From positions 29,517 to 93,516 of the forward strand of contig DFRJ01000001.1 in the NCBI GenBank assembly GCA_002378195.1: a stretch of DNA of 64,000 nucleotides, in the 5' to 3' direction. Under the pieces are notes generated by a model. That model was not told where the DNA came from. It saw only the letters and a list, made by a program, of their open reading frames with translations, and did not search any database. Of this stretch, positions 1-64,000 are shown piece by piece; the first letter of the stretch is position 1; each line of letters begins with the position of its first letter. The DNA comes from Patescibacteria group bacterium UBA3466 (lineage in GTDB: Bacteria; Patescibacteriota; Minisyncoccia; Phycocordibacterales; UBA918). Made by a program: the position numbers and the translations under genes.

Positions 1-79
1 GTTGCGAGCACTAAGTACCTGTCGTCTCGGCTCGCGGTTCGTTGCGGCGGGTCAAAGCCGCGCCTCACATTGCTCCGCC
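1..79 (-). repeat. Mosaic intergenic element, copy E, downstream of fusA
   Basis: The reverse complement of 1-79 reads ggcggagcaatgtgaggcgcggctttgacccgccgcaacgaacc...caggtacttagtgctcgc. About 49 of the first 56 positions match copy D at 43081, and the tail matches copy A at 51131 (gtacttagtgctcgc). The copy is cut by the window edge. Confidence 0.6.
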
Positions 80-110
80 CGGTGGCCGCTGTCAAAGCTA
101 ATCGCTTTAC

Positions 111-2273
111 CTATTCCGCGGCCACCCCTCTCGCCTTCTTAATTTCTTCAGCTACGTTTGGTGGTACTACTTCGTAGTGATCAAATTCCATCGTCATTGA
201 TGCTCGTCCTTGAGTCATTGATCGAAGGGTATTGGTGTAACCAAACATTTCTGATAGAGGAACTTTCGCATTAACGATAGTCTTTCCTCCTGCTTCTTCA
301 GTACCTTCGAGGATACCTCGTTTAGAGTTGATGTTTCCGTTTACGTCTCCCATGTATTCTTCTGGGGTTCGTACTTCAACCTTCATGATTGGCTCAAGGA
401 TAACTGGCTTCGCGCTGCCGGCGGCTTGCTTGAAAGCGTTGATTCCTGCTAGTTTGAAGGCGATTTCTGAAGAGTCGACATCGTGGTATGAACCATCGTA
501 TAGCTCAACCGAAACGTCTTCCATCTTGTATCCGGCAACAAAACCTCTCTCCATCGCTTCCCGACAACCCTTCATTACAGCTGGGATGTATTCCTGTGGA
601 ACCACACCTCCCTTAATGTTGTTGATGAATTCGAAGTGATCTTCTCGAGTAACATTCTTTGGCACTGTCTCATCTTCACCCAATGGTTCGAGTGGCTTGA
701 TGCGAATCTTAACGTGTCCGTACTGACCACGACCACCAGATTGCTTAACGTATTTCTCTTCACCTTCCGCTTCTTTCTGAATAGTTTCTCGGTAGGCTAC
801 TTGTGGCTGTCCGATGTTGGCCTCAACGCCAAACTCTCGCTTCATTCGGTCAACTAGAATGTCGAGGTGAAGTTCACCCATACCTGCGATGATAGTTTCA
901 AGAGTTTCTTCATCGGTAGATACTACGAAAGTTGGGTCTTCATCGGATAGTCGCTTCAAGGCAACACCCATCTTTTCTTGGTCGTTCTTGGTTTTTGGTT
1001 CTACTCGTACCGCTACCACTGGTGCTGGGAAGGTAATTGTTTCAAGAAGAATCGGGTTATCAAGATCACTCAAAGTGTGTGAAGTCTTCACTTCCTTGAT
1101 ACCTACCGCTGCAGCAATTTCTCCAGCGTACACTTCTTCTACTTCTTCTCGCTTGTCAGCCATCAGTCGTACGATTCGTCCGACACGTTCTTTTTGTCCG
1201 GTTGAAGCATTAAGAATGTATGAACCTGACTTCACTACTCCTGAGTACACACGGAAGAAAGCCAGCTGTCCAACGAACTTGTCGTCTTGCAGTTTGAAGA
1301 CAAGAGCTGAAAGTGGTTCTTCGTCAGAAGCCTTGCGGGCAATCTTGGTTTCTTCATCATTAGGATCTGTTCCTTCAGTGTCTGGTAGGTCGAGTGGTGA
1401 AGGAAGGTAATCTACCACTGCGTCTAGCACCAATTGCACACCGATGTTTTGTAGGGCAGTACCAGTCATAACTGGGAAAATTTCGTTTGCGAGTACAGCC
1501 TTTCGAAGTGTTGCCTTCAATTGTTCTGTAGTTGGCTCTTCGCCGCCCAGGTATGCTTCCATCAAAGCGTCATCGTGTTCTACTACTCGTTCGATAAGTT
1601 CTGCTCGACGAGTTTCAGCTTCGGCCTTGAATTCTTCTGGGATTTCGTCTTCCTTCACTTCCATTCCCATTTCGCCTTCAAAGTAGTACGCCTTCATAGT
1701 AATAAGGTCTACTACACCCTTCATGTCGTTTTCTGCTCCCATTGGGATTTGGATTCGACACGCTTTCTTTGATAGTCGTTCTTCGATTGACTTCACGGCA
1801 GCGTCAAAGTCAGCCCCCAGCTTGTCCATCTTGTTTACAAAACAAATTCGTGGCACGTTCGCTTCGTCAGCATAACCCCAGTTGGTTTCAGTTTGTGGCT
1901 CTACTCCAGCTGCACCGTCAAATACTACAACCGCACCGTCGAGTACACGCATCGATCGCTTTACTTCGGCCGTAAAGTCGATGTGTCCCGGAGTATCGAT
2001 GATGTTGAAAGTGAACATCTTGTCCTTGTTGGTTCGGTCAGTTTCTAGAGTCTTTGACCAGTTACAAGAAATAGCCGCCGCGGTAATAGTAATACCTCGT
2101 TCTCGCTCTTGTTCCATCCAGTCGGTAACAGTCTCACCATCGTGCACCTCACCGATCTTGTGACTCATTCCAGTGTAGAAAAGAATTCTTTCTGAGGTTG
2201 TAGTCTTACCTGCGTCTACGTGAGCAACGATTCCGAAGTTACGTAGTTTTTCGAGAGGAAATTCTCGTGCCAT
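111..2273 (-). CDS. fusA: Elongation factor G
   Basis: The 720-aa product starts MAREFPLEKLRNFGIVAHVDAGKTTT, a GTP-binding N-terminus, and EF-G family similarity runs the full length. Confidence 0.95.
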   Translation of the reverse strand: MAREFPLEKLRNFGIVAHVDAGKTTTSERILFYTGMSHKIGEVHDGETVTDWMEQERERGITITAAAISCNWSKTLETDRTNKDKMFTFNIIDTPGHIDFTAEVKRSMRVLDGAVVVFDGAAGVEPQTETNWGYADEANVPRICFVNKMDKLGADFDAAVKSIEERLSKKACRIQIPMGAENDMKGVVDLITMKAYYFEGEMGMEVKEDEIPEEFKAEAETRRAELIERVVEHDDALMEAYLGGEEPTTEQLKATLRKAVLANEIFPVMTGTALQNIGVQLVLDAVVDYLPSPLDLPDTEGTDPNDEETKIARKASDEEPLSALVFKLQDDKFVGQLAFFRVYSGVVKSGSYILNASTGQKERVGRIVRLMADKREEVEEVYAGEIAAAVGIKEVKTSHTLSDLDNPILLETITFPAPVVAVRVEPKTKNDQEKMGVALKRLSDEDPTFVVSTDEETLETIIAGMGELHLDILVDRMKREFGVEANIGQPQVAYRETIQKEAEGEEKYVKQSGGRGQYGHVKIRIKPLEPLGEDETVPKNVTREDHFEFINNIKGGVVPQEYIPAVMKGCREAMERGFVAGYKMEDVSVELYDGSYHDVDSSEIAFKLAGINAFKQAAGSAKPVILEPIMKVEVRTPEEYMGDVNGNINSKRGILEGTEEAGGKTIVNAKVPLSEMFGYTNTLRSMTQGRASMTMEFDHYEVVPPNVAEEIKKARGVAAE

Positions 2274-2431
2274 AAATATTAATTACTTATATATGTATAA
2301 ATTTACCTTCCTATAGATCCCAAATATGCTTTGCGTCGATAGAAAAAATTGCCCAAAGGCAAGTTGGCGATACTATACGTCAAAGACCCAGAAACTTCAA
2401 CCAAAATTTTATATAAAAACATTGACAAATT

Positions 2432-2466
2432 ACTATTCTTGTGATAATAAATATATAGTTTGTACA
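2432..2466 (+). promoter_or_regulatory. Sigma70-like promoter for the 2487 gene
   Basis: TTGACA is followed about 17 nt later by gataat, and a strong RBS (aaggagg) sits just before the ATG at 2487. Confidence 0.45.
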
Positions 2467-2486
2467 TCAAAATCTAAGGAGGAAGC

Positions 2487-2993
2487 ATGACAAACAACCT
2501 GCCCGCAGCAACGGTGTCCCGCAGCCTTGAGATAGCAGTCGCTCAAATTGATGTGTCCGGGCAACATCTGCTTAGACTGGTCAAAGACTTTAGTCTAACC
2601 GAGGCCAATGTCTATGACATGATTGAGATCGTTCTCGAACACGGAGCAAAACCACGGAGAATCCTGGAGCTTTCACGTGACCACGACTGCAATCTGCAGC
2701 TGGTTGACATGATCTACTCCGTTAGAAATGTACTGAGTAGTAAGGAAGACACACTGTCGCTCGAATTACTCGGTCGGCTGATCGCCCAGTACGGTGATTA
2801 CATCGACCTGAGTTCGGAGTCAGGTCTTCTGGATTTTGTTCGACAGATACTCGACGCCTCGGACGAGAAGTACATGGGTACAGCAATTACCAAATTCATG
2901 CTGATGGCTGAAGAATACGGTAACGATGATCCCCTCTTTCTACTTCAAATGCTTGAAGATGGGTTTATATATTCCCTAAATCAAGCAGTCTAA
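2487..2993 (+). CDS. Hypothetical acidic protein of 168 aa
   Basis: The ORF has a strong RBS and no recognisable motifs. A weak hairpin (gagcgtctc/gaggcgctc, 3001-3023) follows it. Confidence 0.5.
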   Translation: MTNNLPAATVSRSLEIAVAQIDVSGQHLLRLVKDFSLTEANVYDMIEIVLEHGAKPRRILELSRDHDCNLQLVDMIYSVRNVLSSKEDTLSLELLGRLIAQYGDYIDLSSESGLLDFVRQILDASDEKYMGTAITKFMLMAEEYGNDDPLFLLQMLEDGFIYSLNQAV

Positions 2994-3045
2994 GTTTTCG
3001 GAGCGTCTCTCAATGAGGCGCTCCCTTTGCCAAAGGGAGATACGT

Positions 3046-3954
3046 ATGGCAAGCAATAATCCTTTTGCGATAATTGGACTAAGCCCAGATGCAATGAGAG
3101 GTCTGTCTAACGCACAAATTAAGAAGGTTATTAAAAACCTTGTGAGAGGTTTGCAGTCTGTCCACCATGAAGATGTTGGTGGTAAGCCAGGCAAAATGTC
3201 AGAGATCAACGTTGCCGTTGACGCTCTGTCAGATCCAAAAGCTTTTGATAGGTACAAGAAGAAATACCTACACAAGTCTCCTCAGAAGAAAAAGATCTCT
3301 GAACTAGAGAACCAACTTAGGGAGACAGAAAAGGCTAGCCTGGAAGAAGCTAATCGACTTTGGGCATACATCACAACCCTCACGGGGCATAACATTTATG
3401 AAGGAGCGACTATTGTCTCTGCTCGAAATGTGTATGTAAGTGACGACGTGACCCAAATCAAGAGAAGATTCCTCCGGGGAACAGACTGGCATAAAATGGA
3501 TTCTCAGATTGAAGCATATACTTTTTACCGTATGTCCATAGAAACGGGCGTACTCACAAAAGAGTTTCTTCAGCAGTCTAGCCCTACATCGCCAGTTGAA
3601 ATTTTTCTTACTCGGAATGAATCAAGCGACGAAAGAGTTATTGTTGGATGTCTTAGCGAATCTGAAATCCGTAAACTCGGTGGTAGGGAATCAGTTCTCT
3701 TCTTACTACAGGGCGCGCGGGAAATTCCTAATGAGGGTATTGCCAAATTATCTGGTCTCGCCAGAGATAGGATCATTACCAATGAGTATCACGTCGACAA
3801 TTTTAAGGTAATTCTGCCTTTGTTGTCTCCAGAGATTACCATTGGCGGCATGCTTTTTTCTTTAGTGATTAATCCTAACGGTCTTAATCATATTGAATAC
3901 GATGGAAGAGTGGTCAATAGGCCAATAAACATCAGTAAGTATGGCTGGTTGTAG
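3046..3954 (+). CDS. Protein with a degenerate J-domain (HPD replaced by HED) and an unknown C-terminal domain
   Basis: The stretch NPFAIIGLSPDAMRGLSNAQIKKVIKNLVRGLQSVHHEDVGG...AVDALSDPKAFDRYKK follows the DnaJ J-domain helix pattern, with HED in place of HPD. The start was moved to the ATG at 3046, which has an RBS (aagggaga), because the track start at 3013 lies inside the upstream hairpin. Confidence 0.55.
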   Translation: MASNNPFAIIGLSPDAMRGLSNAQIKKVIKNLVRGLQSVHHEDVGGKPGKMSEINVAVDALSDPKAFDRYKKKYLHKSPQKKKISELENQLRETEKASLEEANRLWAYITTLTGHNIYEGATIVSARNVYVSDDVTQIKRRFLRGTDWHKMDSQIEAYTFYRMSIETGVLTKEFLQQSSPTSPVEIFLTRNESSDERVIVGCLSESEIRKLGGRESVLFLLQGAREIPNEGIAKLSGLARDRIITNEYHVDNFKVILPLLSPEITIGGMLFSLVINPNGLNHIEYDGRVVNRPINISKYGWL

Positions 3955-4000
3955 CACCACCTATTCAAATGGCGCTTTTGTTAAGCGCCTTTTTTCTTTT

Positions 4001-5332
4001 CTACCACCCCAACTTCTTCATTGCTTCGAAGACCCGGGCAAAGCCAGCGATATTCGCACCATTTACATAATCAATGTTTCCATCTTTGTCTTTTCCATAC
4101 TTCACACACTGATCGTGAATCTTGCCCATAATTTTTTTCAATTCTGCTTCCACCTCTTCACAACTCCATGCGTAGTGAGCAGCGTTTTGAGCCATCTCAA
4201 TTCCAGACACCGTTACCCCTCCCGCATTGGCTGCTTTACCAGGTGCAAACAGAGTTTTGTTTTCTCGCACTACTTCTACAGCTTCGTCATCAAGCGGCAT
4301 ATTTGCCCCCTCAACTATGAACTTGGCATGCTTAATCATTGCTCGAGCATCAACGCCGCTAACCTCGTTCTGTGTAGCGCAAGAAAAATATGCGTCGGCT
4401 GCTACTTGCTGCCAGGGCTTTCCTTCTTTGTATACAGCGCCATTAATCACAATTTCGCTCATATTTTTGCCGTTACCACGAGCCTCCACTATCGTATCTA
4501 CATCTTTATGAGTCAGGCCATCTTCCTTAAAGATAAAGCCACACCGATCAGACATAGTCATCACTTTCACGCCAAAGTCTGTTAGTTTCTTTGCAGTATG
4601 TGATGCCACATTACCGGCGCCCGACACTACAGCCGTAAGGCCTTTCATTTCAATATTATTTGCTTTGGCCAACGCTTCGGTGAAATACACCACCCCATTT
4701 CCCGTCGCTTCAGTCCGTCGACACGACCCTCCGAAAAGCTCATCCTTACCGGTTAGCACTCCCTCATTTCGATTAGTAATCTCTTTGTACATGCCGTACA
4801 TGTAACCTATCTCTCGCCCTCCTACTCCGATGTCTCCAGCGGGCACATCAGTTTCAATTCCAATATGGCGATACAATTCGAGGATAAACGCTCGGCAAAA
4901 AGATCGTATTTCGTTATCGCTCCTCCCTCGGGGATCAAAATCACTTCCACCCTTACCGCCCCCGAGACGAAGACCTGTAAGAGAATTTTTAAAGATTTGT
5001 TCAAAGCCCAAGAACTTCAAAACGTCTTCATTTACTGACGGGTCAAATCGCAATCCTCCTTTATACGGACCAAGAGCTGAGTTGAATTGCACCCGATAAC
5101 CAGTATTAATCTGTCGTTTCCCCTCATCATCTGTCCAAGTGACTTTGAAAGAAATGATTCGCTCTGGTTCGGTCATCCGTCGTATCAAATGGTAATCCTC
5201 ATCTGAAAAATCATGGTCGGTGACATAACCATCGATACTTTCATATACTTCTTTTACTGTCTGCAAGAAGGTTTTTTGGTGTGAGTGCTTTTCAAGCAAA
5301 TCACTATAGATGGCTTGTAGTTCGGTATTCAT
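4001..5332 (-). CDS. gdhA: NADP-specific glutamate dehydrogenase
   Basis: The product carries the GGGKGGSDFDP motif of the Glu/Leu/Phe/Val dehydrogenase family and is 443 aa long. Confidence 0.9.
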   Translation of the reverse strand: MNTELQAIYSDLLEKHSHQKTFLQTVKEVYESIDGYVTDHDFSDEDYHLIRRMTEPERIISFKVTWTDDEGKRQINTGYRVQFNSALGPYKGGLRFDPSVNEDVLKFLGFEQIFKNSLTGLRLGGGKGGSDFDPRGRSDNEIRSFCRAFILELYRHIGIETDVPAGDIGVGGREIGYMYGMYKEITNRNEGVLTGKDELFGGSCRRTEATGNGVVYFTEALAKANNIEMKGLTAVVSGAGNVASHTAKKLTDFGVKVMTMSDRCGFIFKEDGLTHKDVDTIVEARGNGKNMSEIVINGAVYKEGKPWQQVAADAYFSCATQNEVSGVDARAMIKHAKFIVEGANMPLDDEAVEVVRENKTLFAPGKAANAGGVTVSGIEMAQNAAHYAWSCEEVEAELKKIMGKIHDQCVKYGKDKDGNIDYVNGANIAGFARVFEAMKKLGW

Positions 5333-5484
5333 ATTTGGTAAGTATAACTGATTTTTAACTACTTGAATTACACACTGAAATAAACTTCCGTTATATCCGT
5401 ATGTAAAGTAGACTTAACATCAATGCAAGGACACTGCATATATATACTTACTCAAAATCAGTAATAATATTTCATCCCCAAACA

Positions 5485-5691
5485 ATGAAAGAGAACATCA
5501 GTAATCAAGTGCAAGAGCTTCGGAAGCAGGCAAAATTAACGCAAGTTGAGCTAGCTGAGACAGTCGGTGTTACCAGACAGACAATCATCTCGATTGAGAA
5601 AGGTAACTACGTACCGTCGATTGCCCTGGCCCTGAAGCTCGCTCAAGCTTTTAACACTTCAGTGGAAGAAATTTTTTATCTAAATAATTAA
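5485..5691 (+). CDS. XRE-family helix-turn-helix transcriptional regulator
   Basis: QVELAETVGVTRQTIISIEKG is a classic Cro/C1 helix-turn-helix, and the protein is 68 aa. Confidence 0.85.
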   Translation: MKENISNQVQELRKQAKLTQVELAETVGVTRQTIISIEKGNYVPSIALALKLAQAFNTSVEEIFYLNN

Positions 5692-5697
5692 ACGTCT

Positions 5698-6054
5698 ATG
5701 ACCAAACACGCCATCCTACCAATCGTTGTATCTTTGCTCGCCCTAGCCTTTGTTGATCCATTTATGTACTGGATGCCGAGCCATTCAACATGGTTTTTAC
5801 TTGGGGCACTATTTCTAACCACAGTGATTTACGGTTTTTTTATCATGACCGAACGAGTCAGCGATGAACGTGAAGTATCGATCCGAGCTTTTTCCGACCG
5901 AGTATCGAGCCTGGTCGGGATGGCTCTCCTGGTCATTGTCATTGCCTGCCAAGCCTTCAAAGGAGGCGTCGTCTCTACCGAAGTGGCCGTGATTTTGGTA
6001 ACGATGATTATTTCCAAGTCCGCTGCTCAGTGGTGGGCTAATCACAAGATGTAA
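5698..6054 (+). CDS. Small membrane protein partnered with the XRE regulator
   Basis: It has three predicted transmembrane helices and lies 7 nt downstream of the HTH gene on the same strand. Confidence 0.6.
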   Translation: MTKHAILPIVVSLLALAFVDPFMYWMPSHSTWFLLGALFLTTVIYGFFIMTERVSDEREVSIRAFSDRVSSLVGMALLVIVIACQAFKGGVVSTEVAVILVTMIISKSAAQWWANHKM

Positions 6055-6058
6055 CAAT

Positions 6059-8143
6059 ATGAACGAAACTAAAAAATACGACATCGTAGTAATCGGAGCT
6101 GGTTCGGGTGGACTAACTTCAGCAGTAGGTTTTTCAAAGATTGGCAAGAAGGTGCTCCTGATAGAAAAAGAACACATGGGTGGCGAATGCACCAACTCTG
6201 GCTGTATTCCTTCGAAAGCACTTTTGCATCACGCGAAAGCATACCACCAGGCTCTGAAGGTGGCAGGAGGTGGCGCGAAAAGCGAAGCTTTTCGCGCCGA
6301 CGCATTTACCTATGTGCGAAACACCATTAACAACATTCTAAAAGAAGAAACCCCCGAAACCTTCGAAAAGATGGGTATTGATGTGGTGATGGGGGAAGCT
6401 GAATTTATCTCAAAGTGTTCAGTCAAAGTCGGTGATATGGTGTACGGATACAAGCGCGCGATAATTGCTACTGGTTCCCATCCGCGAAACCTAGAGATTG
6501 ATGGACTTAGTAAAACTGATGTACTCACTAATCAAAACATCTTTGATCTCGATGAGGCTCCAAAAAGTCTACTCGTAATTGGAGCCGGTCCGATTGGACT
6601 AGAAATGGGACAGGCTATGGCCATGCTCGGCAGCCGAGTCACCATAGCCACCATCGATAATGAATTTGGTAGATTAGAAGACAAAGCTATTCGACCAAAA
6701 CTAAAAGCAGCCTTCACAGATCTAGGAATAAACATCAAGCTCTCTGCCTTTATCAAAAAAGTCGAAGGTAAAGAAGCTATCTTTGAAATTAAAGACGGTG
6801 ACCAAGTAGTGCGAGAAGAACGAGTGACGTTTGATAAGGTCCTCATCGCTGTCGGACGAGTACCCAACCTGCCACCCGGACTAGAGGCAGCTGGCATCAA
6901 GCATGACGATCGCTGCATCATGGTCGACAGCCAGCATCGCACATCAAACAAATACGTGTTTGCTCTTGGTGACGTTGCGCAGCGCCTGAAGTTTACTCAC
7001 ACCGCTGATGATACTGCGCGGCAAGTAGTGACTCATGTCGCTAGTAAGGGTCTAGTGCGAGTAAACAAAAAGAAGGCGGTGCCGAAGGTTACCTACACTT
7101 CGCCCGAAGTCGCTCAAGTCGGCATGTCAGAGGCAGCAGCTGACGCCAAGTTTGGTACCGACCGCATCATGCGCATTGAAGTCCCATTTTCAACCAATGA
7201 TCGCGCCAAGACCGACGAGGCCACTGACGGTATGTTGGTAGTAACCGCCCGACGTCTCAATGGAGCAGTGCTCGGTGCCCACATCATTGGGCCAGCGGCT
7301 GGTGAATTGATTACAATCTTTACTCTGGCCATTGATGAAAAAATCTCGCTCTGGAAATTGCAGAAATTAATTTACGCCTACCCGACTTATTCGTTGACAG
7401 TTAAAAAAGCTGGCGACTATTTTGTAGCTCAACAGTTAAAGGATATTAAGGTCGATATTAAAAAAGCTATTAAACGAGCGCTTCCAAAAATTATTGCAGG
7501 CGTGTTCTGGGCGGCTTTGATTTATCTATTTCAAAGTTATCGTATCGAAAATAATTTATCGTACAAAGATGTCCTGTTTGAACTAATTCACTTTTTCACT
7601 AGTACAGCCTGGGGTCCTTTGGTATACATTGTGTTATACGCCGTTCGTCCACTGATATTGTTTCCCGCCACCCTGCTCACTGCTCTGTCAGGGGCACTGT
7701 TTGGTTTGTGGTGGGGTATTATTTTCACTGTCATCGGAGAAAATGCTTCGGCCAACTTTGCTTACTGGATTGGGCGTTTCTTTGGTAAAGACTTGAAACT
7801 AGAAGACACCATTATTGGTAACTGGGTTGAAAAATTACGCAGTAACAGTTTTGAAGCTGTCCTCTTAATGCGCCTCTTCTATTTCCCATTCGATCTAACT
7901 AACTACGGTTCTGGTGTAGTTAAGGCAAAATGGAACGAGTACTTCTTCGCTACCCTCATTGGCATCATGCCGGGGCTGACCACTTTTGTTGCTCTTGGAG
8001 CAGCAGTTGATTTGGAGGAATTCCGTACCATGGGACTAACCTTCGACGCCTTAGATCCAAAATTCTTGGCTTTATCTGTCACAATTTTTATCACTTCTCT
8101 ATTTTTATCCAAATTCCTAAAACGCTGGAAAGCGGAGATGTAA
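6059..8143 (+). CDS. Fusion of an FAD-dependent pyridine nucleotide-disulfide oxidoreductase with a DedA/TVP38-family membrane domain
   Basis: The N-terminus has DIVVIGAGSGG and GGECTNSGCIPSK, a redox-active CxxxxC. The C-terminal roughly 230 aa has multiple transmembrane helices and the DedA-like stretch LFPATLLTALSGALFG...GENASANFAYWIGRFFGKD. Confidence 0.8.
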   Translation: MNETKKYDIVVIGAGSGGLTSAVGFSKIGKKVLLIEKEHMGGECTNSGCIPSKALLHHAKAYHQALKVAGGGAKSEAFRADAFTYVRNTINNILKEETPETFEKMGIDVVMGEAEFISKCSVKVGDMVYGYKRAIIATGSHPRNLEIDGLSKTDVLTNQNIFDLDEAPKSLLVIGAGPIGLEMGQAMAMLGSRVTIATIDNEFGRLEDKAIRPKLKAAFTDLGINIKLSAFIKKVEGKEAIFEIKDGDQVVREERVTFDKVLIAVGRVPNLPPGLEAAGIKHDDRCIMVDSQHRTSNKYVFALGDVAQRLKFTHTADDTARQVVTHVASKGLVRVNKKKAVPKVTYTSPEVAQVGMSEAAADAKFGTDRIMRIEVPFSTNDRAKTDEATDGMLVVTARRLNGAVLGAHIIGPAAGELITIFTLAIDEKISLWKLQKLIYAYPTYSLTVKKAGDYFVAQQLKDIKVDIKKAIKRALPKIIAGVFWAALIYLFQSYRIENNLSYKDVLFELIHFFTSTAWGPLVYIVLYAVRPLILFPATLLTALSGALFGLWWGIIFTVIGENASANFAYWIGRFFGKDLKLEDTIIGNWVEKLRSNSFEAVLLMRLFYFPFDLTNYGSGVVKAKWNEYFFATLIGIMPGLTTFVALGAAVDLEEFRTMGLTFDALDPKFLALSVTIFITSLFLSKFLKRWKAEM

Positions 8144-8146
8144 AAA

Positions 8147-8234
8147 CCAAAAGGCCGGCGCGCGACCAAATTTTTAAGGAGTTTACGACTATAAAAATGG
8201 AAGTACTCTTGTGGTGAAGGCGCCGGCCTTTTAG
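8147..8234. terminator. GC-stem terminator hairpin with a 50-nt insertion in its loop
   Basis: The stem is ggccggcgc/gcgccggcc, as in the other terminators here. The loop holds aaggag, 8 nt, then atg gaa gta ctc ttg tgg tga (MEVLLW*). A T-run follows. Confidence 0.5.
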
Positions 8235-8235
8235 T

Positions 8236-8535
8236 TTACAAAATTTTTATTGAAAAACTTACTTCTTCACCCGCACTGATATCTTCATCTCGCCTGACCT
8301 TAGCTTTCACTGGAAGAATAAATGACTCGGCTGGTTTGCTATAAAACATTGAGGTCTTCCAGACCATCTGGCCGATCTTCACCTCAACTTTAATCGAAGC
8401 AAAACCTTTTAGACTAGACCCAAAGTCATTCCGAATCTTTTGTCCGTCTTTTTTAGGTATAGATAAAAAATGCCAATTCGCAGACTCCCCTGGCCACAGC
8501 CAGAGCTTTTGCTTAAATTGATAATTTCGTTTCAT
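8236..8535 (-). CDS. DUF1905-like small protein
   Basis: The LWLWPGESANWHFLSIP start resembles the DUF1905 family, and the protein is 99 aa. Confidence 0.45.
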   Translation of the reverse strand: MKRNYQFKQKLWLWPGESANWHFLSIPKKDGQKIRNDFGSSLKGFASIKVEVKIGQMVWKTSMFYSKPAESFILPVKAKVRRDEDISAGEEVSFSIKIL

Positions 8536-8536
8536 C

Positions 8537-9472
8537 CTAATTTACCTCAAGCAGATCCCCCGACTCTAAAGCCGGTGGCAATGTTTCACCTCCGACCCCT
8601 GGCGCTTCACAGATCATTGAACATACGTCCATACACATCTCCGCCTCAGGACCACAAGCGCTACCGCACTCATTAAAAAGGCCGCCCTTCATCTCACAAT
8701 CTGATCTATACTCTTCCATCTGACTTACATCTTCACCATAGCGAATCGGGAAAGGAGACCAGGGATCATCAATCACTTCGACATATCTCTGACCGTTGTG
8801 AACACACTGACGTGGATAAGATTCCATGACAGGGTTACCGGCGGCAACACAATCAACGAACGAATCTACTTCCAAAGAATCCCCCGACGGACACTCAGCA
8901 AACTCACAGTTTGGACCGGTCCTCCCAACAAAAGAGCCGTCAGGGCACATCATGGCATCGGCCGTACAAGCCACCGGCTGTGAGCCGTAATGTGGCGGTA
9001 ACACAGCGGGCTCTTTTAATTTATCGATCAGATCATCAGCTGTTATATCCTTGGTGCGAATATCTAAGCGGGTAGTGACATTACTCATGATGGCGTTGTA
9101 GCCCGCTTGTGTAAGCGCACCGGCTGCAGAGTGCGGCATTGTCTCACCCTCTAAGTCGTGTACCACTTGCTCTCGTTCATGTACATATATACCAATTTCT
9201 GCTTCGGCTCGATCAAAATCTGCTGGAATCAAGCCAGGCAATACTTCCATCAGCATAGCTGGCTCAACCCCTTCAATTGGTTGTCCTAGCTCGGATATTA
9301 CCAACTCTTCTGCGGCCACCTTAAACTGCTCTGACTTTGATGGTTGTTTCACCGCTTCAGCTGGCGTCTTTTCAGGTTGGTCGAAATGATATTTCTCTAT
9401 AAGCTGCCAAAACACCAACGCCATAAAAGCCAAAATTATAAAACCGGAAATTATCTCAAGAGTTTTTTTCAT
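8537..9472 (-). CDS. Membrane-anchored, cysteine-rich extracytoplasmic protein
   Basis: There is an N-terminal transmembrane helix, and the C-terminal 150 aa contain roughly 20 cysteines. The gene abuts the 8236 gene. Confidence 0.5.
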   Translation of the reverse strand: MKKTLEIISGFIILAFMALVFWQLIEKYHFDQPEKTPAEAVKQPSKSEQFKVAAEELVISELGQPIEGVEPAMLMEVLPGLIPADFDRAEAEIGIYVHEREQVVHDLEGETMPHSAAGALTQAGYNAIMSNVTTRLDIRTKDITADDLIDKLKEPAVLPPHYGSQPVACTADAMMCPDGSFVGRTGPNCEFAECPSGDSLEVDSFVDCVAAGNPVMESYPRQCVHNGQRYVEVIDDPWSPFPIRYGEDVSQMEEYRSDCEMKGGLFNECGSACGPEAEMCMDVCSMICEAPGVGGETLPPALESGDLLEVN

Positions 9473-9626
9473 ACTACTAATGATGCCTCCAATTATTTTT
9501 TACGCAAGCTCAGTATGCACTTAATCATGACGAGAACTCTCTGCTTTACAAAGCTTTCACCTCCCCTCTACCGACACCTATTTTTTCTGGCTTCTATGTC
9601 AATCGATTGACATAGAAGAGTAGGTA

Positions 9627-9896
9627 TTACAAATCGGCGCCGACCAAATTTTCTTTTTGGTCTCGGGTGAGCTGTTTGAGTTCGTACTCTCGCTTCATAG
9701 CCGAGCTCTTATCGGCTACTTCTTCGCAGTAGTGTAGAGTTACTGGTCGACGACCACGCGTGTACTTGGCCCCGACTCCCTGCCCTGCTTCTCCATTGTG
9801 GACCTTTAGCCGATTCTCAATATCGTTTGTATAACCACAATAGAAAGTGCCGTCGCTACACTTGAGTAGGTAAACAAAAAATTTATTCTTCTTCAT
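9627..9896 (-). CDS. GIY-YIG nuclease family protein
   Basis: The FFVYLLKCSDGTFYCGYTNDIENRLKVH stretch is the GIY-YIG signature. Confidence 0.85.
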   Translation of the reverse strand: MKKNKFFVYLLKCSDGTFYCGYTNDIENRLKVHNGEAGQGVGAKYTRGRRPVTLHYCEEVADKSSAMKREYELKQLTRDQKENLVGADL

Positions 9897-10215
9897 TATC
9901 TTTCTTGCCCCATTGCCACTTAGGCTTTTGGCCAGTTCGCACCACGATTACTAAAAATAAAATAGTGACTATAGCGAAATCCACCAGGAACACCCTCGGG
10001 TCAGGTTCAGTAAAAGCAATGTAAATAATGGTAGCCATGTACAGCAAGGTAATGGCCCAACCCTGCCAGCGCGCTGGTGTCCAACCCCACCCGTAAAGCT
10101 TTCGCTTAAACCAATAACCCTCCGGATTATCTTTTAAATAGTCGATATGATCTTTAAAAATTCCCATTACTAAAATGGTAGCATGTTTTGACGATCTGCA
10201 AGTCATTACTTTCAA
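9883..10215 (-). CDS. Hypothetical membrane protein
   Basis: It has two predicted transmembrane helices, and the start is uncertain (an alternative Met lies at MGIFKDH). Confidence 0.4.
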   Translation of the reverse strand: MKVMTCRSSKHATILVMGIFKDHIDYLKDNPEGYWFKRKLYGWGWTPARWQGWAITLLYMATIIYIAFTEPDPRVFLVDFAIVTILFLVIVVRTGQKPKWQWGKKDNEEE

Positions 10216-10309
10216 CTCGAATCACACACTCCTTGCACGCCCAGTCAAACCCTCCCGTATATAGTCGTTATTCTCTGAGTTACAGTTAATAACTTTAATT
10301 CTAGTACTG

Positions 10310-11827
10310 TTACTTCTTAAACTTCTTCAGCTTTTGTAGGTCAAGTACTTGATCAATTCTTATTTGGTCAACAAACTCAGGAACGTGAGACACTAAGATC
10401 ATCGCGCCTTTATAGTCATGCAAGGCCTGCGCGATCACGGGTATGTGCCGGAAGTTGATGTGATTGGTCGGCTCGTCGAGAATTAAGAGACCCGGTTCTT
10501 CCATTTTTAACTTAGCAAATGCCACTAAACCCTTCTGTCCTTCTGACAAATCTCCCACTCTACTTCTCATCACATCTCCAAACAATAAGAAACCGGCCGC
10601 AACTGAACGCATGTCTTCTTCTAGCTTTTTCTTCATCGAATCCATTAGAGTTTCGAAAACTGTTTTATCAAAATCTAGATTTGAAAAATCTTGTCGGTAG
10701 TAGCCGATTTTTACCCCATCAGCTATCTCTTCGCCAGTAGCATGGCCGCCGGCTAGACTTTCTAGCAAGGTGGTCTTACCGATTCCGTTGGGCCCAACGA
10801 TTTGTAAATGCTCGCCGCGCTTTAACACCACATCACACTCAGCCTGTTTGGGTACATGATTTTTAATCACCTTCACAGAAGTCAGCTTAAGCACTTCTAA
10901 AGGAATGTCTTTATGGGGCTCAATAGTAAAAGGTCGGATGGTCTTATCTTCCTTTCTCACATCCACCTTATTGTCTTCACTTTCAGCAATATCGGCTCGC
11001 ATCTTTTTTGCTATCTTTCGCATCTTTCCACCCTTTTGCGCAAAGTAATTAATTTTATCTTTGTCAGCTTGAATCTGCTTGGCCATCTGAGCATTCTGTC
11101 GCTTTTCTCTTTCCACTCGAGCAGTGATTTCTTTTAATACAGCGTGATAGTTACCATTATATTGTTCTACCTGACGATTCTGCGTATTGAGGTAGAGGAC
11201 GCCTTCAGTGAATGAATTGAGGAAGTCGGCATCGTGGGAAATAACAATTACAGTCTTGCGGTACTCCTTCAAAAAATTAGTAAGGTGTTCAATCCCAGCT
11301 TGGTCTAGGTTGTTGGTTGGTTCATCTAACAGTAAGACATCTGGATTTTGAATCAGGGCTGAAGCTAACAAGAAGCGAGCTTGTTGACCACCAGAAAAAC
11401 TACCAACTTTTCTTTCTTTAAAAGATTCTTTTATTTCATCAGCTGGCACCATATTCACAATCTCTAACACCTCGTCAATTTTCGGATCAATGTCATAGAC
11501 TTTTTCTTTGAAGCATTTTTCAAAAAACTCTCGGAGGGTTAATTCGAGTTCGTCACGGGGAATAATCTGACGCGCAATAGCAATAGAAGTTCGTGGTTGA
11601 ATATTTATATCTCCATCATCTAAATGCAGTTGGCCGGTAATAAGAGAAAACAAGGTAGATTTACCAGCTCCGTTTTGACCCATTAGAGTCAGCTTGGCAC
11701 CGCGTCGCACGATAAAGTTAGCCTCTTTAAGAATCGGCTTGGTGGCATCGTGTTCATACGAAGCATCTTTAAAAACAATTAATCCGGCGCTTTTTGACAT
11801 GAGCGTATAACATACAACATCAACCAC
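10310..11827 (-). CDS. ABC-F family ATPase
   Basis: Two tandem ABC domains are present, with GQNGAGKST and LSGGQQ in the first and GPNGIGKTT and LSEGQK in the second, and no membrane domain. The true start may be the downstream Met at MSKSAG. Confidence 0.85.
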   Translation of the reverse strand: MVDVVCYTLMSKSAGLIVFKDASYEHDATKPILKEANFIVRRGAKLTLMGQNGAGKSTLFSLITGQLHLDDGDINIQPRTSIAIARQIIPRDELELTLREFFEKCFKEKVYDIDPKIDEVLEIVNMVPADEIKESFKERKVGSFSGGQQARFLLASALIQNPDVLLLDEPTNNLDQAGIEHLTNFLKEYRKTVIVISHDADFLNSFTEGVLYLNTQNRQVEQYNGNYHAVLKEITARVEREKRQNAQMAKQIQADKDKINYFAQKGGKMRKIAKKMRADIAESEDNKVDVRKEDKTIRPFTIEPHKDIPLEVLKLTSVKVIKNHVPKQAECDVVLKRGEHLQIVGPNGIGKTTLLESLAGGHATGEEIADGVKIGYYRQDFSNLDFDKTVFETLMDSMKKKLEEDMRSVAAGFLLFGDVMRSRVGDLSEGQKGLVAFAKLKMEEPGLLILDEPTNHINFRHIPVIAQALHDYKGAMILVSHVPEFVDQIRIDQVLDLQKLKKFKK

Positions 11828-11862
11828 TTAAATCAAATAGCTTTTCTGCTAAAATAAGCTTC

Positions 11863-12585
11863 ATGATAAAGATAATTAAATGGTCAGCAATTGGAATCTT
11901 TGGTTTGGCTATTTTCTTTCTTACCTTTTGGCCAACCATCTTGAGCACTTACGCATGGTATTCGGCCTATTTCTTTACCGAAAAAACAAATCCTAATGTT
12001 CATATAACCCTGGACCAAAACATGACCGTGGTAGCGGTCGACGGTTTGGAGTCATTTACCTTGGGCAATATAAAAATTCCCATCCTATTTGAAAATTACA
12101 GCATCGAAGAGCAGGAAGCATCAGTAATAATCAGTGACCAAGACTCTGATGCTGTTTACATTTTTTATGTCGGTACACCACTTTTGAAAAACTTTTTACT
12201 CCACCAACAATTTGCGGACCATGACCAAACTGAAGTGTGTCACAAACTGAGCAAGATAAATGGCGCCAACCCTTGCGACAGCGACAAGGCATTTTTACAA
12301 GTACAGGCTGATGTCTCTAAGCACAATATCGGATTATTTTCTGGCAACACAATAAAGTTATTTGGATCAATCATGCTAGTACTTAAGAGTGCATACATTG
12401 CCCCTGACACGCTCCGAATTATTCCTTATGACAACGAAGCGTCGAGTGGTTTTATATACGAAACACAAAACGGCGTATCTGTGAACGTCTTTGAAGATGA
12501 AAATACCTATTATGATATTGCTGCCTACCGGATGGACCGTGAGCAAATAGAGACAGTGATTGGAGCGGTGGAATTTGTGGAGTAA
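11863..12585 (+). CDS. Hypothetical protein with an N-terminal membrane anchor
   Basis: The ORF is 240 aa with one N-terminal transmembrane helix. Confidence 0.5.
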   Translation: MIKIIKWSAIGIFGLAIFFLTFWPTILSTYAWYSAYFFTEKTNPNVHITLDQNMTVVAVDGLESFTLGNIKIPILFENYSIEEQEASVIISDQDSDAVYIFYVGTPLLKNFLLHQQFADHDQTEVCHKLSKINGANPCDSDKAFLQVQADVSKHNIGLFSGNTIKLFGSIMLVLKSAYIAPDTLRIIPYDNEASSGFIYETQNGVSVNVFEDENTYYDIAAYRMDREQIETVIGAVEFVE

Positions 12586-12620
12586 AAAAGGCCGGCGCCG
12601 AAGGCGCCGGCCTTTTTTAT
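12584..12620. terminator. Bidirectional intrinsic terminator
   Basis: The sequence aaaaag-ggccggcgcc-gaag-gcgccggcc-tttttt sits between convergent genes. Confidence 0.8.
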
Positions 12621-12624
12621 TTTT

Positions 12625-13680
12625 CTACCCCTTTTCTTCCATCTCCTTCACTTTTTGCAGCGCTACCACGTACATACTTTCGGCCCAGCCGAGTGGTGTA
12701 TTTTCATTTGGCTTATCAGTGTTTGAGTAATACAACTCCGGCACCTTTCCATCTGGTGTCACTGCATTTTTGGTACGTCGAAGATAGTAATAAGCTTTTT
12801 CTTTGTCACCCCGCTCAGCATAAATAATAGCAAGCCACGCGAGACCAAAGCACCATTCGGCCTCCTCACTAAAACCATCGACATTATTATTGTAGTAGCG
12901 ATCAAGTTTGTAGCGGATTACTCCTCGGTCTTTTACCAAATGATATTCAATGTTCTTCAAAATTTCCAAAGTCTCTTCTTCGGTCGTCACAGCAAACGGG
13001 TAGATGAGAGTAAGAAGTGCAAGGTCAGTAAACTTAGTGACAGACTCTCGGGGCAGCAAAGCTCGCAGGGCATGCTCTCCTCGTTCAATCGCTACGTCTG
13101 GTACTTCTAGCCAGTCAATTTCATTAGCTTTCTTCAGTGCTGCTACGCATGAGCCGACCGATGAAGCATGAACTTCAAGGTTTTCTTCCCAGATGCCGTT
13201 GTCGTCATCATCCCAGTACTCGATACTTATTAGGTAGTCGATAATCTTCTGTACCATTTCGCGTTCATCATCTGTCTCGACAACACTCTCGCCCATTTGT
13301 TCTAGGGTACAGATGAGGTTGAGCACCTCTCCCACCGCGTCATTTTGACTATTACCCCATTCCTCCCAATACTCTTCAAAAGTTTCTGGGTGAAACCGAG
13401 CGTGGATGTATTGCCATGCTTCACGCGGCTTATTCTCAATCGCCCAATTAATTTTGTCTTTGTGTTTTACAAACACCGTCAAGAGCGCCTTAGCAGCGTC
13501 TTTGGTCGTTTCCAAGTCTCCTGTCTCAAAAAAGCCAAGGGTGATGAAATAAATATCTCGCAACCACGCTTTATTATAAAAGGTATCATCGAGAGACGCA
13601 GTAAATACCCCTGGCTTCCGCTCGAGACCTTTTACCACTTCAAGGTGGTGCTTAATTTCCGCATCAAAATCAAACTTCAT
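12625..13680 (-). CDS. Glycoside hydrolase family 15-like protein
   Basis: KAWLRDIYF resembles the GH15 W-x-RD motif, and the size (351 aa) fits the catalytic domain. Confidence 0.55.
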   Translation of the reverse strand: MKFDFDAEIKHHLEVVKGLERKPGVFTASLDDTFYNKAWLRDIYFITLGFFETGDLETTKDAAKALLTVFVKHKDKINWAIENKPREAWQYIHARFHPETFEEYWEEWGNSQNDAVGEVLNLICTLEQMGESVVETDDEREMVQKIIDYLISIEYWDDDDNGIWEENLEVHASSVGSCVAALKKANEIDWLEVPDVAIERGEHALRALLPRESVTKFTDLALLTLIYPFAVTTEEETLEILKNIEYHLVKDRGVIRYKLDRYYNNNVDGFSEEAEWCFGLAWLAIIYAERGDKEKAYYYLRRTKNAVTPDGKVPELYYSNTDKPNENTPLGWAESMYVVALQKVKEMEEKG

Positions 13681-13711
13681 AATCTAAAGAACTCAACTAA
13701 ATTAATTCGAA

Positions 13712-14056
13712 CTAACGGCCGAGACTGGCCAGCATTTTTTCATGCCGTTCAGTCTCTTCTAGAAAGGCAATTTCTCCAGCAAGACGTAATCGCACGTACC
13801 GATATCGATCTTCAACCTTGGTTAACCCATCTTCATCTTTACTACTCTTTGAAACATCAGGCATAAGCTCATGTGACAATTCCTCTAAGAACGATACTTT
13901 TTCAGATACACTCATGTCCTCGTAGCCTGGAATCCTTGAAATCATCTCTTTAGCGGTATCTTCAGCCCCCTCTTTAAGGGCTCGCCAATCATCTAATGAT
14001 TCAACATTTTCTTTATTTTCAGTTTTTACTTTTGGTGCTCCTTCTAGACTACCCAT
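13712..14056 (-). CDS. Hypothetical protein
   Basis: A 114-aa ORF with no recognisable motifs. Confidence 0.4.
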   Translation of the reverse strand: MGSLEGAPKVKTENKENVESLDDWRALKEGAEDTAKEMISRIPGYEDMSVSEKVSFLEELSHELMPDVSKSSKDEDGLTKVEDRYRYVRLRLAGEIAFLEETERHEKMLASLGR

Positions 14057-14140
14057 AAAACAAGAAAATCTATTAATAATATTTATTGTATCACGTAATG
14101 GTCAACCGACTTATGACATAGTTTGTTATACTAAGCCGCA

Positions 14141-14794
14141 ATGTTCTGCCACGAATCACCCGACTCAGAAAGTTACCAACCATCTCCCATTACTCGTAGT
14201 GCAATTAGTAAAAATTGGGAGAAATTTACAAAATGGAGAGACGTGACTGTAATTTCAAATCTGTGCCGACTCATTAATGCTGATGGTGACACGATAACTA
14301 TCAAAACTGATGTTTCATATAAAGACGTGGTTGGTCTTCGTTGGCCTCGTCCAAAGCAACCGAAGAAACTACAGTTTCAAGTAGTGACCGCAATGGGTAT
14401 CGTGTATACCAGCGACGGTTTCTTAGTCATGATCCCTCGCGACTCCGGAGACTGGCCACCTTCAATCGAGTGTCCGGGAGGATTTATCAGAGCTGAGTAT
14501 CTTGAAGACGGCAAAATTAATGTGCAAGATTTTATCCGCACTCGAGTAGCGGAAGATTTAGATATTGATCGATCTCTAATCACTGATTGTGATTATTTGC
14601 ATGTTTACGACGCTAAAGAAATCATGGAATACATGCTGCTATACAAAGTTAAGATTGCAATGAGCAAGGCCGAGATAAAAAGTCACAACCCTGACTTTGT
14701 CTTGCTGCCCCGCCACTACCGGCCAGAAGCTCATTGCACTAACTGCATCAGTTTGATACATGCTCCGACTCGCGGCGCCCTTTTAACTCTTTAA
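14141..14794 (+). CDS. Hypothetical protein, possibly a degenerate Nudix fold
   Basis: ECPGGFIRAEYLEDG...RTRVAEDLDI loosely matches the Nudix box, and the start is uncertain. Confidence 0.35.
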   Translation: MFCHESPDSESYQPSPITRSAISKNWEKFTKWRDVTVISNLCRLINADGDTITIKTDVSYKDVVGLRWPRPKQPKKLQFQVVTAMGIVYTSDGFLVMIPRDSGDWPPSIECPGGFIRAEYLEDGKINVQDFIRTRVAEDLDIDRSLITDCDYLHVYDAKEIMEYMLLYKVKIAMSKAEIKSHNPDFVLLPRHYRPEAHCTNCISLIHAPTRGALLTL

Positions 14795-14875
14795 TTTTTC
14801 ACGAGATGTAACATATCAGTCGCTAGCTAGGTTCTATTGGGTAGGCAGCACATTAACCAGCAAAAGGAATTCGCT

Positions 14876-15121
14876 ATGAACGACGTAGCAATTACCAACG
14901 AAGAGCTGGATGAACAAATCATTGAGTCAGCCCAGGCACTAAAAAAAATCGATCCGGAGCACGAACTACTACGTTTTGCTCACATCTTCCTACAAGAATC
15001 AGCCTTGTACCAACCCGAACTTGAACTAGAGTATCGACAACGATTCTCACCTAGAGCTGGTAGCCACTACAAAACGGCCGATTTCAATTTCTACCTCGCA
15101 CTTTGCAACGCACTCAATTAA
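14876..15121 (+). CDS. Small hypothetical protein
   Basis: The internal ATG at 14876 has an RBS (aaggaa) 8 nt upstream. The 81-aa product is acidic. Confidence 0.3.
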   Translation: MNDVAITNEELDEQIIESAQALKKIDPEHELLRFAHIFLQESALYQPELELEYRQRFSPRAGSHYKTADFNFYLALCNALN

Positions 15122-15256
15122 CTCTTCATCCTCCTCCCACCCCTCAACCGCATGGCTAGCCCAGCGGTTTTTTTAAATTAAAAACCATACGCGAAAATAC
15201 GCTACTTGGACTTCACCCACCTCTGAACTCGCCAAGATAAGGAGCTAGAAAAGATT

Positions 15257-15826
15257 TTATGAGAGTGAAGAACTAATTTCACTACAAACTTTTTCAAAAC
15301 TTACGCCTACCTTTACTCGCTTTAAGTCTAAACCGACTTGTTTATAAAGATCATTAACAAACTCGTCTCTTTTGATCATTTTTTCAGAATTATGAGATTT
15401 TCCATCAACTTCAATAGCTAATACGATTTTCCTTTCGACTAAGTCCCAGATTAAAAAATCTACATGCTTTGCTCTAATCATATTCCACCATTTCCTATTT
15501 CTATATTCCTCACTATCGACTTGGACAAAATCTCCGAGTCTCACTTTTGGAAAAACGGTATACCTATGTGCATCAAGATGTGCGTTTAGAATATTAAAAA
15601 ATTCTTGTTCTGACCTAGAAAAAAAGAATTGTTTAAGATGATAAGGAAAACGTTCCTTAACTTCCACCTGATCAGAAGAATACTCTTGAACCCGAAACAA
15701 CTTATATAACAGGAACAAAATAATTAAGAAAAAGAAGAAACTCAACATACCCTTAATTATAATACAAACCCATCGACGAACTCGCCAAAGGCAAGGTGAT
15801 GGGAAAGATTTTGCGTAGTTAAGCAT
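15257..15826 (-). CDS. DUF2726-like protein, a membrane-anchored restriction-endonuclease-fold domain
   Basis: There is one N-terminal transmembrane helix, and FFNILNAHL...YTVFPKVRLGDFV...HVDFLIWD...LAIEVDGKSH matches the DUF2726 pattern. Confidence 0.55.
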   Translation of the reverse strand: MLNYAKSFPSPCLWRVRRWVCIIIKGMLSFFFFLIILFLLYKLFRVQEYSSDQVEVKERFPYHLKQFFFSRSEQEFFNILNAHLDAHRYTVFPKVRLGDFVQVDSEEYRNRKWWNMIRAKHVDFLIWDLVERKIVLAIEVDGKSHNSEKMIKRDEFVNDLYKQVGLDLKRVKVGVSFEKVCSEISSSLS

Positions 15827-15902
15827 TCTGAGGTGGGTGTTTTAAACTAATTAGTACAATGATAAAATATTTATAATTTATTCATTTATCTATTTCAGAG
15901 TT

Positions 15903-16436
15903 ATGTCGTTAGAAAGTCTTTCAAATGAGCCAAGTTCAGTTGAAAAAGAAGTGTCAGACACCAGGAATCAGATTTTTGGTTTGATTGATAACATTAGAGC
16001 AGTGGAGTTCAGACAAATCATGGACAGGAAGCTTAAAAATGTTAAAAACAATCCAGCTGATGATGAGTTGCTAGAAAACATAATGGACCAAATAACTGAC
16101 TCTGCTAAATACATGGTCCACTTAGAATCTGGCAGACAAGTAGACGAAATTGCCGACGAAGAAGCTGACACAAAAAGAGTAGAGCTTTTTACTGAACATA
16201 AAATTTATGGTGCTCCAGATGACGACAGGGGTTTAATGAGTTTTATCGCTGACAACAAGCTAACTCTTACGGGTTCTGATGGTTATGTGTACCAAACAGA
16301 AGAGCTTTTACACTCTGTGAGTCACGCTTTATCTGGAATGGCAGACATAAGAACGGTGACTAGAACAGGAGGACTTAGAGACAAAGTGCAAAAAATCCTG
16401 GATTTAAAAGAGGTCTACAAAAAGCATTCTATATAA
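15903..16436 (+). CDS. Hypothetical protein
   Basis: A 177-aa ORF with no recognisable motifs. Confidence 0.45.
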   Translation: MSLESLSNEPSSVEKEVSDTRNQIFGLIDNIRAVEFRQIMDRKLKNVKNNPADDELLENIMDQITDSAKYMVHLESGRQVDEIADEEADTKRVELFTEHKIYGAPDDDRGLMSFIADNKLTLTGSDGYVYQTEELLHSVSHALSGMADIRTVTRTGGLRDKVQKILDLKEVYKKHSI

Positions 16437-16454
16437 ACACAAGAAAAGAAAAAC

Positions 16455-16485
16455 GACCCTCTCGGGTCGTTTTTCTTTAGGTGAC
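16455..16485. terminator. Bidirectional terminator
   Basis: aaaaacgaccctc-tcgg-gtcgttttt sits between convergent genes. Confidence 0.75.
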
Positions 16486-16596
16486 TTCAAAATTAGATGA
16501 ATGGCAAGGAGTCTAGGCAAAAATTTTATGAGTGGGACAACTGTCCAGCGAATTAAATTTTTGCCGTAACGACGAAGCCAGTCGCTAATTTTGGAA

Positions 16597-17067
16597 TTAC
16601 CAAGCAAAGTGTGCAAACGCTCGGTTGGCCTCCGCCATCTTGTGCGTATCCTCCTTCTTCTTCACTGCATCTCCTTCTTCCTTGGCTGCTAGCATTAGTT
16701 CTTTGGCTAGTGCCTGCATCATAGTTGTACCTTTTTGCTTTCTTGCTGCTGCAATAAGCCATCTAAGTGCCAAAGCTTCTCGTCGTTCTGGTCGTACTTC
16801 TCGTGGAACTTGGTAGTTTGCACCACCAACTCGTCGTGATCGTACTTCCATCAAAGGACCAGCGTTTCGAAGTGCTGTATTGAACACTTCTAGCGGGTCA
16901 CCTCCTTCTTTATCGTTTTTGATGATTTCAAACGCTCCGTATACGATCTTGCGCGCGGTCTCTTTTTGACCTCGTAGCATGATGTAGTTAATGAGTCGTT
17001 CGACATCCACCTGACCGTACACAATATCTGGTGATACTGTAGGTCGTTTCTTGATAGGTCGTCTCAT
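16597..17067 (-). CDS. rpsG: 30S ribosomal protein S7
   Basis: Full-length S7 similarity, including MRRPIKKR...[22 protein letters not shown]. Confidence 0.95.
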
Positions 17068-17365
17068 AATTGTGATTGATTAACTGAGAACGAGGAGTGT
17101 TTATGAAAACATTCTTCATTCTTCGCATAATGGTCGATGAGCTGTCGCTCACACCAATCGTTATCTGTAGCGAATATAAACTATTTGTAATGTGTGTAGA
17201 GATTCGCCTCTCTACGTGCTTCTTTGCTAATCTGCAAAGTTCGAATTTTTCTTAACTGAGATGAAGTGTGCGGAAGACCAGAAATTTAAGACGAGGTGTA
17301 CTTGGTAGTACAGTGAGTCTTAAATTATCGCAGTCTGACAAAACAATTCGCTCAGTTTAGGAAAA

Positions 17366-17779
17366 TTATTCTCCCTTTGGTTTCTTAGCTCCGTACTTAG
17401 AGCGCCCTCGACGTCGTTCGTCAACTCCAGTCGCGTCGTACTTACCACGCACTACTGTGTAGTTAACACCGATGTCCTTAACACGTCCTCCTCGTACAAG
17501 TACCACTGAGTGTTCTTGTAGCGTGTGCTTCATACCTGGGATGTACGCTGTGATTTCTTGACCATTTGAAAGTCGTACACGAGCAATCTTTCGAATCGCT
17601 GAGTTCGGCTTACGCGGGGTCTTAGTAGTCACACGAGTACATACTCCACGCTTGAATGGAGAAAAGTAAGTGTTTGGTTGATTCTTGATCTTGTTAAAAC
17701 CAGATTCAAGAGCCGCCCGCTTACTCTTACGTGCTTTATCTTGTCGCTTCTTACGGGTTAATTGTTGAATTGTTGCCAT
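17366..17779 (-). CDS. rpsL: 30S ribosomal protein S12
   Basis: MATIQQL...PKKPNSA(I/L)RK...RGGRVKD are S12 signatures. Confidence 0.95.
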
Positions 17780-18053
17780 AATTTAGCTCGAACACTTTAC
17801 TATATGTAACCAATAATGCAAGCGTTACAGACTAGTTTTTAGATATTAAAAAACCGGACACCCTACCCAATCAAGGGGATTAACTGGGAGGATGTCCGGG
17901 TGTCGCTCTAGCGACCATTCACTTACAGACCGGAGAAAGTCTGCGTACAGCGAGTGAATGCCACAAAAGAAAACCGGTACACCTCACACCTATTCTTTTG
18001 CAGTTGGTGTGAGACCGGCGAAACTTCTTAACCTGTGGAACTGTAGCAAATAA

Positions 18054-18695
18054 CTACGCCCCGATCAATAGCCGGGCCAGCATGATTGTAAGATCGTAAA
18101 GCGGGTCGGCCAAAACCAGCACAAACAGCAAGATAATAATAATGAAGCCGAGGCCAACATTTTGTTCTAGGCGCGACCGAAATTCATCATATTTATAGGC
18201 AAGTTGTCGTGGCAGTAAGCGAGGAAGAATTTTTGAACCGTCCAGCGGTGGGATTGGGACCAGATTAAAGAAGGCTAAGAAAATATTTAAAATCATCACC
18301 ATAAATGCTAACTGCACAAACGACTCGCTCAAACTTAAAACTTCAGCGCTCCGGATCAAGAGACCAAAAATAACAGCTATCACAATATTCGACGCCGGGC
18401 CAGCTGCGGCTACTATCGCTTCTCCCCACTTTTGATTACGGAGATTGTATGGGTTATAGGGCACTGGCTTAGCCGCTCCAAAGAGAATTGGTGAACCGGT
18501 AGCCAATAGCAAACCAGGTAAAATTACCGACATCATTGGATCAAGATGCACAATCGGATTAGGACTGAGACGTCCGGCCAAACGTGGCGTTGGATCACCG
18601 AGCCAGTCAGCCGCAAACCCATGGGCCATTTCGTGAATCACTACTGAAATAATAAGTGCAACGATCATTGCTATCTGTATTGGTTCCATAACCAT
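18054..18695 (-). CDS. Site-2 protease family (M50) membrane metalloprotease
   Basis: HEMAHG is an HExxH motif in a transmembrane helix, and NLVPIPPLDG is the LDG motif. The start was moved to MVMEPIQ. Confidence 0.75.
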   Translation of the reverse strand: MVMEPIQIAMIVALIISVVIHEMAHGFAADWLGDPTPRLAGRLSPNPIVHLDPMMSVILPGLLLATGSPILFGAAKPVPYNPYNLRNQKWGEAIVAAAGPASNIVIAVIFGLLIRSAEVLSLSESFVQLAFMVMILNIFLAFFNLVPIPPLDGSKILPRLLPRQLAYKYDEFRSRLEQNVGLGFIIIILLFVLVLADPLYDLTIMLARLLIGA

Positions 18696-18797
18696 CTTAT
18701 AGTAACTAGAGTTGAATTGAATTGCAAAATATAACGCTTGCTCGTAGTTGCAATATTTTAAACACATGGTAGTATGCCTGCACTAAATAACTTGTAT

Positions 18798-19040
18798 ATG
18801 GCAAAGCAATGCGACATTACCGGTAAGAAAACCCAGATCGGGGGACGATACAGCAACCGCACACGTGCGACGCAGTTCAACCCGTGCGGAAAGACTACCC
18901 GTCAACCAAATCTACAAAAGAAGCGAATCTTCGTTCCTGAGCTAGGTAAGACAGTAAACGTAAAAGTTTCTGCAGCCGCTCTTAGAACTATCGCTAAAAA
19001 TGGGGCTTACGCAACATTGAAGAAGGCTGGTTTGATCTAA
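18798..19040 (+). CDS. rpmB: 50S ribosomal protein L28
   Basis: MAKQCDITGKK...SNRTRATQFNP...QKKRIF is an L28 signature, and the start was set at the internal Met. Confidence 0.85.
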   Translation: MAKQCDITGKKTQIGGRYSNRTRATQFNPCGKTTRQPNLQKKRIFVPELGKTVNVKVSAAALRTIAKNGAYATLKKAGLI

Positions 19041-19044
19041 AGAA

Positions 19045-19084
19045 ATAAAAAGCGGCGGGCCCAAAGGGCCCGCCGCTTTTTATT
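19045..19084. terminator. Bidirectional terminator
   Basis: aaaaa-gcggcgggccc-aaa-gggcccgccgc-ttttt. Confidence 0.8.
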
Positions 19085-19973
19085 TAACCCACACCGCTTT
19101 TCCATCAGTCTTAAATATAATAGTTCCCTCTTCGGCAGTGTTCAAAATCTTTGCACCAGCATTTAGCGTGCGCTCTACCACTTCTGTATTTGGATGACCG
19201 TAGCGGTTATCTCTGCCGGCTGACACCACTGCATAATCTGGCTGCACTACACTTAAAAATAAGTCGGAAGTTGAAGTCTTTGAACCATGATGGCCAAGCT
19301 TCAACACTTCGCTTGCAAGAGAAGCCCCGTGAGTCTTTGAAAGATAGTCTTCAATACCCATTGGCGCGTCCCCGGTTAACATGAAATCAATATCTCCATA
19401 CGTGAGCTGCACAATAATAGAAGCGGCGTTACTTTCCCAATTGGACGTATCACCAAAGGGTGACAAAACTCTCATGGTAGTAGATGCTCCCAACTGAATT
19501 ACTTGTCCAGCTTGGGCGCTGATGAGTTTTGCTCCTTCAGCGGCAGCGGCGCGGGCGAAAGCCCGCGCCGCTGCCGCCTCATGATCAACTTCTGTCCACA
19601 AGATTGTTCCCACTTGATACCGCTCTAAAACGTCATTCAAGCCGCCAACATGATCTGTATCAGGGTGAGTAGCTATCACAACATCCAAACTTCTATCGAA
19701 CAATGACCGATCTTTTGCCAACTCTAACAGAACTGCGGTGGACGCCCCGCCATCAATCACCACTTCTACCCCATCTGGAGTACGAACATATATGGCATCA
19801 CCTTGTCCAACATCCATAAAACGAACTTCTAGGAGGTCGGTAGCTGACTCGGCTGAGTCAGCTACGGGTAGCCAAACCAAAATTGAAAACACCGTCAAGA
19901 TGCTGATGGTGAACGCTCTTAACCAGACAAAATTTACTTTCATTACATCATGATACAATGAGCAAAAATCCAA
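19080..19973 (-). CDS. Standalone metallo-beta-lactamase domain protein related to the ComEC/Rec2 C-terminal domain
   Basis: There is an N-terminal signal or transmembrane segment, and the MBL motifs ATHPDTDHVGG and LKLGHHGS are present. Confidence 0.75.
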   Translation of the reverse strand: MDFCSLYHDVMKVNFVWLRAFTISILTVFSILVWLPVADSAESATDLLEVRFMDVGQGDAIYVRTPDGVEVVIDGGASTAVLLELAKDRSLFDRSLDVVIATHPDTDHVGGLNDVLERYQVGTILWTEVDHEAAAARAFARAAAAEGAKLISAQAGQVIQLGASTTMRVLSPFGDTSNWESNAASIIVQLTYGDIDFMLTGDAPMGIEDYLSKTHGASLASEVLKLGHHGSKTSTSDLFLSVVQPDYAVVSAGRDNRYGHPNTEVVERTLNAGAKILNTAEEGTIIFKTDGKAVWVK

Positions 19974-19993
19974 TAACCAAGAAATAAACTAAT

Positions 19994-20572
19994 ATGAAGT
20001 ACGAAGCACTTACATTTGATATCCCCGAACTAGATGGCATCTCTAGTGAATCCGTTGAAGATCACATTGGTCTGTACCAAGGGTACGTAAAGAACCTCAA
20101 CCTAATCCGCGAAAAGATTGCAGCCTATGCCAACGATCCTGACAACAACGCCTACGCTATTTCTGAAATGCAGAGACGTTTGGGTTTTGAGTTTGGCGGC
20201 ATGCGCAATCACGAATACTATTTCTCGCAACTTGAAGGCGGTCACAAACCCCTACCCGACGGTGCTCTTAAAAGAAAAATGGAAGAGCAGTGGGGTTCGT
20301 TTGAAAATTGGTTAGCCCGCTTCCGTGAAATTGCTTTGACCCGTGGTATTGGTTGGGCCATGCTCTACCACGACCCGCACACAGACCAATTGGTACAAAC
20401 TTGGGTGGATGAACAACACCTCGGCCAACTACCAGATCTGGATTTAATCTTGGCACTCGACATGTGGGAACACTCATACATGCGAGACTACCGCGCACCA
20501 GACAAAGCCAAGTACGTCGACGCATTCTTTAGGAACATCAACTGGGAAGTAGTGGCTGGGCGCTTGATCTAG
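19994..20572 (+). CDS. Divergent Fe/Mn superoxide dismutase family protein
   Basis: The C-terminal DMWEHSYMRDY...NINWEVV matches the SOD D-x-W-E-H signature and RNHEYYF is conserved, but the N-terminal His pair is altered. Confidence 0.6.
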   Translation: MKYEALTFDIPELDGISSESVEDHIGLYQGYVKNLNLIREKIAAYANDPDNNAYAISEMQRRLGFEFGGMRNHEYYFSQLEGGHKPLPDGALKRKMEEQWGSFENWLARFREIALTRGIGWAMLYHDPHTDQLVQTWVDEQHLGQLPDLDLILALDMWEHSYMRDYRAPDKAKYVDAFFRNINWEVVAGRLI

Positions 20573-20630
20573 TTGCAATAATTCAAACGATAAGTATCAT
20601 ACCCTCAGACTTGAACTGAGGTTTTGTCTT

Positions 20631-20918
20631 ATGGACTTACCAACAAATCACCGATATACCTCATACTACCTACCCCGTTGGTGGAAACACCCAGCCATGA
20701 GGTGGTACCGGAGACTCAAGGTGTGGTGGTGGTCGAAACGAGGTTTTGCCTCCTATCAACGGGCCGTCTCTTGGCAGCATGCTCGCATCCCATATGGCAA
20801 AGAGCGCTTTTACCATGAAGGCATGGCCATCATGACTGTACGTCGAGTACGGCAACGCAGATATATTCTTTGCACTGCCAAACAGTCAGACTATGCTCTC
20901 GACCAATTTCTAAATTAA
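20631..20918 (+). CDS. Small Trp/Arg-rich hypothetical protein
   Basis: It follows the hairpin cctcagact-tgaa-ctgagg, and the choice of frame is uncertain. Confidence 0.25.
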   Translation: MDLPTNHRYTSYYLPRWWKHPAMRWYRRLKVWWWSKRGFASYQRAVSWQHARIPYGKERFYHEGMAIMTVRRVRQRRYILCTAKQSDYALDQFLN

Positions 20919-20919
20919 T

Positions 20920-20994
20920 CTAACGAAAAAATATCGGGATATCATCGGCCGGTTTGTCTGGCGCCACAGGCGCCTTAGGCAAACCGGCCATTTC
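20920..20994. repeat. 75-bp perfect direct repeat, copy 1
   Basis: ctaacgaaaaaatatcgggatatcatcggccggtttgtctggcgccacaggcgccttaggcaaaccggccatttc is identical to 22406-22480 and contains a nested 10-bp hairpin (ggccggtttg...caaaccggcc). Confidence 0.9.
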
Positions 20995-21019
20995 TGTCTC
21001 TACTTAATAGTGCGGCAAA

Positions 21020-21925
21020 ATGCTGCCATGCTACAATCACAACATGCATGAGCCAAAAAAGTTAGTTCTTGTAACTGGAGCTTCTGGTGCAATTGGGCGA
21101 GACTATTTGGAAGAATTTTCCGAGTTACCTGAATTTGATTGCGTTGCTATTGCTAGGAGAGAATTTGAAACCTCAGCTGATAATTTTACTTTTTTAGAGC
21201 TTGATTTACTTGATGAGGCAAAAGTAAACGAATCAATACAAACCATAGATTTTTCAGTATATTCTGAAGTTGTGTTCATACACTCTGTTGGGATGTTTAA
21301 ATACGAACCAAATGGTGAGCCCTCAATAGATAATGATGAAGATGGTATCGATGATGAAGTATACAAAACAAACATTGAGACCTTTGTAAATATCATTAAA
21401 CCACTTTATAAAAGAATGCTGCAATCTGAAGAAGGCTTTAAGTTGTCACTATATGGAATGGGGTCTGTGTCTGACAAACATCAAATCAAATACTGGCAGT
21501 CTTACACCAAATCAAAAAACATTCTCCGTTCAATCATATACAACCTAATTCAAGAGAATCCGGAACAAGTTAAAGGCATGATGTTCAATGTCAGTACAGT
21601 AGACACAGAAAAGGAAAACGAGCTAAGACCTAACGCTGAAAAAACTTATTGGCTTAGCGGTAAAGAAATTGCCGTAGCAACGTTACCTTTTATTATTAAA
21701 GGTAAGTTCGGAGAATGGAAAGAGTTGGACATTTTTAAGAACTCACCACTTTTTGAAGATGGATACTATGAAAACTTAAGTGAAATTAGAAAACGCTGGG
21801 AGCAACAAATGAAGCAGAATGAAAATCCGGGTGAAAATATTTTTGAAGAAATTGACGGCGAGGTAGCAACTCGCCTCTTTGAAGCTAAGCCGCCTCTAGA
21901 TGGACCTTTCTTTAAATTTAGGTAG
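21020..21925 (+). CDS. SDR-family NAD(P)-binding oxidoreductase
   Basis: VTGASGAIG is a Rossmann motif and YTKSK is a YxxxK active site. The ATG at 21044 lies 6 nt after tacaat, so the mRNA may be leaderless. Confidence 0.65.
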   Translation: MLPCYNHNMHEPKKLVLVTGASGAIGRDYLEEFSELPEFDCVAIARREFETSADNFTFLELDLLDEAKVNESIQTIDFSVYSEVVFIHSVGMFKYEPNGEPSIDNDEDGIDDEVYKTNIETFVNIIKPLYKRMLQSEEGFKLSLYGMGSVSDKHQIKYWQSYTKSKNILRSIIYNLIQENPEQVKGMMFNVSTVDTEKENELRPNAEKTYWLSGKEIAVATLPFIIKGKFGEWKELDIFKNSPLFEDGYYENLSEIRKRWEQQMKQNENPGENIFEEIDGEVATRLFEAKPPLDGPFFKFR

Positions 21926-22361
21926 AAAGCAATTTTTCTACATCAATAAACATAGGTGTACCTTCCCACAACATCTCAAACATCTGCTTCACTGTTTGAA
22001 ATATTGCATCATCATCAATTGTGATCACCTTTAAATCATCATAAGAAATAAGTACTACCCTGCCCTCAAATACAATTAAGTCAGTATCGATTTTAGTTTC
22101 TCTTGGAAGATATCGTATCTCCTGAGTTTCATTGTTGTAATAGTCAGCGTACGGAACTGGACGATTGTTACCAGCTATTAATTCTTTTACATACACGCCG
22201 GCTTTTGCAACACGTTCTCCTATCTCTCTTGAATAGTCGCCCCACTGGTCAACTACTGCATCAGTAGAGTAGAGAGAATAGTACCAATCGACAAGAGGTA
22301 ATTGCTCATAAATGTCGTGGATCGCTTCTTCACCTTTTGTTACTAGTACTCCTTCTATCAT
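21918..22361 (-). CDS. Hypothetical protein
   Basis: A 147-aa ORF whose 3' end overlaps the SDR gene convergently by 8 nt. Confidence 0.45.
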   Translation of the reverse strand: MIEGVLVTKGEEAIHDIYEQLPLVDWYYSLYSTDAVVDQWGDYSREIGERVAKAGVYVKELIAGNNRPVPYADYYNNETQEIRYLPRETKIDTDLIVFEGRVVLISYDDLKVITIDDDAIFQTVKQMFEMLWEGTPMFIDVEKLLST

Positions 22362-22405
22362 GTTTTGGATTATAGCACAGGGAAATAAAACATGAATGTT
22401 ATAGC

Positions 22406-22480
22406 CTAACGAAAAAATATCGGGATATCATCGGCCGGTTTGTCTGGCGCCACAGGCGCCTTAGGCAAACCGGCCATTTC
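22406..22480. repeat. 75-bp perfect direct repeat, copy 2, which also encodes the comEC C-terminus
   Basis: It is identical to 20920-20994. On the minus strand it encodes EMAGLPKAPVAPDKPADDIPIFFR plus the stop codon of comEC. Confidence 0.9.
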
Positions 22481-23965
22481 CTTTTCCTCTTCAACTACCC
22501 AACCGTTGCCGTTTTTTCGATAATTTGCATAAGCTATAAGCATCACCATCAATAAATACATGAACGGCACTAAATAGGCTGGAAAACTTGGTACACTCAC
22601 GGCAGCAAAAGGCAAAGATGCAAAGCGCTCAGCGACTACCAAAATGTAGTTGAGGCTCAAATCAGCCAGATAAGCGATCGGTTGCGCTAACGTAATAGAA
22701 ATTAACCCCACTACTCCTGTCAGAAACGTTAGTAGCATAGCAACCGGCACTACCGGCAACACTAAAACATTAACGACAATCGCTACTAGCGACACTTCCC
22801 CAATATGGTAAAGCAAAAGTGGTAAAACAGCGATCTGAGTAGTGAGAGTGGCCACCAAAAACTCCGAGATTTTAATTTTCTTAGCACTCAAGAGAGCTGT
22901 TTCAAAATATGGTGACAAAATAATCAAGCCTAATGTCGCCATAAATGATAGCTGAAAACCAATGTCATACAAAAGTAAATACGGATTGATAGCAATCATT
23001 ACTAAACCAGCAAAAATTAGCGCTCGCATCACATTGTATTCACGTCCAAACGACTGGGCAAACAACACCAACGAAGCCATGATGCTGGCGCGCACCACGG
23101 TAGCTGATAAACCAACAATCAAGGCAAAAGAAACAATTGCTACCAATCCAGCCACAAAGCGCCAGCGTAGTGGTAGAAAGAATGAGAAAATAAATAGAAT
23201 AAAAGCTACTACCAGCATTACGTTGTAGCCAGACAAAACCACAATGTGAATGATGCCAGTTTTTCGAAAATCTTCCTCAATATCATCTCCCAAAGAAGAC
23301 TGCACTCCCAACAAAAGTCCGTTGCCCAGTGCCACTTCCGGCTCCGGAATAGTCTGTTTTACCGAATTGATAAAAGCGTGCTTGGCGGCCAAAAGCATGC
23401 CCACAAACCAATTACCACCACCTGAATCAAGCACCGACACCTCCGCAAAAGATAGGCGATACTCCACACCGCGAGCTTTGAGATAATTTTCATAATCAAA
23501 AGTACGGCCTAGATCAGTGGTAAACGAAGTTGGTTTATCTAAGCGCCCGGTTATCTGCACCCGATCTCCATAAGACAAATCTGTTAAACGATCGGCACTC
23601 ACCAACACTCGATCATCAGAAGTTGTTACATAAAACTGCACCTGATTAGCTCGGTAATCCGGCTCTTCATCAATTACTCCGATCAATTCGATCGAGCTGC
23701 CGACAGACTCTTCCAGGTTAGACTTACCAAATTGCCAAGTCGCTAGCTCCGTTCGAAAAATCCCCAACGCGAGCGCTAGCATGATTACACTGAGTCCCAA
23801 AACCGGCTGACACAGAGTCTGACAAGAACGCTTTCGCCACCATAAAGCCAAAGCCAGACTAAGCACCATCAGCCAGACCACGTACTCAGACGAAATATTA
23901 AATATAGTACGAGCGGCAATTCCACCAGTAAAAGAAATCGCTATGACTTCAAATAAATAGCGCAT
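22406..23965 (-). CDS. comEC: ComEC/Rec2 competence channel protein without the MBL domain
   Basis: It has multiple transmembrane helices and the conserved competence-domain block IIHIVVLSGYNVMLV...RASIMASLVLFAQSFGREYN...FQLSFMATLG. Confidence 0.85.
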   Translation of the reverse strand: MRYLFEVIAISFTGGIAARTIFNISSEYVVWLMVLSLALALWWRKRSCQTLCQPVLGLSVIMLALALGIFRTELATWQFGKSNLEESVGSSIELIGVIDEEPDYRANQVQFYVTTSDDRVLVSADRLTDLSYGDRVQITGRLDKPTSFTTDLGRTFDYENYLKARGVEYRLSFAEVSVLDSGGGNWFVGMLLAAKHAFINSVKQTIPEPEVALGNGLLLGVQSSLGDDIEEDFRKTGIIHIVVLSGYNVMLVVAFILFIFSFFLPLRWRFVAGLVAIVSFALIVGLSATVVRASIMASLVLFAQSFGREYNVMRALIFAGLVMIAINPYLLLYDIGFQLSFMATLGLIILSPYFETALLSAKKIKISEFLVATLTTQIAVLPLLLYHIGEVSLVAIVVNVLVLPVVPVAMLLTFLTGVVGLISITLAQPIAYLADLSLNYILVVAERFASLPFAAVSVPSFPAYLVPFMYLLMVMLIAYANYRKNGNGWVVEEEKEMAGLPKAPVAPDKPADDIPIFFR

Positions 23966-24045
23966 AAGCTAGTGTAACAGGTCACTCCAATCTAAATAAT
24001 AAAAACCCAGCCAATTTCGGCTGGGTTTTCGGACAGAAGCGATGG

Positions 24046-24492
24046 CTAAGCAGCTACCTCGCACGATTCTTCAGGTCCGCGTAAAGCTTCCTGTTCAATA
24101 TCGAAATTTCCGTCTCCAGAATACTGCTTACCGACACTGAAGTCATCGCCTCGCTCACCACCGGCATCATCCGGTTCCGGCTGGTCTTCAGCGTCAGTTT
24201 CTTGTTCGGTCTGATTGTTGTCTGCAGTCGAGGCTGCTTCGAGCTCTGCGATCCGATCCTTGAAGGACGACTTCAGAACCATGAGCGCCTGTGCGTCGGC
24301 ATAACGAGTACGTCCGGCTTCCATTTTTTTGATGGTCGCTTTAAGGTACTCATACTGCCGCTTCAGACCAGGCAGCACGTCGTAATAGTCATTCAGGACC
24401 TGCTCCCAATCCGCAAAACTCTTGTTATCAATAGACATCAAAACGCTTTCCTTCTGTTGATGAACTAAAAATGGTGAAGTCTTTCGACCCAC
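24046..24492 (-). CDS. Hypothetical acidic protein
   Basis: 148-aa ORF. The start may be the Met at MSIDNK. Confidence 0.4.
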   Translation of the reverse strand: MGRKTSPFLVHQQKESVLMSIDNKSFADWEQVLNDYYDVLPGLKRQYEYLKATIKKMEAGRTRYADAQALMVLKSSFKDRIAELEAASTADNNQTEQETDAEDQPEPDDAGGERGDDFSVGKQYSGDGNFDIEQEALRGPEESCEVAA

Positions 24493-24523
24493 CGCGACTT
24501 ATGAGAGTACAGTATAAATAAGG

Positions 24524-24937
24524 TTAGTCAAGTAGTTTATCTAACAATTGTCTTGGCTCTCGATTGTCTTTCTCTTTCACCAATTTTGGTTCGAGTGCAG
24601 GAAAGCAAGCTACTCGTAAATTGTATATTTCAATAAAATGTCCGATGAGACTAACATCCTTTATTTCCGCCTTTGCTGATAGGTGCTGGATCAATGACTC
24701 ACATTCAGACTGTAAGGTGTGTGAAAATTTATTCAAACCATCGCCAAATTTCTCGCGCAGTAACTGCAAAGCTCGTACCGCCGCAAAATATTCCGCATAT
24801 TCGCTAGTTGCGTTGCCAATTTCCTCAGCCTGAGAAAATACTTCCTTGCCTTGCTTGTCAGTCACCACTATCCCAATCGCTGCCGGACCAAGTCCATCTT
24901 TCGCAGCTCCAGCAGTTTTAATAATTAGCTCTTTCAT
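24524..24937 (-). CDS. RNase H-like (RVT_3-type) domain protein
   Basis: AIGIVVTDKQGKEV...NATSEYAEYFAAVRALQ fits the RNase H fold pattern. Confidence 0.5.
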   Translation of the reverse strand: MKELIIKTAGAAKDGLGPAAIGIVVTDKQGKEVFSQAEEIGNATSEYAEYFAAVRALQLLREKFGDGLNKFSHTLQSECESLIQHLSAKAEIKDVSLIGHFIEIYNLRVACFPALEPKLVKEKDNREPRQLLDKLLD

Positions 24938-24970
24938 AATTGCACCCTAGCACACAACGAGCGCCTGGCG

Positions 24971-25666
24971 CTACCCTCCAAATTCAGCCCTAATTTCTGA
25001 TTCCTCTTCAGCCGTAAGCGCTTTTTTAAAACGAGCCTTCTTGCCTTTGACGCGTGCTTCGCACTCAAGCCAAGTAGCGTGCGTCTCAATCACTCCGTCT
25101 ACTTCGCTGACATAAGAAAAGGCTTTCATGTTGCTGCGCTTTCTAGCTTCGCTACGGGCGGCAGCTTTCTCTTTATCATATTCAACATTTTCTATCTTAT
25201 GTTGGTAGGCAGATCGAGGGCCAGCAAATAACTCGACAGGTTTTTTGTCACCAAAATCTGATGCGATAGTATCTGCTCGCTCATTTCCAATCAGCCCGAC
25301 GTGCCCAGGTACTTTGTGCCATTCAATTTCCACCTGCTTCTGCAAATCAAACAATTCTTGCCAAAGCTCTTTATGCAAAACATCGGTATCGTTCTTGGTC
25401 TTCCAGCCATTTTTAATCCAGCCAAACACCCAGCCTGTTGCTCCCTCTACGACATACTTCGAATCAGTATAAATATGAAGAGTTTCTTCTGCCTCTCGTC
25501 CTTCTTTAAGAGCTTCTACCACCGCCTTCAATTCCATTTCATTATTGGTGGTTTCTGACTTTCCTTCTCCAATCTCTGTCACTGTATCTCCTAATAACAA
25601 AACAGCACCGTAACCTCCCGGGCCGGGATTTCCCTTGGCTGCTCCGTCAGTAAAAATTAAATTCAT
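24971..25666 (-). CDS. rnhA: Ribonuclease HI with a roughly 100-aa C-terminal extension
   Basis: MNLIFTDGAAKGNPGPGGYGAVL...TNNEMELKAV...IYTDSKYV...WHKVPGHVGLIGNERAD match RNase HI. The start was moved from the 25819 track start to the Met at MNLIFTDG, which corresponds to 25666, because the track's N-terminal extension (MRSPIPDS...) overlaps the 25734 gene. Confidence 0.8.
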   Translation of the reverse strand: MNLIFTDGAAKGNPGPGGYGAVLLLGDTVTEIGEGKSETTNNEMELKAVVEALKEGREAEETLHIYTDSKYVVEGATGWVFGWIKNGWKTKNDTDVLHKELWQELFDLQKQVEIEWHKVPGHVGLIGNERADTIASDFGDKKPVELFAGPRSAYQHKIENVEYDKEKAAARSEARKRSNMKAFSYVSEVDGVIETHATWLECEARVKGKKARFKKALTAEEESEIRAEFGG

Positions 25667-25733
25667 GTGTATTAGACTATCATAAAAAATGAGCACCTTG
25701 CTGTTACAAGATGCTCCGGCCGAACACGAAGAA

Positions 25734-25976
25734 TCACAACTTGAGCAAATCGGCCTCGTGCTCTTTTCGCCTAACTTGGCCGTCGACAATTCGACCGAGT
25801 CGGGTATAGGTGATCGCAAATCCTTTTGCTAAAGGATTTGCGTGTGTAATCTCCCCGTAATGAATACGTAAATCGGCTAAAAGCACGATACGATTTCCTT
25901 CAATGCTCACTAGGCAGCCGTCGAGACTGTAGACTCCTTGAGGGACCCAGATTCTTTCTTTGCAATTCCTACTCAT
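25734..25976 (-). CDS. Small hypothetical protein
   Basis: An 80-aa ORF with no recognisable motifs. Confidence 0.3.
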   Translation of the reverse strand: MSRNCKERIWVPQGVYSLDGCLVSIEGNRIVLLADLRIHYGEITHANPLAKGFAITYTRLGRIVDGQVRRKEHEADLLKL

Positions 25977-26027
25977 ACTCCCTCCTCGAAGTTGAGTGAC
26001 TAATTCACAGCTATAGTGTCAGCTGAT

Positions 26028-27713
26028 CTAAATAATGTCAACAATCATCATGCGAATCTGTCGTCGTCCCATAAAAAATGATTGTTCAACATTAGCCAAA
26101 AGAGTAAACGGTGTGTTAGCTGTCGGCACCTTATTAAAATCTTCTGGTTTTTGGAAAAACGATATCGCTTCAAGCTGGCCATTCTCACTATCAAAAATAA
26201 TCTTGGTGTGCTCTTTAGTTTTACCAAATACATCTACTTGGCGAGGGGTAACATTCTTGAAGGCAAAGACGGGTTTGTGATTGCCGGTACCAAATGGCGC
26301 CAACCTCTCGAGTTCTTTAATGATGAGTTGGTTTACGTCATTGAGACTAAGCTCCGCATCAATTTGCACCTCTTCTTTAATTTCTGCTTCAGCCCCCAGT
26401 TCGTGCATTGCTTCATTAAGACTTTGCCCGAAGCTGTGAATATGCTCGTCTTTTACTGAGAATCCGCCGGAAAAATGATGCCCGCCATGTTCAATAAATA
26501 CGTCTTTGCAACCCTCCATCAAAGTGACAACGCTGACCGTACCTCCTGAACGACACGATCCTTTATAGACACCATTGCCATCAGTTCCCCACAAAAACAC
26601 CGGCTTGTTATATTCTTCTGCCAGCTTGCTGGCAGCTAACCCTACCAGTGACGGCCGCCAATCAGGGCTACCCATCACTAGCACCGCCGGCACTTCTTCC
26701 AGAGCCTTCAATCGCTTATGTATGTCTTTGGTCATTAAAGCGACTTGGGTCTTCCGGTCCTGATTTAATTTTTCTAAATGCTCCACTCGCTCACTAGCTT
26801 TTTCAAGATCTGTCTCAGCCAACATATAAAAAGCATCTTCGGGCGTGTCCATCCGTGAAGCAGCATTTACGCGTGGACCGATAGTAAAGCCGATGTCTTC
26901 CTCTGTGAGGTACAACTGATTGACTCGGGCTTTTTTGAGTAGTTGTTGCAAACCGGGACGACGAGATTTGCGAAGTACCTTAAGTCCGTAATGAGCGAGG
27001 GCGCGGTTTTCATCCACGAGCGGCACCATATCCGCGATGGTAGCTACCCCGACCATATCTAGCCACCATTTTTCTTTACCAGGTATTAAACCATAATCAT
27101 TTCGCTCAAGGAGAGCCTGGATCAATTTAAATACTACTCCCGCTCCACAAAGGCCATCAAAGGGATAATTGCCTAATTTTGGATTCACGATTGCCACCGC
27201 CTTTGGCAGCTCTGTCGGAGCTTCGTGATGGTCAGTAATAATTACACCTACCCCCTCCTTCGTGGCATGCGCCACCTCTTCAACATTTGAAGTTCCACAA
27301 TCGATGGTAATGATAAGCGACACTCCATCTTCTTTTAGTTTATCGACTGCCTTTGTACTCAAGCCAAATCCTTCAAAGTGACGATGTGGAATGTAATTTT
27401 GAAAATTGGTGTAGCCAATTGAAGTAAAGAAATCATGCAGAACTACTGCTCCTGGAATTCCATCGCAATCATAATCACTGAAGATTCCAATTCTTTCGTC
27501 ATTTTTCATCGCTTCCTCGATCCGAACACAAGCGGCTTCCATATCATTCATAGCCTTTGGATCGTGCAAATGAGTTTCGTAATTAGGAGCTAAAAACTCA
27601 TCAACTTCTGCTTTTTTAGTGATGCCTCGAGCGAGTAGTAGCTGATTAAGTAAAGGTGATAACGATTCATCAATCACTTTGTCATTCACTTCCGGAAATT
27701 TATAAATCGCCAT
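26028..27713 (-). CDS. recJ: Single-stranded-DNA-specific exonuclease RecJ
   Basis: It carries the DHH family motifs DYDCDG and ITDHH together with a DHHA1-like C-terminal region. Confidence 0.85.
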   Translation of the reverse strand: MAIYKFPEVNDKVIDESLSPLLNQLLLARGITKKAEVDEFLAPNYETHLHDPKAMNDMEAACVRIEEAMKNDERIGIFSDYDCDGIPGAVVLHDFFTSIGYTNFQNYIPHRHFEGFGLSTKAVDKLKEDGVSLIITIDCGTSNVEEVAHATKEGVGVIITDHHEAPTELPKAVAIVNPKLGNYPFDGLCGAGVVFKLIQALLERNDYGLIPGKEKWWLDMVGVATIADMVPLVDENRALAHYGLKVLRKSRRPGLQQLLKKARVNQLYLTEEDIGFTIGPRVNAASRMDTPEDAFYMLAETDLEKASERVEHLEKLNQDRKTQVALMTKDIHKRLKALEEVPAVLVMGSPDWRPSLVGLAASKLAEEYNKPVFLWGTDGNGVYKGSCRSGGTVSVVTLMEGCKDVFIEHGGHHFSGGFSVKDEHIHSFGQSLNEAMHELGAEAEIKEEVQIDAELSLNDVNQLIIKELERLAPFGTGNHKPVFAFKNVTPRQVDVFGKTKEHTKIIFDSENGQLEAISFFQKPEDFNKVPTANTPFTLLANVEQSFFMGRRQIRMMIVDII

Positions 27714-27744
27714 AATAGTGACTTATGTTAACATTTATCAATAA

Positions 27745-28164
27745 TTGACTAAAGTTATGGAAACTATTTTTTCGAAAATCATTGCTAAGGAAATCCCAGC
27801 CGATATTGTGTACGAAGATGATCAGATACTGGCTTTTTTAGACATCAAACCAGTCAACCCTGGCCACACTTTAGTAATTCCAAAAGAACCAGTAATTGAC
27901 GGGGTAGAAGCTTCAGAAGAAACAATGGCGGCAGTTATGCGTGTCGCTCAAAAAGTAGCTCGAGCCCAAAAGAAGACACTCGGCTGCACTGGAGTAAATT
28001 ACATCATGAACAATGGCGAAGATGCCGGACAAGAAGTATTTCATGCTCATATGCACGTCATCCCACGCTACAAAGACGACAATACTTTTTCTTCGCCAAA
28101 TCACAATGACTACAAAGAGGGTGAGGTAACTGAAATTGCCGACAAACTAAGGGACACAATTTAA
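27745..28164 (+). CDS. HIT-family (histidine triad) hydrolase
   Basis: HAHMHVIP is the histidine triad. Confidence 0.85.
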   Translation: MTKVMETIFSKIIAKEIPADIVYEDDQILAFLDIKPVNPGHTLVIPKEPVIDGVEASEETMAAVMRVAQKVARAQKKTLGCTGVNYIMNNGEDAGQEVFHAHMHVIPRYKDDNTFSSPNHNDYKEGEVTEIADKLRDTI

Positions 28165-28192
28165 AAAAGCCCCTGGCGGGGCTTTTTTTATT
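28163..28192. terminator. Bidirectional terminator
   Basis: aaaaaagcccc-tggc-ggggcttttttt. Confidence 0.8.
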
Positions 28193-29303
28193 TGAGTGAA
28201 TCCAGTACTGGAGTACTACCCTTTTCAAGCAGTGTCAGCATCGAGCCCCCGCCAATCGAGACAAAGCCAAATAGATTATTAATCTCAAGTTTTTCTACCG
28301 CTGCCACTGTGTCACCGCCCCCGATAACACTAAAGGCGTCTGCCCCTGCGACATGCCTTGCAGTGATTTCAGTGCTTTGGGTGTAACCCATCTCATAGGC
28401 ACCAAATGGACCGTTCCAAAGAATGGTTTTGGCTTTTTCGATGTAAGTCGCCAACATCTCAATTGTCAGCGGACCACAATCAAAAATCTTTTCTTCAGGA
28501 GTGACTTCATCGAGATTCTTCACTTTCCGTCCGTCAGGACCATCGACAATTACATCGATAGGGATGAGTAGTTTTTTACTATTCAGAAATTCTGCCCCTT
28601 CGAGCGACACATCAGACACCAGTGATTCACCCACTTCGTAACCCTTAGCTTTGAAGATATCATTCGCGATTGCTCCCCCGATAAATACATGATCGTACTC
28701 AGCAAGGTATTTCTCTACGAGTGGCATCTTGGTATCAAACTTGGCTCCACCAAGCAGGAACAGCGAGGGGCTTTCCGGTTTCATAGCCTTGCTAAGTTGC
28801 TCGACTTCTTCTGAGAGAGTGAGGCCGGCGTACGCAGGCATAACTTGAGCTACTCCATAGGTAGAGGCATGCTCTCGGTGGGCGGCTGCAAAAGCATCAT
28901 TTACATACACTTCTCCCAGTTCGGCTAATTGCTTTACAAACGCTGGATCATTATTTTTTTCACCCTCATTTTGTCTAGTATTTTCAACCAAAATAATATC
29001 ACCATCACCCATAAGTTCTTTTCTCTGTAGCAGACCATCAGTACCAATTGCCCCGCCCCAATGCACTGGAAGATATTTTTCTAGCTCATCAAACACCGGC
29101 TTGAGTGTTTCATTTGGTTCACGGCCGATGTGTGCAACCACAATAGTTTTAGCACCCTGCTCGTGCAGATATCGCAAAGTTGGCAGCGCTCGCTCGAGTC
29201 GAAATTTATTACGTATCTTTCCATCTTTCAATGGAATATTGAGAGATGCTCGCAGTAATACATACTTACCTTTCAGATCACCTGCTTCGGTAATTTTCTT
29301 CAT
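28188..29303 (-). CDS. pgk: Phosphoglycerate kinase
   Basis: PGK similarity runs the full length of the 371-aa product. Confidence 0.9.
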   Translation of the reverse strand: MKKITEAGDLKGKYVLLRASLNIPLKDGKIRNKFRLERALPTLRYLHEQGAKTIVVAHIGREPNETLKPVFDELEKYLPVHWGGAIGTDGLLQRKELMGDGDIILVENTRQNEGEKNNDPAFVKQLAELGEVYVNDAFAAAHREHASTYGVAQVMPAYAGLTLSEEVEQLSKAMKPESPSLFLLGGAKFDTKMPLVEKYLAEYDHVFIGGAIANDIFKAKGYEVGESLVSDVSLEGAEFLNSKKLLIPIDVIVDGPDGRKVKNLDEVTPEEKIFDCGPLTIEMLATYIEKAKTILWNGPFGAYEMGYTQSTEITARHVAGADAFSVIGGGDTVAAVEKLEINNLFGFVSIGGGSMLTLLEKGSTPVLDSLK

Positions 29304-29304
29304 A

Positions 29305-30063
29305 CTAAATTGTTGCGTTAATAATAGCCGTAAAGTCTTCAGCCTTGAGACTAGCTCCTCCTACCAAAAAACCATTCATGCCACCGTCTTGGTGTAATTC
29401 TGTGGCGTTGTGCGGCTTCACAGATCCACCGTAGAGCAACCTAACATTACGAGCTGTTGCTCGGTCATATATTTTAGTTAGCACACTTTCGATAAATAAT
29501 TGCATCTCCTTTACATCTTCTGCTGTAGCAGTTTTACCGGTACCGATTGCCCAAATTGGCTCATAGGCGAGAACTACTCTTTTCATTTGAGCAGGTTTAA
29601 GTGTTTTTGCTAAGCTGCGAATCTGTTTTTGTACAAAGTTGAAAAAATCTCCTTTATCATCACGCTTACTTTCCCCGATGCAAACAATGGGAGTAAGTTT
29701 GTGTTTCAGTACCATTGCCACCTTCTGAGCCACATCCTCATCATTCTCTCCCATGGCTCGGCGCTCAGAATGCCCGATGATCACAAATTCTACCCCTAGG
29801 TCTTTCAATTGCAGCACGGACACTTCTCCAGTGTGTGCTCCCATGTTTTTGTGATAAACATCTTGTGCTGCTAATGACGTCGGGGTCTTAGAGATTTTCT
29901 TACCCACTTCTGACAAATACGGAAATGGGGGAGCCACTGCAACATAGGCATCGGTTATTTTTTTGTTCTTACGAGCTACGCCAGCGGCTAAATCGCTAGC
30001 TTCTTTTAGAGTAATTGGATTTAATTTCCAATTTCCAACAACTAGGGCGTGTGTTTTTTTCAT
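29305..30063 (-). CDS. tpiA: Triosephosphate isomerase
   Basis: VVGNWKLN, GHSERR and AYEPIWAIGTG are TIM signatures. The start was moved to MKKTHALVVGNWKLN, and the gene is joined to pgk with a 1-nt gap. Confidence 0.9.
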   Translation of the reverse strand: MKKTHALVVGNWKLNPITLKEASDLAAGVARKNKKITDAYVAVAPPFPYLSEVGKKISKTPTSLAAQDVYHKNMGAHTGEVSVLQLKDLGVEFVIIGHSERRAMGENDEDVAQKVAMVLKHKLTPIVCIGESKRDDKGDFFNFVQKQIRSLAKTLKPAQMKRVVLAYEPIWAIGTGKTATAEDVKEMQLFIESVLTKIYDRATARNVRLLYGGSVKPHNATELHQDGGMNGFLVGGASLKAEDFTAIINATI

Positions 30064-30345
30064 ACTTGAGAATTGTAGCACGCAAAAAAATCTCCTTTCG
30101 GAGATTTAACTGCAATATAAACGTGCCCAAAGCTGCATACTGAGTCCCGCATATCGTCTCGTAAGCATCGACGATTCCTCGCTCGCGCTCGGAGGAGGTA
30201 AATCGTGACCAGGTAATTCTGTGATGGAAAGTACCTACTCTGCAAACGTGCCTAAAGATTAGTTTTTGTCCCACTTATTTCCTCATAAATATCGGAAATT
30301 TCTGACTCTCGTCAGAATCAGGTAGAAAGCTAAGCAGTTTGCTTT

Positions 30346-31761
30346 CTACCCATCCTGACGCCAGTCATCAAACATATAGACATCTGATGTTTCAGGCGTC
30401 ATCGGTGGTGGATTATCTACTTGGTCTTGATCAAACGAAGTAATTCGATTAGCAAATCCGGAACTATAGGATCCACAATAGGAACCGGTCCACTTTGTAC
30501 CAACTCGTCCGTTTGAAATCACACTACCAAATCTGGTAAGTGAATTGCGGCAGACGTATGCGTCCAACCACCATGGTAGACGACTGGTCCAATAGTGATT
30601 GCGACCAAAGCGACCATTTTGCGCTACAAACAAACCGTTAGCCGTCATGTTGTTTGGCACCTCCAGACCGACATCAATATCATCTTCTGCGATTGCTAAA
30701 AGACCAGCTGGAGCACCGGCTGCGTAGGTTATATCGTCATGCAACACAATATTAGTCTCTGATCCGGAGGAGAGATTAGCAGCGGCCAAAGTGACTTTTT
30801 GGGTTATCTCACCTTCGAGCCAAACCTTGTCTTCAATATAAATTAGTGGGCAATTAGGGTCTATCGCTTCAGTCGCCACAAATGATTCGCCAGTAATGAC
30901 ATTCCGCTCGCCCCAATGCCAACCTTGTGAAGTACTATAAGCGCGATAGTTATAAGTGCTGGTCACCTCTCTGATTGTGATCGTTCCGTCGCCATTAAAA
31001 ATTACTCGATAACCCCAACCACTTGATGGGCCATAGTAAATACCGCCGTCATTCTCAGCATGATCTTTTATCTCGCTCAAATCCAGGGTGATGCCAGCAA
31101 AATCAACTGGTGAAACTGGGAAAGAAAATAATCCTGGAGTGGCATTTCCACTTGTCGTAAATACACCATCGACGGTCGGATTCCCCGCACATCCAAACGA
31201 GCTGGTGCAAGTCCAATCTGACTGCCCGCTGCCCACAAAAGAATTATGTGATCCGTCCATTCTAATTCCCTGATTGGAATGTACCGGACCAGTAATTACA
31301 CGGTCTGACCCATACCACACGCCACCGTTAGTGATAAATGAATACTCGGCCACTGTCGGCAAACTATAACGTGCACTCACGGTACTAACCGCCGATGGAT
31401 CTTGGTAAGTAAAACCAGATGATGTCACTTCGATCGAAGCTGTACTGCCGCAATAAGTATTGCGACTAATCGTCAAAGTGTACTCGCCAATATCTCCGTC
31501 CTCGGGGTCTGTATATACGCTACTGGTACTTACAGTTGCATCATCAGGAAAATGAGCTAAATACCAACGGTAGAAATTTAGACCAGCTTCAGCAATCTCA
31601 GTGGCTTTTTGTTGCTCTTCACGGAAATTAACTACTTGGTTTTGCGTAATGATATAGCTAGTGAAAGAGGCCAAAATAACTAAGAAGACGCTACCGAACA
31701 CCAAAACCAAAACCAGCAGGTAGCCGGACGATTTTGTAGTTTGTTGGTGTGATTGGAACAT
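30346..31761 (-). CDS. Hypothetical protein with an N-terminal transmembrane helix, probably pilus-associated
   Basis: It has one N-terminal transmembrane helix, is Gly/Ser/Thr-rich, and is the last gene of the pilus cluster. Confidence 0.45.
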   Translation of the reverse strand: MFQSHQQTTKSSGYLLVLVLVFGSVFLVILASFTSYIITQNQVVNFREEQQKATEIAEAGLNFYRWYLAHFPDDATVSTSSVYTDPEDGDIGEYTLTISRNTYCGSTASIEVTSSGFTYQDPSAVSTVSARYSLPTVAEYSFITNGGVWYGSDRVITGPVHSNQGIRMDGSHNSFVGSGQSDWTCTSSFGCAGNPTVDGVFTTSGNATPGLFSFPVSPVDFAGITLDLSEIKDHAENDGGIYYGPSSGWGYRVIFNGDGTITIREVTSTYNYRAYSTSQGWHWGERNVITGESFVATEAIDPNCPLIYIEDKVWLEGEITQKVTLAAANLSSGSETNIVLHDDITYAAGAPAGLLAIAEDDIDVGLEVPNNMTANGLFVAQNGRFGRNHYWTSRLPWWLDAYVCRNSLTRFGSVISNGRVGTKWTGSYCGSYSSGFANRITSFDQDQVDNPPPMTPETSDVYMFDDWRQDG

Positions 31762-31765
31762 ATAC

Positions 31766-32380
31766 TTATAGATTATCCTTCAAATTGCGAGGAGCAAGAC
31801 TAGACCTGAGCATAAACTCCCCCGGCGCCCTAATCGGGTCAATATTTACAATCAACTGAGCGGCAATGTATCGCACATCGATAATTGGCGAAGTTGAACT
31901 CAGTTGATTACCAGCATTATCAAAATACAAGAATGTTGAAGTCCCTTGCAGAATATTTTGTACATACAGTGATAAAGTAGTGGTCGCATCAGGAGACGTC
32001 AAATCATAAACCGGCGGGTTGCCAGTTGGATCATAAGTGAATTTATTGAGCGTGGTCTCGTCTAAAATGTATTCAACATATTCGACAGAATCATCTTGGT
32101 CGGTGTCACTATAATAGCCAAAATGGTGCTCATCAATTACTGCCACGGGGTAGGTACCATCTTCCGCCACTGTCATTTCTTTAGCATCTCGGTTCCATTG
32201 TGTCATACCGCGCCTTGCGTTCTCTACCTCATTTGCCTGGGCGGTAGTATAGGCAGAGATGTTATACAACTCTCGCACGGCTGCTGTTACCGCCAGTAGC
32301 AATACGGTATAAATGCCGATCACCACCACCATCTCCACAAAACTGAAACCTATTTGCTTTGTATCCTTAAAATTAGCCAT
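31766..32380 (-). CDS. Prepilin-type N-terminal cleavage/methylation domain protein (pilin or pseudopilin)
   Basis: KQIGFSFVEMVVVIGI is a class III signal peptide. Confidence 0.7.
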   Translation of the reverse strand: MANFKDTKQIGFSFVEMVVVIGIYTVLLLAVTAAVRELYNISAYTTAQANEVENARRGMTQWNRDAKEMTVAEDGTYPVAVIDEHHFGYYSDTDQDDSVEYVEYILDETTLNKFTYDPTGNPPVYDLTSPDATTTLSLYVQNILQGTSTFLYFDNAGNQLSSTSPIIDVRYIAAQLIVNIDPIRAPGEFMLRSSLAPRNLKDNL

Positions 32381-32381
32381 A

Positions 32382-34145
32382 CTATTCAGTCATTATTACC
32401 TGCAAGAAAGTATCACCATCAATTTCATACGGGTCAATCGTCTGCCCTACATATCCAGCGGCTGTGATATTAACCTCATAATCCTCTTCCGCTATCAGAC
32501 CGCCGGTGAAAAATGTTTGACCGCAGTTATCAGTTTCTTGGGTGACGTCATAACCAGTGCGGTTTACATTTACTTCTACCCCGGGCAATACCCTGCCTGT
32601 CACGTCGACCACATTTACCCGTAAAGTATTAGCAGCTCCACCAACTAAACGCAGATCAAGATTACCGTTGATTCCAGCCAAGTGACTAAAGGGGTGAGCG
32701 GGGCAAGCACTAGCGATATCTCTACCTCCAGAAATATTAAGTGTGTATTCATCGAATTCTAAATCAGTAATCGTATGTTCGCCTGATAAATCAGTGGTCA
32801 AAGAATCGGTGAATTTATAAATTGGTGAAGCATCATCTTCTGTGCCTATTAACTTCGCACCCTGAATATCAAAACCTACGCTACCTAGTGAGGTCTCGCC
32901 ATCACGATAATAAACATCGATCTCATCAACCTGAGGTGACACCGTGGTGTCAGAAGTAGTAAGGTTGATCCCAACAAAAATTGACGAATAAACGCTGGTG
33001 CTCAGTTCAGAAATATCGATAATATTGTCTGTGAAGCCAGCTAGGTTACCGGGCAAATCAATTTCGGGAATTAAAGTAAAAGTGTAAGGACCAGTTCCTA
33101 CCCCAGTAAACAACTGTACTTCTTGTGTGGTGTTAGCGGGAATATCTCTAGCTACCCGTACCGTATCCCAACCTAGCAAACCAGCTGGATTAATCGGGCC
33201 GACATAAACCACTCCACTAGTATCATAGACACCTAGCGTATTAGCGAGCTCTAATTCACCAGCAAACGACCTCACTCCACTACTAGATGCAACCGATAGC
33301 AAATCAGCGAAGTCTTCTCGGAAATATTGATCACTCCAATCAGAAAAAGTATTTATATCTAAATCACTCAACTCATCAATCTGAAAAGTGAGAGTTGACA
33401 CATCTGCCTCTAAGACAGTAAAGGGTGAAACTGATGGATTCGGATTGGTGGTGGTAGCTTCGTATGTCTGGTCGGTTGAGTATTGGTCTCCACTTATGTT
33501 TGCTGTCACTTCTACCTGATACCCGCTATCTGCCCGCACATTAAACAGGGCCTCGCCATTATAATTGGTGAAATTTGTCACATCATATGGAAATGTAGAA
33601 CTAGAACCATACAAACGCACAGACGCTCCTGGCAGTAAACCGGCCTCTGAGTCAATCACAATAATCCTAGCAGTTCCACCACCGGTAGTCGTTTCGATTG
33701 AACGCGGTACGATATTACTCAACAGCACCACACTACTGGTAGCACCGCCCCGGTTCCAAGTGTATTCCAGTCTGACTTTTTTATAATCAAAAATAATTCC
33801 GTTACCATCGATACCCGCCACATCGTCACCCGGATCATTGATCCAGTCGATACGCACTCGCTCGATAAACTCGATACCGTTTAAGGTGGTGGTACTGGTC
33901 TGCGGAATATTGCCAGCAGGATCACCGGCTATTACCCCCACATCTGCATAAGGTAAGGAACGGATGTACTCCATTCGATCATTAGCAATCGACAAAGCGC
34001 TCAACTTAGCCTCTGTGTTATTGATGAGATTAACTGAGTAGCTAAATGATGAGATTAAAGCTCCAAATACTAGCGTAATCAAAGCTGACACAATCAAAAC
34101 CTCTACTAGTGAGATCCCCAATTGTGACAATTTGATTTTATGCAT
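32382..34145 (-). CDS. Large prepilin-domain protein (minor pilin or pilus-tip protein)
   Basis: QLGISLVEVLIVSALI is a prepilin N-terminus, and the protein is 587 aa. Confidence 0.65.
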   Translation of the reverse strand: MHKIKLSQLGISLVEVLIVSALITLVFGALISSFSYSVNLINNTEAKLSALSIANDRMEYIRSLPYADVGVIAGDPAGNIPQTSTTTLNGIEFIERVRIDWINDPGDDVAGIDGNGIIFDYKKVRLEYTWNRGGATSSVVLLSNIVPRSIETTTGGGTARIIVIDSEAGLLPGASVRLYGSSSTFPYDVTNFTNYNGEALFNVRADSGYQVEVTANISGDQYSTDQTYEATTTNPNPSVSPFTVLEADVSTLTFQIDELSDLDINTFSDWSDQYFREDFADLLSVASSSGVRSFAGELELANTLGVYDTSGVVYVGPINPAGLLGWDTVRVARDIPANTTQEVQLFTGVGTGPYTFTLIPEIDLPGNLAGFTDNIIDISELSTSVYSSIFVGINLTTSDTTVSPQVDEIDVYYRDGETSLGSVGFDIQGAKLIGTEDDASPIYKFTDSLTTDLSGEHTITDLEFDEYTLNISGGRDIASACPAHPFSHLAGINGNLDLRLVGGAANTLRVNVVDVTGRVLPGVEVNVNRTGYDVTQETDNCGQTFFTGGLIAEEDYEVNITAAGYVGQTIDPYEIDGDTFLQVIMTE

Positions 34146-34150
34146 AGATA

Positions 34151-35380
34151 CTAGCCAATACCGTCTGAAATAGAATAGATTGGCGCAATCAACGCCATAG
34201 CAAAGAAGCCCACCCCGCCACCAATCACCACCATCAAAAGTGGTTCAATGATGGTCGACAGGTCTTTGGTTTTTCTTTCTACCTCAGTTTCATAAAACTG
34301 TGCCAACTCTCCCAACATACCAGCAATCTGACCAGTTTCTTCACCCACCAAAATCATTTCTCCTACCAACACAGGATACAAATCTTTTCTTTCAATAAAT
34401 GTTTCCGATAGTGCCGTTCCCTTCTCTACCCGCACCGACGCTTCAGCTAAGATTTTTTTATAAAATACGTTTTGCAGCACTTCTTCGGTGATATCAATAG
34501 ACTGAATAACATCCACACCTGAATTCAGAAGAGACGACAGGGTTCGTGCGGTACGAGCGGCATTAACCTCTTTGGCAATAGTCCCAATAACTGGCAACCG
34601 CACCACCACCCAAGAACTGACAATCTTACCGATCTTAGTTTTTAGGAAATACATAAATCCGACAATGAGTCCGACCATGCCACCAATTACCACAATAGTG
34701 TAATTTTGCATAAAATTACTAGCTGTAATCAAAAACTGAGTAGTGGCCGGCAAGTCTTTATCCATACCTTCAAATACCCCCGTGATTTGTGGCATCACGT
34801 AGATCATCATCAAAATTCCAATCACTACCATTACCACCACCACAATACTTGGATAAATCATGGCGCCCTTCACTTTTTTCTTGAGGTTGTTTGAGCGCTC
34901 CATCTGAATCGCCAATGTTTGTAGAGCTTCAGCTAGGTTTCCACTTTCTTCACCCGCCTTCACCATAGCCACATACAGATCATCAAACACCTCGGGAAAG
35001 TCTTGTAAAGACTCATAAAAAGTTCCTCCCTGATTGATCTTCTCGACCATACTCTTAGTGACCCCCTGCATGCGTGGATTGGTACTCTGTCTTTCAATCA
35101 CCGACAAAGCTCGAGTGACAGTAAGTCCAGCATTAAGCATCGAACCTAGGTTTCGGGTCACCATCACCAGCTCGTCTCCGGTCACGCGGCTGAGGAAATA
35201 GTTCATCTTCTCAACATTGATCAGACGACTAAAACTAAACTTTGAAGTCTCTTCAATAGAGGATACTGTATGCCCTTGCCCACGTGCGACCGCATAGACT
35301 CCAAAACGATCCTCCGCCTCAACGGTTTCAGTTACCTTCTTGCCTTCACTATCTTCCCCAGTGTAGGTAAAAGTGGCCAT
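34151..35380 (-). CDS. pilC: Type IV pilus assembly platform protein PilC/GspF
   Basis: It has the GspF family architecture with three transmembrane helices and conserved cytoplasmic domains. Confidence 0.85.
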   Translation of the reverse strand: MATFTYTGEDSEGKKVTETVEAEDRFGVYAVARGQGHTVSSIEETSKFSFSRLINVEKMNYFLSRVTGDELVMVTRNLGSMLNAGLTVTRALSVIERQSTNPRMQGVTKSMVEKINQGGTFYESLQDFPEVFDDLYVAMVKAGEESGNLAEALQTLAIQMERSNNLKKKVKGAMIYPSIVVVVMVVIGILMMIYVMPQITGVFEGMDKDLPATTQFLITASNFMQNYTIVVIGGMVGLIVGFMYFLKTKIGKIVSSWVVVRLPVIGTIAKEVNAARTARTLSSLLNSGVDVIQSIDITEEVLQNVFYKKILAEASVRVEKGTALSETFIERKDLYPVLVGEMILVGEETGQIAGMLGELAQFYETEVERKTKDLSTIIEPLLMVVIGGGVGFFAMALIAPIYSISDGIG

Positions 35381-35388
35381 ACTAATGA

Positions 35389-37137
35389 TTATTCGTTAAT
35401 TACTCTTAATACTTCTTCGATACTAGTCAGGCCTTGTGCTGCCTTGAAAATACCGTCTTCAATCATAGTGAGCATTCCTTCCTTGCGCGCTTGTTCTTGC
35501 AATTCTTCACCGGTCTTCTCTGCCATTACCATTTCTCGAATGCCGGGTGACACTTCCAGTACTTCATGAATACCCATCCGACCGTTGTAGCCATCTTCGG
35601 TCTCACCTTTTTCTTTTGGATGATAAAACGGCACATCATTCCAGGTCGCGTCATCATTAACCACTTTCTCTTCTTTCAGGGCGGCAAGGACGAGGTCGAG
35701 ATTCACCTTCTCGCCCAACTCATCTTTCTCGGCTTTGGTGAGAATGTATGGCAATTTGTCATCAGCCAGCTTTCGCACCAATCGTTGACCAATTGCCACT
35801 CGCAAAGTTGAGGTAAGCAGGAATGATTCGGCACCCATGTCAGTCAAGCGTGCGATGGTTCCAGATGCTGAGTTGGTGTGAATAGTCGCTAGCACTAAGT
35901 GCCCGGTCAACGCTGCATTGATCGCCAACGATGCCGTTTCTTCATCACGAATCTCCCCCACCATAATCACATCAGGGTCCTGACGCATAAGAGACCGGAG
36001 ACCAGCAGCAAAGGTGAAGCCAATATCAGGCTTAACCTGAGACTGATTTACTCGTGGCATTTGGTACTCGATCGGATCTTCGATGGTAGAAATGTTTACT
36101 TCCGGTGTATTTAAAAGATCGAGAATAGTATAGAGAGTAGTCGACTTACCAGAACCAGTTGGCCCGGTGACCAAAATAATTCCGGTAGTGGCGCGGGTAG
36201 CCCGGTGAATCCGGTCGAGAGTGGTGCCATGGAAACCAATTCCTTCTAGTGAGAAACCGCTGCGGTTTTCCCGCAACAAACGCATTACCACCTTTTCACC
36301 ATAAAAAGTTGGTAGCATTGAAACTCGAAACGCCACTTTCTGTCCATCCATCTCCATCTTGAATCGTCCGTCTTGCGGAAGACGTTTTTGGTCAAGCTTG
36401 AGGTTTGAAAGCACCTTGAGACGGGCCACGATACTGCTATCAGCAATCTTTGGCAACTTCATCGCGTCGTTCAAAATACCGTCAATGCGATACCGCACCA
36501 ACACCTCCTCTTCCATTGGTTCAATATGAATATCAGATGCTCCTTGAATGATCGCGTGTCGAAGGAGTGTGTCGACAATACGTACCACCGGCAGGTCTTC
36601 CGCCATCTTCTTCAGCTCCTTCTCACTAACTTCCTCTCCTTCTTCATTCAAGACCTTCAATTCTGAAGCGTCTTTCATAATAAGATCACCAAACTCATCT
36701 TTGAGGTTTTTTTGGTACATTCTAAGCGCGCCTCGCATTGATTCAGTGTCGGTAAGGCGTGGCTGGATTTTGAGACCCACCTTTTTCTTTACAAAGTCGA
36801 TGGCTGGCAGGTCGGCGGTATCGAGCATGGCCACTTCGAGTGTATCTTCGCTCTTTTTGTAGGCAATAATATTGTGAGTTCGAGCTACTGGCTCGGGGAT
36901 GAGAGTAAGGGTTTCAAAGTCTATTTTCATTTCCTTGAGAGAAACAAACGGAATTCCAAGTACATATGACTCAACGCGACGCATATCGTCCTCGGTCATG
37001 TGGCCGTGTGAGATAAGAGCTTCACTTAAAGTACGCTTCTCTTCCTTGGCGATTTTCTCAGCCTCAGCAATATCAGCCTTGGTGATTAAACCAGCATCTA
37101 AGATAAACCGCTTGAGTTGATCATCTTGAATACGCAT
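35389..37137 (-). CDS. pilB: Type IV pilus assembly ATPase PilB/GspE
   Basis: The N-terminal GspE_N domain is followed by Walker A (GPTGSGKSTTLY) and a His box. Confidence 0.9.
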   Translation of the reverse strand: MRIQDDQLKRFILDAGLITKADIAEAEKIAKEEKRTLSEALISHGHMTEDDMRRVESYVLGIPFVSLKEMKIDFETLTLIPEPVARTHNIIAYKKSEDTLEVAMLDTADLPAIDFVKKKVGLKIQPRLTDTESMRGALRMYQKNLKDEFGDLIMKDASELKVLNEEGEEVSEKELKKMAEDLPVVRIVDTLLRHAIIQGASDIHIEPMEEEVLVRYRIDGILNDAMKLPKIADSSIVARLKVLSNLKLDQKRLPQDGRFKMEMDGQKVAFRVSMLPTFYGEKVVMRLLRENRSGFSLEGIGFHGTTLDRIHRATRATTGIILVTGPTGSGKSTTLYTILDLLNTPEVNISTIEDPIEYQMPRVNQSQVKPDIGFTFAAGLRSLMRQDPDVIMVGEIRDEETASLAINAALTGHLVLATIHTNSASGTIARLTDMGAESFLLTSTLRVAIGQRLVRKLADDKLPYILTKAEKDELGEKVNLDLVLAALKEEKVVNDDATWNDVPFYHPKEKGETEDGYNGRMGIHEVLEVSPGIREMVMAEKTGEELQEQARKEGMLTMIEDGIFKAAQGLTSIEEVLRVINE

Positions 37138-37238
37138 ACGAAAAAATACACAGAACCATTACCTCCGGAACTTGTTGCTTACATTATATCACCTCTCTCC
37201 CAATAGCTCGGTCGGATGTTCACGATTAATATTTCTCT

Positions 37239-37316
37239 TTGACTTTTGGAGGACCTGAGAGTATATTTAATTTATCTGATGAATGACTGCTCGGCCTGTG
37301 GCCGAGCCGTTTTCTA
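37239..37316 (+). promoter_or_regulatory. nusA promoter plus a leader terminator-like hairpin (candidate attenuator)
   Basis: TTGACT, a 17-nt spacer and TATATT at 37239-37267 are followed by the hairpin gctcggcc-tgtg-gccgagc and cgttttct at 37288-37316. The element ends 68 nt upstream of the nusA ATG. Confidence 0.45.
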
Positions 37317-37383
37317 ACCAGACAACTTAATAATCAGCGTTGTATCACATGACTCGATTCATGATGCAGCGCGCAATAAACAA

Positions 37384-38859
37384 TTGAATATGTTTGATCT
37401 AAAAGTAATTAATTCAGTATTAACTGAAATGGAAGAAGAGCGAGGGATCCCTCGTGAACGAATGATTGACGCGATTGAGCAATCACTTGCAACTGCATAC
37501 AAGAAGGAATTTGGTAAAAGAGGGCAAATTGTCACTTGCGCCTTTGATATGGAGACCGGTACAACCACCTTCAATCAAATCAAGATTGTGGTTGACGAAT
37601 CAATGCTCAAGCCAGAACCAGAGCTAGACGAAGAAGGTAACCCGATCGAAGAGGAGGTTGAGACCGAGGAAGAAGACGAGGAAAACCCGAAGGTGCGCTT
37701 TGATGAGGAAAAGCACATCATGATCGATACGGCGAAGATGATTAAGAAAGATGTGGAGCTTAACGAAGAACTAGTTTTTCCATTGGAAGCTAAGGATGAT
37801 TTTGGTCGGATTGCTGCCCAAACAGCTAAGCAAGTGATCATGCAAAAGATTCGTGAAGCTGAGAAAGAATCTGCCCTGGCAGAATTTGGTCAAAAAGCTG
37901 GCGACATCGTGATTGGTCACGTTCAACGATTTGAACGAGGTAATCTATACGTCGATCTCGGACGGGTAACCGCCATCATGCCTTACGAAGAGCAAATTCC
38001 CGGGGAACGATTCAAGCCAGGAGAAAGGCTCCGAGCTATCTTGCTGGCAGTAGAAGAAACTCCACGAGGGATCTTCCTGAAACTATCTCGATCACACCCT
38101 GACTTCTTGGTTTCACTATTTACTGTCGAAGCGCCAGAACTACAAACTGGAGCGGTTGAAGTAAAGGCGGTAGCTCGAGAAGCCGGCGCACGATCAAAGA
38201 TTGCCGTTCACGCGGTTGATGAGCACATTGACCCAGTAGGATCACTAGTTGGTCAACGAGGAGTGCGAGTATCAACTGTAATGAGTGAGTTAGGTGGTGA
38301 AAAAATCGACATCATTGAATGGTCACCTGAAGTAACGGAGTTCCTAGAAGACTCACTCTCTCCAGCTCAAGTAATGTCTATCAAAATTGAGGCTGAACCA
38401 AACGAAGAAGAGGGCGAGCGAGGTCATGCCATTGCTGAAGTGTCTGGCGACCAACAATCACTAGCTATTGGACGAGGTGGTCAAAACGTACGACTAGCAG
38501 CAAAGCTTACTGGCTGGAAGATCGACATCATCTCGGCTAATACTGGTGAAGACCTAGCCGAGGCAGACGCTGATGGATCAGTTGAGGTTGACGCCCCAGC
38601 TGATACAGCAGTTGGTCAGGATGACGCGGTACTAGAAAGCGAAGATGCTACTACTGATCAGCCAGACTTGGAAGAAGTGCTTGACGAAGAAGATGATACA
38701 AAAGATCGAGACATGACTGAAGGTGCTGTGGCTGAGGGCGAAGACGAGATCGACACTCCGGAGGAAGCTGAAGAAGAGTTGGCTCCAGCTGTAGACGAAG
38801 AAATCGCTGAAGAAATTGAAGCGACCGAAGAAAGTGAGGAAGAGGAAAAGAAAGATTAG
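37384..38859 (+). CDS. nusA: Transcription termination/antitermination factor NusA with an acidic C-terminal tail
   Basis: NusA N-terminal domain, S1 domain and two KH domains are followed by a roughly 120-aa Asp/Glu-rich tail. Confidence 0.9.
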   Translation: MNMFDLKVINSVLTEMEEERGIPRERMIDAIEQSLATAYKKEFGKRGQIVTCAFDMETGTTTFNQIKIVVDESMLKPEPELDEEGNPIEEEVETEEEDEENPKVRFDEEKHIMIDTAKMIKKDVELNEELVFPLEAKDDFGRIAAQTAKQVIMQKIREAEKESALAEFGQKAGDIVIGHVQRFERGNLYVDLGRVTAIMPYEEQIPGERFKPGERLRAILLAVEETPRGIFLKLSRSHPDFLVSLFTVEAPELQTGAVEVKAVAREAGARSKIAVHAVDEHIDPVGSLVGQRGVRVSTVMSELGGEKIDIIEWSPEVTEFLEDSLSPAQVMSIKIEAEPNEEEGERGHAIAEVSGDQQSLAIGRGGQNVRLAAKLTGWKIDIISANTGEDLAEADADGSVEVDAPADTAVGQDDAVLESEDATTDQPDLEEVLDEEDDTKDRDMTEGAVAEGEDEIDTPEEAEEELAPAVDEEIAEEIEATEESEEEEKKD

Positions 38860-38865
38860 TTGAAA

Positions 38866-38908
38866 AACAAAAGGCCGGCGAGCGAAGCTCGCCGGCCTTT
38901 TGTTTTTT
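38866..38908. terminator. Intrinsic terminator
   Basis: aaaa-ggccggcgagc-gaa-gctcgccggcc-ttttgttttt. Confidence 0.8.
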
Positions 38909-38949
38909 CCATTCTCGCGCTACTATAACGAACACAATATTATATAAAT

Positions 38950-39468
38950 ATGAACTTACTTCACGATATTCCAGCGGGTTCCGCTGACGAAATGAACGTT
39001 GTTATTGAAATCCCTAAGCTTTCAAAGAACAAATACGAAATTGATAAAGAAACTGGCCTAATTGCCCTCGACCGAGTGATGCACACCGCGCAGGACTATC
39101 CATTCGATTATGGTTTTGTACCGCAAACTCTTTTTGATGACGGTGATGCTCTTGATGTGGTACTCGTCACCACTTACCCGCTTGCCCCGGGCATCTTAGT
39201 AAAAGCTCGACCAGTAGCCATCATGGAAATGATTGATGGAGGTGAGCGCGACGACAAAGTAGTGGCGGTACCAGTTGACGACCCGCGCTTTGCTGACGTC
39301 AAAGATATCGACGACCTAAATCCGCACTTTAAGAAAGAAATGACTCATTTCTTTGAAACCTACAAGAAAGTACAAAACAAAGAAGTAGAGGTGGGCGAAT
39401 GGCATGGTGCTGAAAAAGCTAAAGAAGCCTTTACAAAAAGCTGCGAAATGTATAAAAACGACAAATAA
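38950..39468 (+). CDS. ppa: Inorganic pyrophosphatase
   Basis: DGDALDVVLV and the surrounding family I PPase motifs are present. Confidence 0.9.
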   Translation: MNLLHDIPAGSADEMNVVIEIPKLSKNKYEIDKETGLIALDRVMHTAQDYPFDYGFVPQTLFDDGDALDVVLVTTYPLAPGILVKARPVAIMEMIDGGERDDKVVAVPVDDPRFADVKDIDDLNPHFKKEMTHFFETYKKVQNKEVEVGEWHGAEKAKEAFTKSCEMYKNDK

Positions 39469-39564
39469 TTTCAGTTGTAAGCGGTTCTGTGTATAGCGCC
39501 GGTGGGACGAAAGTCCCACCGGCGCTATACTTTACCTACTATTAAAGAGGTATTAAGTAAAACT

Positions 39565-40302
39565 ATGAAAGCTATTAGTAATATTGTTATCAGTCAATTT
39601 GTTTTTTTATTAGCAGTAATGATGGTCACCAGCATTGCTTTTGCACAAGAGGAAACAACCGAAGAAGACACTCCGGTGACCGAAACTGAAGAAGCCGCTA
39701 ATGCTACTACAGAGGAAAATACAGACAAATCATCTGACAGAGAAACCCGCATACAAGAGCGCGAAGCGGCTCTCGAGGAGCGACAAGAAGCAATCGAGGA
39801 GCGCCGAGTAGAGGCGGCAGAAAATGCAGAAGCTAGACAAGCCGCAGCAACTGAAAAACGAGAGGAGATGGCAGCCAACCAAGCTGAACGAAAAGCTGCC
39901 CTGGAGGAACGAGGCAAAGAGCGTATCACTAATCTAGCAGCCAACATCAGTAATCGTATCGACGCTGCCATTGAACGCCTACAAAATATCATCGACAGAG
40001 TTGACTCGAGAATGCAAAAGCTGACAGACAGAGGCATCGACACTACTGCAGCCGAAGCTTCCCTGTCCGCCGCACAAGCTGCAGTCGATCAAGCCACAGC
40101 CAGCATTGCCAATATTGATGAAGAAGTAGCTGACGCTGTAAATTCATCCGACATCAGAACTGCTTGGGCTGATGTAAAGACTTTGTATGGTGAAGTCAGA
40201 GATCAACTAAAGGCAGCTCATACCGAACTGAGAAATACTGTCACCGAACTAAAAGCAGCCGTCGAAAGTGCCAAGACAGACGCCGCTGAGGATACGGAAT
40301 AA
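39565..40302 (+). CDS. Secreted coiled-coil protein
   Basis: A signal peptide (MKAISNIVISQFVFLLAVMMVTSIAFA) is followed by an Ala/Glu/Arg-rich heptad region. Confidence 0.5.
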   Translation: MKAISNIVISQFVFLLAVMMVTSIAFAQEETTEEDTPVTETEEAANATTEENTDKSSDRETRIQEREAALEERQEAIEERRVEAAENAEARQAAATEKREEMAANQAERKAALEERGKERITNLAANISNRIDAAIERLQNIIDRVDSRMQKLTDRGIDTTAAEASLSAAQAAVDQATASIANIDEEVADAVNSSDIRTAWADVKTLYGEVRDQLKAAHTELRNTVTELKAAVESAKTDAAEDTE

Positions 40303-40325
40303 TTTTATAAAGCTAAATTAAATCT

Positions 40326-40742
40326 ATGAACGAAGAAAATACTCAAGTAGAAGCTCCTCAATTTGAAGGCGAGGAAATGAAAATGCCAGAAAACAGTTCG
40401 ATCGATGTTCCTACCGAAGAAAAAAATAGCAGCATTATCAACGCACCCCTCTTGGTCACCTTGGCTGTACTTTTGCTACTTATCCTTGGCGGCATGTTTT
40501 ACTGGCACAGCACTTTAGAAGCTCCTGCTCCAGAAGTTGCACCAGCAATTGAGCGACCGACCCCAGAAGAAAACAACGAACCAGAAAGCACCACCGCTGA
40601 AGCTCAAACCGAAGCCACCGAAACTACCAGCACATCCGATGAAATCTCTGCGATTGAGGCCGATATTGAAGCGACCGACCTAGAGTCACTTGATGCCGAG
40701 CTTAATGCCATCGATGCTGAAATCGAAGCAGCTTTGCAGTAA
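40326..40742 (+). CDS. Acidic single-pass membrane protein
   Basis: 138-aa ORF with one transmembrane helix and a Glu-rich composition. Confidence 0.5.
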   Translation: MNEENTQVEAPQFEGEEMKMPENSSIDVPTEEKNSSIINAPLLVTLAVLLLLILGGMFYWHSTLEAPAPEVAPAIERPTPEENNEPESTTAEAQTEATETTSTSDEISAIEADIEATDLESLDAELNAIDAEIEAALQ

Positions 40743-40757
40743 CGAACTATTAAAAAA

Positions 40758-40865
40758 GGCCGGGGGTCAAGTTTCTAATTCGCTTACGCTCATAAGAACT
40801 TCCTCCCCGGACTCGCCTTTTTCTGCTCTAGGAATGAGCAGAAAATATGGCTCCGTCTCAAAAAG
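40758..40865 (-). repeat. Mosaic intergenic element, copy C
   Basis: The reverse complement reads ...gagacggagccatattttctgctcattcctagagcagaaaaaggcgagtccggggaggaagttctta tgagcgtaagcgaattagaaacttgaccc. It shares the ggagccata/hairpin/ggcgag module with A and B and the ccggggaggaagttctta...gaaacttgaccc module with D. Confidence 0.7.
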
Positions 40866-40990
40866 CTAGAAAACCTGCAGCAGTGCAGGTTTTCTTTTAC
40901 GCTTTTAGCGAAGGCGCCGGCTTTTTTAAATAACACAATTACTGTGTAACGGTTGCATTTTCTTCGATCTTCCGTACACTAGCGGGCACT

Positions 40991-42145
40991 ATGTCAAACA
41001 CACATTCTGTAGATTTTAAAGAAGCTTTTTCAGTTGAAAAATTGGATGGTTCTCAGGTAAAAATTTCTGGTGAACTACCATACGCTGAACTCGAAAGCGA
41101 AAAGAAGGCCGCATTAGTAGCACTTGGAAAAAACGTTGAATTAGACGGCTTTAGAAAAGGTAACGTCCCAACTCCCGTACTAGAAAAGCACCTCGGAGAA
41201 ATGGCTATTTTGGGAGAGATGGCTGAACGAGCAATCGCTCACTCATACCCACACGTTGTAGAGGCACATGAGCTTGAAGTAATTGGTCAGCCCCAAATTG
41301 AAGTGAAGAAATTGGCTCCAAACAACCCGCTCGAATTTTCTATCACTGTTGCAGTAGTCCCTAAGTTTGAACTACCGGACTACAACGCAGTTGCTAAAGA
41401 AGTAAACGCTAACCGCCCATCAGACGAAGTGACTGATGAAGAGCTGGAAGAAAAGATCAAAGAAATCCAAAAGCAAAAGCGCGCGTACGAACGTATGCAA
41501 GAGTTGGCACAAAAGAATGCTGACAAGCCAGAAGCAGCAGAGGGTGACCTGCCAACTCCCGAAACGGTAGAGAAGGCGGACGAAGGGCCAACTGCCGAAG
41601 AGCTTGAAAAGATGCCGCTTCCAGAATTGACTGATGAGTACGTAAAGACACTCGGTCAACCAGGCCAATTTGAAACAGTTGATGATTTCAAGAGCAAACT
41701 ACGTGAGCACCTCGAAACAGAAAAGCAGCAGCAGAATGTTGCTAAGCACCGAGCAGACATTACTGACGGTATCATCGACAAGACAGACATCAACCTCCCA
41801 CAAATCCTCATTGATTCAGAAATCAATCAAATGTTCGCTCAGATGGAAGAGGATATCAAACGGTCTGATCTCAAAATGGAAGACTACCTTGCTCACATCA
41901 AGAAGACTCGAGATGATCTGAAACAAGAATGGATGCCCGCAGCTGAAAAGCGAGCAAAGCTCCAACTTGTCCTGAACGAAATTGCTAAGAAGGAAGAGAT
42001 TACTCCTGACAAAGACGCGGTGGAAGCTCAAACACAAGAATTGTTGGAACGATTCAAAGACGCTGACAAGCACCGAGTACAACTCTACGTCGCTTCAGTC
42101 CTCTTGAATGAAGCCGTCATGAAATCACTGGAAGAAGCTAAATAA
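40991..42145 (+). CDS. tig: Trigger factor, apparently lacking the PPIase domain
   Basis: The N-terminal ribosome-binding domain carries the GFRKGNVP signature. The 384-aa length and the absence of an FKBP-like segment suggest an N-domain plus C-domain architecture only. Confidence 0.75.
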   Translation: MSNTHSVDFKEAFSVEKLDGSQVKISGELPYAELESEKKAALVALGKNVELDGFRKGNVPTPVLEKHLGEMAILGEMAERAIAHSYPHVVEAHELEVIGQPQIEVKKLAPNNPLEFSITVAVVPKFELPDYNAVAKEVNANRPSDEVTDEELEEKIKEIQKQKRAYERMQELAQKNADKPEAAEGDLPTPETVEKADEGPTAEELEKMPLPELTDEYVKTLGQPGQFETVDDFKSKLREHLETEKQQQNVAKHRADITDGIIDKTDINLPQILIDSEINQMFAQMEEDIKRSDLKMEDYLAHIKKTRDDLKQEWMPAAEKRAKLQLVLNEIAKKEEITPDKDAVEAQTQELLERFKDADKHRVQLYVASVLLNEAVMKSLEEAK

Positions 42146-42162
42146 ACTCGCCACAAAAGAAT

Positions 42163-42194
42163 AAAAAGGCCGGCGCGAAGCGCCGGCCTTTTTA
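42163..42194. terminator. Intrinsic terminator
   Basis: aaaaa-ggccggcgcg-aa-gcgccggcc-ttttt. Confidence 0.8.
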
Positions 42195-42211
42195 ATAATT
42201 TGACGTTATAT

Positions 42212-42380
42212 TTGACATTATTAAGGATAATAGATATCTTTCTCCAACACCAATTTGTTTGGTGACTTAATGGAGTTACCCTTTACTGCATTTCTCTAAG
42301 TCTGAGGTCCAAACAATTGCAACCTGAGAAGGTCCTAGGGTGTCCCGGCGGCGAAGCCTTGCTTCGCCGCCTTTTTCTTT
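42212..42380 (+). ncRNA. Candidate small RNA or leader between tig and clpP
   Basis: A TTGACA -35-like hexamer at 42212 is followed by an AT-rich -10 region. The unit ends at the hairpin ggcggcgaagc-cttg-cttcgccgcc plus ttttt (42347-42380). It is bounded upstream by the tig terminator, and no ORF of 30 aa or more is present. Confidence 0.3.
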
Positions 42381-42458
42381 GCCTCCTTAACAATAATTGT
42401 GTAGGATTTAGTTCTGCAGCGAATGAAATGACTGGCAGATTAATACGTATTTACTTTT

Positions 42459-43064
42459 ATGACATCTGAAAAAAATAAACCGGAAGAAAACTACTTGGTG
42501 CCGACCGTGATCGAAAAAGTCCAAGGTGGTGAACGGGCGTTTGATATTTACTCACGACTACTGAAGGAACGCATTATCTTTGTGACCGGGCCAATTGAAG
42601 ACCATATGGCCAACCTGATTGTGGCGCAGCTACTTTTCCTTGAATCAGAAGACCCAAAGAAAGATATTTTCTTGTATGTAAACTCACCGGGTGGGAGCGT
42701 GACCGCTGGTTTGTCGATTATTGACACCATGCATCACATCAAGCCAAACGTAGCGACCGTATGTGTCGGACTAGCAGCCTCAATGGGGTCACTTATCCTC
42801 TCACAAGGAGAAAAAGGTAAGCGGTTTATCCTGCCGAACGCCGAAGTAATGATCCACCAACCATCAGGCGGAGCTTATGGCCAAGCATCAGACATCGATA
42901 TCACCGCCAAACACATCTTGAAGACCCGGGAACGACTGAACAAAATGCTGGCAAAAGCAACGGGTCAAAAACTCGACCAAATCCAAAAGGATGTTGACCG
43001 CGACTTCTTTATGGATGCTGATGAAGCGAAGAAATATGGGATCGTAGATAAGATTTATAAATAA
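42459..43064 (+). CDS. clpP: ATP-dependent Clp protease proteolytic subunit
   Basis: ClpP family similarity, with the Ser in GLAASMGS and the His in MIHQPSGG. Confidence 0.9.
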
Positions 43065-43080
43065 ATCTTATCTACGATCA

Positions 43081-43204
43081 GGCGGAGCGATGTGAGGAGC
43101 GGCTTTAGCCCGCCGTGACGAACCAGCGAGCCCGGGGAGGAAGTTCTTACTAGAATTGGAGCGTAGCGAACAATTATAGTTAGAAACTTGACCCTCGTAG
43201 ATAA
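43081..43204 (+). repeat. Mosaic intergenic element, copy D
   Basis: ggcggagcgatgtgaggagcggctttagcccgccgtgacgaaccagcgagcccggggaggaagttctta...gaaacttgaccc. The first half matches E and the second half matches C. Confidence 0.7.
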
Positions 43205-43233
43205 AATCTACAAGTAAGGTAAATAAAAAGGCC

Positions 43234-43270
43234 GGCGCCTTCGGCGCCGGCCTTTTTATTTACAAACCTC
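43234..43270. terminator. Intrinsic terminator
   Basis: aaaaa-ggccggcgcc-ttcg-gcgccggcc-ttttt. Confidence 0.8.
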
Positions 43271-43324
43271 ACCCACTTTAGTACAGTTCATAGGAACTGA
43301 TTAAGAATTTTAAGGAATATAGTT

Positions 43325-44854
43325 ATGCCGCCATTAGTATTTACGGTTGCATTGGCCATAGCTTTGTTTCTCGGTATTGTTGGAGGGTATATCGTGCGCT
43401 ACCTGCACGCTCAATCAAAGAAAAACTCGCTGGAATTAACTCTGAAGGAAAAGGAAATAACGGCAGAAAAGAAAGCGCTGAAGATTGTTGAGGAAGCGGA
43501 AAAGAAAGCGGAACAAATCGAGAAAGAAGCTAAAGCTGAACGCAAGCATCTGGAAGAAAAGCTGGAACAAAAGGAAGAAAGACTGGGTAAGAAAGAAGAA
43601 ATTTTAGACGAAAGACAAATCGATATCGACTCAGAAAAAGAATCCCTTAAGGAAAAGGTGGAGCAAATTAAGAGTATTAAGTCTCAGCTCGATGCTAGAG
43701 GTGAAGAAGCCGATCAAAAACTAGCCGAGGTAGCTGGCTTGAACAAAGAAGAAGCCTTTGAGCGCATCATCCAGAAAGCCGAACACGAACGGGCTGAAGA
43801 TATTTACGAACGCATCCAGAAGATCGAACGAGCCGGTGAAGAACAGTTTGAAACCAAAGCCCAAAACCTGCTTTTAGCAGCTATTCATCGTGTCGGCAAC
43901 ACCATGTCCCCCAACCTCATGACTTCTCATGTCGAAATTCCTAGTGATGACCTTAAAGGTAAAGTGATTGGTAAGGAAGGACGTAACGTTCGAGCCTTCG
44001 AACGCGCGACCGGGGTCGATGTACTCATCGATGAATCGCCAGGTTATATCGTCTTGTCTTCATTTGACCCTATCCGCCGAGAAATTGCCCGCGTGGCACT
44101 TGAGGCTTTATTAAAAGATGGCCGTATCCAACCAGCCAAAATCGAAGAAGAAGTAGATAATGCTCGAAAGACCGTCGCGAAGACCGTGCGCGAAATGGGC
44201 GACAAAGCTGCTTATGAAGCTAATGTTCCTAATCTCCATCCCGACCTCCTTACCATTCTTGGACGACTCCACTTCCGCACCAGCTATGGCCAAAATGTTT
44301 TGTGGCACTCAGTTGAAATGGCACACATGGCCGGCATTATTGCTGAAGAGATTGGGGCTGATGTAGCAGTAGCTCGAGCCGGCGCCTTACTACACGACAT
44401 CGGCAAAACTGTCAGTCATGAAGTGGCCGGTACCCACGTTGAGATTGGTATTCGTATCCTTGAGAAATACGGCGTCAGTCAAGATGTTATTCTCGCGATG
44501 CGGGCTCACCATGAAGAGTACCCATACGAAACTCCAGAATCTATCATCGTACAAGTAGCCGACGCTATCTCCGGCGGCCGGCCAGGCGCTAGGCGTGATT
44601 CACTAGAGAACTACGTGAAGCGCCTATCTGACCTTGAAAACATCGCGACTAAACTCGCTGGAGTAGAAAAAGCCTTTGCGATTGCCGCCGGTCGCGAGAT
44701 TAGAGTACTGGTAAACCCAACTACCCTCAACGACCTCGAGAGTAACAACCTCGCTCGCGAGATTGCCACCAGCATTGAAGCCCAACTCCGCTATCCTGGT
44801 GAAATTAAAGTTCACGTTATCCGGGAGACTAGAGTAATCAGTTACGCTCGGTAA
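43325..44854 (+). CDS. rny: Ribonuclease Y
   Basis: An N-terminal transmembrane helix is followed by a coiled coil, a KH domain and an HD domain (LLHDIGK). Confidence 0.9.
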   Translation: MPPLVFTVALAIALFLGIVGGYIVRYLHAQSKKNSLELTLKEKEITAEKKALKIVEEAEKKAEQIEKEAKAERKHLEEKLEQKEERLGKKEEILDERQIDIDSEKESLKEKVEQIKSIKSQLDARGEEADQKLAEVAGLNKEEAFERIIQKAEHERAEDIYERIQKIERAGEEQFETKAQNLLLAAIHRVGNTMSPNLMTSHVEIPSDDLKGKVIGKEGRNVRAFERATGVDVLIDESPGYIVLSSFDPIRREIARVALEALLKDGRIQPAKIEEEVDNARKTVAKTVREMGDKAAYEANVPNLHPDLLTILGRLHFRTSYGQNVLWHSVEMAHMAGIIAEEIGADVAVARAGALLHDIGKTVSHEVAGTHVEIGIRILEKYGVSQDVILAMRAHHEEYPYETPESIIVQVADAISGGRPGARRDSLENYVKRLSDLENIATKLAGVEKAFAIAAGREIRVLVNPTTLNDLESNNLAREIATSIEAQLRYPGEIKVHVIRETRVISYAR

Positions 44855-44871
44855 CATTTCAGACTATTAAA

Positions 44872-44919
44872 AAAGGCCGGAGGAGCAAAGCTCCTCCGGC
44901 CTTTAGCCTAAACATGCTA
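44872..44919. repeat. 48-nt repeat (terminator hairpin plus tail), copy 1
   Basis: aaaggccggaggagcaaagctcctccggcctttagcctaaacatgcta is identical to 46545-46592. It lies between convergent genes, and its last 3 nt give the TAG stop of the minus-strand gene. Confidence 0.85.
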
Positions 44920-45588
44920 CCCCCGTAAACGTGCCCGCACCATCAAGTATGACGGATACGTGTCACCGTTAATCTCTTCGCAGCCATCTGACAATCCTTC
45001 TTCTAGAGAGATCAGATCAAAATTTTGAAGAAAAAAAGGATTAAAGAAATCTACAAATGTATGACTTGGCTCCGCCACCGTAACTTTTCCATCGAATAAA
45101 ACTGAGTGCACAACCTCCTGTTTAAAGTAATTCTTACCAACTCTTTTCTTCTCGACGAACTGCCGAATCGGATGAACCCAAAGAAAGACTATTTCTGCGG
45201 CAGGATTCAGATGCTGCACCAACCTGAGAAGGAATGAATGGTAGGAGTATACATTTTGGATTGCCCATTTACTTACGACCAAATCAAAACTTTCTTTGGC
45301 AGGAAGGCCGTTGAGCGTTTCCATATCTGAAACATACAAATTGTCGGCTACTGCTTTTGTCTTCGCAACACTAATCATATCAGGCGAAATATCAAGGCCA
45401 ACAATTCTAGATGCTCCCCTAGATTGATACTCGATAAATTCATCACCTGGACCGCATCCCAAATCAAGCAACTTCTTACCAACCAATGAATCGGGTATCG
45501 ATCTCAGGAATGAACGAGTGCAATGCTGCTTGTACCCATCAAATAAATTCCATCCGAAAGATAGCTCGCCATCATATTGGTTTTTCAT
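44917..45588 (-). CDS. Class I SAM-dependent methyltransferase
   Basis: LLDLGCGPGDEF is motif I. The start was moved to the Met with a GGAG RBS (MKNQYDG). Confidence 0.75.
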   Translation of the reverse strand: MKNQYDGELSFGWNLFDGYKQHCTRSFLRSIPDSLVGKKLLDLGCGPGDEFIEYQSRGASRIVGLDISPDMISVAKTKAVADNLYVSDMETLNGLPAKESFDLVVSKWAIQNVYSYHSFLLRLVQHLNPAAEIVFLWVHPIRQFVEKKRVGKNYFKQEVVHSVLFDGKVTVAEPSHTFVDFFNPFFLQNFDLISLEEGLSDGCEEINGDTYPSYLMVRARLRG

Positions 45589-45696
45589 AGAACTTCTCCT
45601 TTTAATAAAGACCAAGGTGAAAACATTAAAACGTAAATTTTTGACAATTTCAAAAATAAATGTATTAATGTATTAAATTTAAAGTTTTTCTTTAAA

Positions 45697-46521
45697 ATGT
45701 TTAACTCAAAACATCAATCAACTGAAGACAAGTTAATCTCCCTACTGCTCAATGGAGAGCATACCGTCGCAGAATTATTCAAACAGCTCAACCAAAATGG
45801 CCATAAGATATCGCTACAAGCAGTCTACGACGCTATCAGACAGCTTGTTTCTGCGGGAGTGGTGATAAAGCAATCAAAATTATGCAGCCTAGATGCAGAG
45901 TGGAGAATTAAAACTGCAAATATCTTAAGTAGCACTCCCTCCTTGCCGGAGCCGCTGGAAGGCGAAGCGCAAACATTTAACTTTAATTCGTTTAACAGTT
46001 TGGATACTTATTGGAAACACATTAATGCTCTACTGACCCGAGCTGTTCCTGATTACCCTGTTTTTTATTTCGTGTCGCATGAGTTTTGGGTGTATCAGGA
46101 GGAAAGAAAAGAGAGTCAGCTAGATTTCATCAAGCAACAAACGAGTAAGCGAAGTACGTACATTCTTATCGGTGGCACAACTCAATACGACAAAATATAC
46201 AAAGAAAGGTTCAGGCAATACCGTCAGATTGAACTAAGTGAATTTACTCCACTCAAACGACATGAACATCTTACAGTATGTGGTGACTTTGTAATTTTCA
46301 CTAAAATTACAAAAACGACATCGGAATTGATAGATAAAATATACCAGGAAAGTGTAAATGAAACTGAATTAACATCTTCATTACAAAAAATCTTTACCTC
46401 GAAGCAAAAAACGTCTCTGGTCATCAAGCGCGATGCAAGCCTTGCAATAAAATTAAGAAAGCAGATTAGTAAGAACATGTACCTCCCAAAAGAAGAAAGA
46501 GAGAAGTGGAAATTCTTCTAA
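45697..46521 (+). CDS. Hypothetical protein with an N-terminal winged-helix-like region
   Basis: LISLLLNGEHTVAELFKQL...AVYDAIRQLVSAGVV resembles a MarR/ArsR-like winged helix. The rest of the 274-aa product is unknown. Confidence 0.45.
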   Translation: MFNSKHQSTEDKLISLLLNGEHTVAELFKQLNQNGHKISLQAVYDAIRQLVSAGVVIKQSKLCSLDAEWRIKTANILSSTPSLPEPLEGEAQTFNFNSFNSLDTYWKHINALLTRAVPDYPVFYFVSHEFWVYQEERKESQLDFIKQQTSKRSTYILIGGTTQYDKIYKERFRQYRQIELSEFTPLKRHEHLTVCGDFVIFTKITKTTSELIDKIYQESVNETELTSSLQKIFTSKQKTSLVIKRDASLAIKLRKQISKNMYLPKEEREKWKFF

Positions 46522-46544
46522 ACCTTACTAATTTTCATAAAGAG

Positions 46545-46592
46545 AAAGGCCGGAGGAGCAAAGCTCCTCCGGCCTTTAGCCTAAACATGCTA
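46545..46592. repeat. 48-nt repeat, copy 2
   Basis: Identical to 44872-44919, and again it supplies the stop codon of the minus-strand gene at 46590. Confidence 0.85.
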
Positions 46593-47153
46593 GGCGTGTT
46601 TTTGTGCTCGCATCTCAGGTCGCAAAGCAGGATCGGTTTTACTATCCCAGCCTTGGATCTCAAAGAGCCAAGTCATGATCGGTTCATGATCATCGGCTTC
46701 ACTAAAAACACAAAAGTAGGCATTTATAAAGCCGGCATCTTCATAACGAAGCGTAACGTCAAGCTTAAAGCCTTCCCGGAAGGCAACAGCAACTGTGCTG
46801 GTCAACCAAAGATCAAGCTTAGCGGCATTGCCTTCAGCTATCATCTCAGCTAGTGTCGGCAAGGATATCAGCGTACATTCAGGAAGATGAGAAGAGTTCA
46901 GGAGAACATGCTCCAATCCATCATGACCACGCTCGGTTAGGATCATCTGATATTCCCGCTCGGTAGATTTCGAACCAGCAAACAAATTTGCTTCGATCTG
47001 AAACCACGGCTCGCCACGATCATGTGCTGACACGAAATGCAGCTCAATAAAAATTGAATCAGCCAGCATTTCTAGTCGGTCAAGGTTAATGGAGGAACCT
47101 TCGATCACGAAAGTATTCTCCAATTCCGGCTTCTTGAAAGGAACTACTACCAT
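46590..47153 (-). CDS. Hypothetical protein
   Basis: The start was set at MVVVPF, which has the RBS ggagagaaga. Confidence 0.45.
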   Translation of the reverse strand: MVVVPFKKPELENTFVIEGSSINLDRLEMLADSIFIELHFVSAHDRGEPWFQIEANLFAGSKSTEREYQMILTERGHDGLEHVLLNSSHLPECTLISLPTLAEMIAEGNAAKLDLWLTSTVAVAFREGFKLDVTLRYEDAGFINAYFCVFSEADDHEPIMTWLFEIQGWDSKTDPALRPEMRAQKHA

Positions 47154-47269
47154 TCTTCTCTCCTTATTAGAGTTGGTTTGGTGGCTGGCATAATACGGAT
47201 TTAGGATAGAAAAGTCAAACAAAAAACAGGCCTGCGTGAGCAAGCCTGTTGGGTTGAAGGTAGTCTGTA

Positions 47270-47779
47270 TCAGTGGCGGAGTGCACTCAACAGCTCCTTC
47301 GAAGGTGCGCTACGAGACTCAGTCTCGTAGACAGCGGTCGACCGAATGAACGCCACCGGCACATCGTAGGTTTTAAAGGGTCGAAAAGACACAACATACT
47401 GCCCCTCTTGCCAGTTCAAGCGAATTTCGCAGGTGTGCGCTAGAAATGCCACCGCTTCCTGAGCCAAAATCCGGCGTAGCTGATCGAGACTGCGATAACC
47501 TGCTGCCAGGCTCTGCAAGCGACCAAGACTCATTCGATGACTGGTGACCAATTCGCTCAGTCCCTCTTCTTCCAGCTCAACCACATAGCGCTTATGAGAC
47601 AAGTGATTGTCGTCACCAAACCACAGTGACCCTCTCCAAATCAAATCTGACTTAACCTCCAGTCCGATTGTGAATTCGGCAGACTGTTCCTGCTCGCTGC
47701 TAATCGGATGTTGTGTCAGGCCCTTGAACTGCAGCTCAGGCACGGCTTCCGTAACACTGTAATCAAACTCATATTCCAT
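47270..47779 (-). CDS. Hypothetical protein
   Basis: A 169-aa ORF on the same strand as, and directly upstream of, the 46590 gene. Confidence 0.45.
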   Translation of the reverse strand: MEYEFDYSVTEAVPELQFKGLTQHPISSEQEQSAEFTIGLEVKSDLIWRGSLWFGDDNHLSHKRYVVELEEEGLSELVTSHRMSLGRLQSLAAGYRSLDQLRRILAQEAVAFLAHTCEIRLNWQEGQYVVSFRPFKTYDVPVAFIRSTAVYETESRSAPSKELLSALRH

Positions 47780-48006
47780 GAGTAGTACTCCTTCTGTTTG
47801 TTTGAGGTACTAAAATTTAAAGCCAAAAAAAATAATACTGAATATAATATAAATTGTCAATTATTTTATTACACCATACATTATCTACCTGTGTAGTCGT
47901 TGCAGGTGATATACGTTGCTATATAATGTTTTGTAAGCCAATAAGGCAAACGTGCTTGGGCAACTCGCCCACCACACATTAATCACACAATTTTAATTCA
48001 GATTAT

Positions 48007-48279
48007 ATGAACAAAGCAGACATCATCAGCCAAGTACACGAAGTGCTAAACACTACCAAGGCAGACGCTGAACGAGCAGTAGACGCCGTATTCGCTAGCA
48101 TTGAATCAGCTATGAAGGACGGTACTCAAGTATCAGTAGCTGGATTTGGTATCTTTGAAGCCAAGATGCGAGCAGCTCGAGAAGCACGTAACCCTCGAAC
48201 TGGTGAAACAGTACAAGTACCCGCAATGCGAGTACCAAAGTTTAGAGCAGCTAAGGCTCTAAAGGACGCTGTAAAATAA
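48007..48279 (+). CDS. hup: DNA-binding protein HU
   Basis: MNKADIISQV...GFGIFEAKMRAAREARNPRTGETVQVPA is the HU/IHF signature. Confidence 0.9.
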   Translation: MNKADIISQVHEVLNTTKADAERAVDAVFASIESAMKDGTQVSVAGFGIFEAKMRAAREARNPRTGETVQVPAMRVPKFRAAKALKDAVK

Positions 48280-48291
48280 GCCTTTCTATTT

Positions 48292-48328
48292 AAAAAGGGC
48301 GCGGGCCTACGGCCCGCGCCCTTTTTCT
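48292..48328. terminator. Intrinsic terminator
   Basis: aaaaa-gggcgcgggcc-tac-ggcccgcgccc-ttttt. Confidence 0.8.
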
Positions 48329-48360
48329 TGCCTCTCACAAAGATATGTTATACTAGTCGA

Positions 48361-48437
48361 GTAACGGAGGTAATATCGTTACGGAGGAAATACAAGTTAT
48401 TTCCCACCACACTGTAAGAGCCCCGACGGGGGCTTTT
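48361..48437 (+). ncRNA. Candidate small RNA upstream of tRNA-Gly
   Basis: A promoter-like TTGCCT...TATACT at 48328-48354 precedes the unit, and the hairpin agcccc-gac-ggggct plus tttt at 48418-48437 ends it. The roughly 77-nt transcript carries two copies of g(t)taacggagg and no ORF. Confidence 0.3.
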
Positions 48438-48494
48438 ACTTTGAAGATTGAAATTCTTATCTGTTGTGATAGGATTGTGGAACTTCAATTTACC

Positions 48495-48565
48495 GCGGGT
48501 GTAGTTTAGTGGTAAAACGACTGCCTTCCAAGCAGTAGTCGGGAGTTCGATTCTTCTCACCCGCA
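48495..48565 (+). tRNA. tRNA-Gly (anticodon TCC)
   Basis: It folds as a cloverleaf by hand: acceptor gcgggtg/cacccgc, D-arm gttt/aaac, anticodon stem actgc/gcagt with loop cttccaa, and T-loop ttcgatt. A terminator follows at 48576-48605. Confidence 0.85.
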
Positions 48566-48615
48566 CAGCCAACATGAAAAGCCGTCCCGAAGGGGACGGC
48601 TTTTCTGTTGCTGCT

Positions 48616-48783
48616 GTGCGGAGTGGAGAAAGTGCCTTGAGGCACTTTCGTGAGGAATCGAACGCCGGAATGATGTGAGGAAGTATGACGAACGAATGAG
48701 GCGTGTCCCGCGGCACCTGCTAATTTATGAGGTACGAAATAAATTAGGTTGGTGACCGTCAGGACGATTCTTCCTCTCACCCT
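48616..48783 (+). repeat. Mosaic element copy F plus a degenerate tRNA-Gly 3'-end fragment
   Basis: gtgcggag...hairpin gaaagtgcc/ggcactttc...gatgtgaggaag...gacgaac...ggtgacc shares modules with D, E, A and B. It ends in ggtgacc-gtcaggac-gattcttcctctcaccc, which resembles the tRNA-Gly(TCC) 3' end gattcttctcacccgc. Confidence 0.5.
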
Positions 48784-48806
48784 ATTTAATCTGCTATACT
48801 CAGCAC

Positions 48807-49340
48807 ATGCAAAACAAACCACCAATGGAAACTGATTCACCAGAGGAACTGTTGGATTTGGTCGACGAAAATGACAACGTCATTGGCACAAAAAGCAGGA
48901 AGGAAATTTACGCTGAAGGTTTACGTAACTACAGAGTCGTTAACGCCTTTATAGTTAATTCTGAAGGGAAATTATGGATACCGAGAAGAGTTACTGCAAA
49001 GAAACTATTTCCAAACGGACTAGACTACAGTATAGCTGGTCATGTTGAGTCTGGAGAATCATACGAAGAAGGAATGAAGAAAGAAGCAATTGAAGAAGTG
49101 AATATTGATTTGAATGTTATCCCTTTTAAGGAAGTAGCTACTTTTACTCCTCACACTCACAACGTCCACTGTTTTCAGAAAGTGTATGTAATTGAATCTA
49201 ATGAAGCTCCAGATTACAACAGAGATGATTTTTCTGGTTACGAGTGGCTTTCTCCGGAAGAAATAATCAAAAGATATGAAGAGGGTGAGTATGGCAAGGA
49301 AGATATTCCTGAGGTGGTTAAGCTCTGCTTTCTCCAATAA
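48807..49340 (+). CDS. Nudix hydrolase
   Basis: GHVESGESYEEGMKKEAIEEVNI matches the Nudix box G-x5-E-x7-(K/R)E-x2-EE-x-(G/N)-U. TATACT lies 8 nt before the ATG, so the mRNA may be leaderless. Confidence 0.8.
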   Translation: MQNKPPMETDSPEELLDLVDENDNVIGTKSRKEIYAEGLRNYRVVNAFIVNSEGKLWIPRRVTAKKLFPNGLDYSIAGHVESGESYEEGMKKEAIEEVNIDLNVIPFKEVATFTPHTHNVHCFQKVYVIESNEAPDYNRDDFSGYEWLSPEEIIKRYEEGEYGKEDIPEVVKLCFLQ

Positions 49341-49370
49341 AAGTTCGAACATCGTTGAATAACCTGCACA
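49341..49370 (+). repeat. 30-nt direct repeat R1 (aagttcgaacatcgttgaataaccYgcaca)
   Basis: It begins immediately after the Nudix stop codon, and a unique hairpin terminator (aagcgccc-tgtt-gggcgctt) follows. Confidence 0.85.
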
Positions 49371-49398
49371 CATGATTTAAGCGCCCTGTTGGGCGCTT

Positions 49399-49878
49399 TC
49401 ATCGTTCGATTCTTTGATTAAATTTTGATTCTCTCTCCTCTTTAGAAAAGCTTAATGCCCACTCCCACGCCTCAAAATATATGTCTTTTGGAAGATTTTC
49501 TTTTTCCCACAAAACAGCACTATCAGCATATTCATCCCCATATAAATCATGTAAGACATCATACAGTCTAAGGAAAAGTGTCTTATGCACTTCTAAGCTA
49601 CTTGAGTTGCAGTCCCTGTCTCCAATAAGTATGTGACCCAGTTCATGAATCAAAATTGACCTTTTGACTTCATATGGATAACTCGCTCTCAATTTAAACG
49701 GACGCGACCTACTTACACCCTCAAAAACTTTTGCGTCAATCTCTTTTTGTTCAAATTCAATACCTGTCTTTTCTTGCCAAACCTCTACTATTTTCCTACC
49801 ATCCAAATTCCAAATTTCACCATATTCATTTGCAGCTGTTTCGAATTGTGGTTCGGCTGGATTAAAGTTTATTCTCAT
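49399..49878 (-). CDS. Small protein with an HExxH motif (putative zinc metallopeptidase-like)
   Basis: ILIHELGHIL contains HELGH. The protein is 159 aa with no other recognisable domain. Confidence 0.45.
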   Translation of the reverse strand: MRINFNPAEPQFETAANEYGEIWNLDGRKIVEVWQEKTGIEFEQKEIDAKVFEGVSRSRPFKLRASYPYEVKRSILIHELGHILIGDRDCNSSSLEVHKTLFLRLYDVLHDLYGDEYADSAVLWEKENLPKDIYFEAWEWALSFSKEERESKFNQRIER

Positions 49879-49901
49879 ACACCAACTATATCATTTCAAT
49901 A

Positions 49902-49931
49902 AAGTTCGAACATCGTTGAATAACCCGCACA
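49902..49931 (+). repeat. 30-nt direct repeat R2
   Basis: aagttcgaacatcgttgaataacccgcaca is followed by the hairpin agcccct-attt-aggggtttt. It lies about 150 nt upstream of the second Nudix gene. Confidence 0.85.
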
Positions 49932-50075
49932 GATACAATGAGCCCCTATTTAGGGGTTTTATTGTTGGAGGGATGGTTGAAATATTGGCAACTATCGAAC
50001 TTTGTAGTAATTTACTTAGATACAGAGCCGGAGACAAAGCGTACTTGGCACCTATTAAAAGCATAAAATATATTT

Positions 50076-50498
50076 ATGAAAGAAATACCTAATTGTTTTT
50101 ATCGTGTCAGTATTAAGGCACTAGTCTTGAATGAGACGAAAGACAAGTTTCTTCTATGCAAAGAAGAAGATGGGCGTTGGGAGCTACCTGGAGGAGGACT
50201 AGAATGGGGAATGTCACCACAAGAAGACTTGCCTAGAGAACTGATGGAAGAAATGGGTCTCAAGGCAACATCAATAGCTGAAAACCCCTGCTACTTCATA
50301 ACTGGTCAAAGTACCAATTATCCAGAAGTTAAAATTGCAAACGTATTGTATGAAACTAAGCTTGAACACCTAGACTTCACTCCATCTGATGAATGCATAG
50401 AAATACGATTTGTGAACAAAGATGATGTAGAAGGGATGGAACTTTTTGATGGACCTAAAAAACTATTGAGCATATTTAATCCTGATAATCACCAATAA
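50076..50498 (+). CDS. Nudix hydrolase
   Basis: GGGLEWGMSPQEDLPRELMEEMGL contains a Nudix box (RELMEEMGL). The protein is 140 aa. Confidence 0.8.
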   Translation: MKEIPNCFYRVSIKALVLNETKDKFLLCKEEDGRWELPGGGLEWGMSPQEDLPRELMEEMGLKATSIAENPCYFITGQSTNYPEVKIANVLYETKLEHLDFTPSDECIEIRFVNKDDVEGMELFDGPKKLLSIFNPDNHQ

Positions 50499-50528
50499 AA
50501 GTTCGAACATCGTTGAATAACCCGCACA
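50499..50528 (+). repeat. 30-nt direct repeat R3
   Basis: It starts right after the Nudix stop (..caataa|aagttcgaac..), the same junction as R1. The hairpin aatgagcc-tattctgca-aggctcatttttt follows. Confidence 0.85.
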
Positions 50529-50597
50529 AAGAAAATGAGCCTATTCTGCAAGGCTCATTTTTTGTATACGTAATTGAAAAAGTGACCACTCTCGAAC

Positions 50598-50894
50598 TTA
50601 CACCAGCTGGCAGTATTCCGTGCCAAAGCGCAGTTCCGTGCCAAGCTGTGCCTGCACCATTTCCCAGAACTGAGCAGCCTCTTCTTTTCCTGCTTCTCGA
50701 AGGGCAACGATGGCATCAAAAGTGCGTACGATTGACCCACCGTACTGCTCGTCGTTATTCCAATTGAGACTGTCTTGCAGGACATCTGCCTCTGCCTGGT
50801 CAATGAGTGGTATCTCTACACCTACCCACTGTTCACGGATATGCTGGGGCGCAAATCCAGCGGGTGTGGCAATAATGCGTACTTTCTTGGTCAT
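50598..50894 (-). CDS. Hypothetical protein
   Basis: The start was moved to MTKKVRIIATPAG, which has a GGAG RBS, giving 98 aa. The track's upstream start falls inside repeat R4. Confidence 0.4.
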   Translation of the reverse strand: MTKKVRIIATPAGFAPQHIREQWVGVEIPLIDQAEADVLQDSLNWNNDEQYGGSIVRTFDAIVALREAGKEEAAQFWEMVQAQLGTELRFGTEYCQLV

Positions 50895-50958
50895 CTGAAG
50901 AACTCCTGTAGGAACAAAAACGGACTTACACCTTACACTCTTATAAATTATTTTGCAA

Positions 50959-50988
50959 AACCGTTCGAACATCGTTGAATAACCCGCA
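50959..50988 (+). repeat. 30-nt direct repeat R4
   Basis: ccgttcgaacatcgttgaataacccgcaca is followed by the hairpin aaaagaccgttt-tttaa-gaaacggtctttt. Confidence 0.85.
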
Positions 50989-51065
50989 CAAAAGTGTAAA
51001 GAAAAGACCGTTTTTTAAGAAACGGTCTTTTCTTTAGTAAGCAAACTGCTTTGCTTGCGTGCGCT

Positions 51066-51246
51066 TTTGTGAAGCGGAGCCATAATTTTCTCCCCTCCCT
51101 AGGGAGAAAATGGGCGAGCTGGGGCAGCAGGTACTTAGTGCTCGCAGCTAGCATAGCTTGCGAGAATACTTAGTAACCTGCGCCAGACAATAGTTAGATA
51201 AATTGCAAATATTTATGTGAAGGTGACCGATTCTTCTCACTCGCAT
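51066..51246 (+). repeat. Mosaic element copy A ending in a tRNA-Gly(TCC) 3'-end-like fragment
   Basis: gaagcggagccataattttctcccctccctagggagaaaatgggcgagctggggcagcaggtacttagtgctcgc... is about 90% identical to copy B over 70 nt, with compensatory changes in the hairpin. It ends ggtgacc-gattcttctcactcgca, and cgattcttctcac(t/c)cgca matches the tRNA-Gly(TCC) 3' end at 18 of 19 positions. Confidence 0.7.
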
Positions 51247-51291
51247 TTAAAAAAGTGAAAGCCACTGAAGAAGTGACTTTGCTCCAGTGGC

Positions 51292-51588
51292 TTAATTGTC
51301 TGGCATGACGTCATGCAAATCAGGGTACTTTGGGTCCATAGGATCAATACCGTTCGCAATCGCTTCCTTGCGACGACGAACCAGTTCATTACCAGCTTCA
51401 CTCATTCGAAAACCTACGTCGAGATTACAGAGTTCTGCTTTGTAGTGCTTGATTACGGCTTTTTTGTATTCTTCATAGTACGCACCGTACCAAAACACGA
51501 ATCTGAGCCCCAAAAGAGCAAAGCGTTTAGGGTACGGCATCCAGTTGAAGAAAAAAGCCCAAGGAAATATTTTTGAGAACATTGTCAC
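51292..51588 (-). CDS. Hypothetical protein
   Basis: A 98-aa ORF, Trp/Tyr-rich at the N-terminus, with no recognisable motifs. Confidence 0.4.
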   Translation of the reverse strand: MTMFSKIFPWAFFFNWMPYPKRFALLGLRFVFWYGAYYEEYKKAVIKHYKAELCNLDVGFRMSEAGNELVRRRKEAIANGIDPMDPKYPDLHDVMPDN

Positions 51589-51642
51589 CTCCTTAATTTG
51601 GTTGACAGTCTATTTGTATCAAAACTACGTAGATATGCAATT

Positions 51643-51667
51643 GTTTCCTAAAAAGTTCGAACATCGT
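51643..51667 (+). repeat. 30-nt direct repeat R5 (truncated variant)
   Basis: aagttcgaacatcgttgaataaccc is followed by tccaaaa rather than gcaca. Confidence 0.8.
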
Positions 51668-51676
51668 TGAATAACC

Positions 51677-51716
51677 CTCCAAAAATTTTGTTACGTAGCA
51701 TGTTACGTAACATGCT
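51677..51716. promoter_or_regulatory. Perfect 38-40-bp palindrome upstream of the CYTH gene
   Basis: ttgttacgtagcatgttac|gtaacatgctacgtaacaa has 19-bp perfect arms with no spacer. A TATAAT at about 51745 follows, and the CYTH ATG is at 51826. Confidence 0.6.
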
Positions 51717-51825
51717 ACGTAACAAAGCACACCTGATTTGCCTGTCTGATAGATAGCAGTATAATCAGATTATCTCTGAGTCGGCGATAACGCATCGTGG
51801 CAAAGTTACCAAATAAATATTTTTT

Positions 51826-52338
51826 ATGATTGAACTAGAACGTACTTTCTTAGCCAAATCATTACCAAGTAATCTCATGGAATGTGAGAATAAGGAAATT
51901 GAAGATCTCTATATAGAGAACGGCCATGAGCACGCTGATTTACGTTTACGCAAAAATGGTGATACGTACGAAATTACTAAGAAAAAGCCGGTCGATGACG
52001 CTGATGTATCAAAGCAAATTGAAACCACCATCCATATCAATGAAGCTGAATACAACAGCCTCGCCAAGGCTGATGGTAAGCGTGTAGCAAAAACCCGCTA
52101 CTACTTCGAACACAATGGACGCACCGCTGAGTTTGATGTCTTTTCTGGCGAACTTGAAGGTCTAGTGCTGGTCGATTTTGAATTCGACACTGAAGAAGAG
52201 CGAGATGGGTTTGAAATGCCAGATTTTTGCCTCAAAGATATCACTCAAGAAGAGTTTATTGCTGGCGGACTACTAGCTGGTAAAAGCTATGGTGATATCA
52301 AAGATGATCTTAAACGCTTTAACTACAACCGCCTCTAA
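51826..52338 (+). CDS. CYTH-domain protein (class IV adenylate cyclase / triphosphatase fold)
   Basis: The N-terminal MIELERTFL is the ExExK motif, and acidic patches characteristic of CYTH are present. Confidence 0.7.
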   Translation: MIELERTFLAKSLPSNLMECENKEIEDLYIENGHEHADLRLRKNGDTYEITKKKPVDDADVSKQIETTIHINEAEYNSLAKADGKRVAKTRYYFEHNGRTAEFDVFSGELEGLVLVDFEFDTEEERDGFEMPDFCLKDITQEEFIAGGLLAGKSYGDIKDDLKRFNYNRL

Positions 52339-52454
52339 TAAGTGCACTACTCTATTTACAAATAATAATTTAGTAGTAGAGTAAGGATAGTAGAGCAATG
52401 ATCACAGCCAAGACGATTTGATTTTTATTGAACTGTCTTGGCTGTGATCATTTT

Positions 52455-52725
52455 GATTGCAGTGTAGACCAACCTTCGGGAGAAAGTACAAAATGAGTGA
52501 AGAAAAAAACGAGAAAAGCAGCAGCTTTTACCAGGATCGTTACGCTTTGCGGCAACAGCACTCGGCAAGGTCGACCACGGAAGCGGACCGACGAAGAGAT
52601 TCTCATATCACACCTGCGCGAGGTCATGCTCACGGAGGAGGATTGCTCGGCGATTCGAGTCCGGTCTAACAATCGGCAAGCAGTAATTACCGCGGTGAGC
52701 ACTTATGCTCACCGCTCTTTTTATT
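52455..52725 (+). other. Terminator-delimited unit carrying a short basic ORF of 65 aa or an ncRNA
   Basis: It is preceded by a 16-bp-arm inverted repeat (52407-52458) and ends at the strong terminator accgcggtgagc-actta-tgctcaccgc-tcttttt (52685-52725). It contains the RBS gggag, 9 nt, then ATG at 52472 (MSEEKNEKSSSFYQDRY...), and overlapping ORFs are present in other frames. Confidence 0.3.
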
Positions 52726-52759
52726 TATATAGTTTGGTCGGTGCTATACTTAAACCACT

Positions 52760-53842
52760 ATGCAATTTCTTACCGATATTTTAGTTGTTGTGCTATCTAG
52801 CTACTTGGCCTTTACCAATTCGCTAGCCCACAACATAGAAAGTCTTTTTATTGAACCTGAAACAGAGATCGTCACTGCAGTAGAGCCTCAGACAGAAAAC
52901 ATTTCTACCCTACCCAGTCAGATCACCTCAGCCATACCAGACGTTCTATTAACTAGTGTTGAATACCAATCAGCCGCACTCGCTAGTTCGCAAAATTTGA
53001 CGGGCGCTAACACCCTTGAGCCTTTGGATGCAATTGTGAACATCTTTTGTACCATGACTACCGATGACTACATTCGCACCACTACTGGTACTGGCTTTTT
53101 TATTGATCGCGATGGAGTAGTAATGACTAATGCTCATGTCGCGCAATTCCTACTCCTTGAAGAAGCTAATCAAATCGGCGATGTGGAGTGTATACTTCGC
53201 AACGGCAACCCAGCGGCGCCCCGCTACCAAGCCGAGCTACTATACATTTCACCAGCATGGATCCAAGAAAATTCTGGGGTAATTTCTGAAGACACTCCAA
53301 TGGGTACTGGTGAGCGCGACTATGCGCTTTTGTACGTTAGCGGCAGTGTTGATGGATCTCCACTGCCAGCGGAATTTCCCGCTCTGGGTTTTAGAACAGC
53401 GGACTTACCGACGTCGATCAAAAATGACGCCGTCGTGGCAGCCGGCTACCCAGCTACCCCACTTTTTGAAGACGGCCCTAGCGCAGATCTGATACCAAAA
53501 AAGGCTGACACCTCTGTATCTGAACTATATACCTTTGGATCTAACCTGGCTGACGTATTTTCCATTCGTGGCAGCGAAGTAGGTGAACAAGGATCGTCTG
53601 GCGGCCCAGTCTTAAATGAAGACGGCGAAGTAATTGGTATTATTGTCACTCGCGGTGACGATGAAGCCGACGGCGAAGGTAGTTTGAGAGCTATAACAAT
53701 ATCGCACGTAGAAAGAACCATCAAAGAAGAGACTAATTTCTCACTAGAAGAAAATCTCAATGGCAATCTTCCATTCAGAGCCGAGGTGTTCGCCGACACC
53801 ATGACTCCATTTTTGTTGACGATTTTGCAGCAGGCAAACTAG
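52760..53842 (+). CDS. Trypsin-like serine protease (S1 family), secreted or membrane-anchored
   Basis: The N-terminal hydrophobic segment is followed by TGTGFFIDRDGVVMTNAHV (His region) and GSSGGPV (catalytic Ser). Confidence 0.75.
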   Translation: MQFLTDILVVVLSSYLAFTNSLAHNIESLFIEPETEIVTAVEPQTENISTLPSQITSAIPDVLLTSVEYQSAALASSQNLTGANTLEPLDAIVNIFCTMTTDDYIRTTTGTGFFIDRDGVVMTNAHVAQFLLLEEANQIGDVECILRNGNPAAPRYQAELLYISPAWIQENSGVISEDTPMGTGERDYALLYVSGSVDGSPLPAEFPALGFRTADLPTSIKNDAVVAAGYPATPLFEDGPSADLIPKKADTSVSELYTFGSNLADVFSIRGSEVGEQGSSGGPVLNEDGEVIGIIVTRGDDEADGEGSLRAITISHVERTIKEETNFSLEENLNGNLPFRAEVFADTMTPFLLTILQQAN

Positions 53843-53846
53843 AAGT

Positions 53847-53886
53847 AAAAAGGCCGGCGGGAGCTTCGCTCCCGCCGGCCTTTTTG
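53847..53886. terminator. Bidirectional terminator
   Basis: aaaa-ggccggcgggagc-ttc-gctcccgccggcc-ttttt. Confidence 0.8.
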
Positions 53887-53894
53887 TTACCCTC

Positions 53895-55007
53895 CTAAGT
53901 AACCGACTTGGTGTAGATAGTCTGAGTTGGATAAGCAAACTCTATCCCCTCTTCAGCAAAGCGTTTCATTAGATCAAAGTTGAAGGCCTGTTGGATATTT
54001 AGATACTCAGTGTAATCTGACGATTCAACATGATACACCACCTCAAAGATCAGGGCTGAATCACCAAACGAAGTGAAATGAGCGCGATCAAAACGCCCTC
54101 CATCAAGGTCAGCAAAGATGTTTTCCACCATTTTAGGGATTACATGCACTTTTTCTTGCGCCGTTTCATAGGTGATACCAAACTGAGTGACAATTCTCCG
54201 TTCATCCATTTTCTTAAAATTCTGTACCCGGGCAGTTGTCAGCTCGTTGTTTGAAACAACCAATTCTTCCCCTTGCAGAGTTCTAATTCTGGTAGTTTTA
54301 ATGCCGATCCTCTCGACTGTACCTGAGTCACTACCGATAACAATAAAATCACCGATCCGAAATGGCTTGTCAAAATATAGTGAGAACGAGGCAAACAAAT
54401 CACTCAAAACGCCCTGTAAGGCAAAGGCAATCGCGACTCCCCCGATTCCCAAACCAGCGATCAGTGATGTAACCTCAATCCCTAAATTTGATAATACAAA
54501 TAGTGAACCGAGTGCCCATAAAACTATTTTGGACATTAGAGTTACCAAATGCGAGGCAGTGGCCGAATTTGGATCGATTTGTCCATCACCATCTTCATCT
54601 TTTTCTAGGAAATTTCTTGCTAAAAACCTAATGAGCGATGAAGCCATTTCAATCAATTGCCACACTACCGCAAACAAAAAGATGCCGGTAATGATCTTGG
54701 TGGTAAGTTCACCAAACTCAAACACTTGCAATGCGGCATAAAGCGAAACTAACGTATACACCCAGGCTCGCACTGAACTGACAATGCCAATCACGGCATC
54801 ATCCAGGTTGGTCTTGGTCTTGGCAGCCAACGCTTTTACCCGCAATAACACCACCATTCGAACAAACCAAAAGATGAGAGTGAGGGCAACAAAAATAATG
54901 CCCCCCGCGACCAGTTTGGTCACATCAACTTCACCCAACAAAGGCAAAGTCGCGCTTAGGGTAGGCATATGGGCAGTAATAAGATTCGCTGATAGGTTTT
55001 CGAACAT
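53895..55007 (-). CDS. Mechanosensitive ion channel, MscS family
   Basis: The transmembrane N-terminus is followed by the conserved MscS beta-domain (PFRIGDFIVIGSDSGTVERIGIKTTRIRT). Confidence 0.85.
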   Translation of the reverse strand: MFENLSANLITAHMPTLSATLPLLGEVDVTKLVAGGIIFVALTLIFWFVRMVVLLRVKALAAKTKTNLDDAVIGIVSSVRAWVYTLVSLYAALQVFEFGELTTKIITGIFLFAVVWQLIEMASSLIRFLARNFLEKDEDGDGQIDPNSATASHLVTLMSKIVLWALGSLFVLSNLGIEVTSLIAGLGIGGVAIAFALQGVLSDLFASFSLYFDKPFRIGDFIVIGSDSGTVERIGIKTTRIRTLQGEELVVSNNELTTARVQNFKKMDERRIVTQFGITYETAQEKVHVIPKMVENIFADLDGGRFDRAHFTSFGDSALIFEVVYHVESSDYTEYLNIQQAFNFDLMKRFAEEGIEFAYPTQTIYTKSVT

Positions 55008-55142
55008 GTAAATTGCTTAGGACTATAATGTCTCTACCCTACCAAATTAGCCACCATCACTCAAACGTTCCACTTCTTAGCCAAGGAGACAACTCCCACC
55101 CTAAGAAGCGAAGGGCAACTAAAGTTGCCCAGACATCAATGA

Positions 55143-55745
55143 TTATGCAACCTGTGATACAGAATGCAGACTGTCTTGATGACCAAATTCAAAGCCCACG
55201 AGCCAGCTCTGACCACTATCTTCGTCAACCCGCAGCGTGATGGTTGAAAATCCAACCATCCCCAAATCGAGCAACCGATTAATCAGCGGCCTGGCTTTCA
55301 ATTCAAGCTCAGATGACTTGTCCGTGCATGACAACGAACAATTCATTGTCATCAAGGCAGACTGCTGATCAAACAGATAGTAGACAAACGCTACATCATG
55401 GGTCCCAGCCGACTCTTGCACCAAGCAATCGTAGAAACCATTACTGGCTTCTTGGGCAACCCAATCAACTAAAGTTGCTTTATCGGTCATCCACACAGAC
55501 CGATATTCCCCAGGCTGGTTGCAGTAGCGCACCACAAACTGTCCTTCCTTCAGAAACTGTACAGCTTCCTCGACCTGCAAGTTACAGCAACCCCGGTAAT
55601 ACAGTAGTCGAGTGGCAGGTAGATACCTCTCCCAATCCAGATAAAAACTCACCGGATCCACCAGTCTCTGGTACTGATAGTGGCCGAGTAACAGCCGTGG
55701 ATCTGGTGGCTCTACTTCGGATTTATTTGATTGTTTCATAATCAC
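55143..55745 (-). CDS. Hypothetical protein
   Basis: A 200-aa Cys/Trp-containing ORF with no recognisable motifs. Its GC content looks locally higher. Confidence 0.4.
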   Translation of the reverse strand: MIMKQSNKSEVEPPDPRLLLGHYQYQRLVDPVSFYLDWERYLPATRLLYYRGCCNLQVEEAVQFLKEGQFVVRYCNQPGEYRSVWMTDKATLVDWVAQEASNGFYDCLVQESAGTHDVAFVYYLFDQQSALMTMNCSLSCTDKSSELELKARPLINRLLDLGMVGFSTITLRVDEDSGQSWLVGFEFGHQDSLHSVSQVA

Positions 55746-56015
55746 TCCTTTTAACAGAACATTTGACCATCCTAACTAGGCGTCAATTTTGGAAACTTTA
55801 TTGCTCCCAGAACGTAAAACAATCAATGTTCTTTTACGTCCTGGGAACTATAAAATAAGACCGGCTCGCCTGTGGCGAGCCGGTCTTTGGGGTATCTAGT
55901 TTTAGCACTCCAACTACCACTCGCCTAGAGCGAAAAACCAAAGAAGCTAAACCAGTAACGGTTTAACTGATTGGTAATTGTAGTGGGCAGACTGCTCATA
56001 AAACTAATATACTCC

Positions 56016-57455
56016 CTATTCGATCTCTGTGTCAACGGCCGCTTCTAGTTCTGCCTCTGACTCGAGCGGCACCTCCTCTACCAACTCTTCTACTTCAACT
56101 CCCTCTACCGCTTCTTCCTCATCGATCACAATTTCTTCAGTAGTGGTCGCAGTTGTACTGGCCACTTCTTCGATTAATTCTTCTGGTGGTAATGGGTCAC
56201 GCACGCGGTTGATCTCCAGCACCTTAATTGCGTTGTCAGCAATAGCAATAGTTTCTTCGGCTAAATCTACGTAGGCCACAAAGTCAGTAGTTGAAGCCAA
56301 ATTTTCTAGACGCTCCGCAATATCAGCCTGAAGTGCATTGGTCTTTTCAATAATTCCTTCGTCTTCCACCAACTCTAATCGTGTTTGCATCTCGGCAGAC
56401 TTATCTTCAATAGTAGTTTTAAGCTCCAACCTTGCCTCCTCCTTCTCTTCTTCAGTCAACACTACCGGGATCACGGTTTCGATATCGACAGTATTCACTA
56501 CTTGTAAATCTGTAATAAACACTACCAGCCGCTGGGTGCGCTGTAGTACTGCTACTAACTGTTCGCGAGCGGTCAGTTGATCATTGGCAGCGGTTTCTAC
56601 CGCCTCCACAATAGCTCGGTCGAGGTCTTGTGCGCGTCTAGTTACTTCTAGATGACTATCTTCTTCAATCACACCTTCGAGGCTCGCGATTAATTCATAG
56701 ATACGAGTGGTGTTTTGCTCTACTCGAGCCATTAGCTTGTCATAAGCAGGCAAGGTGGTAGAAGCATTTTCAGGACTTGCTTCAACTCGAGATTTATCTA
56801 TGGCATCTGCAATCAAATTAACTGAACCAGTCGTCACCTCCCCTTCCTCGACGGTTTCTTCATTTTTTAGTGAAGTAGATTGAACTTCCAAAGTAGAATC
56901 TAGTGCAATAGAAGCAATCGCGGCAGCGTCAGCATCTTCGGTGCGCAATTCTTCAATTTCTCGCTTGGCGTTTTCGGAGTGAGTGCGTACAGCTTCAGCC
57001 ACCTCGGCCTCCGCTTCTTCAGTCAGACGACCTTCACTAGCCAGTAGTCGCGCTTCTGCGATACGTCGATTGAGACGCTCGGTCTCCCATTCAACTTTTT
57101 GCACACTATCAAAGGTGAGTGAACCACGCAGCTCTTCATTAAATTGTACTTTTACCGCATACAGTACGTCTCCTGGCACCGCCCGCTCGGCTACAAATGG
57201 CACCACCACCATGATAAGTACGGCCAGTGAAGCTGTGACTTTAAATATATTATGGAAAGGAATTTTTACAGTCGCAAATGGTTCAGTCAAAACTGGTGCT
57301 GCGGACACCTTCTTGGCCTTCTTCACTTTCATTTCGGCCGGCAGTGGATGATACTCCATATAAGCAACAACCCGCTCTCGCAGTTCATTTCTCTCAGCCG
57401 CACGCAATTTTACGCTTTTGGCTTTGGTATGCAGTTGTTCGCTAAATCTTTTCAT
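56016..57455 (-). CDS. Putative anti-sigma factor (single transmembrane helix, coiled-coil extracytoplasmic domain)
   Basis: It lies directly downstream of the ECF sigma gene (4-nt gap), with an N-terminal cytoplasmic segment, one transmembrane helix, and a long Glu/Ala-rich helical domain. Confidence 0.6.
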   Translation of the reverse strand: MKRFSEQLHTKAKSVKLRAAERNELRERVVAYMEYHPLPAEMKVKKAKKVSAAPVLTEPFATVKIPFHNIFKVTASLAVLIMVVVPFVAERAVPGDVLYAVKVQFNEELRGSLTFDSVQKVEWETERLNRRIAEARLLASEGRLTEEAEAEVAEAVRTHSENAKREIEELRTEDADAAAIASIALDSTLEVQSTSLKNEETVEEGEVTTGSVNLIADAIDKSRVEASPENASTTLPAYDKLMARVEQNTTRIYELIASLEGVIEEDSHLEVTRRAQDLDRAIVEAVETAANDQLTAREQLVAVLQRTQRLVVFITDLQVVNTVDIETVIPVVLTEEEKEEARLELKTTIEDKSAEMQTRLELVEDEGIIEKTNALQADIAERLENLASTTDFVAYVDLAEETIAIADNAIKVLEINRVRDPLPPEELIEEVASTTATTTEEIVIDEEEAVEGVEVEELVEEVPLESEAELEAAVDTEIE

Positions 57456-57458
57456 TGG

Positions 57459-58049
57459 TTATTTGGTTTTCTTGTTGGCGGTGCGTTTTTCTTCGGCGAA
57501 TTTGTCCCGAGCTTCTATTCGCTGCCGCAGAATCTTCAGTCCTCGGTGCAATCGTACTGACACCACGTTTTCGCTTTCTTCGATAAGTTCACTGATTTCT
57601 TTGGGGCCGAGCTGATCGACAAACCGATAGATAATCACCTCACGGTACTGATCGGGCACCTCTTCCAAAAGTTCGAAGGCTTTTCTGCCATCGATGGTGG
57701 CGGCCAAGACCTCAACTGTACTTTCGGTCAGCTCATCGAAGGACCCTTCGTCTACTCCGTCATACTCCATGAGAGCATCTAGCGAGGCTTCTTTCTTCTT
57801 TCGGTATTCGTCAATAATTAGATTATTGAGAACTTTGTATAAAAACGGCCGAAAGGAATCGATCTCGTAGCCTTCCCTGGTATATGACCAGACTTTAGTA
57901 AACGCATCGTGCACCAAATCAATGGCTTTCTCACGGTTGCTAATACGAAGCATAGCGTGCCGAAATAAAGCATCGTTGTATTCCTCGAAAGCTTTCAAAA
58001 AACGCTCTTCGTGGTCACTTACGTTGTCAGTCGATTTCTTTCCCGCCAT
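57459..58049 (-). CDS. ECF-type RNA polymerase sigma-70 family factor
   Basis: Region 2 (FEEYNDALFRHAMLRISN...DLVHDAFTKVW) and region 4 (PDQYREVIIYRFVDQLGPKEISELIEESENVVSVRLHRGLKIL) are both present. Confidence 0.85.
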   Translation of the reverse strand: MAGKKSTDNVSDHEERFLKAFEEYNDALFRHAMLRISNREKAIDLVHDAFTKVWSYTREGYEIDSFRPFLYKVLNNLIIDEYRKKKEASLDALMEYDGVDEGSFDELTESTVEVLAATIDGRKAFELLEEVPDQYREVIIYRFVDQLGPKEISELIEESENVVSVRLHRGLKILRQRIEARDKFAEEKRTANKKTK

Positions 58050-58171
58050 GTAAGAACCATTATATACGTAGACGGCCGAAAAGCCGATATCTTACCGTCA
58101 AACGAGCGAGCAAAACAAATAGTGTCAACTTTTATTTTCGAGCGAGTGAAGACGGCAAGCTTGCTTACCGA

Positions 58172-58214
58172 ATTAAGCGGCAAATTTTGCTAAACGCAAA
58201 ATTTGCCGCTTAAT
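58172..58214. promoter_or_regulatory. 19-bp-arm perfect inverted repeat in the divergent sigma / 58317 intergenic region
   Basis: attaagcggcaaattttgc-taaac-gcaaaatttgccgcttaat. Confidence 0.55.
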
Positions 58215-58316
58215 ACTCACTAAATTGACAAGACGCTATTTTTATGATATTTTATGGGCTGAGATAAGTTTTTTTACTTCAACTGTTGCGCTTCAAACGA
58301 GGCAAGGAGAGAACTA

Positions 58317-58775
58317 ATGTCGAGGACTTTCAACTTAGAAATCGGTACGATTTCAATCCCCAAGCGTCCAGTCTGGTCGCTGATGAGCCTGGTAGTTTGG
58401 ATTTTCTTCAGTTTCGACCTTTTTTCCAGCTACATTTTGCCGGGGATGAGAGAAATTATAGACTTAGGGCTTGAGACTGTTAGTTGGTCTGATCTCCTCT
58501 TGGTCTGGCGTCCCATCATGGCTTACATCGTGGTTAGTGTTGGAATTTGTTTGCTAGTGAACAGCTTCAAACCACTAAAAAGCTGGGGTGAAGAGGGTCT
58601 CATGAGGGGTCTTATGAGTGGTCTCATTGTGGGTGTCATTTGGGGTGTCATTTGGGGTGTCATAGGGGGTGTCATTTGGGGTCACATGGGGGGTCTCTCT
58701 GGAGGTTTCATGGGGGGTCTCTTTGGAGGTCTCATGTGGAGTCTCTCTGGAGGTCTCAACACTGAGCTCAAATAG
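58317..58775 (+). CDS. Membrane protein with glycine-zipper tandem repeats
   Basis: The RBS is aaggaga. The N-terminal transmembrane region is followed by GLMSGLIVGVIWGVIWGVIGGVIWGHMGGLSGGFMGGLFGGLMWSLSGGL. Confidence 0.5.
   Translation: MSRTFNLEIGTISIPKRPVWSLMSLVVWIFFSFDLFSSYILPGMREIIDLGLETVSWSDLLLVWRPIMAYIVVSVGICLLVNSFKPLKSWGEEGLMRGLMSGLIVGVIWGVIWGVIGGVIWGHMGGLSGGFMGGLFGGLMWSLSGGLNTELK
58596..58757 (+). repeat. Tandem 12-nt and 21-24-nt DNA repeats inside the coding sequence
   Basis: Four or more copies of ggggtgtcattt are followed by three copies of ggaggt(c/t)tcatg(g)ggggtctct(c/t)t. Confidence 0.8.
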
Positions 58776-58820
58776 ACCGCGAGGTTAGGGGCGGGTTGCG
58801 ATAGCAACCCGCTTTTTTGT

Positions 58821-59453
58821 CTATTTTTCAGCAATCTCCCTAATTTTCTCAATCAGCTCTGGAAACTCCTCGATCAAGAAGTGGTTTTTGTCTGCGAAAG
58901 TAATGAATTCTGCTTCGGGCAATGCGTCCGCTAGAGCGACACCGTGCTCAAACGGCACCACAAAGTCATCCTTAGAATGCAAAACAAATAAATTATCTGT
59001 TTTCCCCAACAAAGGCCGAACCTCTGCAGGTTTAACCATAAAATCGTAACAATCGGAATCATCAAAGTCAGGCACTGCGTAAGCGCCTGAGAGCAAGAAA
59101 ATGGCTCCGGGACGAAACGGTAGGTCATTTTGACTAAGATACTTCGCCAAAAACATCGCACCAAGCGAAAAACCAATTACAACAGCCCCGTCCTCTAAGT
59201 ACCCAAAGTGCCGCTCGAACCAAATACTCCACTCCGAGAAAACCGCATTCTGACGATTGGGCATCGGTGGCATTATCACCTCATACTCATCTCCCATAAC
59301 CTCAGGTAATGTACTGGTCCATTTCTTTTGTGGCACCACACCATCATCTTTAGGAAGATGCCACAAGTCCGCTGTCTTTAGGCGCTCCAGAAAATCACCA
59401 TGATTTTTAAATGACTCCCCGCCGTGAATATAAAATACTTGTTGTTTATTCAT
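58821..59453 (-). CDS. Alpha/beta hydrolase (Ser hydrolase, YdeN-like)
   Basis: GFSLGAMF is a GxSxG motif. The start was set at MNKQQVFYIHGG, directly after the stop of the M3 peptidase gene. Confidence 0.7.
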   Translation of the reverse strand: MNKQQVFYIHGGESFKNHGDFLERLKTADLWHLPKDDGVVPQKKWTSTLPEVMGDEYEVIMPPMPNRQNAVFSEWSIWFERHFGYLEDGAVVIGFSLGAMFLAKYLSQNDLPFRPGAIFLLSGAYAVPDFDDSDCYDFMVKPAEVRPLLGKTDNLFVLHSKDDFVVPFEHGVALADALPEAEFITFADKNHFLIEEFPELIEKIREIAEK

Positions 59454-59454
59454 A

Positions 59455-61269
59455 CTAATTACTTTCATTTGCCATCTGTCGCACCCACTTGCCGTACTTA
59501 TCAGACATTTTATCAAAACCATTTTTATTGGTCGTGATGGTTTTCTTACCGTGAACCATTTTGATAGCAGCCTTGAGATTTACTTTTTTGCTTGGTTTCA
59601 CACCCTCCATTACCTTTTGTATTTTCTTAGTATTTCGCAAAGTGGCATCAGCTGACTGGGTTAGTTCTTTGATAATTGCTTTAGTTGAAAGCTTCTTACC
59701 GGTCGCCAGCTTCACACAGGTCATAAAATCTTCTTTTGCACCAAGTGCCCACACCCTCTTCATCTCCTTCCCTACGTTTGAATTATCGACGATGTGGCCA
59801 TACTTTTTGTAGAAGTACTCGCGCCACTGCGAGAGCGCAATCTCAGCCAGTCCATAGCCGTGGTAGCTACATGAACTTTCCCAAGAGTATATATGAGGCA
59901 CATTCAAGAGCATCAATGATGATTCGCTAAGATCGGTGAATTTTTGGTGATTTTTACGGGCCACCTTCTTGATATTCTCTTCAGTGACGTTTCTTAATTC
60001 ATAAATATCCCGCTCAAAGGCCGACACCATCGCTATAGACAGGATCCTACTAGGCTTCAGAAGCTCAGTAGCGCGTACTGCACGCTCGTGCAGTACAAAA
60101 GGATACGATTCCCCGTCCGCATTCTTGGCATAGCGGGCTTTCCATTCATAGCTAGCCATAATGGTATCGATAAACATGCTCTGGGTCTCAGACCAAGCAG
60201 CGGTTTGCGGAGCGTATTCATGGTTGAGGCACACATCTTGCTGTTCAATATTTAAGAAATGAGCCGCGTGCCCTCCTTCATGAAACAACGTGCGATATCC
60301 AACCGATCCAGAACCCACTTGCCCCGCCACTACATTACACGTGAAATTAGCTGACCCTGGTGATCGCTTTCCGGCATTAAAATGAACCAGCTTCGGCCAA
60401 TGACAAAAACCATTACTGTACTTCCCTTCTCGGTCCAGGAGATCGAGGGTGAGTTCTCCGCCCTTAAAGTCAATTCCAAGTCCAGCAAAAGACCGCCCCC
60501 AACGATCAAGCGCTTCCTCAAACTGAAAGTAGGGATCCTCTTCTTCAATAAAATTCCCCAACATCATATACCCAAAATTCCATGGCTTGCGTAAGCGTGG
60601 ACGTTTCTTTTCCAACTTCCGCAACTCAAGAAACGTTCCTTTGGTTTTATCCGCGATCTCGTCAAATAAACCAAACAGCTGTTCTTTGGACATCTTATCT
60701 TCCCGGTGCAGATTATAATCAAAGAAATCTGCAAAACCGACGGCTTGGGCAAACTGATTTCTTAGTTTTATCAGTTGGACATACTCGGTGAGACAGCTTT
60801 CGGCCAGCTTTTCTCTGGCTGCAAAACAAGCTTTTCTCAACTTTTCGTCGGGGCTAGTCTGCATCAGTGTGCGCATTTTTAAGATCGATGCTTTGACAAA
60901 TTTACTGGTCTTCGGATCAATATACCCCTCCTTTCTCTTGGCCAGTTTGTTTTGAATCTTTGATTCCAGTACATCAATCTTGTACTTGAGTTTTTTAGCC
61001 TCATCACTCATTTGGTATAGCCCGAAAAAATGTATCCAATCCTGAAGCCGTTCTTTATCTTTCTTGTTCGCTGATAGTGCTAGCGCTTCGGCCTGTTCTT
61101 TTAGTTTTTTGTCACTACGGAAGTGGTCGACGGCCTGCAAAGCTCTGTCCTTTTGCTCGGCGAGCGCACGGTCGCCCATGTAATACTTCCAAAATAAATC
61201 TTCGTATTTTTTATGTAAACTGACGTACCTTTTATTCAAAGTATGTAAAAATTTCTGAGTTTCTGTCAT
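59455..61269 (-). CDS. M3-family oligoendopeptidase (PepF-like)
   Basis: LFHEGGHAAHF is an HExxH motif within the M3 thermolysin-like fold, and the protein is 604 aa. Confidence 0.8.
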   Translation of the reverse strand: MTETQKFLHTLNKRYVSLHKKYEDLFWKYYMGDRALAEQKDRALQAVDHFRSDKKLKEQAEALALSANKKDKERLQDWIHFFGLYQMSDEAKKLKYKIDVLESKIQNKLAKRKEGYIDPKTSKFVKASILKMRTLMQTSPDEKLRKACFAAREKLAESCLTEYVQLIKLRNQFAQAVGFADFFDYNLHREDKMSKEQLFGLFDEIADKTKGTFLELRKLEKKRPRLRKPWNFGYMMLGNFIEEEDPYFQFEEALDRWGRSFAGLGIDFKGGELTLDLLDREGKYSNGFCHWPKLVHFNAGKRSPGSANFTCNVVAGQVGSGSVGYRTLFHEGGHAAHFLNIEQQDVCLNHEYAPQTAAWSETQSMFIDTIMASYEWKARYAKNADGESYPFVLHERAVRATELLKPSRILSIAMVSAFERDIYELRNVTEENIKKVARKNHQKFTDLSESSLMLLNVPHIYSWESSCSYHGYGLAEIALSQWREYFYKKYGHIVDNSNVGKEMKRVWALGAKEDFMTCVKLATGKKLSTKAIIKELTQSADATLRNTKKIQKVMEGVKPSKKVNLKAAIKMVHGKKTITTNKNGFDKMSDKYGKWVRQMANESN

Positions 61270-61327
61270 GTTTAAAATCTACCACAGATTGTTTCTGAAG
61301 TGGGTGCGTAACTTCTGGGACAATTGG

Positions 61328-62269
61328 CTAGAGCCAATCATTCCGACGAAAGTACCAAACCATCACACCTACCGCCACTACTACTACACCAACCACTATC
61401 ATAAATGCATTCGGATTAGCCGCAAAAGGCAGTGCCACGTTCATGCCATACAATGAGGCGATCACCATTGGTATGGTGAGGAGAATAGTCAAAACGGTCA
61501 GTGTCTTGATGCGTGAGTTCAAATTGATGGCCAGAATCGCTTCTGAAGCACTGCGCAAATTTTGAATTGTTTTCAAGAGTGTTCGAGCAGATTCAACCAC
61601 CTGCTCATTAGCAATTCGCACATCGTCAATCAGCTCTTTGTCCTCGGGGAAAATCTGCACATATGACCCGGTAGCCACCTTTTGCAATGACACGTTGGTC
61701 GGCACTACCGCCGAAACCATTTCGTTAAGTTTGTGCTCGAAGTTTACAAAGTGCTCCACTTCACGATTACTAATCCGACGAATCTTAGAGCGATCTTTAT
61801 TTACTGCGCGCCGTAATTGAATGAGCTCTCTCTCAAACGAGCTAGTGACCGATTCCATAACTTGAATGAATAGCTTGGTCTTTTGGGTGGTAAAAAACTC
61901 AATTTTGCCTTCAAGTAAAGTTTCTAGTCGCGGCACTTTTGTCAAAGCTACCGTTAAAACAAAAGCCTCACCGGTCACAATAAGTAGCGGCGCGGTATCC
62001 GACTCTTTATTTTTATCTTGGTGCGGGTAGCGAGTAAAGAAGTAACTCACCTCCCCCACCTTCTCGAGACGCGGAACCTCAAAGAAGTCTAGTGAGTCTT
62101 CAACAATGTTCATATCGAGGTCGAGTTGCTCACTCAAATCCTCCAACTCCGCTCGTGTCGGATTTTCCGCATGAATCCACACACCATTACGCAATTCGCT
62201 AATCTGCTTTAAGGAGGCATCTTGCACAGTGCGGAAGTAGTACTTAATCATGAGAGTATCGTACCACAC
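61328..62269 (-). CDS. corA: Magnesium/cobalt transporter CorA
   Basis: The C-terminal YGMN motif is followed by two transmembrane helices, and the N-terminal CorA cytoplasmic domain is present. Confidence 0.85.
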   Translation of the reverse strand: MWYDTLMIKYYFRTVQDASLKQISELRNGVWIHAENPTRAELEDLSEQLDLDMNIVEDSLDFFEVPRLEKVGEVSYFFTRYPHQDKNKESDTAPLLIVTGEAFVLTVALTKVPRLETLLEGKIEFFTTQKTKLFIQVMESVTSSFERELIQLRRAVNKDRSKIRRISNREVEHFVNFEHKLNEMVSAVVPTNVSLQKVATGSYVQIFPEDKELIDDVRIANEQVVESARTLLKTIQNLRSASEAILAINLNSRIKTLTVLTILLTIPMVIASLYGMNVALPFAANPNAFMIVVGVVVVAVGVMVWYFRRNDWL

Positions 62270-62428
62270 ACAAAACTACTCGCATTTTTTGAACTAAGAT
62301 GGTATATTTTGCGAACTTAAATGCGCATAACTACGCATGAAAGTCGAGTGATGATCGGGCTGTAAGCAAAGCTTGCACCCCTTCGTTCGGAAACTAAGTG
62401 TAAGCCAGCTTCCACTTCTTTCCTCTCT

Positions 62429-62499
62429 CGGGGTGTAGCATAATGGTAGTGTACACGGTTTGGGACCGTGCGGCCCGGGTTCGATTCCCGGCTCCCCGA
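62429..62499 (+). tRNA. tRNA-Pro (anticodon TGG)
   Basis: The hand fold gives acceptor cggggtg/ctccccg with one mismatch at 6:67, D-arm gcat/gtgt with two G-U pairs, anticodon stem cacgg/ccgtg with loop tttggga, and T-arm ccggg-ttcgatt-cccgg. A terminator hairpin follows at 62508-62540. Confidence 0.75.
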
Positions 62500-62624
62500 C
62501 AGCGAGTAAAATGGTCAGACTGTAGTCTGGCCATTTTACTTCTGTGGCCGGGATCGAAAAGGTTAGTCAGGTACTTTTGCGAATGCTTGGAGCAAAATAT
62601 CGACAACCTGCACTGAACCTGTAA

Positions 62625-62648
62625 GGTTCGATTCCCGGCTCCCCGACA
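62625..62648 (+). repeat. 24-nt duplicate of the tRNA-Pro 3' end (att-like scar)
   Basis: ggttcgattcccggctccccgaca is identical to 62478-62501, and the preceding T-stem strand is absent, so this copy is not a tRNA. Confidence 0.85.
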
Positions 62649-62749
62649 AAGAATTGAATAATCGGACCGTAGGTCTGATTATTTTTATTTTATGACCGCG
62701 ATCGAAGTGGCTAGTCGGACATCGTACATAAGAGGTTTACTGACTGAAT

Positions 62750-62765
62750 TGTTTCACGTGAAACG
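62750..62765. promoter_or_regulatory. parS-like site 1
   Basis: tgtttcacgtgaaacg matches the ParB-binding consensus tGTTtCACGTGAAACa at 15 of 16 positions. Confidence 0.7.
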
Positions 62766-62818
62766 TGAATCACGCGGCGTAAACCCCTGGCAAAATGCCT
62801 GATTTGCTACACATGAAA

Positions 62819-63268
62819 CTAACCTAGCACAATATTCCTCATATACTTAGCAGTAGCATACTTTTCACGTGGAACTATTCTAACTGCAATAACATCCACT
62901 TCCCACTCCCCATCATAGTCATTCTCCATAATCCAACTTTCAATTGCCCTATTCAGCCGCCTGATCTTAGAATAATGTACATTTTCCTCTGGCCGCCAGG
63001 TTCCACGTGAAATAGCCTCATCAAGTTCCCTCTTTGTTTCATATGAAACAGTTTTTACCTCAACAAACCTAATAATAGCGCTATTTTTAGTAGTTTCACG
63101 TGCAACAATGTCTATTTCTCCCCATTTTTTAAGGTAATTTACCTGCAATACTGCAAAACCCTTCCTTTTTAGGTAATTTGTGGCAATTTCCTCCCCAAGA
63201 GCGCCAATTTTATTCTTTTCTCCTTGTTTATCGCTTTGTTTCATGTGTAACAGATCAAAATGTTTCAC
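62819..63268 (-). CDS. yraN: YraN-family (UPF0102) endonuclease
   Basis: GEEIATNYLKRKGFAVLQVNY...GEIDIVARE...IRFVEVKT matches the YraN/UPF0102 pattern. Confidence 0.75.
   Translation of the reverse strand: MKHFDLLHMKQSDKQGEKNKIGALGEEIATNYLKRKGFAVLQVNYLKKWGEIDIVARETTKNSAIIRFVEVKTVSYETKRELDEAISRGTWRPEENVHYSKIRRLNRAIESWIMENDYDGEWEVDVIAVRIVPREKYATAKYMRNIVLG
62861..62876. promoter_or_regulatory. parS-like site 2 (weak)
   Basis: cttttcacgtggaact matches at 12 of 16 positions and lies inside the yraN coding sequence, where it encodes PREK. Confidence 0.4.
62999..63014. promoter_or_regulatory. parS-like site 3
   Basis: ggttccacgtgaaata matches at 13-14 of 16 positions, the TGTTCCAC variant known from Bacillus. 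It lies inside yraN, where it encodes ISRGT. Confidence 0.55.
63092..63107. promoter_or_regulatory. parS-like site 4
   Basis: agtttcacgtgcaaca matches at 14 of 16 positions and lies inside yraN, where it encodes VARET. Confidence 0.55.
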
Positions 63269-63275
63269 GTGAAAC
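63260..63275. promoter_or_regulatory. parS-like site 5
   Basis: tgtttcacgtgaaacg matches at 15 of 16 positions, is identical to site 1, and lies at the yraN start. Confidence 0.7.
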
Positions 63276-63346
63276 GTTTAGATCTTAGCGTTTATTAAAT
63301 GTTTTATAAAAAACCCTTGTATTATAACACTTTTTTATAAAGGACA

Positions 63347-63414
63347 TTTGGATAATAGATCTGTGGATTGTCCCTTATCCACCTATCCACACAGTTTTCC
63401 CCAGTTATCCACAG
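63347..63414. promoter_or_regulatory. DnaA-box cluster (candidate oriC or DnaA-regulated region)
   Basis: The boxes are tgtggattg (63363, reverse complement of caatccaca), ttatccacc (63376), ctatccaca (63384) and the perfect ttatccaca (63406), plus tttggataa (63347). An AT-rich stretch lies just upstream (63281-63345). Confidence 0.6.
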
Positions 63415-63496
63415 CTAAATTGATCAAACCACACAGCCATGATTACAAATGTCTGCGGCCTAACCCCCGTGGGCTATGAGATGATCCCCAGGGAGG

Positions 63497-63609
63497 GTGG
63501 CTGCAGGGAATCGGTCACCTATTCAGCCTAGTCTTAAGTACTTGGTGCCCCAGCTCGCCTATTTTCTCCCTTATGAGGGGGAGAAAATTATGGCTCCGCT
63601 TCACAAATA
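63497..63609 (-). repeat. Mosaic element copy B, flanked by a tRNA-Gly(GCC) 3'-end duplicate
   Basis: The reverse complement gaagcggagccataattttctccccctcataagggagaaaataggcgagctggggcaccaagtactta...ggtgacc|gattccctgcagcc matches A. Its terminal gctgcagggaatcg matches the tRNA-Gly(GCC) 3' end gctacagggaatcg at 13 of 14 positions. Confidence 0.7.
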
Positions 63610-63687
63610 GTGTACGCAAGCCAAGCAGTTGGCTTGCTATAAACAAAATCACCTGATTACTCAGGTGATTTTGCTTATACACTTTTG

Positions 63688-63758
63688 TGCGGCTACAGGG
63701 AATCGAACCCTGATCTTATCGTTGGCAACGATACGTTCTACCACTAAACTATAGCCGC
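63688..63758 (-). tRNA. tRNA-Gly (anticodon GCC)
   Basis: The minus-strand hand fold gives acceptor gcggcta/tagccgc, D-arm gttt/gaac, anticodon stem tatcg/cgata with loop ttgccaa, and T-arm caggg-ttcgatt-ccctg. A palindromic terminator lies at 63646-63675. Confidence 0.85.
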
Positions 63759-63770
63759 TTATTTATTGTC

Positions 63771-64000
63771 TTACCAAGACTTTTTAACTAATTGCACCCA
63801 AGCTTTTAGTTTTTGTTTGTGGTAAGTGCTGGCGATTATAGTATTTCCCACGCTTTTCTGCAACACTTTATCTGAACTCTTATTTACAAACTGATTCTTG
63901 TAAAAGGCGGTGTAGGGAAGAGAAGTGCATTTAGACCACTGTTTCATGGCTTTTTCTTCGCTTGCTTGGCCGTAAAGCTGCAACCAAAGGTGGATTTTGG
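63771..64000 (-). CDS. C-terminal fragment of an unidentified protein, running off the window edge
   Basis: The reading frame stays open to position 64000. The M in the track corresponds to a TTG, not an ATG, so this is the 3' part of a longer gene. Confidence 0.3.
   Translation of the reverse strand, partial: KIHLWLQLYGQASEEKAMKQWSKCTSLPYTAFYKNQFVNKSSDKVLQKSVGNTIIASTYHKQKLKAWVQLVKKSW

Follow-up and report, generated by a model that had tools for sequence, protein, structure and literature searches.

The 527-bp segment at 62750-63276 of the 64-kb stretch of DNA analysed here (the window) is probably a compact centromere of a Parcubacteria/Paceibacteria chromosome, at which ParB would be loaded; it lies in the gene yraN, next to what is probably a promoter region bound by DnaA. 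This reading is based on the sequence and takes ParB as the likely binder. The original prediction of a centromere-like parS cluster at this locus is borne out by the canonical motif, by its confinement to one place and by its conservation in register in 74 related species; its further reading of the locus as the replication origin is not supported (see below). The window carries nusA, tig, pgk, tpiA and rny along with tRNAs, which is a chromosomal context and gives the array a housekeeping setting, and a search of the intergenic regions against Rfam returned tRNAs only. Literature searches on parS with yraN, on parS in Parcubacteria and on CPR origins found nothing specific.

Matches to TGTTTCACGTGAAACA with at most three mismatches number six in the window, all within the above segment, as against a chance expectation of 0.35, and none of 100 shuffles reached six. 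Two additional 12/16 copies bring the total to eight, with two at 15/16 and six at 12-14/16 (Table 1), and the array spans from 32 bp upstream of the yraN ATG to 54 bp past the stop codon. The six weaker sites differ from the consensus at two to four bases, and in two of these sites the central CG is affected (CATATG, CATGTG). As 16-bp palindromes matching tGTTNCACGTGAAACa, both in the window and in the logo of the clade, these elements belong with chromosomal parS. The site at the stop codon is an inverted copy of that at the start codon (62800-62822 against 63235-63257; 23 nt, 87% complementary). In many relatives the start-codon site is kept at position -8, with M-K-Q nearly invariant in the alignment, and the strong site in the leader has counterparts with 0-1 mismatch at about -33 to -80. 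Five 16-mers had been listed previously and all are present where they were placed, with three further sites (63035, 63237 and 62803) having been missed; likewise, four sites, rather than the three proposed, lie inside the yraN reading frame.

Table 1. Features of the yraN locus in window coordinates
Feature	Position	Strand	Match to parS	Sequence and remarks
Strong parS site	62750..62765		15/16	TGTTTCACGTGAAACG; 54 bp downstream of yraN stop; similar downstream strong site in most relatives
Weak parS-like site	62803..62818		12/16	core CACATG; abuts yraN stop codon
yraN (UPF0102) CDS	62819..63244	-		141 aa from ATG at 63244; PD-(D/E)xK, Hjc-like nuclease fold
Internal site D	62861..62876		12/16	encodes V-P-R-E-K
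Internal site C	62999..63014		13/16 against fixed consensus, 14/16 if position 5 is N	encodes I-S-R-G-T
Internal site B	63035..63050		14/16	TGTTTCATATGAAACA; perfect palindrome, CATATG core; encodes V-S-Y-E-T
Internal site A	63092..63107		14/16	encodes V-A-R-E-T, directly after catalytic GEID motif
parS-like site over start codon	63237..63252		14/16	TGTTTCATGTGTAACA; ..ACAC ATG AAA CA, encoding M-K-Q
Strong parS site	63261..63276		15/16	TGTTTCACGTGAAACG, same sequence as 62750 copy; 32 bp upstream of ATG, predicted 5' leader
Predicted extended -10 element of yraN	63321..63329	-		TGTTATAAT; read from sequence
Inverted repeat	63336..63374			TAAAGGACA ... TGTCCC; between promoter and DnaA boxes
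DnaA-box cluster	63347..63413			63347(-) TTATCCAAA, 63375 TTATCCACC, 63383 CTATCCACA and 63405 TTATCCACA (perfect), each with at most 1 mismatch; 63363(-) CAATCCACA (2 mismatches)

The product of the host gene is a member of the YraN/UPF0102 family by sequence profile (PF02021, E=5e-18), by its PD-(D/E)xK fold and by its catalytic motifs. It resembles PDB 3FOV both by sequence profile and by the fold of its model (E=7e-6, TM 0.78), and carries the motifs GE-I-D ... E-V-K, in which the D and the E-V-K are invariant in an alignment of 25 homologs. Translation most likely starts at the ATG at 63244, not at the GTG at 63268, because 21 of the 25 aligned homologs begin at the aligned MKQ.

Comparison with related Paceibacteria (74 species for the array itself, and 75 loci or species for the logo and codon counts) shows that the array recurs in register in and around yraN throughout this set, with at least four sites in 63 of the 74 loci. 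The sequence sampled for confinement and for gene searches comprised 99 sources and about 1.5 Mb (1.52 Mb), across which site density is approximately 5.3/kb at yraN and 0.011-0.022/kb elsewhere; in the 74 species, 333 sites occur in the 63 kb around yraN as against 83 in the other 1,078 kb. With at most two mismatches allowed, the yraN zone holds 129 sites, the 2.4 kb upstream 32 and the remaining 919 kb only two, and a scan of five far-left loci (111 kb) found none. Thus, within the 1.5 Mb sampled, the sites are rare and confined to one region, with none elsewhere in the window. The register pattern persists even at 39-45% YraN identity, where a perfect site immediately before the gene is still present. 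Further, a logo built from 230 non-coding sites of 75 loci reads tGTT(t/c)CACGTGAAACa, which is the canonical parS, with no information beyond the 16 bp.

Codon choice further points to selection acting at the DNA level, in that the 13 synonymous columns of yraN with the strongest bias all fall within the four internal sites (Mann-Whitney p=5e-8). At site D, the codons CCA, CGT and GAA are used in 98%, 100% and 88% of 75 species, as compared with 37%, 23% and 63% in flanking genes; at site C, GTT (96%), TCA (88%) and GGA (72%) compare with a background of 29%, 23% and 26%; and at site A, GTT (73%), GCA (80%) and CGT (85%) compare with 29%, 24% and 23%. Site B shows GTT at 97%, TCA at 88%, TAT at 98%, GAA at 100% and ACA at 63%. 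The common frame of the internal sites is itself partly forced, since the palindrome includes TGA when read in one of its three frames. The earlier suggestion of a dual coding and binding constraint is upheld by these observations, with the array in register in 74 species and synonymous choice under constraint precisely where the internal sites lie. As the array is situated in a conserved gene, the codons of yraN appear to have been moulded to keep the sites, and probably so have some YraN residues (M-K-Q, VSYET, VPREK).

One could alternatively regard the repeats as a by-product, either of peptide motifs conserved in YraN or of hairpins in the mRNA, and not as DNA-binding sites. Site A does overlap a motif beside the catalytic aspartate, where PDB 3FOV has LVAQRD, and each palindrome could form a small RNA hairpin. 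However, the synonymous positions are fixed well past the expectation from codon usage, the strongest copies are non-coding, and it is the exact sequence that is conserved and not compensatory pairs. Moreover, in some relatives the array extends into neighbouring unrelated genes, on either strand and mostly in the V-S-R-E-T phase; therefore, the DNA site is conserved, not a YraN protein motif. The by-product explanation is accordingly largely refuted and retains hardly any credibility.

In anatomical terms, the putative centromere would consist of two near-perfect parS palindromes flanking yraN and six weaker ones lying over the start codon, at four internal in-frame positions (V-x-R/Y-E/G-T/K) and at the stop codon. 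ParB dimers (COG1475) could nucleate here, form clamps by CTP-dependent closure and slide away from the sites, and the resulting partition complex would load SMC and, where ParA exists, drive segregation. The packing of many sites of graded affinity into 0.5 kb might result in a higher loading rate at one place. That ParB is the binder is suggested by the motif and the literature. In this regard, the ParB family COG1475 belongs to the core gene set of Parcubacteria, being found in 13 of 16 genomes, while ParA (COG1192) is not on that core list (PMC4508563 Table S1).

The absence of ParA from that list, together with the fact that ParB was not seen near the locus in the window and its flanks, might be taken to mean that the palindromes are bound by some other protein, such as a neighbouring HTH_23 protein, YraN itself or a dedicated repressor, for local regulation or another function in place of partition. 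Consistent with this, the gene for the 219-aa HTH protein is a conserved neighbour that is syntenic upstream in 53 loci, and the sites overlap the yraN promoter leader, start codon and stop codon. Against it, the logo matches the full canonical 16-bp parS beyond the CACGTG core, the ParB family is a core parcubacterial gene, and a repressor needs one or two operators as opposed to the 5-10 sites seen across the coding sequence and its neighbours. On balance, a binder other than ParB is very unlikely, and the centromere reading is preferred.

The region upstream of yraN contains a DnaA-box cluster, and here too the original prediction was sound, as the cluster is real and conserved across relatives. 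The window as a whole is not enriched for DnaA boxes (11 found as against 14.75 expected); four of the 11, however, each with at most one mismatch, lie inside 67 bp, for which the probability by chance is, as a rough estimate, below 1e-6. A tandem pair about 125-145 bp upstream of the yraN ATG is conserved in uniform orientation and approximately 46-fold enriched (1.57 boxes per locus in the bin from -200 to -100 of the relatives, as compared with a background of 0.034 per 100 bp), and a cluster is found in 72 of 75 loci, most of which have only two or three boxes. Within the AT-rich stretch beside the boxes is a predicted, conserved promoter of the extended -10 type that is directed into yraN: TGnTAnAAT occurs on the sense strand in 30 of the 74 loci and on the antisense strand in none, with a mean of 4.7 loci upon shuffling. 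This element was not listed by the consensus promoter scan, which needs a -35 match. For the inverted repeat between this promoter and the boxes, GGATAAAGGACA, with at most one mismatch, is present in 55 of the 74 loci. Taken together, the tandem boxes, which lie 90-170 bp upstream and directly precede the gene's own promoter, most likely represent a promoter region that responds to DnaA or a cluster of DnaA-binding sites next to the centromere, and not an unwinding origin; DnaA might thereby have a regulatory role at yraN.

The competing possibility is that the DnaA-box cluster and the AT-rich stretch constitute oriC itself, fused to the parS array and away from dnaA. Several features are consistent with this: the cluster is conserved and locally enriched 46-fold in 74 species, the adjoining 100 bp are AT-rich (0.68-0.70 as against 0.57), and parS sites are reportedly usually origin-proximal. 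To the right of yraN, total GC skew is positive in all 45 of 45 loci, with values of about zero on the left. Gene orientation diverges at the locus, as would be expected at an origin: immediately to its right more than 90% of genes point rightward, and between -6 and -32 kb about 85% point leftward. However, once the gene-orientation and strand components are separated, the kink in total skew has to be rejected as evidence of an origin, and the flat total skew on the left is due to gene orientation alone. The orientation-independent GC3/GC4 asymmetry retains a single polarity over the range of -32 kb to +64 kb, being near zero between -10 and 0 kb, with no change of sign at the locus in 46 species out to -10 kb or in three long contigs out to -32 kb. 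For GC3, the replication component has a value of +0.18 to the right of the locus, as compared with +0.05 to its left; among 46 loci, 32 have a far-left GC3 above +0.05 and two have one below -0.05, and GC4 asymmetry remains at +0.07 to +0.24 out to -32 kb in the three long contigs and one near-identical 84-kb contig. By this measure the origin would lie more than 32 kb to the window's right. AT3/TA4 skew, which is dominated by the coding strand, was uninformative.

The neighbouring genes and the arrangement of the boxes likewise speak against an origin at yraN. Skew inflections are, as a general statement, usually near dnaA (Chen et al. 2020, PMC7111523). The original prediction had proposed locating dnaA, dnaN, parA and parB relative to the site, and none is near it in the window or in flanks from -32 kb to +64 kb. 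Specifically, dnaA, parA and parB are found neither within 10 kb on either side in 80 loci, nor in the 64-kb window, nor in an extra 22 kb that was walked, and Pfam annotation of 30 window ORFs recovered none of dnaA, dnaN, rpmH, gidA or parAB, genes that are usual, albeit not obligatory, indicators next to oriC. Phmmer searches with B. subtilis DnaA, Soj and Spo0J and signature-motif scans gave no match in 1.52 Mb from 99 sources. A walk toward the origin via ClpC-like and PNPase homologs in JACKGF010000001.1, JACKGH010000001.1 and CP060229.1, where yraN lies at 826.6, 849.6 and 302.6 kb, respectively, reached only -32 kb with neither a skew inversion nor dnaA; contig start positions were set aside as unverifiable markers of dnaA. 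Further, both the E. coli R1-DUE and the basal unwinding system of oriC (BUS) have their unwinding element on the 3' side of the box (PMC8287927), whereas 132 of 135 boxes in the relatives share a single orientation and read TTATCCACA away from the AT-rich stretch, which is thus on the wrong side and carries the strand-specific promoter instead. The side 3' of the boxes so oriented is neither AT-rich nor conserved and has no DnaA-trios. Given these observations, along with the low number of boxes in most loci, an oriC at this position is unlikely, and a centromere with a DnaA-bound promoter region is favoured.

Two bolder interpretations, which together have only a slim chance of being right, deserve mention. 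Either the locus is a fused Paceibacteria origin-centromere, ordered as DnaA boxes, promoter and parS array with yraN, far from dnaA and with an asymmetry that does not invert at the origin, or it is a checkpoint device, with DnaA and ParB exerting joint control over a centromere-encoded Holliday-junction-resolvase-like nuclease. The latter, if true, would tie together the status of initiation, the loading of ParB and the processing of DNA in a lineage possibly without ParA. More generally, Parcubacteria and other CPR are uncultivated and almost nothing is known of the replication and segregation of their roughly 1-Mb chromosomes, for which the yraN locus offers a sharply defined, class-wide candidate centromere and a testable landmark. 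It also presents a case of overlapping codes, in which an array of DNA-binding sites has, over long evolution, shaped the codons that a protein gene uses and probably some of the residues that it encodes. Finally, it urges caution in the prediction of origins, which can be mimicked by the joint presence of clustered DnaA boxes, an AT-rich stretch, a parS array and a kink in total GC skew, the last of these being caused here by gene orientation.

Among known systems, the ParB/Spo0J-parS system of B. subtilis, which is said to have 8-10 sites with one inside spo0J, shares with the yraN array the same 16-bp palindrome, the toleration of sites in coding sequence and the placement in one chromosomal neighbourhood. 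Unlike the B. subtilis sites, which are dispersed over hundreds of kb with one per gene, the yraN array has 5-10 sites in 0.5-2.5 kb, four of them in frame in a single 141-codon gene with measurable codon adaptation, and is not next to parAB. Clustered chromosomal parS arrays are also present in Caulobacter, Streptomyces and Myxococcus. P. aeruginosa has a cluster of parS1-4 near oriC (PMC4368675) and Corynebacterium glutamicum about 10 sites (PMC7083940). Such clusters resemble the yraN array in grouping sites of graded quality as one ParB/SMC loading zone, but they span about 5-70 kb or more, whereas the yraN array is an order of magnitude denser and throughout a whole class is tied to a single orthologous gene. 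Plasmid centromeres built from iterated sites, such as F sopC, P1 parS and RK2 OB, are comparably dense over a few hundred bp; they are, however, plasmid-specific non-coding repeats, in contrast to the canonical chromosomal motif in a housekeeping chromosomal context seen here.

With respect to the DnaA boxes, the BUS combines tandem boxes, a spacer of 16 bp or less, DnaA-trios and AT-rich DNA (PMC8287927). The yraN boxes are similarly tandem and in a single orientation with an AT-rich region nearby, but that region is on the opposite side, the canonical side is without trios or AT-rich DNA, and the skew does not invert. DnaA-box clusters outside oriC include datA and DARS of E. coli. Others are the DBCs of B. 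subtilis (PMC3245932), and a DnaA-regulated promoter is known from gidA-parAB of P. aeruginosa (PMC13438810). Like these, the yraN boxes form a small tandem group of consensus boxes that adjoins a promoter, would lie apart from the unwinding origin and is linked to partition functions; they differ in being coupled to the AGGACA/TGTCCTTTA repeat and in lying immediately next to a parS array.

Scanning the 64-kb window for matches to the 16-bp parS consensus with at most three mismatches recovers six sites, as opposed to an expected 0.35; all six fall within 62750-63276, and none of 100 shuffles of the window gave six. Each of the five 16-mers in the original prediction is found in the window, and its placement of copies within the yraN frame stands, but the frame contains four rather than three, the copy at 63035 having been overlooked. 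Eight sites are arrayed over yraN in the order strong, weak, four internal, weak, strong, with the copies at the start and stop codons being inverted repeats of one another.

Features in and around the yraN locus (window positions unless stated otherwise)
Feature	Position	Strand	Remarks
tRNA-Pro	62429-62500	+	
Duplicated tRNA 3' half	between tRNA-Pro and yraN		
parS-like site	62803		12/16; adjoins yraN stop codon
yraN	ORF 62819-63268, likely ATG 63244	-	Pfam UPF0102/YraN, E=5e-18
parS-like site	62861		12/16; in the original prediction
parS-like site	63035		TGTTTCATATGAAACA; missed originally
parS-like site	63237		over yraN start codon; missed originally
Predicted extended -10 promoter element	63321-63329	-	TGTTATAAT; inside AT-rich stretch
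Intergenic region	between yraN and tRNA-Gly		418 bp
tRNA-Gly	63687-63758	-	
HTH_23 protein gene	63771-64000, on to about 64430		by L001 (a relative's DNA segment) 3853-4512
HTH_23 paralog	L001 1804-2481		2 kb further on

A scan based on the YraN alignment, with one genome per species, furnished 80 loci spanning 39-77% protein identity, in 74 of which yraN was located. Across these 74, the 63 kb reaching from -100 to a point 350 bp beyond the stop codon contain 333 parS matches with at most three mismatches, versus 83 for the 1,078 kb outside. By zone, the density falls from 5.3/kb at yraN to 0.42/kb over the 2.4 kb upstream and then to 0.011-0.022/kb over the remaining 919 kb. Those with at most two mismatches number 129, 32 and 2 in the same three zones. 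At least four sites occur in 63 of the 74 loci, in a shared register (-33, -8, +137, +182/194, +218/230 and +356/368 relative to yraN, plus one or two past the stop codon), and a logo built on 230 non-coding sites reproduces the canonical tGTT(t/c)CACGTGAAACa, with zero information beyond the 16 bp. The internal copies become faint in the most distant loci, but a perfect or near-perfect copy persists just upstream of yraN, suggesting that a flanking site was the starting point from which the array grew into the gene. Further, some relatives possess longer arrays, with additional copies on either strand within unrelated upstream genes, mostly in the same V-S-R-E-T phase as the internal sites of yraN. 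Such extended arrays are seen in five relatives' segments (L038, L071, L048, L059, L091) at -200 to -2300 from yraN, in genes for proteins of 574, 537, 212-229, 173 and 185 aa. As these hosts are unrelated and either strand is used, the conserved object is the DNA site; the frame that the copies share is in part imposed, since TGA occurs in one of the palindrome's frames.

Seventy-five yraN genes were aligned by codon, and in each column the codon usage of sequences with the major amino acid was compared with that of flanking genes. All 13 of the most biased columns lie in the four internal parS sites, where CGT reaches 85-100% (versus 23% in flanking genes), TCA 88% (versus 23%), GTT 96-97% (versus 29%) and CCA 98% (versus 37%). 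KL divergence has a median of 0.80 bits within the sites and of 0.08 bits outside (Mann-Whitney p=5e-8). Additionally, the near-invariant N-terminal M-K-Q is the coding product of the parS half-site over the ATG. This codon bias and the copies in unrelated genes support the dual coding and binding constraint that had been proposed.

The start codon assigned to yraN follows from 21 of 25 aligned homologs (134-168 aa, most 137-141) beginning at the aligned MKQ. The predicted YraN structure (pLDDT 79.5) matches PDB 3FOV, the sole solved YraN structure, as well as archaeal Hjc resolvases. For a small protein of unknown function, YraN is conserved to an unusual degree, with 65-80% identity in the best 120 matches (P0001-P0120), which are named after several candidate groups; the embedded DNA sites may be responsible for part of this. 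The names that their sources give these homologs (Nomurabacteria, Kaiserbacteria, Paceibacteria) and the housekeeping or CPR-typical neighbors of yraN (CorA, M3 peptidase, sigma factor with DUF5667, MscS, PGK, TIM, NusA, trigger factor, RNase Y) identify the window as part of a Parcubacteria chromosome, and the marine MAG GCA_002320355.1 contains the identical sequence. In 53 species the HTH_23 protein gene (219 aa, domain N-terminal) is found upstream of yraN in conserved synteny, and a tRNA gene lies within about 20 bp after each HTH_23 paralog. On the other side, the 3' half of tRNA-Pro and its downstream hairpin are duplicated (62478-62525 and 62625-62672; 147 bp apart, 48 nt, 81% identical), which looks like an att-type scar of a putative integration event beside the array.

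The predicted DnaA-box cluster is real: four boxes with at most one mismatch occupy 67 bp at 63347-63413. It is conserved among relatives, with 116 boxes in the -200 to -100 bin over 74 loci versus 0.034 per 100 bp elsewhere, usually as a tandem pair with 20 bp spacing, and 132 of 135 boxes share a single orientation. The promoter element TGnTAnAAT occurs in 30/74 loci when the sense strand is read and in 0/74 when the antisense strand is read. An AGGACA ... TGTCCTTTA inverted repeat (63336-63374) is conserved adjoining the proximal box, its position in related loci being roughly -125 to -85 relative to the start codon of yraN; more distant relatives have direct AGGACA repeats in its place, and GGATAAAGGACA is found in 55/74 loci. 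Both boxes and repeat fall between -35 and -100 of the predicted yraN promoter. A GC-richer spacer of roughly 220 bp (63420-63640) separates the boxes from the bidirectional tRNA-Gly terminator; it has no Rfam match and is missing from the 284-bp intergenic region of one relative (L008).

The conserved boxes, along with a kink-like total GC skew (positive in 45/45 loci on the right side of yraN, about 0 on its left), would fit the replication origin originally envisaged here; however, we regard this as improbable. Once the gene-orientation component is separated at third (GC3) and four-fold degenerate (GC4) positions, strand asymmetry retains the same sign on both sides, and this sign is constant over the 64-kb window. 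For GC3, the replication component amounts to +0.18 right of yraN and +0.05 left of it, with far-left GC3 >+0.05 in 32/46 loci and <-0.05 in 2/46. The GC4 component ranges from +0.14 to +0.18 on the right side and is about 0 between -10 and 0 kb; on the long contigs reached by walking, its values between -10 and -32 kb are +0.07 to +0.24. The total skew is flat on the left because the genes there sit on the other strand, not because replication direction changes, and the kink was accordingly rejected as an origin sign. In the walked left flanks (L094-L098, from contigs JACKGF010000001.1, JACKGH010000001.1 and CP060229.1, -6 to -32 kb) about 85% of genes are encoded on the C-rich strand, among them rpsO, pnp, a clpC-like gene, comM and uvrD; yraN marks a flip in gene orientation, with GC3/GC4 asymmetry unchanged. 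If this asymmetry reflects replication, the left block would be an unusual head-on block. The AT-rich stretch does adjoin the boxes, but it is a predicted promoter, with a strand-specific extended -10 element inside, and lies on their wrong side: in both E. coli R1-DUE and the basal unwinding system the unwinding element is 3' of the TTATCCACA reading (PMC8287927), a side that is here neither AT-rich nor conserved. Moreover, the origin indicator genes dnaA, parA, parB and rpmH were not found in the window, in the walked flanks or in any of the 80 loci out to +/-10 kb. The point at which the skew switches was likewise not located in any genome.

As for the binder, COG1475, formerly labeled "predicted transcriptional regulators", is the family of ParB/Spo0J. 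It belongs to the Parcubacteria core genes (13/16 genomes; Table S1, Nelson and Stegen 2015, PMC4508563), as do DnaA and SMC, while COG1192 (ParA/Soj) is missing from that list. This core status and the exact canonical logo make ParB the likeliest and most economical candidate. The missing COG1192 hints at a ParB-parS-SMC system without ParA, which is conceivable in this lineage in the manner of Streptococcus pneumoniae. ParB would nucleate on the two high-affinity and six lower-affinity predicted sites in 0.53 kb, then load as CTP-dependent clamps and spread, with the density of sites presumably raising the loading flux at one locus. As the sites cover the leader, start codon and body of yraN, ParB occupancy may influence its expression; DnaA may do likewise, since its boxes and the AGGACA/TGTCCTTTA repeat lie in the promoter.

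Occurrence of parS within genes has precedents, and origin-near clusters of parS are known from B. subtilis, P. aeruginosa (PMC4368675) and C. glutamicum (PMC7083940). There are also precedents for DnaA-box clusters outside oriC (PMC3245932) and for a partition operon under DnaA-box control (PMC13438810). Literature searches returned no record of so dense a parS array that lies in-frame in one small orthologous gene and combines measurable codon adaptation, a fixed DnaA-box/promoter module and conservation across a CPR class.
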